DNA of 18,935 bases from positions 1 through 18,935 of the forward strand of contig JAWBRA010000029.1 of the NCBI GenBank assembly GCA_038844785.1, written 5' to 3'. Below the pieces are notes generated by a model, which made no database searches, was not told where the DNA came from, and worked only from the letters and a program-made list of their open reading frames with translations. Of this stretch, positions 1 to 18,935 are shown in pieces (position 1 is the stretch's first letter; the number at the start of each line of letters is the position of its first letter). The translations under genes and the position numbers were made by a program. This DNA comes from Candidatus Caldarchaeum sp. GTDB lineage: Archaea > Thermoproteota > Nitrososphaeria_A > Caldarchaeales > Caldarchaeaceae.

Positions 1-225
1 CAGAACTTTGACACCACGCCTGAGAACCTCTATGAATTCATCTGTGAGCTCTACGGGAATTGTGTCCACGTAGAGCTCGTCGCCCTGCTCTGCTGGAATC
101 TCTGAAACCCTCGAAACCCTGTAGAAGCCTTCTCCGTCATTGGAATATACATGATGTTGTTCATCGTTCTTCCTACTGCGGTTCTTGTTCGCCAGCCTGT
201 GAACATCGGCGTAGAACCTTCTTAC
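1..225 (-). CDS. N-terminal part of a divergent IS110-like (DEDD/RuvC-fold) transposase/recombinase, truncated by the window edge; start codon uncertain
   Basis: Not in the ORF track. Manual minus-strand translation is open to position 1: VRRFYADVHRLANKNRSRKNDEQHHVYSNDGEGFYRVSRVSEIPAEQGDELYVDTIPVELTDEFIEVLRRGVKVL. FYADVH resembles the IS110 GIDV strand, and LYVDT...L..GV.V resembles the second acidic strand and helix. GGAGG precedes a GTA codon at 225-223 (possibly a mutated GTG). The nearest in-frame ATG is at 360-358. Confidence 0.55.
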
Positions 226-231
226 TTCCCT

Positions 232-260
232 CCCGAGAGGTTTATAAGCCTCTTTTCGGG
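232..260 (+). promoter_or_regulatory. Archaeal BRE/TATA promoter (CCGAGAGG-TTTATAAG) inside an imperfect inverted repeat; possibly bidirectional
   Basis: TTTATAAG at 241-248 with a purine-rich BRE upstream. Flanks CCCGA-GAGG and CCTC-TTT-TCGGG are complementary. The expected start site (~271) coincides with the start of the structured region. Confidence 0.55.
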
Positions 261-270
261 GACAATTCTC

Positions 271-810
271 CGTCGGTCGTGTCCACCCCTCCCCTCCGCA
301 CGCCCGGCCTTGTCGGCTCGGGGCGGCGTCCCAACCCCGAACCGCTCCCCGCCACGTCATATGACTGAGGCCCGGGAGCGGGCCCTCCCTTATCCCTGGG
401 AGCAGGTCCTACAACCATGTCTCCTGACATGGCTCTCCCGGGAGGCCTAGGCCGCCGGAGAACCATTCTCCAGCGGAAGGCCCTCCCATCGGGGAAAATG
501 TTGAAGGGGTGTTTGGGATGGATGTGGAGGACGTCGTCAAGCATCGTCGTCTGTCTCCCTACCCCACATCTGTCGGTCCGAGCGAACCGTCCCAAGGCTA
601 GGCTCCAGCCAAACCTTCCCCCGCCACCCCACAGCATTTAGGAAGGGGTGGCCGCCTTCTACGGCGGTGTGGGTGAGGGTTTGTGCCTGTGTTTCGCGGA
701 TGTTTTCCCATGCGTGGTCGCGGGACGACCTATTCATCCAACCCCCTCCCCGCCTAGAGGGGATGGCCTCAGGGCTTCAACCCATCACGGGACCATCGTC
801 CCGGTCATTA
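271..810 (+). ncRNA. Candidate large structured non-coding RNA next to the IS110-like gene
   Basis: GC-rich (46/60 in 301-360) with no credible protein. Stems include CTCCGCA 294-300/TGTGGAG 523-529, CGTCCCAA 327-334/TTGGGATG 513-520, GGCCCG 369-374/CGGGCC 379-384, CCATGTC 415-421/GACATGG 426-432, 452-462/466-476, AAACCTTC 611-618/GAGGGTTT 675-682 and CGGGAC 788-793/GTCCCG 798-803. Most wobble pairs read as G-U on the plus strand, but the strand is not certain. Confidence 0.5.
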
Positions 811-858
811 CATGTTTGTTCAACTCACATGGATTTAAGCAGATAGGTGGCGTTGGGT

Positions 859-875
859 GGCTCTGTTAACTTAAG
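859..875. repeat. IS6 terminal inverted repeat
   Basis: GGCTCTGTTAACTTAAG, exact reverse complement of 1509-1525. Confidence 0.9.
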
Positions 876-1478
876 CCATCTCCATCACCCCTTTTATGCT
901 GTTCATCAGGTGTAGCGTCTCTGGCTGGTTGAATATGTGGAATAGGTTCAGCCATCTCCATACATGCCCTAGAATGCATGCTTTCTTCCTGCATAGGAAA
1001 TGGTTCTATCCTTGAGCATCTGTACAGCCCTCTCCATGGCTTGGAACAGCCAATCCCCAAACCTGTACCTACGATGCTCAAGACCAAGCCTAGCGCATGC
1101 CTCAGGATACCAAGGCGCTCCATCTGTCCAGACTGGATGCTTACCGTAAGCCATGACAAGGCTCCGTAGGAACATCTCAGCCTGTATGCCGTTCATAGCT
1201 AGAATCCAAGGGTTCTTTTGCTGAAAGGCTCGTAGGCAACCCACACCCATGCCATAAGCCCTTTAACCATGACAGCAGCCTCATCCACAAGGAATAGGGG
1301 TACACTACATCTAGCCCTGAAGAACTTTCTGAACCCTGGGAGCCTCTGAACCCACTCCCAGACAGCCACATGACTCCTGCCGACGAAAGGCTTAAGCGCA
1401 TCTAAAGCTCAGGCCTAGGGATACGAGGTAAAGCCCGTAGAGGACAGCAGGTAAAGCCGTCCTCCAACCAACAAACAT
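871..1478 (-). pseudogene. IS6-family DDE transposase pseudogene
   Basis: Fragments in different frames: MFVGWRTALPAVLYGLYLVSLGLSFR, RSHVAVWEWVQR, FLVDEAAVMVKGLMAWVWVAYEP, VWTDGAPWYPEAC, MERAVQMLKDRT. Several frameshifts and stops. Confidence 0.85.
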
Positions 1479-1508
1479 AACAAAACAACCACAGCCCTAG
1501 GCAAAGAC

Positions 1509-1525
1509 CTTAAGTTAACAGAGCC
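1509..1525. repeat. IS6 terminal inverted repeat
   Basis: CTTAAGTTAACAGAGCC, exact reverse complement of 859-875. Confidence 0.9.
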
Positions 1526-1589
1526 GAAAAATGGGTACTGCTATGTTGTTCGTTGCTGGTTTATGCCTTAGAGAGGGAGAGTGTTGGGT

Positions 1590-1950
1590 CCATAGGATGA
1601 GGCTGTTGAGAAGGTATTCGGCTGCAGGGTCTACCTATGGTCTGCTGTAGACGTGGATGCAGGGGAGATAATAGCTGTGTATTCTTCTAGGGGTAGGTCT
1701 ATCCTAAACGCGCCAACATTCCTAGGAATGTTCTGGAAACATGCGATGGCAAGCCAGTAATAGTGGTGACAGGGGTCCATGGTATCAATGGGCTTTGAAC
1801 AGGCTTGGAATAGAATACCTCCATGAAACGTTTGGGGAGGGCCTACAACAACAAAAAGACGGTCAAGAGTATCGAGGAGATAGCCACAGCCATAGCCCTA
1901 ACACACAACATACGCATAGAAACCAGGATGGAAGGAGGAGTATTACCATG
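1590..1950 (+). pseudogene. Second IS6-family transposase remnant, different subtype, internally deleted
   Basis: Frame-broken fragments DEAVEKVFGCRVYLWSAVDVDAGEIIAVYSSRGRS, DRGPWYQWALNRLGIEYLHETFGE and KTVKSIEEIATAIALTHN match IS6 DDE motifs. The third catalytic segment appears missing and no inverted repeats were found. Confidence 0.75.
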
Positions 1951-1975
1951 AAATTTTGCTGGTATGCTTTACATG

Positions 1976-2701
1976 CGTGACGCTCCGTGACGCAAATATA
2001 CCGCGGTTTACAAAACTGTATTCCGGGAAAGGGTTTGAACAAACATATTCCCAACGGCGAAACTTTCGCAGAAATATTCCGTAAAATGGCGGAAGACAAG
2101 CTTTTCCAAGAACTGGTAAAAAGGTCAAGCCTAACCATGAAGCAGGCGGAAACCCTTTTCTTCGACGTGATGTCACACCGTGACGGCTTGATGTTAACTG
2201 CAGAACAGCGTGCCGCGCTACGCGGCGTCACGAAAGGCTCATTCATAAGGACAAAGCAACAAGCGTTGCGCAATATCTCAAAAGCTCTCTTCACCCTCAT
2301 ACTTTTAAGCTATCTCGGTCTTGTCAAACTCCCCGAATACCGGTGGTTTTTCAGGTTGAGCGAAGCTTTTGAGGAGCGGGACTGGGAGGCTGTCAAGGAG
2401 TTTCTCATCTCGCTGGAGGGTTGAGGAGTGGTTTGGAGGCTTTAACAGCCGTCTTCGCCCTTCTTTTCCTGACCCAGACAGCCATTTTCATCTATCTTTA
2501 CAGAAGAGCTGTGACAAACCGTGATGTCACGGTAAAAAGAGAAAATCACACCACATCACAGCAACCAACTCAAAATCCTCAGCCCACATCATACCCAGCG
2601 ACACCCGAGAAAACAAAGGAGCTGCCGACATTAAACGAGTCGGCTTTGGCTGCTCTGAGGCTCATTAGGGAAAGGGGGAGCGTGATATCAAGTGATGTCA
2701 G
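1976..2701. repeat. Dispersed cluster of GTGA(nn)TCAC / CGTGACG motifs, often in 10-bp phase
   Basis: CGTGACGC at 1976 and 1986; GTGATGTCAC 2167-2176; CGTGACG 2179; CGTCACG 2226; GTGAC 2511; ACCGTGA-TG-TCACGGT 2518-2533; ATCACA 2545 and 2555; GTGATATCAA 2682 and GTGATGTCAG 2692. Confidence 0.7.
2035..2424 (+). CDS. Archaeal hypothetical protein, probable HTH-like DNA-binding protein
   Basis: ORF 1987..2424; likely start is TTG 2035 or ATG 2086. Contains SSLTMKQAETL and a helix-turn-helix-like LTAEQRAALRGVTKGSFIRTKQQA, then hydrophobic LFTLILLSYLGLV. The stop overlaps the next start (TTGA). Confidence 0.75.
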   Translation: MNKHIPNGETFAEIFRKMAEDKLFQELVKRSSLTMKQAETLFFDVMSHRDGLMLTAEQRAALRGVTKGSFIRTKQQALRNISKALFTLILLSYLGLVKLPEYRWFFRLSEAFEERDWEAVKEFLISLEG

Positions 2702-2906
2702 CCGAAGCCTGAACCTCAGCAGGGAACATACAGCCCGCCTCATGAAAAACCTCTACGAAATGGGGCTGGCGACCCGATCCGGCAAGCCTTATAAATACAG
2801 CTTAACCGAAAATGGATTATCGATAATTGCTTTAAACGAAACCAAAAACCACGATTCGCCAATGCTTATTAATCATAAGAGCCGATCAAAGTCCTGTCTC
2901 GAATAA
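2421..2906 (+). CDS. Membrane-anchored winged-helix (MarR-like) DNA-binding protein
   Basis: N-terminal transmembrane helix (ALTAVFALLFLTQTAIFIYLYRR), a Q/P/T-rich linker and a C-terminal wHTH (SSDVSRSLNLSREHTARLMKNLYEMGLATRSGKPYKYSLTENG). Confidence 0.85.
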   Translation: MRSGLEALTAVFALLFLTQTAIFIYLYRRAVTNRDVTVKRENHTTSQQPTQNPQPTSYPATPEKTKELPTLNESALAALRLIRERGSVISSDVSRSLNLSREHTARLMKNLYEMGLATRSGKPYKYSLTENGLSIIALNETKNHDSPMLINHKSRSKSCLE

Positions 2907-3193
2907 AGAATGGCTTCTTCCAACTTTTCGGGAGTGGGATTAACACTATAGCCCTTGAGCGTGTAGACAATCAGCCTCTCCCTAGAGTCTGCGAATTTCG
3001 TTAAATCATTTTTTAAACGCTGTTTATCTAAGGGAAGCTCCTGCATTTCTTCAGCGGTGACGGACGATGAGTCGGACCTTCTGATTATATACAGATACAT
3101 TTTGGCAACAAAAAACGTCAGCAGCATCAGGTCCTCGCGCTCAGGAATATTAAACAACAAATATACATCACCTTTAATTGAAACACGAAACAA
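2873..3193 (-). CDS. Hypothetical wHTH-like protein, probably 5'-frameshifted (may extend to ~3277)
   Basis: 106-aa ORF resembling the adjacent pseudogene product (FRVSIKGDVYL...LMLLTFFVAK...VTAEEM). An upstream frame LVIDSQTLRKIYTKYEKII joins it across an A6 run near 3200. Confidence 0.55.
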   Translation of the reverse strand: MFRVSIKGDVYLLFNIPEREDLMLLTFFVAKMYLYIIRRSDSSSVTAEEMQELPLDKQRLKNDLTKFADSRERLIVYTLKGYSVNPTPEKLEEAILYSRQDFDRLL

Positions 3194-3278
3194 TTATTTT
3201 TCATACTTTGTGTAGATTTTTCTGAGTGTCTGGCTGTCTATAACTAGTGTTTGATGTCTGGAGCGTTTGTGCTGCAAC

Positions 3279-3689
3279 TTAACTATAGGTCTCTTTCAGT
3301 GTTTCGAGCCTCTTAGACAGCCTGTTCATCAGACTCTTGATGCCACTTACCGTGATTTCATACACGCCTCTTTCCTTGCGAATTATCTCGCCACGGACGG
3401 CACTTTCCGCGAGGCGTGCTGCTGCAACTTTCTTCGGCAGGTTTGTTTCGGTCACTATTTCTTCAAATCCTACCTCGGCTGTGGGTGTGAGACCTGCAAT
3501 GTTCACCAGCTTTTTCCGTCAGGTAGAGAAGCAGCAGGTCAGTTGAGGTGGCATTAGCTCTGTCGCGCAGACAAAAACTTTTCCATGCTCTGTAATTCGG
3601 AGAAATTCCTTGAAAAACTTCACATCTTCGGGTGTTATTTCCTCTTTTACGACAAGCTCCTTCTTTATCAGTTCTTTGAGCTCATCCAT
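3279..3689 (-). pseudogene. Frameshifted winged-helix protein
   Basis: ATG 3689 gives MDELKELIKKELVVKEEITPEDVKFFKEFLRITEHGKVFV, with an in-frame TGA at 3521-3519. A shifted frame supplies DRANATSTDLLLLYLT, then the original frame resumes KKLVNIAGL...NLPKKVAAARLAE...RGVYEIT (wHTH). This suggests two compensating indels. Confidence 0.65.
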
Positions 3690-3781
3690 CCTAACCTTTT
3701 ACAACCTTTGGTGATTATAAACGTTAGGAGCACAGTTGGGTTCTGGTATGCGGGTTTGTTAATAAGTTGGTTATATAGTGG

Positions 3782-3789
3782 TTTATATT
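3782..3789 (+). promoter_or_regulatory. TATA box of the permease gene (likely leaderless mRNA)
   Basis: TTTATATT begins 32 nt upstream of ATG 3814. Confidence 0.5.
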
Positions 3790-3813
3790 TTGGGTTCTGC
3801 GACGGCTAAGTAT

Positions 3814-5112
3814 ATGAAGATTAGGCTTCCGCCTGAATGGGGTCCTGAGCCTGTTCCGAAGGAGGCGCGTCAGCTCAGGTTCTTCGACTACTTCGTTCTT
3901 TGGTCGAGCTTAGGTGTTGGCTTACTGGTCATGGTTGCAGGTTCTTTCCTTTCCTCGCTCAGCTTGGTTGAGGTTTTGGCTGTGGCTGTCGCGGGCTCTG
4001 TCATCGGCAGCCTGATGCTTGCTATCGCTGGCGCCGTTGGCAGTAGGTATGGTGTTCCAACCATGGTAAGCTTGAGGCCTGTTCTCGGGTTGAGGGGTAG
4101 CTACGTCCCGACGGCGCTCAACATCGTGCAGCTGGCTGGCTGGACTGGGTTCGAGGTGATGATCATGGCTCAGGCTGCCTCCGTTTTGACTGGCTGGCTT
4201 TTCGGCAGCCTCAGCTTCCCCATCTGGGTTATTGTGTTCAGCTTATGGTGTCTGCTTCTGGCTTTGGGAGGGCCTCTCATCGTCGTCAGGAAATGGCTTG
4301 AAAGAATTGCGATATGGCTTGTCTACGCATCATCCATCTGGATAACATACATGGTGGTCAGCTCCCCCGGCTTCGGTAAATGGTTCACAGCCAGCAGCCC
4401 CGAAGCAATCCCCCTACTCCTGGCTCTCGACCTCGTCGTCGCCATGCCTATATCGTGGTGGCCTCTTGTCTCGGACTACAACAGGTTCTCCGTCAAACAG
4501 TCGGGAAGCTTCCTCGGAACGCTAAGCGGATACACAGTGGCCAACACATGGTTCTACTTCCTCGGAGCAGCTCTCGTAGCGGTGCTGGGGATAAACGACA
4601 TAATATCTGCGATAGGAGCTCTCTTCCTCGGAAACGCAGCCCTGCTGCTCATATTGGTCGACGAGACGGACAACGGCTTCGCAGACATCTACTCATCAGC
4701 GGTCTCCTTCCAGAACATCTTCACCAAGACGCCGCAGTGGTTTTTCGCCGCTTTCACAGCTGCGGCAGGAGCTGTTCTCGCCTTAGCCGTCCCACTTATG
4801 CAGTATGAATGGTTCCTATTGTTGATAGGGTCGCTGTTCGTCCCGCTTCTCGGAGTCGTGGCTTCCGAGTTTTTCATAAACAGGAGAGCCGACCCGCCGT
4901 CGGTTGACGAGTTTTACCAGCCAGGCGGCTTTAAACCCGGAAGCTTCATAGCCTGGGCCGCGGGAATCGCCGTCTACGTAGCCATAGTCCAGCTGGCTCC
5001 AAACATCGGAGCATCCATCCCATCCTTCCTCGTCTCCGTCGCCGTATCAGCCGCCGCCCACCAAATAGCCAAGCGTGTTATAAAGCCAGCTACAGAGAAA
5101 ATAGCCAAATGA
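3814..5112 (+). CDS. NCS1 family purine/cytosine permease, CytX-like (putative hydroxymethylpyrimidine transporter)
   Basis: About 12 transmembrane segments; motifs GVPTMVSLRPVLGLRGS, NIVQLAGWTGFE, MPISWWPLVSDYNRF and NGFADIYSSAVS. Start set at MKIRLPPEWG (3814) using the TATA position. Confidence 0.9.
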   Translation: MKIRLPPEWGPEPVPKEARQLRFFDYFVLWSSLGVGLLVMVAGSFLSSLSLVEVLAVAVAGSVIGSLMLAIAGAVGSRYGVPTMVSLRPVLGLRGSYVPTALNIVQLAGWTGFEVMIMAQAASVLTGWLFGSLSFPIWVIVFSLWCLLLALGGPLIVVRKWLERIAIWLVYASSIWITYMVVSSPGFGKWFTASSPEAIPLLLALDLVVAMPISWWPLVSDYNRFSVKQSGSFLGTLSGYTVANTWFYFLGAALVAVLGINDIISAIGALFLGNAALLLILVDETDNGFADIYSSAVSFQNIFTKTPQWFFAAFTAAAGAVLALAVPLMQYEWFLLLIGSLFVPLLGVVASEFFINRRADPPSVDEFYQPGGFKPGSFIAWAAGIAVYVAIVQLAPNIGASIPSFLVSVAVSAAAHQIAKRVIKPATEKIAK

Positions 5113-5262
5113 AACGGCCTGTTTTATAGCGGTGGTTGATGGGCTGAACCACGCAGGTGATAGGCTGAGAGGGTTAAAGACGCTTTTCGCCGCCAAAGCT
5201 TAGACTAGACCCCTCATGTTTTTCTTCGCTTTCTGGGATTGTATCGGTTTAGGAAGTGTTAA

Positions 5263-5297
5263 GTATCAGGGGTGATACGTTGTATCGGGGGTGATAC
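5263..5297. promoter_or_regulatory. Tandem palindromic operator-like sites overlapping the ATPase start
   Basis: GTATCA-GGGG-TGATAC (5263-5278) and GTATCG-GGGG-TGATAC (5282-5297), plus a half-site GTATC at 5241. Confidence 0.65.
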
Positions 5298-6400
5298 TTC
5301 TGCTCTTCGACCCGAGACCCAAAGAGCGGATAGAGGAGCTTTTCGGCAGGGAGGAGGAGGTTAAACTGCTTACGAAGGCGATAGCTACCCCGGTAACGCT
5401 GCTTTTAGGTGTTAGAAGGGTTGGGAAGACATCGCTTTTAAAATCCTTCCTCAACAGCCTAGAAATCCCCTACATATATCTTGACTTGAGGATCTTAGAG
5501 GACTCCGGATACAGCAGGGCGCAGCTGTATCGCTTGCTTTCAGACGCCGTTTCAAACTGCACATCCAAATGGAAGAAAATGCTTGAGTGCTTCAGAGGCG
5601 TAAAAGGTGTCAGCATCTCAGGCTTCAGCGTGGAGTTCGACTGGCGAGAGCAAGCTCTCACCATAACAACCCTCCTGAACAGACTGAACGACTACGCGCT
5701 GAACAGGACGGACAGAGGTTTCATCGTAGCTTCGTTCGACGAGGCACAGCTTCTCAGGTTTCTGGCAGGCGGTAAAGGGAGAATGGATTTTAGAAGCATA
5801 ATGGCTTACGCCTACGACAACCTGAGAGGCCTGAGGTTTATACTTACAGGGTCTGAAGTTGGACTGTTGCTGCATTTTCTAGGACTTGATGACGCTTCAA
5901 GCCCGCTGTATGGGAGATACACCAGCATCGTAAGGGTTGAAAGGTTCTCTAAAGACAGGTCGATAGAGTTCCTGAGCGGCGGCTTCAGAGAAGTTAATAT
6001 GAATGTGAGCGATGACATACTGGAGGCTATCGTGGAGAAGGTTGACGGCATCCCTGGCTGGCTAACCTACTTCGGCTACATGTGTCTCGAATCTGGCGGC
6101 GTATCGAAAGAAGCCATTAAAGCGGTGACGGAAAAGGCGTTAGGGCTTGTTGAAAAGGAACTTGAAAAACTGTTTAAAAGGTCAGTCCTGTACAAGCATG
6201 TGCTCAAAGCCATCTCGATTGGTGAAACATCATGGAGCGGCGTCAAAAGGGCTGTTGAAGCATGGATTGGGAGGAGGCTCACGAACGCGGAGATAACCAG
6301 ATCCCTCAACAATCTGATAAACCTAAGCATTCTGGAAAGAACGGGAGATGAATACAGAATAGCCGACCCGCTAGTAGCTGAATACTGCAGAAAATTCTGA
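5291..6400 (+). CDS. Archaeal AAA+ ATPase (ATPase_2 type) with C-terminal winged helix
   Basis: LFDPRPK...LFGREEE N-terminus, Walker A GVRRVGKT, Walker B SFDEAQ, ILTGSEVG, SPLYGR, DGIPGWL and C-terminal YRIADP. Confidence 0.92.
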   Translation: MILLLFDPRPKERIEELFGREEEVKLLTKAIATPVTLLLGVRRVGKTSLLKSFLNSLEIPYIYLDLRILEDSGYSRAQLYRLLSDAVSNCTSKWKKMLECFRGVKGVSISGFSVEFDWREQALTITTLLNRLNDYALNRTDRGFIVASFDEAQLLRFLAGGKGRMDFRSIMAYAYDNLRGLRFILTGSEVGLLLHFLGLDDASSPLYGRYTSIVRVERFSKDRSIEFLSGGFREVNMNVSDDILEAIVEKVDGIPGWLTYFGYMCLESGGVSKEAIKAVTEKALGLVEKELEKLFKRSVLYKHVLKAISIGETSWSGVKRAVEAWIGRRLTNAEITRSLNNLINLSILERTGDEYRIADPLVAEYCRKF

Positions 6401-6627
6401 CGACCTTGATGTGGAAGTGCTGGCTACATGCGGAGCGGTTTTCAGGCATGTTTTCCACCGTCAACTGTAAAGACATCATGCTGAATGCTTCGCTCCAAGC
6501 AGAACATTAACATTTACATCCATCAAAGGCTTAAAAGCCGTAAAACGGCTCAGAGAGGACCGTTTTGAAGAATGCGGTAAGAGCCTGCTTGCAGATATAA
6601 ATCTAAGGGTATTAGCTTACGCTAGAC

Positions 6628-7659
6628 ATGGAGAGGCTTGTTCACGGTCTTCACCATATCACTCTCGTGGCTTCAAACTACATAGTCAACTACAGGTTTT
6701 ACACAGGGGCTCTCGGCTTGAGACAGGTCAAGCTTTCCGTCAACCAAGACGACATTTTCCACAGGCATGCTTTTTACGCAAACCCCGACAAGCCTACCGG
6801 CAGCGCGATAACCTTTTTCGAATGGCCTGGTCTTCCCCACGGCTATCCTGGGCTGGGTTCTCCACATCATCTGGCTTACCGGGTTAAATCGGTTAAAACG
6901 CTTGCCAAATAGTTTGGCTGGCTTCGGCTAAACGGTGTAAAAGTAAGCGGCCTCCACATCTACGGCGGCCTTGTCTCAATATACTTCCGCGACCCTGACA
7001 ACGCTCTGATCGAGCTGACAACAGTTGACGAAGGCCTTGAGAAAGATTATGTGTGGGAGGTTTTCCAAGATTTAGAAGACGTTAAAGCGGTTGATGCGGA
7101 CATGAAGATAATGTGGTTTGACCATGCTACTCCGCTGGCTATGAACGCAGGTGTTTTGAAACGGTTTTTGGAGAAGTTTCTACAGTTGAAGGAAGCGGAG
7201 GTTGTTGAAGATGATGCTGGCCGTGTCTGGCTCATGGTCAAAAGCGATGAACATGTTTTTCTCCGGTATCTCGTAAACACCTCCGCCGAATATGGCTACG
7301 TGGGCCGAGGCTCAATCCACCACATAGCCTTGGCCGTGGAGTCTGAGGCGGAACAGAGAACGATCTTGCGTAGGCTAGACATGGCTTATGTTAGAAACTC
7401 GGGCATAGTTGATATGTTTTGGCTCCGCTCCCTCTACTTCAGAGATCCGTTCGGGAACTTGATGGAGGTTGCCACCGTAGGGCCCGGATATGATGTTGAC
7501 GAGCCGCGTGAAAGCATGGGAAGCAGGCTTGTTCTCCCGCCTTGGCTCGAGCCCGTTAGAAATATGATTGAAGCACGGCTCGCCGAACAGGACGCTAGGA
7601 ACAATCCTTCATGGCCGCCTGTTTGCGACGAAGTCCCACAGACTCCCGAACCGCTGTAG
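6628..7659 (+). pseudogene. VOC/glyoxalase-family ring-cleaving dioxygenase (MhqO/PcpA-like) interrupted by one in-frame TAG
   Basis: ORFs 6628..6912 and 7051..7659 are in the same frame and the sequence between them is open (FGWLRLNGV...IYFRDPDNALIEL). Motifs GLHHIT, SVNQDD, ITFFEWP, GSIHHIA, SLYFRDP and LVLPPWLE. TAG at 6910-6912. Confidence 0.85.
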
Positions 7660-8245
7660 GCTTGGGAAGTATTATCACACCTTCATCCGGGTTTCCCAGC
7701 TCTTCGCATAACCCCCTCCACCACATGTAGGCAGCAAGGGCGCACGTTACTGCATCGGCTTCATCGCCCGTTATCTTCGTGGACAATCCTTTCACCCCAA
7801 GCTTTCTAAGACCTTTCACGAGTTTGGCGACTCCTTGCTGTTTTCTAGGAAGCCCAAGAACGTCTTGAACGCCGCCGGGATACGTTTCATAGACCTTTAC
7901 ACCCATTTGTCTCAGGACTGCTGCAAGCTTCATTCCACGGGCTGTCAGCATACGCATGGGGCCGATGGTTATCGGGAAAAACTTAATCCTCCTACGTCGA
8001 AGCTCTATGTCGCAGAGCCTAAAATGCGGCGGACCCGGTTCCTCCAAGCTTTCCCTTCCACGGGGCAGGCCGAGGGGTGCGTCAACACCCACTACAGCGG
8101 GCTTCAGCACTTCAACGTCGGCGATTATTTCGTCGTCGGAGAAACGCACCCACGTCCTGCAGCTCATATCCTCATCCAACAAAGCCATTCCCGAAGGTCT
8201 TCTAACGCTGCCGGCTAGGTCAACACCTAAAAATACAACAGCCAT
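7595..8245 (-). CDS. DUF429 family protein (predicted RNase H-fold nuclease)
   Basis: FLGVDLAG, VGVDAPLGLP, R.CD.EL, VYETYPG and DEADAVTCA motifs. ATG at 8245 (ORF track starts at 8251). Confidence 0.85.
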   Translation of the reverse strand: MAVVFLGVDLAGSVRRPSGMALLDEDMSCRTWVRFSDDEIIADVEVLKPAVVGVDAPLGLPRGRESLEEPGPPHFRLCDIELRRRRIKFFPITIGPMRMLTARGMKLAAVLRQMGVKVYETYPGGVQDVLGLPRKQQGVAKLVKGLRKLGVKGLSTKITGDEADAVTCALAAYMWWRGLCEELGNPDEGVIILPKPTAVRESVGLRRKQAAMKDCS

Positions 8246-8369
8246 CCCCAAAACACAGCCTGTAGCAGCAATTAAACATGTGACTCCCTATTAACCAAAA
8301 TATTTAGGGGTATATGTCTCACCGTTTTCTTGGCATGATGTATTACAGGAATTTTTTTGTTCAAGCAGT

Positions 8370-8535
8370 AGCGTTGAGCTATACGCAGGCCCGACAGCTC
8401 GTCGCCAAGGCCTGAAAAGAAATCGCTTAAGAGACTCAACCTGGTCGAGAGTAGGGGGATGAATGAACCCCTCCTCCCTGCATAATCACATGCGTGAAGG
8501 TAGTTGGGAAGCCGAGAGTCGGAAAATTAAGCGGT
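8370..8535 (+). ncRNA. Candidate structured intergenic RNA or mobile-element end
   Basis: Nested stems CAGGCC 8386-8391/GGCCTG 8409-8414, CGCTTAA 8424-8430/TTAAGCG 8527-8533 and GACTC 8433-8437/GAGTC 8516-8520, plus the hairpin AGGGG-GATGAATGAA-CCCCT. Confidence 0.3.
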
Positions 8536-8607
8536 GAGGCTGATAAATAATTTTTTGACGTGCTTTCATGCAAACTATAAAACTACGGTGTTGCGACAGT
8601 ATGTGAC

Positions 8608-9573
8608 ATGAGGCTGGTAACCTTTCACAACCCATACCTGCAAAAGCCTAGGCTGGGAATAGTTTACGGCGAACACGTCGTCGACGGAAGCAACGCTTTC
8701 GCCGCGATACTACGGGACGAGGGTGAGGAAGATGCTGAAATCCTAGCCGAAGCCCTTCTGCCAAGCAGTATGATAGGTTTTTTGAGAAGAGGTAGGAGGG
8801 CTTGGGAGTCCGCTGAACGTGTGTTGTTTAAGGCTAGAAGCTTTGTGAACAACGAGTACGGCGAAGGATATGCTTTCAAGCTTTCCGACGTAAGGCTATA
8901 CGCTCCAATACCACGGCCTGGTAAGATAATCCACACTGCTGGAAACTTCAGAGAACATGCGCAGGAGGCTGAGAAAGCCAAATGGGAGTTCCCAATACCC
9001 CAGTGGATATCTTTCCTCAAAAGCCCCTCAGCAGTTATAGGTCCTTACGACAACATAGTCTACCCCAAGTTTACTAAAGAGCTGGACTACGAGCTTGAGA
9101 TGGCTGTGGTAATAGGGAGACGTGGCAAATACATCCCTAGGGAGAGGGCTTTTGAACACGTCGCCGGCTTTATGGTCTTCAACGACGTGACAGCAAGGGA
9201 CATCCAGCGGCAGGAGATGAAAAACGGCCTTCTCAACTTCGGTAAAAACCTTGACACGTTCGCGCCGATGGGGCCCTGTCTGGTTACAAAGGATGAGATT
9301 CACGACCCACACAATCTGAGGATGGAGCTACGGGTCAACGGCGAGGTCAGGCAGTCAGGAAACACCAACCGACTGTCTGTTACGCTCCAAGAGATAATAG
9401 AGCATTATTCATGGGTTATGCTCGAGCCGGGCGACATAGTTACCACGGGAACGATATCTGGGGTGGCTGCTTTCAGAGAAAACCCTGAAAGATACTATCT
9501 GAAGCCAGGCGACGTCGTGGAGTCTGAGATAGAAAACATTGGAGTGATGAGGAATAAGGTTGTGGCGGAGTGA
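8608..9573 (+). CDS. Fumarylacetoacetate hydrolase family protein
   Basis: PGKII, FLKSPSAVIGP, LDYELEMAVVIG, FNDVTARDIQ, GKNLDTFAPMGP and LEPGDIVTTGT. Confidence 0.93.
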   Translation: MRLVTFHNPYLQKPRLGIVYGEHVVDGSNAFAAILRDEGEEDAEILAEALLPSSMIGFLRRGRRAWESAERVLFKARSFVNNEYGEGYAFKLSDVRLYAPIPRPGKIIHTAGNFREHAQEAEKAKWEFPIPQWISFLKSPSAVIGPYDNIVYPKFTKELDYELEMAVVIGRRGKYIPRERAFEHVAGFMVFNDVTARDIQRQEMKNGLLNFGKNLDTFAPMGPCLVTKDEIHDPHNLRMELRVNGEVRQSGNTNRLSVTLQEIIEHYSWVMLEPGDIVTTGTISGVAAFRENPERYYLKPGDVVESEIENIGVMRNKVVAE

Positions 9574-10784
9574 ACAGCTTGTCCCAAGAGCCTTGGAGAA
9601 GCGATAAACACTGGGTAAGTCCCTACAACTTCTCGGATAAAGTCGCCCGCCATCTCAGGTTCCCTGATAAGATCGAGATACATGATGTAACACTACGAGA
9701 CGGCGAGCAAACACCCGGCGTGGTTTTGAAGGCAGATGAAAAGCTGGATATTGCGAAGGCTTTGGACGAGCTTGGCGTCCACAGGATAGAGGCAGGCATG
9801 CCTGTTGTCTCGAAAGAGGATTTCATCGCCGTCAAGCAGATAGCGAACGAGGGGTTGAGGGCCAAGGTTTTCGGGTTTGCGCGTCTGGTGAAGGAAGACA
9901 TAGACGCGGCCGTTGAAGCAGATGTAGCGGGTATTGTGACGGAAGGGCCTGTTGGTGTTCCCAAGCTGATGCAGTTCGGCTGGAAAGCTGAGGACGTTGT
10001 CACAAAAGCGTTGGAGCATGTCGACTACGCCAAAGACCATGGCCTGTACACGGTTTTCTTCGGGGTTGACGGCACAAGGGCTGACCTCAGCTTCCTTAAG
10101 CATGTTTACAGAAAGGTTGTCGAAGAGGCTAAAGCCGACGCCGTGGCTGTTGTCGACACGTTTGGATGCGCAACGCCCGAGGGGTTCAGGTATCTCGTGG
10201 GCGAAATCGTCGAAAGTGTGTCTGTTCCCGTGGAGGTCCACTGCCACAACGATTTCGGAATGGGTACGGCAGTCAGCATAGCAGGCCTCTCAGCGGGGGC
10301 TAGCGTCGTCCACGTATCCGTCAACGGAATAGGGGAGAGAGCAGGCAACGCAAGCCTCGAAGAAGTAGCCCTCAGCCTCGAGCTTCTCTACGGCAGAAAG
10401 CTTGGGCTGAAATACGAGAAGCTTGTTGAAGTCTCTAAGCTTGTCGAGAGGATGACCCGCTTCAGCCTTGCTGCCAACAAGCCTGTCGTCGGAGAAAGAG
10501 TCTTCACAAGGGAGTCGGGCATATCTGTCGCAGGCTGGATAAAATATCATCTCGGGTCTGAAGCCTTTCTACCCGAGCTGGTGGGCAACAGACACGACGT
10601 TCTAGTGGGTAAGAAAAGCGGCCGCCATTCCGTGGAGTGGAAGCTCAGCCGCCTTGGCGTCGAAGCTAAACCGGAGGAAATCCAGCTCCTGCTTGAGAAA
10701 ATCAAGCAAAAATCTCTGGAGAAGAAGGGGCCTTTAACCGACGAGGAGCTACTTGAATGTCTTCAAACGGTGAGGCAGGGATAG
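9570..10784 (+). CDS. DRE-TIM metallolyase, homocitrate/isopropylmalate synthase-like, without a LeuA regulatory domain
   Basis: DVTLRDGEQTPG, RIEAG, VHCHNDFG, NGIGERAGNASLEE, NKPVVG and GKKSG. GTGA overlap with the upstream gene. Confidence 0.88.
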   Translation: MNSLSQEPWRSDKHWVSPYNFSDKVARHLRFPDKIEIHDVTLRDGEQTPGVVLKADEKLDIAKALDELGVHRIEAGMPVVSKEDFIAVKQIANEGLRAKVFGFARLVKEDIDAAVEADVAGIVTEGPVGVPKLMQFGWKAEDVVTKALEHVDYAKDHGLYTVFFGVDGTRADLSFLKHVYRKVVEEAKADAVAVVDTFGCATPEGFRYLVGEIVESVSVPVEVHCHNDFGMGTAVSIAGLSAGASVVHVSVNGIGERAGNASLEEVALSLELLYGRKLGLKYEKLVEVSKLVERMTRFSLAANKPVVGERVFTRESGISVAGWIKYHLGSEAFLPELVGNRHDVLVGKKSGRHSVEWKLSRLGVEAKPEEIQLLLEKIKQKSLEKKGPLTDEELLECLQTVRQG

Positions 10785-11833
10785 AGCTTTTACAGGTTTT
10801 AAGTCCTTCAGGCGAAATCGTAGGCGAGCCTGACCCGACGCTGACCAACGACGTTCTCTTAAGGATGATGAAAGACATGGTGAAGGCTCGTCTCTTCGAC
10901 GAATGGATGCTCAAAATACATCCGCTTGGAAAAGCTTCGAGGTACGCGCCCTGCGAAGGACAGGAGGCATCTATGGTGGGAAGCGCATACAGCGTCCGCG
11001 AAAACGACTGGCTTTTCCCAACCTACCGCGAGTACCCGGTTGCTTTGGCGCGGGGCGTGCCGTTGACAGACATAATGCATAGAATGTTCGCTGACAGCAA
11101 AGACCTGTTGAAAGGCCATGAGATAACGCTGTACGGCGACCGAAGGTATAGAATTGTTGTGGGGGCTGGAGCTGTTTCACTTATGGCTCCTGTAGCGGTG
11201 GGAATGGCGATGGCCGCCGGCATAAGGCATGAGAAAGACGTTTTCATGGTCTACATGGGCGAAGGAGCGACATCCAAGGCCGACTTCCACGAAGCAATAA
11301 ACTGGGCTGGTGTTTTCAAAACGCCGGTTGTCTTCTTCTGCCAAAACAACCAGTGGGCCATTTCAACCCCTTTCAACAAGCAGACAGCAGCCCCTAACGT
11401 GGCTGTCAAAGCAAAAGCGTATGGAATACCTGGCGTAAGGGTTGACGGCAACGACATCATGGCCGTCTACACAGTATGCAGGGACGCTGTGGAGAGAGCA
11501 CGAGCGGGTAAAGGCCCTACGTTAATCGAGGCTGTGACTTACAGGATAGGGCCGCATACAACAGCTGACGACCCTTCAAGATACAGGTCTGAAACAGAGG
11601 TGGAGAAGTGGCGTGAGCTGGACCCGTTAAAAAGGTTGAGAAAATACATGACTAAAAACCGTCTCTGGAGCGATGAGAAGGAGAAAACCTTAGTTGAAGA
11701 ATTCCGAGCCGAGCTTAGAAAAGCAACTGAGGAAGCCCTCCAAACCCCGCCGCTAACGCCTTCGGTTATATTTGAAGACGTTTACGCGACACCGCCATGG
11801 CATCTCGAAGAGGAGATGGATGAACTGGGTTGA
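10757..11833 (+). CDS. pdhA: 2-oxoacid (pyruvate or branched-chain) dehydrogenase E1 alpha subunit
   Basis: GQEA, PTYRE, TPP-binding motif GEGATSKADFHE...CQNN, VDGND and YRIGPHTTADDPSRYR. Substrate specificity cannot be determined from sequence. Confidence 0.88.
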   Translation: MSSNGEAGIELLQVLSPSGEIVGEPDPTLTNDVLLRMMKDMVKARLFDEWMLKIHPLGKASRYAPCEGQEASMVGSAYSVRENDWLFPTYREYPVALARGVPLTDIMHRMFADSKDLLKGHEITLYGDRRYRIVVGAGAVSLMAPVAVGMAMAAGIRHEKDVFMVYMGEGATSKADFHEAINWAGVFKTPVVFFCQNNQWAISTPFNKQTAAPNVAVKAKAYGIPGVRVDGNDIMAVYTVCRDAVERARAGKGPTLIEAVTYRIGPHTTADDPSRYRSETEVEKWRELDPLKRLRKYMTKNRLWSDEKEKTLVEEFRAELRKATEEALQTPPLTPSVIFEDVYATPPWHLEEEMDELG

Positions 11834-12690
11834 GCCTAAAGCCTTGGACAGTTACCCTAGCCGAAGTTGCCTGGCTAAAACCACATGAACAATCAATCCC
11901 CTCGCTGATTAACAGACTGGCTGGAGAAATCAAAAGCGTCGGCAGAATAAACCATCCCGTAATCGTTGACGCTGAAACAGGCCTAATCGTTGACGGAACA
12001 CACAGAGTTGAGGCAGCCTCAAAGCTAAGCCTCAGGCACATACCCGCCTACACGGTCGACTACGCATCTGACAGAGTGGTTTTGGAAAGCTGGGGGAGAG
12101 TTGTAAAAAAACAGTTAGAGAGACAGAAACTGCTCCAAAAAGCTAGGAGGATTGGTTTCAATATCTCAACCGCCAGCCTAGACATGAAATATTTTGTAAT
12201 ACAGCTGATTTGGCGAGACGGCGCAGTAACCAATCTGACGCTAGAGGAGGAGAACACGCAGAAGGTTTATGAAGCTGTTTCAAAGTTCGAGGCCGCCTTA
12301 CGTGGGTCTGAGATATCATACGTCGCTGAAAACGAAGTTTTGCCTGCGTTGGCTACTGGACAGTACTCACTGGGCTATCTTGTCAGAAAACTGCGGAAAC
12401 ACGAGGTTTTATCAATGGTCAAAGCAGGGGTGAAGCTTCCGCCAAAGTCAACACGACACATAGTTGACCGAAGACCCATGTATGTTCTCTGCCCACTAAG
12501 CGTTCTTTACAGCGAAAACGCCTCAAACCTGTTTGACGAATGGATCAAGGCGGGAAGATGGGTTGAGCTACCGCAGGGAATAGAGCTTGACAGAAAATAC
12601 GAAGAAAGGGTCGTCGTCTACTTTAGGGACGACCTTCAAAACCTTTATCCAGAAAAACTTTTGGATTTGTTGAAGGCTGTCAAGGCTTGA
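11830..12690 (+). CDS. ParB/Srx-domain protein, SerK-like free serine kinase
   Basis: KPHEQ, IVDGTHR, DY...W and LPPKSTRH resemble SerK/SbnI-type motifs. Adjacent to serA. Confidence 0.7.
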   Translation: MSLKPWTVTLAEVAWLKPHEQSIPSLINRLAGEIKSVGRINHPVIVDAETGLIVDGTHRVEAASKLSLRHIPAYTVDYASDRVVLESWGRVVKKQLERQKLLQKARRIGFNISTASLDMKYFVIQLIWRDGAVTNLTLEEENTQKVYEAVSKFEAALRGSEISYVAENEVLPALATGQYSLGYLVRKLRKHEVLSMVKAGVKLPPKSTRHIVDRRPMYVLCPLSVLYSENASNLFDEWIKAGRWVELPQGIELDRKYEERVVVYFRDDLQNLYPEKLLDLLKAVKA

Positions 12691-13603
12691 GTGTTTCGAT
12701 GATTTTCCGGGCCAGAAGTATTCCAGCGGCTTGCTGGGCTTCGCGTGTTTGAGCTCCTATGTGCGGTGTGACAACTACGTTGTTCAGCTCAAGCAGCTTG
12801 CTCCCGAAAGGCGGCTCTCTCTCAAAAACATCCAACCCCGCTCCGGCAAGCCTTCCAGTAGACAGAGCTTGGTAAAGAGCTTCCTCGTCAACAACCTCCC
12901 CCCTAGAAGCGTTGACCAGTATTGCAGAAGGCTTCATCATCGAGATCTTCTCAGCATCTATTAGATGCCGTGTCTCAGGGGTTAGAGGAACGTGCAGCGT
13001 GATAAAGTCCGACGACCTCAACACTTCTTCAAGCGTTGTAAGCCTGGTGCTTGTCTTGGCCAAAACCTCTTCAGGTATGGGGATGACGTCGTATGCAAGG
13101 ATTTTCATACCTATGGCGTAAGCTATTTCAGCAACCCTTCTGCCTATTCTCCCATAACCTATCACGCCCAAAGTTTTGCCTGCAAGCTCGACACCCATGG
13201 CTTCATGCTTAGGCCATATGCCAGATCTCATGACCTTATCACACCAAGCTATTTTACGTGCAACAGCTATCATCAAGCCTATCACGAGCTCGGCTACGCT
13301 GTTAGTCGGCGCCTCAGGGGTGTTCAGAACCTTCACACCATGCTTGGCTGCAGCCTCTACGTCAACGTTGTCCAGCCCAACGCCAGCCCTGCCAACAACC
13401 TTCAAAGCAGGCACGCCTTTTTCAATAACCTTCGCCGTCACCTTGGTGCGGCCTCTGACTATCAACACGTTGTAGCCGGATATCATCTCTTCAAGCTCCG
13501 CAGCCGAGATGTCGGGCTTCAAGTCAACAGCGAAGCCAGCCCCCCTCAGCATTTTAACAGACGTTTGGTCGATTGGGTCTGCTACAAGAACGCGTAATCT
13601 CAT
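12680..13603 (-). CDS. serA: D-3-phosphoglycerate dehydrogenase (short type, no ACT domain)
   Basis: GRAGVGLDNVD, SVAEL, GVIGYGRIG, HVPLTPET, NASRG and TPHIGAQT. Start ATG 13603 with TTTATATA about 29 nt upstream. Confidence 0.88.
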   Translation of the reverse strand: MRLRVLVADPIDQTSVKMLRGAGFAVDLKPDISAAELEEMISGYNVLIVRGRTKVTAKVIEKGVPALKVVGRAGVGLDNVDVEAAAKHGVKVLNTPEAPTNSVAELVIGLMIAVARKIAWCDKVMRSGIWPKHEAMGVELAGKTLGVIGYGRIGRRVAEIAYAIGMKILAYDVIPIPEEVLAKTSTRLTTLEEVLRSSDFITLHVPLTPETRHLIDAEKISMMKPSAILVNASRGEVVDEEALYQALSTGRLAGAGLDVFEREPPFGSKLLELNNVVVTPHIGAQTREAQQAAGILLARKIIETLKP

Positions 13604-13687
13604 AGAACAAGTCCCGCCAAGACATATATAAATCAGAGAACCTGTGGGAAACAAGTTTTAATAAGGCGCTGCACGCTGTTATCCGGC

Positions 13688-13972
13688 ATGCCTTTCAAGA
13701 GGAAAAGCAGGGGTAGGGCGAAGGGGGCTAAGGGTAAGGAGCCGACTGTTCAGTGCGACAACTGCGGCGCCTACGTGCCACGCAGCAAAGTGCAGAGAGT
13801 TACTAGACGTGTTTCGCTGGTCAGGGGAGACCTAGCTAGGGAGCTTAAGCAAGCGGGAGCATACTTGGCTGAGAACATAGTAGTCAAAAATCTTTGCATC
13901 AGCTGCGCCATACACTACGGCGTCCTCAAGGTGAGAGCCAGAGAAGAGAGAAAACCGGAGCAGTTCATCTAA
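13688..13972 (+). CDS. rps26e: 30S ribosomal protein S26e (eS26)
   Basis: KRKSRGRAKG, zinc-finger motifs CDNCG...VPRSK and CISCAIH..VLKVR. Confidence 0.96.
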   Translation: MPFKRKSRGRAKGAKGKEPTVQCDNCGAYVPRSKVQRVTRRVSLVRGDLARELKQAGAYLAENIVVKNLCISCAIHYGVLKVRAREERKPEQFI

Positions 13973-14025
13973 AATCATCTTATTTTGGGAATAGTTTATT
14001 AGAAAGAGGAGTCTGTTGGGTTTAG

Positions 14026-15003
14026 GTGACGGCTTTGTACACACCTTATGAAAGAGCTAGAATGTCTCTAGTCAAGCTGCGGATAGCTATGCTGGGAACA
14101 TGGGCTCTGATAACAGCATTAGCCTCGCTGCTTTTCATCGCCGTCCTATCCCTGCTGAGAGTTCCGCTACTCAACCTCTACACAATAATAGGGTTTGTCG
14201 TCTTCTTCCACGTCTTCCAATGGCTGATAGGACCGTACATTATAGGGGCTGTCTACCGTGTTAGGCCCGCGGCCGAGGCTGGGTTGGCGTGGGTTGAGGA
14301 AACGGTCAACAGGCTCAGCTCAGCCGCTGGAATGGAAAGACCGCCGAAAGCTTACGTCGCTGAAATCGATATACCTAACGCATTTGCATACGGAAGCCCG
14401 TTGACGGGGCCGATGGTAGCTGTCACACGAAGGCTTGTGGAAAGCCTTCCAAAAGAAGAGATTGAAGCCGTCATAGGACACGAGCTTGGACACATCAAAC
14501 ACCGAGACGTGGTCTTCATGATGGCTGTAAGCATAATCCCGGCAATAGTATACTATCTTGGCTACACTTTGTTCGTTTCCGGCGCCTACGGGGGAAGAAG
14601 GGAGGGAACAGCCTACGCAGCGCTAATAGGAATTGTTCTGATGGTTTTCAGCTTCATCTTCAACCTTTTCGTCTTCTACATGAGCCGTCTCAGAGAATAC
14701 TATGCTGACTACTTCGCCGCCAGAAACGTCCGAGACGGGGCCAGAAACCTTCAGAGAGCTTTGGTCAGGATAATGATGCTATCAGGAAGGCTGAGACGAC
14801 ATGAAGCTACACAGTATGAGCAGTTCAAAGCCTTCTTCATAGCAGACCCTGAAGTGGGTATTCAAGCCTACGGCGACGTAGACATGCTTGTGGAACGCGT
14901 GAAAAACTCAAAACCGAACACTGTGGCGGAGCTTTTCAGCACGCATCCAGACCCTGCGAAGAGGATTAGGGCCCTCGACAACTACGTTTTTAGTATGCCC
15001 TAG
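14026..15003 (+). CDS. htpX: Zinc metalloprotease HtpX (M48 family)
   Basis: Transmembrane helices, PNAFAYG, HELGH, SRLREYYAD and LFSTHP...RI. Confidence 0.93.
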   Translation: MTALYTPYERARMSLVKLRIAMLGTWALITALASLLFIAVLSLLRVPLLNLYTIIGFVVFFHVFQWLIGPYIIGAVYRVRPAAEAGLAWVEETVNRLSSAAGMERPPKAYVAEIDIPNAFAYGSPLTGPMVAVTRRLVESLPKEEIEAVIGHELGHIKHRDVVFMMAVSIIPAIVYYLGYTLFVSGAYGGRREGTAYAALIGIVLMVFSFIFNLFVFYMSRLREYYADYFAARNVRDGARNLQRALVRIMMLSGRLRRHEATQYEQFKAFFIADPEVGIQAYGDVDMLVERVKNSKPNTVAELFSTHPDPAKRIRALDNYVFSMP

Positions 15004-16423
15004 CGTAGTAGACTACTTCCTGAGCGGGCTGTTGGCAGACTATGCACGCTCCAGAGGGCACCTCTACTTCGTCGAACCTGCTGCCTCTCAACTCTCCCCC
15101 AGCCTCTTCCTTCAGCTGCATAGCGCACTCAGTCCTGCCGCACCACTCCACCCTCGCAATCCTTCTCTCCGAAATTATCTTCTTGACTTCTTCGATGGAT
15201 GATGCGTCGGAGACCATCTGTCTCATAATCCGCCAGCTCCTCTCTGAAAGATTTCGGTCGATGTCTTCCAGAAGCTTAACCACATAGGCTTCAAGCCCCT
15301 CAACATCTACACTACGCTTCTCAAGCGTATCTCGTCTAAAGACCGTGACCTTGTTCTCAGCAACTTCACGGGGGCCGGCCTCAAGCCTAACAGGCACTCC
15401 CAGCTTCTCCCAGTAGTAGAACTTCTCTCCAGGCGTGACGTCATCCCTGTCATCAACCCTAACACTCAACCCCTTCAACCTCTCAGCCAAAGCCCTGCAG
15501 TAGCTGAGTATCGCCTCCTCCTGCCCTTTGAACACTATAGGCACTACTATAACTTGGATGGAAGCCACAGATGAAGGAAGAACCAGGCCCCTGTCGTCGC
15601 CGTGCTGGCTTATTATAGCCGCCAACACCCTGCTGTATCCGAAACCATAACACAGCTGGTAGGGGTTCTCCCTCCTACCATCTCTCGTCTCAAACTCTAT
15701 CTCAAAAACCTTCGAAAAATTCTTCCCAAGGTTATGAACTGTACCTACTTGGTTTACCCTTCCGTCAGGATTCCATGCGTCAAACGCTATCGAATATTTT
15801 GCTCCGGCAAACTTGTCGAAGTCAGGCCTTTTCAAGATGAGATAAGCTATGCCAAGCCTGTCCAACACTTTTTTGTAGATTTCAACGGCTTTCCTAACCT
15901 GCTGTTCAGCATCGGCCGCTGTTTCATGCACCGTGTGAGCCTCGTTCCAAGGTATCTCCCTCACCCTAAGCAAAGGCCTTGTCGCCTTCGTCTCATGCCT
16001 GTAAACCATGTTGCTTTGATGAACCATGAGCGGCAGGTCGGCGTGGCTTCTAATCCACAGCTTGAACATGGGATACATTATTGTCTCGGAAGTGGGGCGG
16101 ACGATCAGCTTGACGTCCAAGGGCTTGCCTCCAGCGGATTCTATCACAAACACCTCGGGGCTGAAGCCTTTTATGTGCTGTGCTTCACGGCCGAAAAGCT
16201 CCTCCGTCGTGACAAGCGGGAAAACCATCTCCTTATGACCTGTGTCATTAAGCTCCTTCTCAAGCATCTCCCTAATCCTACGGATGATGAAAGCCCCGTT
16301 CTCCAAATAGACCGAAAAACCCTTCACAGGAAACCTGTCGTCAACTATCTTTGCCTCAAGCAAAAGGCTGTCGAACCACTCGCTAAAATTCCTGTACTTG
16401 TTGATCGCGGTAGCCGAGGACAT
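14990..16423 (-). CDS. proS: Proline--tRNA ligase, archaeal/eukaryotic type
   Basis: RPTSETIMY, YRHETKATRPLLRVRE, KFAGA, GDDRGLVLP, anticodon domain, C-terminal zinc domain and terminal ARAY. Confidence 0.97.
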   Translation of the reverse strand: MSSATAINKYRNFSEWFDSLLLEAKIVDDRFPVKGFSVYLENGAFIIRRIREMLEKELNDTGHKEMVFPLVTTEELFGREAQHIKGFSPEVFVIESAGGKPLDVKLIVRPTSETIMYPMFKLWIRSHADLPLMVHQSNMVYRHETKATRPLLRVREIPWNEAHTVHETAADAEQQVRKAVEIYKKVLDRLGIAYLILKRPDFDKFAGAKYSIAFDAWNPDGRVNQVGTVHNLGKNFSKVFEIEFETRDGRRENPYQLCYGFGYSRVLAAIISQHGDDRGLVLPSSVASIQVIVVPIVFKGQEEAILSYCRALAERLKGLSVRVDDRDDVTPGEKFYYWEKLGVPVRLEAGPREVAENKVTVFRRDTLEKRSVDVEGLEAYVVKLLEDIDRNLSERSWRIMRQMVSDASSIEEVKKIISERRIARVEWCGRTECAMQLKEEAGGELRGSRFDEVEVPSGACIVCQQPAQEVVYYARAY

Positions 16424-16441
16424 CCCTCCAAACGCAGACGT

Positions 16442-16462
16442 TAAACAATATTTAATTGTTTA
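16442..16462. promoter_or_regulatory. Perfect 8-bp inverted repeat over the proS TATA region
   Basis: TAAACAAT-ATTTA-ATTGTTTA, 19-39 nt upstream of the proS ATG. Confidence 0.4.
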
Positions 16463-16622
16463 TGTTTCTCTTCTTCCTAAGCCTTTGTTGCATTAGGGGC
16501 ACCTGTCTCTGTTAATGTTGGCCAAGCAGTGTCTTCACGGTGAATCAGCCTCTTCTGTGTCAAATAACAAACTTGTTTACAATAAATATGGATATAAACT
16601 AGCGTGTTTAGTTAATGATGAC

Positions 16623-17600
16623 TTGGGAATAAGTGGAATAAACAAATCGCAGCAAGCTGCCATGAAAGCTTGGGAAACCATACGTGCTAGACGGATTGCA
16701 GAAATGGTCGCAAAAAACCAGTCGTTGACCAGTTTCTTTGTCAAGGAAAAAAAGGTAAGGTTCGGTAGCTATGTCGTAAACCTGCCTCTAATAAAGCCGT
16801 CAAAGCTGACGAGGAAGGACGGTGTTGGTAAAGAATTGTCCGACGGCTGGGCGGTGAACTTCGCTGTTGGCTGTCTGTTCGGCTGCCGTTTCTGCTACGT
16901 TGACGCGATTCATAAACTCTATTCATCGGCGAGGGTTGGTGAAATTGTTCAAGCCGACTGGGGGTACTATTTTGCTGTGCCGTCTAATCTTGAAGAGGCT
17001 ATAGAAGCCACTCCATGGCATAAATGGCGTGGCGAGGAGGTGTTGATGTCATCTACTCATGACCCATATCTTCCACCGCTTAAGACATATACCAGAAAAA
17101 TACTGGAGAGAATGCTTAACAACGGCGTAAGAGTATGCATACAGACTAGGTCTCCGCTTGTTCTCGAAGACCTTGACCTGCTCAAAGCTTATCGTGAGCA
17201 GGTTCGTCTGCAGGTATCTGTCGCAACCCTGAACACAGAACTTGCTAAAATCATAGAGCCCCGAGTGGTAGCTCCTCACAGACGTCTCGAGATTCTCACA
17301 GAAGCCAAGAAAAACGGCATTAAAACAGGAATAATAGTTGCTCCGATACTCCCACCCTGCAGATTAAGACCTTCTGTAGAAGAAGATTTGAGGCAAATTT
17401 TCGAGAAACTGGCGGAGACGAGGCCTGACCATGTTTATGGCGAAAGCCTGCATGTGCGAGGAGTTAACATGACGTATCTGTCTGAGGCGTTGGGAGAAAG
17501 ACTGACAGTAGACCCGTTGTTCGACAGATGGGTCGCAAAACTCTTCACAAAACTACTTCACAGATACAACCTGAAAGGCCGATACTGGGCAGGTCGATGA
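16623..17600 (+). CDS. Radical SAM protein, spore photoproduct lyase-like family
   Basis: CxxxCxxC motif GCLFGCRFCYV, MSSTHDPY, IQTRSPLV..D, IIEP....P..R and GIIVAPILP. The ORF is open from 16515; start TTG 16623 is preferred because ATATAAA lies about 30 nt upstream. Confidence 0.88.
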   Translation: MGISGINKSQQAAMKAWETIRARRIAEMVAKNQSLTSFFVKEKKVRFGSYVVNLPLIKPSKLTRKDGVGKELSDGWAVNFAVGCLFGCRFCYVDAIHKLYSSARVGEIVQADWGYYFAVPSNLEEAIEATPWHKWRGEEVLMSSTHDPYLPPLKTYTRKILERMLNNGVRVCIQTRSPLVLEDLDLLKAYREQVRLQVSVATLNTELAKIIEPRVVAPHRRLEILTEAKKNGIKTGIIVAPILPPCRLRPSVEEDLRQIFEKLAETRPDHVYGESLHVRGVNMTYLSEALGERLTVDPLFDRWVAKLFTKLLHRYNLKGRYWAGR

Positions 17601-17602
17601 AG

Positions 17603-18550
17603 TTAATCAAGAGAGGCTTGTTCACCTGCAAACTGCTTTAAAATAGTTTCGAAAGTCTCCCTCTTTGTATCTTCAACCCTATCTTTCAATTTGTTCAATG
17701 CGTTCAACCATGGGTTATCTCCTTTTGTGGGCCTGACAGCAAAAATAATTTTATACCCAAAGCCTCCCAAACCTTTTACTGAGATGTCAAAAGTTTTTCG
17801 ATTCAATCTTCTTATGTTTTCCAGATAGAGACCATATAACACTTCGGAATCGTCAACGTCGTAAACGTCCTTACCAAAAAAGGCGCTCAGTTTTTCACGG
17901 TTTTTTTCTTTATCGCCGAAAACACGTTTGACACCGCTGTCCATGTAGTTTATTATCAAATCACAAGGCAGGGCCGCTAAAACTTGAATTGTTGAAAAAT
18001 TAGGCTCTAAACCATAAGGGTCGATAAAAATCAGTGAATGTTTACAATCTTTTAAAAGCCGCTCATATTGGAGTTTGTTCATATCATCACAAATCGCTTC
18101 ATACGAACTTTTAAGAATATGACCACGTTTTGATAATTGTTCTAACAAACTTTTTAGCACATTTATTTTATCTGGATCTGCATCGATCAGGATGAACCTA
18201 TCAAATCTCTTGTCCCCTTTTGGTATTAAGATGCTTAGCAAAGCAGAGCCTAAAAAATACTGCGGCTTGTCTTTCCCCACCTTTATCAATCCGCAGCCTG
18301 CAAAGGTATCTACATAGGCAACCGGTGAAAACCATTTTTTAATGATGTTTGTGTAAATTGGCAAATAATAAGCGTGTATAGCAAGCTTAAAAAGCGTCCA
18401 ATAACCCCATTCTCCATCTCTGTCAACAACATTTTTAAGGCTGTTTGGAAGACCGGTATAAAGTTGCTCTGCAGTAACTTTCTTATTGCCTTTAAGCGAC
18501 TCAAACCTTTTCAGCCACCACTCTCTTAGGTCGGACCTTCGGCCTGTCAT
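17603..18550 (-). CDS. tcmP: Three-Cys-motif partner protein TcmP-like (SAM-dependent methyltransferase fold)
   Basis: WTLFKL...YYLPIY, YVDTFAGCG, GSAL, FILID, D.N, LIFIDPYG and DLIINY motifs. AT-rich (18/60 GC in 18121-18180). Confidence 0.82.
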   Translation of the reverse strand: MTGRRSDLREWWLKRFESLKGNKKVTAEQLYTGLPNSLKNVVDRDGEWGYWTLFKLAIHAYYLPIYTNIIKKWFSPVAYVDTFAGCGLIKVGKDKPQYFLGSALLSILIPKGDKRFDRFILIDADPDKINVLKSLLEQLSKRGHILKSSYEAICDDMNKLQYERLLKDCKHSLIFIDPYGLEPNFSTIQVLAALPCDLIINYMDSGVKRVFGDKEKNREKLSAFFGKDVYDVDDSEVLYGLYLENIRRLNRKTFDISVKGLGGFGYKIIFAVRPTKGDNPWLNALNKLKDRVEDTKRETFETILKQFAGEQASLD

Positions 18551-18935
18551 AATTTTTACCCCAATGGTTTAAGTTTTTAAACTTTCAGCTGAAGCTTAAT
18601 GGAGGGCTCGGTAAATGTATTTTTAGCGAACTAGATGTGCAAATTTGTGTTAGCGGGACCACAAGTTTGCTGTCGGTAAGCATGGAGGAAAGTCTTCCTG
18701 CCTGTAACAGATCTCCTCACTCTGTGACGTTTTAAAAGATAAAGGCTGAGAATCGTGTTCTTTTGTATGAATACCGAAAAAGGAAACCTACACTTATGTT
18801 AACCGGTGCGGTAGAAACTCATACGGATGACGTCAGGAAGCAAAATTCTCTAACATCCTCTCTTAACAGCTAATAACAGATCTCCAACGGCATGTTATAC
18901 TCAACAGACCTTAGAAGACCGCTGACCAACAAACA

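Follow-up and report, generated by a model that had tools for sequence, protein, structure and literature searches.

A multicopy element of Caldarchaeales with a diverged RuvC-Nop protein gene and a large structured leader RNA

The locus and its element

The window, by which we mean the whole stretch of 18,935 nt that was analysed, comes from Candidatus Caldarchaeum sp. (contig JAWBRA010000029.1). Its left end holds the following features.

1..222, minus strand: N-terminal ~73 codons of a RuvC-Nop (IS110/TasR-like) protein, placed by tblastn, with the frame open upstream to 360
198..261, minus strand: ~62-nt gene-start segment that includes CTTATAAA and reads 'PRKEAYKPLGRE' in frame
262..855, minus strand: structured leader RNA on the gene's strand, with its 5' end at about 855 and the upstream promoter box cut away here
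859..1180, no strand assigned: unrelated repeat, adjoining the element and cutting it short, 99% identical to C22:10036-10357 and not part of the element

An earlier note on this DNA had pointed to a minus-strand frame with the motifs FYADVH, LYVDT and LRRGVKV. This frame is present in the ORF listing, open over 1..360(-) and containing ...RFYADVH...LYVDT...LRRGVKVL. Residues 3-75 of P0001, a full homologue of 285 aa, match window 4-222(-) with 75% identity (tblastn), and the contig end interrupts the family gene at 1..222(-). The gene-start segment 198..261(-) shares 79-100% DNA identity with the 11 other copies listed and is kept even across subfamilies whose proteins are 32-41% identical. 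Both boxes named in the note, the TATA-like CTTATAAA at 241-248 and CTTAAAT at 833-839(-), exist and lie in segments conserved among copies. The former is near-palindromic. The promoter and zinc-ribbon part that this copy lacks were searched for in the window, with nothing found beyond 855, and shorter copies of the repeat at 859..1180 occur at four contig ends. Window 1-855(-) is one doubly truncated copy of a diverged multicopy element.

The same genome contains 38 DNA matches to window 1-1000, many of them at contig ends, in which 1-855 recurs in pieces; this recurrence exceeds chance. By tblastn, the family protein is matched 29 times in this Caldarchaeales genome and as many as 40 times in a relative. 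These DNA and protein counts in the own genome support placing the protein in a multicopy mobile element. Its distribution is patchy, with the protein found in 24 of the 61 genomes of the order.

A full copy of ~2.2 kb is present on contig C12. In the orientation of the gene, it consists of a left end, a small divergent zinc-ribbon ORF, a TTTAAAG box, the leader, the gene and a tail. The leader of full copies is GC-rich and 600-730 nt long, the gene encodes 285 aa, and the tail of ~170 nt has a T-run at its end. All seven other copies examined have the conserved TTTAAAG box ~30 nt before the leader begins. Copies in a complete genome have sharp common ends over 1612 bp. Other architectures were also found. 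In copies of the C11/C56 type the TTTAAAG box is separated from an ATG by only ~55 nt, which leaves no leader, a 192-aa opposite-strand ORF replaces the leader in the G026 copies, and ~1.2 kb of coding-like DNA splits the leader of the C6 copy. Pfam gave zero matches for the zinc-ribbon ORF, for the opposite-strand ORF of G026 and for the fragmentary ORFs in the adjoining repeat.

Right-end tails and their flanks sort into about seven groups, as expected for site preference of the kind seen in IS110/IS1111 elements. A search for empty sites gave one possible case, C7:64248, and zero verified ones. In the loci of relatives, blastn-short found only four right ends, too few to use. By eye, the C12 and C24 copies each have TTGTAT at their two junctions.

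Structure, strand and distribution of the leader RNA

The non-coding stretch upstream of the gene is as GC-rich as had been described and extends to 855 rather than 840. Its GC content is 0.60-0.68 in 200-nt windows spanning 201-800, compared with 0.37-0.54 over the rest of 1-4000. On either strand its folding is stronger than that of shuffled versions (z -5.08 and -5.10; per strand, 0 of 20 shuffled sequences as stable), and the ORFs within it all overlap others, none being supported as a gene. Rfam gave 0 matches at the gathering score over the whole window. At E<=10 over 1-1600 there were four weak matches, the best with E 0.68 and 17.5 bits, where the gathering score is 45. The leader is made up of the following parts.

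270..520, minus strand: core II, several hairpins and one long-range helix (alignment A4; RNA depth 230-860)
560..700, minus strand: core I, a three-way junction and two hairpins (alignment A3; model R1)
603..621, minus strand: 19-nt segment, with one mismatch here, whose complement is found immediately inward of the right end in full copies
631..644, minus strand: variable hairpin loop of 14-17 nt with a conserved CCACCCC/GGGGUGG closing stem
700..855, minus strand: 5' module with the conserved start CAACRCCACCUAUCYGCUUAAAUCCAUG
781..811, minus strand: K-turn-like motif (R-U-R-AUGA, 6-bp hairpin, GUGA), read by eye from the general rules for K-turns and box C/D

The structured upstream RNA proposed earlier finds support from covariation in both cores. 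In A3 (17 sequences), 93.5% of cells are paired and both partners differ in 12 of 27 pairs, where shuffles give 6.1 +/- 1.5 (0 of 500 as many). In A4 (20 sequences), compensatory changes are seen in 18 of the 30 pairs predicted. The covariance model R1 matches the window at 569-700(-) with 129.8 bits. Leaders are mosaic among copies, with breakpoints at window positions 513/514, 592 and 666, and the loop at 631..644 occurs as discrete alleles that are shuffled among copies. Leader modules that appear different are diverged homologues of one RNA (nhmmer). In four of the eight aligned copies, the first part of the motif at 781..811 looks box-C-like (UGAUGA) by eye.

We place the RNA on the gene's strand, based on the balance of G-U and A-C, the alifold energies and stranded RNA reads. 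G-U against A-C on the gene strand is 51:12 and 75:5, the opposite of the earlier statement that wobble pairs favour the plus strand. Alifold energies are -33.4 and -26.8 on the gene strand, compared with -23.6 and -19.5 on the other. The hot-spring RNA run X4 has 2968 reads over the gene and leader, whose first mates favour plus over minus by ~6- to 160-fold in the gene (1-238) and the leader (273-612) alike, and the opposite orientation makes up 0.4-4% in leader bins 273 to 646. Depth reaches 860 in the leader and is 52-226 in the gene. Since 2617 of the 2968 reads are only 90-99% alike and fit partially, they come mostly from related copies and do not resolve the RNA ends. Contigs of RNA run X1 provided 11 pieces, and runs X2 and X3 gave zero reads, a result that carries no weight either way. 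Transcription of the leader is from the same strand as the gene, and its product adopts a conserved fold of many helices.

Leader and protein tend to occur together. R1 has matches in 14 of the 76 genomes of the order; the protein is present in 13 of these 14, in line with the co-occurrence that had been predicted, and only one of the 37 protein-negative genomes has a match. Among the 35 R1 matches listed, at least 18 are followed on the same strand, at a distance of 0.2-1.2 kb, by a family ORF, and only three clearly are not followed by such an ORF. The literature consulted yielded no description of an RNA of this kind, and the supplementary tables on TIGR-Tas and IS110-Nop5 may list the family. 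Bridge RNAs are roughly 150-250 nt long, and the structured RNA described here, at ~600 nt, is indeed much longer, as the note had remarked.

The protein and its relatives

Direct searches gave few hits. P0001 had zero Pfam matches at E<=10, and its only NCBIfam match was RNase HII (E 0.029, 14 bits against a cut-off of 350). In the PDB, a single-sequence search gave zero matches for the family protein, and the close-family profile A1 retrieved only coiled-coil noise (RF2, E 0.009) and no IS110 or Tas structure. PF01548 is missing among the 25 Pfam families listed for the 45 close members, each of those families having at most four matches. Neither PF02371 nor PF01798 matched P0001, the close members or the distant members.

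More distant relationships appeared with profile A2, built from the query and 34 distant members. Among PDB sequences, A2 matched 9MTY with an E-value of 2.9e-10 (42.6 bits, profile positions 83-252), TasH with 1.6e-6 and IS621 with 0.0022. The consulted portion of a preprint identifies 9MTY as TaTasR. The matched part includes K-[ST]-D-E-N-D-A, a motif found in the distant members. Neither A1 nor A2 matched a Nop5 chain in the PDB at E<=10. DEDD_Tnp_IS110 (PF01548) was matched weakly by five of the 35 distant members (best E 0.0098) and is the sole Pfam family matched by more than one of them. For the fold comparison we used the Atlas's predicted model of the family protein (pLDDT 0.83), which resembles a cluster of 98-100% PF01548/PF02371 proteins with a TM score of 0.70 over 261 residues. 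An hhalign comparison of A1 with six archaeal IS110 proteins gave the expected C-terminal register at a probability of 0.14 and E 0.43, which is not significant and is no evidence.

Residues D8, D55 and D100 are invariant in all 45 close family members. The position of the third DEDD acid is A, S, G, T or N in all 45 and D in 29 of the 35 distant members. Within residues 222-249, no serine is invariant among the 45 close members, the best column having S in 18, N in 17 and D in 6. We take a catalytic serine, S241 in IS621, to be the defining feature of IS110. With no conserved serine and one of the four RuvC acidic residues lost, the protein is therefore not a canonical IS110 recombinase. The earlier assignment as an IS110-like recombinase thus stands in part. 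The protein belongs to the superfamily with RuvC, coiled-coil and Nop domains that holds IS110 recombinases, TIGR-TasR/TasH and Nop5, as the profile matches to 9MTY and IS621 and the predicted fold indicate, and is deeply diverged within it. Membership in IS110 proper finds no support, given the missing Pfam match and serine, the lost acidic residue and a best solved relative that is the nuclease TaTasR and not IS621. By sequence comparison TasR is the nearest branch.

The element resembles IS110/IS1111 elements such as IS621 and ISCro4 in being a single-gene mobile element with many copies. Its protein has an N-terminal RuvC-like part with equally spaced D...D...K-x-x-x-x-D, a helical C-terminal part, a predicted fold at TM 0.70 and a profile match to IS621 at E 0.0022. 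Like theirs, its structured RNA comes from a non-coding stretch 5' of the gene, is transcribed with it and is partly complementary to an element end. Conversely, the family is without PF01548 or PF02371 matches and without the serine, and has lost one acidic residue. The RNA is 600-730 nt long with a three-way junction, whereas a bridge RNA has two internal loops, and its end complementarity forms one block of ~19 nt. The divergent zinc-ribbon ORF is additional, and some copies are leaderless.

TasR provides the best sequence match among solved structures (TaTasR, 9MTY, E 2.9e-10) and has a similar size and a layout of RuvC, coiled coil and Nop without the catalytic serine. Archaeal representatives of TasR, from Thermoproteota, are known according to the sections of the literature consulted, which describe TIGR arrays either as alternating 8-12-nt repeats and ~9-nt spacers or as tandem stem-loop units with box C/D. 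No such periodic array occurs in the leader or the full C12 locus; the gene lies in a dispersed multicopy element and the RNA is one large conserved fold. Nop5 of the archaeal box C/D RNP belongs to the same superfamily, as stated in the consulted parts of two papers. This RNP (Nop5, L7Ae, C/D sRNA) likewise has an archaeal host, and a box-C-like UGAUGA ... UGA surrounds a hairpin in the 5' module of the leader by eye. Nop5 itself is marked by the Nop domain PF01798 and by an N-terminal RuvC-like domain that is inactive and binds fibrillarin. However, the family has no PF01798 match and no Nop5 chain at E<=10, its acidic residues are mostly retained with three invariant, the element is mobile and the RNA is ten times longer.

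The omega RNAs of IS200/IS605 TnpB and IscB are similar in that a transposon RuvC protein is adjacent to a large structured RNA overlapping the element end, but the arrangement of the protein fold and the RNA (no Rfam match) are unrelated. IS200/IS605 elements encode that RNA on the 3' side of tnpB and depend for their movement on TnpA, a separate protein.

Possible roles of the leader

We lean, with modest confidence, towards reading window 1-855(-) as a copy of an IS-like element that encodes a RuvC-Nop protein together with a gene-strand leader RNA as its partner. This partnership is inferred from the characterised branches of the superfamily: in the consulted parts of the literature, every characterised relative of the protein binds a dedicated RNA. 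Part of the RNA's role would be recognition of the element's own right end through the ~19-nt pairing, as a form of donor-end recognition, and the variable loops may set further specificity.

The 19-nt segment at 603..621(-) is either an inverted repeat or a site at which the RNA pairs with the end. C14 has the perfect 19-mer on both strands, 1368 bp apart and flanking the gene, and two matches arose in 0 of 200 shuffles. Such pairs were found in four distinct elements from three genomes. Both arms carry CTCT in G163:C50, and those of G157:C16 have the shared changes GTGGTTGG/CCAACCAC. As an inverted repeat, it could just as well be a binding site in the DNA whose two arms are kept similar through conversion. 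The partner sits in the transcript's own 3' tail, just ahead of the T-run, and the pairing might alternatively close the transcript 5' to 3'.

The loop-to-target complementarity suggested in the note did not rise above background at the C12 junctions or in the genome. For the C12 leader, the longest exact matches to both junctions were 7-9 nt against a random background of 7-12, and local alignment with the right end scored 11.5, where the background has its 95th percentile at 12 and its maximum at 17.5. The left end and the flanks likewise showed no leader complementarity above background. A genome search with the variable loop alleles at <=2 mismatches gave about the number expected by chance, estimated at ~11; leaders aside, the only match inside an element was C11:10921, with one mismatch in a 3' tail, which we take as chance. 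No layout of target- and donor-binding loops was recognised in the leader. By eye the loop resembles left-end subterminal sequence, a likeness on which we make no claim.

The strongest competing explanation, which we nevertheless consider rather unlikely, is that the leader is a cis-acting 5' UTR that controls translation or stability of the transposase mRNA and is not a guide. Such control, through a 5'-3' helix of the 19-nt segments or heat-dependent folding for example, has the same rather low probability. Co-transcription of the leader with the directly adjoining start codon region agrees with this explanation, as do the 3'-tail position of the 19-nt partner, the leaderless copies and the failure to find target complementarity. 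However, 600-730 nt with a three-way junction and many covarying helices far exceed the needs of known regulatory leaders. Leader depth is also several-fold that of the gene, the hairpin loop occurs as discrete, shuffled alleles, and the dedicated RNAs of characterised relatives, within the sources consulted, argue for a partner RNA.

The GC-rich block could also be a separate non-autonomous insert, either a nested mobile RNA gene or intron-like, with no working tie to the protein. The filled and empty forms (C12-type and C11-type) with their fairly sharp edges, the mosaic make-up and the split C6 leader would fit an insert. This seems improbable, since the modules are homologous, at least 18 of the 35 listed R1 matches precede same-strand family ORFs and only three clearly do not, the leader 19-mer and the right end pair and change together, and RNA reads show no splice-like joint across the block. 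Group II, BHB and other introns were rejected, there being no Rfam match, no RT and no read joint across the block.

A TIGR-Tas system, in which the leader would be a stem-loop TIGR array giving short dual-spacer guides for a TasR-like nuclease, is very improbable. The relationship to TaTasR, the absence of the serine and the many hairpins would suit it, and stem-loop arrays are described for some Tas clades in the source as consulted. Yet there is no periodic unit: the repeat search gave only short families of 2-3 copies, and Tandem Repeats Finder on the full C12 locus returned two 19-nt rows. Each helix is conserved in its own right from genus to genus, and together they make a junction, unlike interchangeable array units, and the locus is a dispersed multicopy element. 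The form preferred in the earlier note, a plus-strand RNA diverging from the TATA at 241-248, is hardly credible: the plus strand folds equally well as a single sequence (z -5.10) and the box is near-palindromic, but the reads of gene and leader share one orientation, on the minus strand A-C mismatches are few relative to G-U pairs, alifold gives the plus strand the weaker energies, and the stretch that holds the box matches N-terminal extensions of other family members in reading frame and by homology.

The RuvC-Nop superfamily connects bridge-RNA recombinases, TIGR-Tas nucleases and the archaeal and eukaryotic box C/D machinery. Large bridge-RNA surveys, in the parts of them consulted, pick loci by the Pfam architecture PF01548 + PF02371, which this family does not display. 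One paper, as far as its consulted text goes, states that none of the archaeal IS110 clades now living sits at the Nop5 root. A TACK-lineage family invisible to Pfam-based surveys, this one could conceivably, if doubtfully, be the sort of archaeal lineage reported missing from the database behind the IS110-to-Nop5 hypothesis. Should the RNA guide DNA recognition by the ~19-nt block, it would interest developers of genome editing. It is conceivable, although we regard it as doubtful, that the element represents a third RNA architecture among Nop-domain guides, namely a mobile, archaea-specific RuvC-Nop element with an RNA of ~600-730 nt that carries a K-turn and several junctions, ~19-nt recognition of its own right end and exchangeable loops for the insertion sites. 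A Pfam-invisible, archaea-restricted and actively multiplying branch with a larger, expressed and covarying RNA broadens the range of RNA partners in the superfamily, and its thermophile protein, RNA and ends form a system for asking how the guide RNAs of this superfamily grew or shrank.

A RuvC-Nop protein nearest to TasR

The minus-strand frame at the contig end carries the FYADVH, LYVDT and LRRGVKV motifs on which the earlier note based an IS110-like recombinase. It is the start of a protein (..RFYADVH..LYVDT..LRRGVKVL) truncated by the contig end. A complete 285-aa homologue encoded on contig C14 (P0001) served as the protein reference. The features concerned are:

Window 1-222, minus strand: start of the RuvC-Nop gene
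Window 262-855, minus strand: GC-rich structured leader RNA
Window 270-520: leader core II, 20 aligned sequences (A4), with compensatory changes
Window 560-700: leader core I, 17 aligned sequences (A3), a three-way junction and two hairpins
Window 859-1180: unrelated repeat abutting the leader

Pfam, NCBIfam and single-sequence PDB searches with the protein gave nothing meaningful. A word-index search returned 162 clusters, all listed names being "hypothetical protein" and the named homologues coming mostly from Caldarchaeales or Ca. Caldarchaeum MAGs; 205 representatives were found at E≤0.001 among 1.84 billion. The family is small and unnamed. A profile of the query family and 34 distant members (A2) matched, in the PDB, TaTasR (9MTY, so named in a TIGR-Tas repression preprint, E 2.9e-10), TasH (1.6e-6), IS621 (0.0022) and ISCro4 (0.11). 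DEDD_Tnp_IS110 was the sole Pfam family matched more than once by distant members (5/35, best E 0.0098). The ESM Atlas includes this exact protein, and its model (pTM 0.79) aligned to a cluster of genuine IS110 transposases with a TM of 0.70 over 261 residues, and language-model features scored 0.94-0.95 against viral clusters with Transposase_20.

Residues D8, D55 and D100 are invariant. The close clade has K-x-[A/S/G/T/N]-x-x-D where 29/35 distant members have K-[ST]-D-x-x-D-A, so the window's clade has lost one acidic residue. No conserved serine was found in the C-terminal half, and canonical PF01548 had no matches in the source genome. The IS110 assignment thus holds at superfamily level, in the A2 profile and the predicted fold, but not in detail; given the missing serine, the lost acidic residue and the Pfam result, we rejected filing the protein as an IS110 recombinase. 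Profile, fold and residues together place it in the RuvC-Nop superfamily, nearest to TasR.

Full-text search, supplementary tables aside, found no paper on this protein family or on such a Caldarchaeales element. The literature compared comprised parts of the TIGR-Tas paper (PMC12045711) and of the IS110-Nop5 preprint (10.1101/2024.06.21.599552). A non-coding atlas preprint, in the parts considered, used the Pfam architecture PF01548 + PF02371 to pick bridge-RNA loci and would therefore miss this family.

A mobile element with varied architecture

Window 1-855 belongs to a mobile element. In the source genome (1.74 Mb, 57 contigs, of which the window is C29), window 1-1000 had 38 DNA matches (identity 71-100%), many of which lie at contig ends, and tblastn with the protein gave 29. 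Across 61 genomes of the order the number of tblastn matches ranged from 0 to 40, and 24 genomes had the protein. Three copies in a complete relative (G026) have exactly 1612 bp in common, with sharp ends. In this 1612-bp element (L061/L062/L065) an opposite-strand 192-aa ORF, without Pfam match, lies at the leader's place; core-I-like RNA matches occur elsewhere in that genome (e.g. G026:C1:693103-693225).

The window copy is doubly cut: the gene by the contig end, and the upstream part at 855/856, where the unrelated repeat stands instead of the sequence found in other copies. This repeat is 99% identical to C22:10036-10357, and contigs C31, C4, C55 and C54 each have a shorter copy (94% identity) at an end. 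The abutting repeat region (window 859-1400) contains broken minus-strand ORF pieces without Pfam match. Farther on, a 161-aa ORF (window 2421-2906, plus strand) encodes a hydrophobic N-terminus followed by a winged-helix domain of the HTH_27/MarR type (E 3.4e-7).

A full copy in contig C12 spans ~2.2 kb. It begins with TCTTTCTTCTTGG at the left end and has ...GCCTCCAGCCAA.C.CTCCCCTTATTTTTTCC at the right end, followed by a group-specific tail. A GATGTTTAAAGCGTT box ~30 nt upstream of the leader start (CAACACCACC...) is conserved in seven other copies. Farther upstream of the leader, full copies such as C12 have a small divergent zinc-ribbon ORF (~90 aa, CxxC...CxxC; L008 1914-2180, plus strand, = C12 41427-41693), which is also found in C11 and has no Pfam match. 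Right-end tails and flanks form about seven groups, and TTGTAT was seen by eye at both junctions in two copies, hinting at a site preference. No verified empty site was found. On contig C7 at ~64248, ...TTTTTCCCTTTCCAGAAG is followed by the group-a right-end flank with no element sequence upstream, possibly an empty target site or the remnant of one.

Leaderless copies also exist (C11/C56/C2/C24 type), among which C11, at least, has a frameshift and C24 a stop. In C6 (1073-1375 and 2606-2656; L074), ~1.2 kb of coding-like DNA separates the leader's 3' half from the gene start, an arrangement with a 99.5% identical counterpart in another genome (L053, G163). The ~62 nt around the gene start (window 198-261) are 84-95% identical across subfamilies (copies C9, C24, C3, C2 and C6) with only 32-41% protein identity, and C9 has its whole leader in common with C12 but differs in gene type, a pattern that suggests recombination at the 198-261 segment.

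An expressed leader RNA

The structured stretch seen in the earlier note proved richer than first described. Window 262-855 has 60-68% G+C, against 37-54% over the remainder of the first 4 kb. On each strand its predicted fold is much more stable than those of shuffled controls (z about -5). No Rfam family matched it. BLAST between copies made the leader look like a mosaic, with module breakpoints at 513/514, 592 and 666. Separate, unlike modules were rejected after nhmmer and an iterated profile recovered diverged versions of one ~620-position leader.

The two cores were aligned from the source genome and up to nine others, and covariation was found in both. In core I, 93.5% of cells are paired, and both partners changed in 12 of 27 pairs, compared with 6.1 ± 1.5 in shuffles (0/500) and at most 7 with partners slid; these counts retain one row that looks misaligned (G157c16). 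In core II, 18 of 30 predicted pairs show compensatory changes; a single pair of one helix is GC in 9 sequences, CG in 8 and UA in 3. The hairpin loop at 631-644 occurs as discrete alleles, shuffled among otherwise different copies, as a specificity element might.

The leader RNA is real and expressed from the gene strand. The earlier note had favoured a divergent plus-strand transcript, which stranded reads and refolding energies contradict. Predicted pairs contain more G-U than A-C on the gene strand (51 vs 12 in A3; 75 vs 5 in A4), a count biased by the pairs having been predicted on that strand. Refolding gave -33.4 and -26.8 kcal/mol on the gene strand vs -23.6 and -19.5 on the opposite one. 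Run X4, a metatranscriptome from a hot spring, gave 2968 matching reads at ≥90% likeness in the roughly 5% of its raw reads that were used. First mates favoured plus over minus about 6- to 160-fold in the coding part (1-238) as well as in the leader (273-612), so both are transcribed in the same direction. Depth was 230-860 over most of 273-612, with 67 in one bin (375-408), vs 52-226 over the gene; low depth over 613-850 is uninformative. Most reads were 90-99% alike with only partial fit and thus derive mainly from related copies, so that they do not define the RNA ends. At window 452-461 and 564-594, hundreds of reads contain insertions of 9-36 nt, which points to related copies with additional hairpin-sized leader insertions in the sample.

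RNA and protein co-occur. A core I covariance model was run on 76 genomes of the order and matched 14, of which 13 have the protein; 11 of the 24 genomes with the protein gave no match, and only 1 of the 37 found by tblastn to be without it gave one. Among the 35 RNA matches listed, at least 18 sit 0.2-1.2 kb upstream of a same-strand family ORF and 3 clearly do not; the others include contig-end matches.

Predicted pairing between the leader and the right end

The complete C14 copy has the 19-mer GGGGAGGGTTTGGCTGGAG once in its leader, on the gene strand, and its perfect complement 1368 bp downstream, just 5' of the terminal T-run; two such matches occurred in 0/200 shuffles. The window leader has GGGGAGGGTTTGGCTGGAG at 603-621 with one mismatch. 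Pairs within 3 mismatches were found in four distinct elements from three genomes (C14, C9, G082:C4, G178:C6), and the C12 right arm differs by one indel and one mismatch. Departures from the consensus tend to be common to both arms: G163:C50 has CTCT in both, and the arms of G157:C16 are GTGGTTGG/CCAACCAC. Complementarity was found to the right end, but not to a target or the left end, and the 631-644 loop alleles had no matches above chance.

The 19-nt leader segment takes in the 3' side of the helix that closes the junction and the 5' side of the hairpin that follows, so right-end pairing would compete with the leader's internal fold. The partner could be DNA or the transcript's own 3' tail. 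A guide role for the leader is plausible by analogy and from its predicted pairing with the right end.

Follow-up and report, generated by a model that had tools for sequence, protein, structure and literature searches.

Why should a short palindromic motif be repeated throughout two small, adjacent helix-turn-helix (HTH) genes and the DNA just upstream of them? The question is raised by a locus within an 18,935-nt stretch of DNA, hereafter the window, from Candidatus Caldarchaeum (Aigarchaeota). An earlier note had proposed that these sites form a centromere-like array, bound by the two gene products, which anchors the locus to the membrane. The features of the locus are as follows.

1976..1993, plus strand: upstream tandem pair, CGTGACGC-N2-CGTGACGC, with copies 10 bp apart, immediately preceding the promoter elements
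1994..2024, plus strand: putative promoter, from an alignment of 11 upstream regions, with AAATATA at 1994-2000 and a conserved block, GGTTTACAAAACTGTATTCC, at 2005-2024 with the TATA-like TTTACAAAA
2035..2424, plus strand: gene 1, encoding a small all-helical HTH protein of 129 aa from TTG 2035, with a conserved core from ATG 2086
2166..2185, no strand assigned: sites within gene 1, CGTGATGTCAC and CCGTGACG, encoding D-V-M-S-H-R-D-G
2225..2232, minus strand: half-site within gene 1, GCGTCACG, at +140
2421..2906, plus strand: gene 2, encoding a predicted membrane-anchored winged-helix protein of 161 aa
2442..2498, plus strand: coding region of the predicted N-terminal transmembrane helix of gene 2 (residues 8-26, then YRR), from hydropathy and AlphaFold2
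2509..2533, no strand assigned: tandem plus palindrome, CTGTGACAAACCGTGATGTCACGGT, directly past the transmembrane-helix coding region, encoding A-V-T-N-R-D-V-T
2545..2560, minus strand: tandem pair, ATCACACCACATCACA, within the part of gene 2 that encodes the linker
2637..2804, plus strand: coding region of the predicted winged helix-turn-helix of gene 2 (residues 73-128), of which 101-113 form the recognition helix, invariant at S-R-E-H..R..K
2681..2700, plus strand: tandem pair, CGTGATATCAAGTGATGTCA, in the winged-helix-coding region, encoding S-V-I-S-S-D-V-S

Between 1977 and 2695 we counted 14 GTGA/TCAC tetramers, and the half-site consensus of the array is YGTGAYRYC. Two copies of GTGATGTCAC are present (2167-2176 and 2521-2530), ACCGTGA-TG-TCACGGT occupies 2518-2533, and four pairs stand in a 10-bp register (1977/1987, 2511/2521, 2546/2556, and 2682/2692), of which 2546/2556 reads ATCAC, i.e., lies on the opposite strand. 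Every site named in the earlier note is present at its position. The 10-bp phasing that it had emphasized holds in the Caldarchaeales, but not in Bathyarchaeia-like arrays, which prefer 7 and 11 bp.

Such a cluster could be a product of chance, a by-product of the encoded peptides, or an element acting at the RNA level. Counts within the window are weak evidence, both for GTGANNTCAC (2 observed versus 0.33 expected, with 8 of 200 shuffles reaching 2) and for CGTGA (30 versus 28.7 expected, 8 of the 30 falling in 1976-2685). A genome scan covering 1.74 Mb in 33,893 windows of 750 bp ranked the locus first, which speaks against chance: with 8 copies each of CGTGAY and GTGAYG it tops all of these windows (means 0.45 and 0.68), so that the cluster is genuine and more pronounced than the earlier note had stated. 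For plain GTGA, 67 windows equal or exceed the density of the locus, the densest being a CRISPR array on another contig. Four of the five GTGAY-N5-GTGAY occurrences in the genome and two of its six GTGAYRTCAC palindromes are located at the locus, and GTCAC, CGTGA, and ATCAC lead an unbiased k-mer ranking of 1976-2906. The array is essentially unique to this locus and is the sole dense YGTGAYRYC cluster of the genome. A genome-wide palindrome regulon was rejected, as the complete genomes G009 and G194 contain 3 and 6 sites versus 1 and 3 in the reversed control.

The encoded peptides lift the half-site expectation somewhat: synonymous codon resampling of both genes gave a mean of 3.1 half-sites (maximum 9) in 816 bp, but 11 are observed. 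Tandems (0.04 versus 3 observed) and nine-mers (0.18 versus 6 observed) showed the same pattern, and 0 of 20,000 resamplings attained any observed count. Moreover, the sites are spread over three reading frames, both strands, and non-coding DNA. Chance and a peptide repeat, the latter already discounted in the earlier note, are thus rejected. An Rfam search of the window matched no family, which argues against an RNA-level element, and we regard this whole group of explanations as highly improbable.

The synonymous-site comparison that the earlier note had named as a check points the same way. At the five testable motif codons (5/5), pairwise codon identity is 1.0 versus a mean of 0.45 at 89 other columns (Mann-Whitney p = 4e-4), and the third base is frozen at every testable motif codon in six other Caldarchaeum orthologues. 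Codons GAC, GTG, CGT, and GGC of the site at 2166..2185 are identical in 7/7 Caldarchaeum sequences, and the CGC, GTC, and AAA codons of the half-site at 2225..2232 are invariant in 7/7. The GTG codon of a conserved Val is invariant at 2509..2533, while at 2681..2700 GTG is identical in 7/7 sequences and TCA in 6/7. The upstream pair at 1976..1993 is retained at -109/-99 in Caldarchaeum and its family relatives, and the pair at 2545..2560 has a minus-strand counterpart at +459 in several orthologues, so that array sites are held in position within the genus Caldarchaeum and its family. Comparison supports the array as a conserved cis element that selection maintains at the DNA level.

How the sites relate to the promoter depends on the start of gene 1. 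Its start codon is most likely TTG 2035 or ATG 2086 rather than GTG 1987; homologues are annotated at 129 aa. With either of these starts, the pair at 1976-1993 is located upstream of the promoter. The segment 1994..2024 is the putative promoter of the gene 1 operon, and since the gene 1 start codon follows ∼25 nt past the TATA-like element, the transcript probably has little or no leader. The stop codon of gene 1 overlaps the start of gene 2 in TTGA (2421-2424), which makes the translational coupling suggested earlier plausible.

The gene 1 product is predicted to be an uncharacterised sigma-70 region 4/Tfx (EnfR)-like HTH protein. Pfam gave no family at E up to 1, including PF04545 (Sigma70_r4) and TFX_C, and NCBIfam gave none either. 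The best Foldseek rows for the gene 1 model are sigma region 4 and 8hno (probability 0.94-1.0, E 0.09-0.2, none ≤0.001), and one lead Atlas cluster carries Sigma70_r4 on 14% of its members (score 0.86). The model matches the sigma-70-region-4-like HTH and long helix of EnfR (TON_1525; PDB 8hno), as described in the available part of PMC10570040, with a TM-score of 0.50 on the query and an rmsd of 2.6 over 70 columns, at a Foldseek E of only 0.1-0.2. Its C-terminal part is helical, in contrast to the alpha/beta domain of EnfR.

For gene 2, Kyte-Doolittle hydropathy, AlphaFold2, and Pfam together predict the transmembrane helix, linker, and winged helix that had been read from its translation in the earlier note. 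The N-terminal segment reaches a Kyte-Doolittle 19-residue mean of 2.06, is modelled by AlphaFold2 as a helix (residues 2-39; pLDDT 82-95 over residues 1-30), and is conserved into Bathyarchaeota. The linker (35-67) is predicted to be disordered with pLDDT below 50; its counterpart in Bathyarchaeia is a coiled coil. AlphaFold2 models the winged helix (H73-85, E87-89, H90-97, H101-113, E117-120, E125-128) with pLDDT above 90. This domain matches HTH_27 (PF13463; 30.8 bits versus a cut-off of 22.2, E 3.5e-7), scores below the cut-off for MarR (PF01047; 22.9 versus 24.6 bits), and retrieves MarR proteins in Foldseek with E from 9e-5. Canonical MarR dimer-interface helices are missing from gene 2, which has the transmembrane helix and disordered linker at the N-terminus and a single C-terminal helix (130-144). 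Its invariant residues cluster on the recognition helix, which is nearly identical in Bathyarchaeota.

Which of the two proteins would bind the array? The gene pair and the same motif around it recur across Caldarchaeales and Bathyarchaeia, so that the motif recurs in orthologous loci, a further check named in the earlier note. The occurrence in Thaumarchaeota and Bathyarchaeota that the note had suggested is borne out for Bathyarchaeia, while the Thaumarchaeota half finds no support, with no Nitrosopumilus or Nitrososphaera record among 80 named loci. Gene 1 was found in 108/301 genomes of the phylum (Thermoproteota) and in some Asgard archaea, and was not detected in several large families (e.g., f5, 0/45). 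Where gene 2 lies close by, 88 of 99 loci contain at least one full palindrome and 11 have none; where it does not, 2 of 38 loci contain one; kin loci are not independent, so these counts overstate the support. Family f2 (Caldarchaeales) has neither gene 2 nor the array (0/15 loci), and no gene 2 orthologue was found elsewhere in genomes G018 or G044. A shared alternative over-represented 7-mer was sought in the motif-less f2 and f3 loci, and none was found. Motif presence tracks gene 2, as supported by this comparison.

The array might alternatively be bound by the gene 1 HTH protein or a third factor, with gene 2 merely co-regulated. The predicted sigma-70-region-4-like HTH and its nearly invariant recognition-helix region would suit such a role, and HTH proteins of this class, such as EnfR (PMC10570040), recognise short palindromes as dimers. 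However, loci that have gene 1 but lack gene 2, as in f2 and in Thorarchaeota, also lack the motif, and the motif follows gene 2, which makes this alternative rather unlikely.

We favor, with a probability of roughly 45%, a reading in which the membrane-anchored winged-helix protein would bind the array, autoregulate, and pin the origin-linked locus to the membrane without ParA. The gene 2 protein would bind YGTGAYRYC sites cooperatively, with dimers on GTGAYRTCAC palindromes and neighbours sharing one DNA face at the 10-bp tandems, and occupancy of the pair that directly precedes the TATA-like element would feed back on the operon. With the binder fixed in the membrane, about a dozen occupied sites may pin the origin-linked locus there, the outcome being a centromere-like tether without a ParA-type motor. 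From these sequence patterns we infer the identity of the binder, the membrane insertion of gene 2, tethering, and any role in segregation or replication control. Several observations count against the tether. A spacing of only 5 bp between half-sites is unusually tight for a winged-helix dimer, judging by the MarR type. The pair has no NTPase motor gene beside it. Family f10 encodes a gene-2-like protein yet shows no motif, and f2, which lacks gene 2 and the array, can do without the system.

Pure autoregulation is the main rival. Here the pair would comprise a membrane-sequestered transcription factor and a soluble HTH partner, the sites would be operators for the pair's own transcription, the anchor would regulate the factor (for example by proteolytic release or signal coupling), there would be no chromosome role, and the origin linkage would be inherited synteny. 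Plain autoregulation equally predicts that the gene of a regulator should carry one cluster of operators. The tandem pair directly 5′ of the conserved TATA-like block is where such an operator would lie, and in Bathyarchaeota clusters precede gene 1 and also immediately precede gene 2, at the places expected for promoters. MarR proteins, which the winged helix resembles, are classic autoregulators, and the loss of the system from f2 as well as a neighbourhood without a motor protein also fit this rival: no NTPase motor (ParA, ParM, or TubZ Pfam) was detected in the window genes flanking the pair, in four Bathyarchaeia-like stretches, or in G009. HerA is encoded near the pair in one stretch only (L189). 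On the other hand, a factor whose sole genomic cluster is at its own locus would regulate nothing else, and sites 400-600 bp inside coding DNA are kept at synonymous positions. The coding-sequence sites arose after spacer loss, and a promoter-centred role needs no such sites. Bathyarchaeia arrays reach up to 13 half-sites per 300 bp, more than a normal operator, and in 6 of 8 stretches, each 10-20 kb long, their density peaks at the pair. Together with deep conservation beside oriC in 10 families (among the matches listed), this leaves pure autoregulation a less likely but serious account of the array.

The origin linkage invoked by the tether reading is seen most clearly in Bathyarchaeia-like genomes, where 2.5-7.5 kb separate the cassette and the best Cdc6_C match in 25/25 same-contig cases among the matches listed, spanning 10 non-Caldarchaeales families. 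A tblastn search for Cdc6 in the 80 named loci gave no match, their 2-kb flanks being too short to reach it. The order is gene 1, array, gene 2, a small winged-helix-like gene, an ORB-bearing intergenic region representing the predicted oriC, orc1/cdc6, and the PolD small subunit. The Caldarchaeales cassette does not adjoin oriC, which counts against the tether: the distance to cdc6 is 7-152 kb (median 23 kb; 23 same-contig cases, a requirement that biases it downward) and 14.6 kb in the complete genome G009. Thus the position relative to oriC and cdc6, on which the earlier note had also wished to see the proposal judged, is close in the former and looser in the latter. In the genome analysed here, cdc6 is on a different contig from the array. 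ORB-like pairs were found upstream of cdc6 on contig C54 and likewise in L186, L191, and, less clearly, L189. An identity of the array itself as an ORB-type origin was rejected, since the 7 window matches (2 mismatches allowed; 3.6 expected) are at background level and none is near the array. The array is near the predicted origin in relatives and is itself no origin.

The conserved proximity to oriC, orc1/cdc6, and the PolD small subunit in Bathyarchaeia-like genomes, with a small winged-helix-like gene between gene 2 and oriC, would also suit replication control. In this view, the origin-linked array would time initiation by titrating or sequestering a factor at the membrane, like bacterial sequestration or titration sites, with no part in segregation. 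We consider this improbable, given that the array and its surroundings contain no ORB element, that the Caldarchaeales cassettes are so far from cdc6, and that nothing ties either protein to Orc1/Cdc6.

The proposed tether shares features with several known systems. In ParR/parC of R1, omega with the heptad arrays of pSM19035, and ParB/parS, centromere sites double as operators. As in these, direct and inverted short repeats lie beside or within the operon of the presumed binder and are effectively unique in the replicon, and the Bathyarchaeia-like arrays with 7-bp spacing resemble the omega heptads. In contrast, the cassette has no ParA, ParM, or TubZ gene, the protein presumed to bind has a winged helix and a transmembrane anchor of its own rather than an RHH or ParB fold, and some of its sites are inside coding DNA. 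Of the features of ParABS-type and type Ib/II systems, the repeat array beside the genes is present and the motor gene absent. AspA is an archaeal winged helix that acts at a palindromic centromere. The gene 2 domain resembles the fold of AspA from Sulfolobus pNOB8 (PDB 4rs8, 5k5q; E 2.9e-4, TM-score 0.72-0.80 on the target), but MarR-family regulators score equally well or better and the sequence similarity is not specific. Furthermore, AspA is a soluble protein that acts together with ParB and ParA, whereas gene 2 has a predicted membrane anchor.

RacA/DivIVA is an origin-to-membrane tether of Bacillus subtilis. Like RicO/RacA-type tethers, gene 2 is predicted to join a DNA-binding domain and a membrane element in one protein. 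RicO, the origin-to-membrane tether of Staphylococcus aureus, has a C-terminal amphipathic helix and sites over the origin region, according to the accessible portion of its preprint (bioRxiv 10.64898/2026.03.06.710092). The proteins are unrelated, and the present case is archaeal, has an N-terminal transmembrane helix and one compact array at the gene itself, and is known from sequence alone. In SegAB of Sulfolobus, a chromosomal system, a site-specific protein binds a centromeric sequence adjoining its own operon, as reported in the available sections of PMC12139799; our cassette is likewise archaeal and chromosomal, with sites adjoining its own operon. The same sections describe SegB as paired with the ParA-like SegA, as bearing a C-terminal signature motif, and as missing from Thermoproteota outside Sulfolobaceae (PMC12139799). 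This motif was sought by eye in both translations and not seen, and the window has no ParA-like neighbour.

A literature search found no published description of the gene pair or motif, and the accessible part of PMC3914693 contains none. Chromosome positioning and segregation are, to our knowledge, unexplained in most archaea, SegAB is confined to a few lineages, and we know of no segregation machinery in Caldarchaeales or Bathyarchaeia and of no candidate system in Bathyarchaeia and Aigarchaeota. Somewhat more tentatively than the tether itself, the cassette may represent a motor-less archaeal counterpart of the classical replicon model, one that would go back to the ancestor of Caldarchaeales and Bathyarchaeia. 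The tether would hold new origins at the membrane while membrane growth or division parts the sisters. The sigma-4-like gene 1 partner would then be a regulator or adaptor of the tether, and in Caldarchaeum the gene for the centromere-binding protein would itself contain the centromere in its coding sequence.

The cassette thus provides a concrete, testable candidate for many uncultivated lineages, with a short motif, an expressible small soluble DNA-binding domain, a predicted anchor, and a fixed place by a predicted origin. Even if it serves autoregulation only, it would be a clean case in which a protein-binding code overlies a coding sequence and is maintained at synonymous positions, and would offer the first functional handle on an uncharacterised HTH family that is present in about a third of the sampled Thermoproteota genomes and in some Asgard archaea.

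The sites described in an earlier note, which proposed from the sequence a centromere-like chromosome-membrane tether, lie at the coordinates it named, including the four pairs spaced exactly 10 bp apart, and 14 GTGA/TCAC tetramers fall between 1977 and 2695. The host genome (1.74 Mb, 57 contigs, 50% G+C), of which the window is a complete contig of 18,935 bp, belongs to a Candidatus Caldarchaeum, as placed by named relatives. The features referred to below are:

2035..2424, plus strand, gene 1, small HTH protein
2421..2906, plus strand, gene 2, predicted membrane-anchored winged-helix protein
2167 and 2521, GTGATGTCAC
2518-2533, ACCGTGA-TG-TCACGGT
2873-3193, minus strand, small ORF, no Pfam match
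3267-3557, small ORF, no Pfam match
3585-3809, small ORF, no Pfam match

Motif statistics are modest when computed inside the window only. In a genome-wide sliding-window count, as the earlier note had suggested, the locus ranks first for CGTGAY and GTGAYG, with eight occurrences of each at the top of 33,893 sliding 750-bp windows (genome means 0.45 and 0.68, respectively). Moreover, four of the five genomic occurrences of the 10-bp tandem GTGAY-N5-GTGAY and two of the six GTGAYRTCAC palindromes are found here, and an unbiased ranking of k-mers in 1976-2906 places GTCAC, CGTGA and ATCAC at the top. For plain GTGA, 67 genome windows equal or exceed the density of the locus; the densest correspond to a CRISPR array outside the window (contig C10, 59800-61400), which has a period of about 66-70 bp and a repeat containing GTGATCCCG.

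When the codons of both genes were redrawn synonymously according to local codon usage, none of 20,000 draws reached the observed values for half-sites (11 vs a resampled mean of 3.1, maximum 9), tandems (3 vs 0.04) or nine-mers (6 vs 0.18). Because no synonymous redraw reaches these counts, the sites cannot be explained by a peptide repeat, as had been argued before, and with all 20,000 redraws exceeded it is barely conceivable that the array is an artefact.

The array is conserved, locus-specific and under selection at the DNA level. In oriented orthologous loci, sites recur at -109/-99, +81, +94/+102, +140 and +424/+435 relative to gene 1, as well as at about +459 (minus strand) and +575 to +606. 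Seven Caldarchaeum sequences encode proteins of 63-88% identity; outside the motif their synonymous positions are scrambled, and the motif codons GAC, GTG, CGT, GGC, CGC, GTC and GTG are the same in all seven. A synonymous-site test of the kind proposed earlier, leaving out the window's own sequence, bears this out: pairwise codon identity is 1.0 in all five invariant, degenerate codons with their third base inside a window site vs a mean of 0.45 in the 89 other columns (Mann-Whitney p = 4e-4). Half-sites follow the consensus YGTGAYGYC in Caldarchaeum, and TGTGATGTCA in the arrays of Bathyarchaeia-like genomes.

Adjoining the upstream pair, a conserved block composed of AAATATA followed by GGTTTACAAAACTGTATTCC looks like a promoter. 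Across 11 Caldarchaeales loci, GGTTTACAAAACTGTATTCC (2005-2024) hardly varies in the DNA preceding gene 1; it is separate from the GTGAY sites and may represent a BRE/TATA region or a second operator. A site pair in this position would suit autoregulation alone, in which the array would serve only the expression of its own genes; with conserved sites also recurring far into the coding DNA, we regard this reading as possible, if doubtful.

The array constitutes one address rather than a regulon, the latter being rejected on the rarity of the full palindrome in two complete genomes and the concentration of sites at a single locus. The full palindrome occurs three times in the complete Caldarchaeum genome G009, once at the locus (reversed control pattern: 1), and six times in the complete genome G194, twice at the locus (control: 3). 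Tandems with heptad spacing gather at the locus in two of the four genomes tested (3/5 in G194 and 4/7 in G294, compared to 1/5 in G219 and 0/5 in G062). In 10-20 kb stretches enclosing the gene pair, the densest 300-bp windows coincide with it in six of eight genomes, with up to 13 half-sites vs means of 0.5-1.1; arrays are weak or lacking in G094 and G082.

Gene 2 starts with a TTG overlapping the stop codon of gene 1, and in all 19 loci examined (two families) it begins at an offset of -40 to +10 nt from this stop. Its product is predicted to comprise:

residues 8-26, hydrophobic helix (Kyte-Doolittle 2.06), followed by YRR
residues 35-67, disordered linker
residues 73-128, winged helix (confident)
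after the winged helix, a single C-terminal helix

Its fold neighbours are MarR-family regulators, and similar scores were obtained for AspA, the centromere-binding protein of the Sulfolobus plasmid pNOB8. Between gene 2 and a cytosine/purine permease gene, about 870 bp of small ORFs (2873-3809) look like an insertion, because in G009 the permease follows about 50 bp after gene 2 (L190:18361). Further downstream, the product of 5291-6400 (369 aa) combines an archaeal ATPase_2 domain with a winged helix resembling MCM_C at its C-terminus, an architecture reminiscent of Orc/Cdc6, although Pfam does not assign it to the Cdc6 family.

Gene 1 matched no Pfam or NCBIfam family. Its start is predicted at TTG 2035 or ATG 2086, since in-frame stop codons in orthologues and the 129-aa length of annotated homologues speak against GTG 1987. 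The AlphaFold2 model is all-helical (pLDDT 80), and the structural search returned no matches at E <=0.001; the closest neighbours, EnfR (8hno) and sigma-70 region 4 domains, score a weak E of 0.09-0.2. EnfR is described in PMC10570040 as an archaeal Tfx-family repressor whose HTH is region-4-like. In gene 1, the HTH is followed by a long, strongly hydrophobic helix (residues 81-99 in the 129-aa form, at about 2275-2331 in the window; ISKALFTLILLSYLGLVKL; Kyte-Doolittle 1.72) that is highly conserved and could form a dimer core, associate with the membrane or contact gene 2. The gene is single-copy, was detected in 56 of 61 Caldarchaeales genomes and in 108 of 301 genomes sampled across the phylum, and its family comprises 281 clusters (E <=0.001) in a representative library. 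Named records include Caldarchaeum, Pelearchaeum, Terraquivivens, HR01, many Bathyarchaeia and some Thorarchaeota and Promethearchaeota. The latter two, both Asgard archaea, carry homologues without gene 2 or motif (e.g., L127 and L130, the L130 protein having 182 aa), indicating that the gene 1 family is wider than the cassette of gene pair and array.

The array is co-inherited with the predicted membrane-anchored winged-helix protein. Of 137 loci with complete flanks, 99 have gene 2 nearby and 38 do not; at least one full palindrome is present in 88 of the former and 2 of the latter, and at least six half-sites per 300 bp in 79 and 3, respectively. These counts are descriptive only, since kin and some duplicates are among the loci. 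In Caldarchaeales, gene 2 and motif occur together in families f1 and f4, while f2 (15 loci) has neither, and a search of two f2 genomes gave no gene 2 orthologue at any other place; f3 lacks the motif, with a divergent, distant winged-helix gene in one of four loci. Among all families, exceptions are f10, with a gene-2-like protein and no motif, and f25 and f37, with some motif and no gene 2 within 1.5 kb. In the f10 lineage (L188 and L195 of G094; also L089 and L090), gene 1 and the gene-2-like protein (recognition helix SKEH) are separated by a gene that, judged by eye, has a CBS-domain-like sequence and an HTH-like stretch at its N-terminus; this locus lacks GTGAY motifs, yet lies 3.1 kb from cdc6. 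Since the motif goes with gene 2, and gene 1 occurs without it in f2 and Thorarchaeota, the simplest reading is that the gene 2 protein is the predicted binder. Given this co-occurrence and its few exceptions, recognition of the sites by a different binder appears unlikely.

Gene pair and motif recur in Bathyarchaeia and are thus probably older than the split from Caldarchaeales. On a complete Bathyarchaeota chromosome (L135), a 400-bp spacer separates gene 1 from the gene of a 231-aa protein with a transmembrane helix, a coiled coil and a winged helix whose recognition helix is almost identical to that in the window; GTGAT/ATCACA half-sites crowd upstream of gene 1, at its stop codon, in mid-spacer and in the 80 bp before gene 2. 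Measured from the start of the gene 1 match, palindromes in Bathyarchaeia loci recur at about +428/+431, +597 and -447, and none lies within 700 bp of gene 1 in Thorarchaeota-titled loci. In Caldarchaeales the spacer is lost and sites now fall within the genes, where the encoded peptide segments are unlike those of other lineages, a sign that the DNA code may have shaped the protein there.

The cassette is held near the predicted origin, a position the earlier note had proposed to examine, outside Caldarchaeales. With the best Cdc6_C match as proxy, gene 1 lies 2.5-7.5 kb from cdc6 in all 25 same-contig cases (10 families) among the matches listed, which cover 29 such genomes; in the other four, fragmented assemblies place the Cdc6 match on a different contig. 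Four stretches from four families share the order gene 1, array, gene 2, a small unnamed gene and orc1/cdc6, with an intergenic region of 650-730 bp directly before orc1/cdc6 in two, the PolD small subunit after cdc6 in three, and, in L189, additional genes (HerA among them) separating gene 2 from the small gene. The small gene, winged-helix-like by eye in its C-terminal part, is conserved in Bathyarchaeia-like genomes (135-142 aa; L186:5177-5596, L191:5505-5930, L189:5533-5937), has no Pfam family and precedes the ORB-bearing intergenic region; window ORF 2873-3193 occupies the same position and is not clearly homologous. ORB repeats adjoining orc1/cdc6 are a mark of archaeal origins, and in L186 this region carries ORB-type inverted repeats, CACCCCACTATTTCCAGTGGA and its complement, flanking AT-rich DNA; comparable repeats are seen in L191, and less pronounced ones in L189.

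In 23 Caldarchaeales genomes with both genes on one contig, the distance is 7-152 kb (median 23 kb), although this requirement favours short distances, so that only complete or near-complete genomes carry weight. In G009 (1.68 Mb), 14.6 kb with housekeeping genes separate cassette and cdc6. The window itself has no ORB signal; contig C54 of its genome carries cdc6 and two ORB-like palindromes. A role in replication control, to which the origin neighbourhood outside Caldarchaeales would be congenial, is very unlikely in our estimation. A DUF429 gene (7595-8251, minus strand), 5 kb from the gene pair, and another beside the PolD small subunit and cdc6 of a Bathyarchaeia-like genome (L186:9202-9795) may likewise be left over from a shared origin neighbourhood. 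In G009, a LAGLIDADG-domain ORF (L190:39-638) lies about 1.3 kb upstream of orc1/cdc6.

We favour, at a probability of roughly 45%, a combined tether and operator. The winged-helix protein would bind the array, the 10-bp tandems would put bound proteins on one helix face, and the pair beside the TATA-like block would feed back on transcription; as the binder would be fixed in the membrane, bound DNA would be brought there. Against a tether speak the absence of a motor gene, the loss of the system in f2, the lack of origin adjacency in Caldarchaeales, and half-sites 5 bp apart, which is unusually tight for a winged-helix dimer.

Centromeres doubling as operators, such as ParR/parC and the omega heptads, and AspA of pNOB8 are among the nearest systems in function, and RacA is a bacterial origin-membrane tether. 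SegB at the segAB operon (PMC12139799) is a near functional counterpart, and bacterial origin-membrane tethers come closest of all, as exemplified by RicO (bioRxiv 10.64898/2026.03.06.710092). Membership in any of these families is ruled out by the missing motor gene, the absence of the SegB motif and the unrelated proteins. No description of gene pair or motif was found in the literature searched or in passages of a paper on replication phylogenomics (supplementary files aside).
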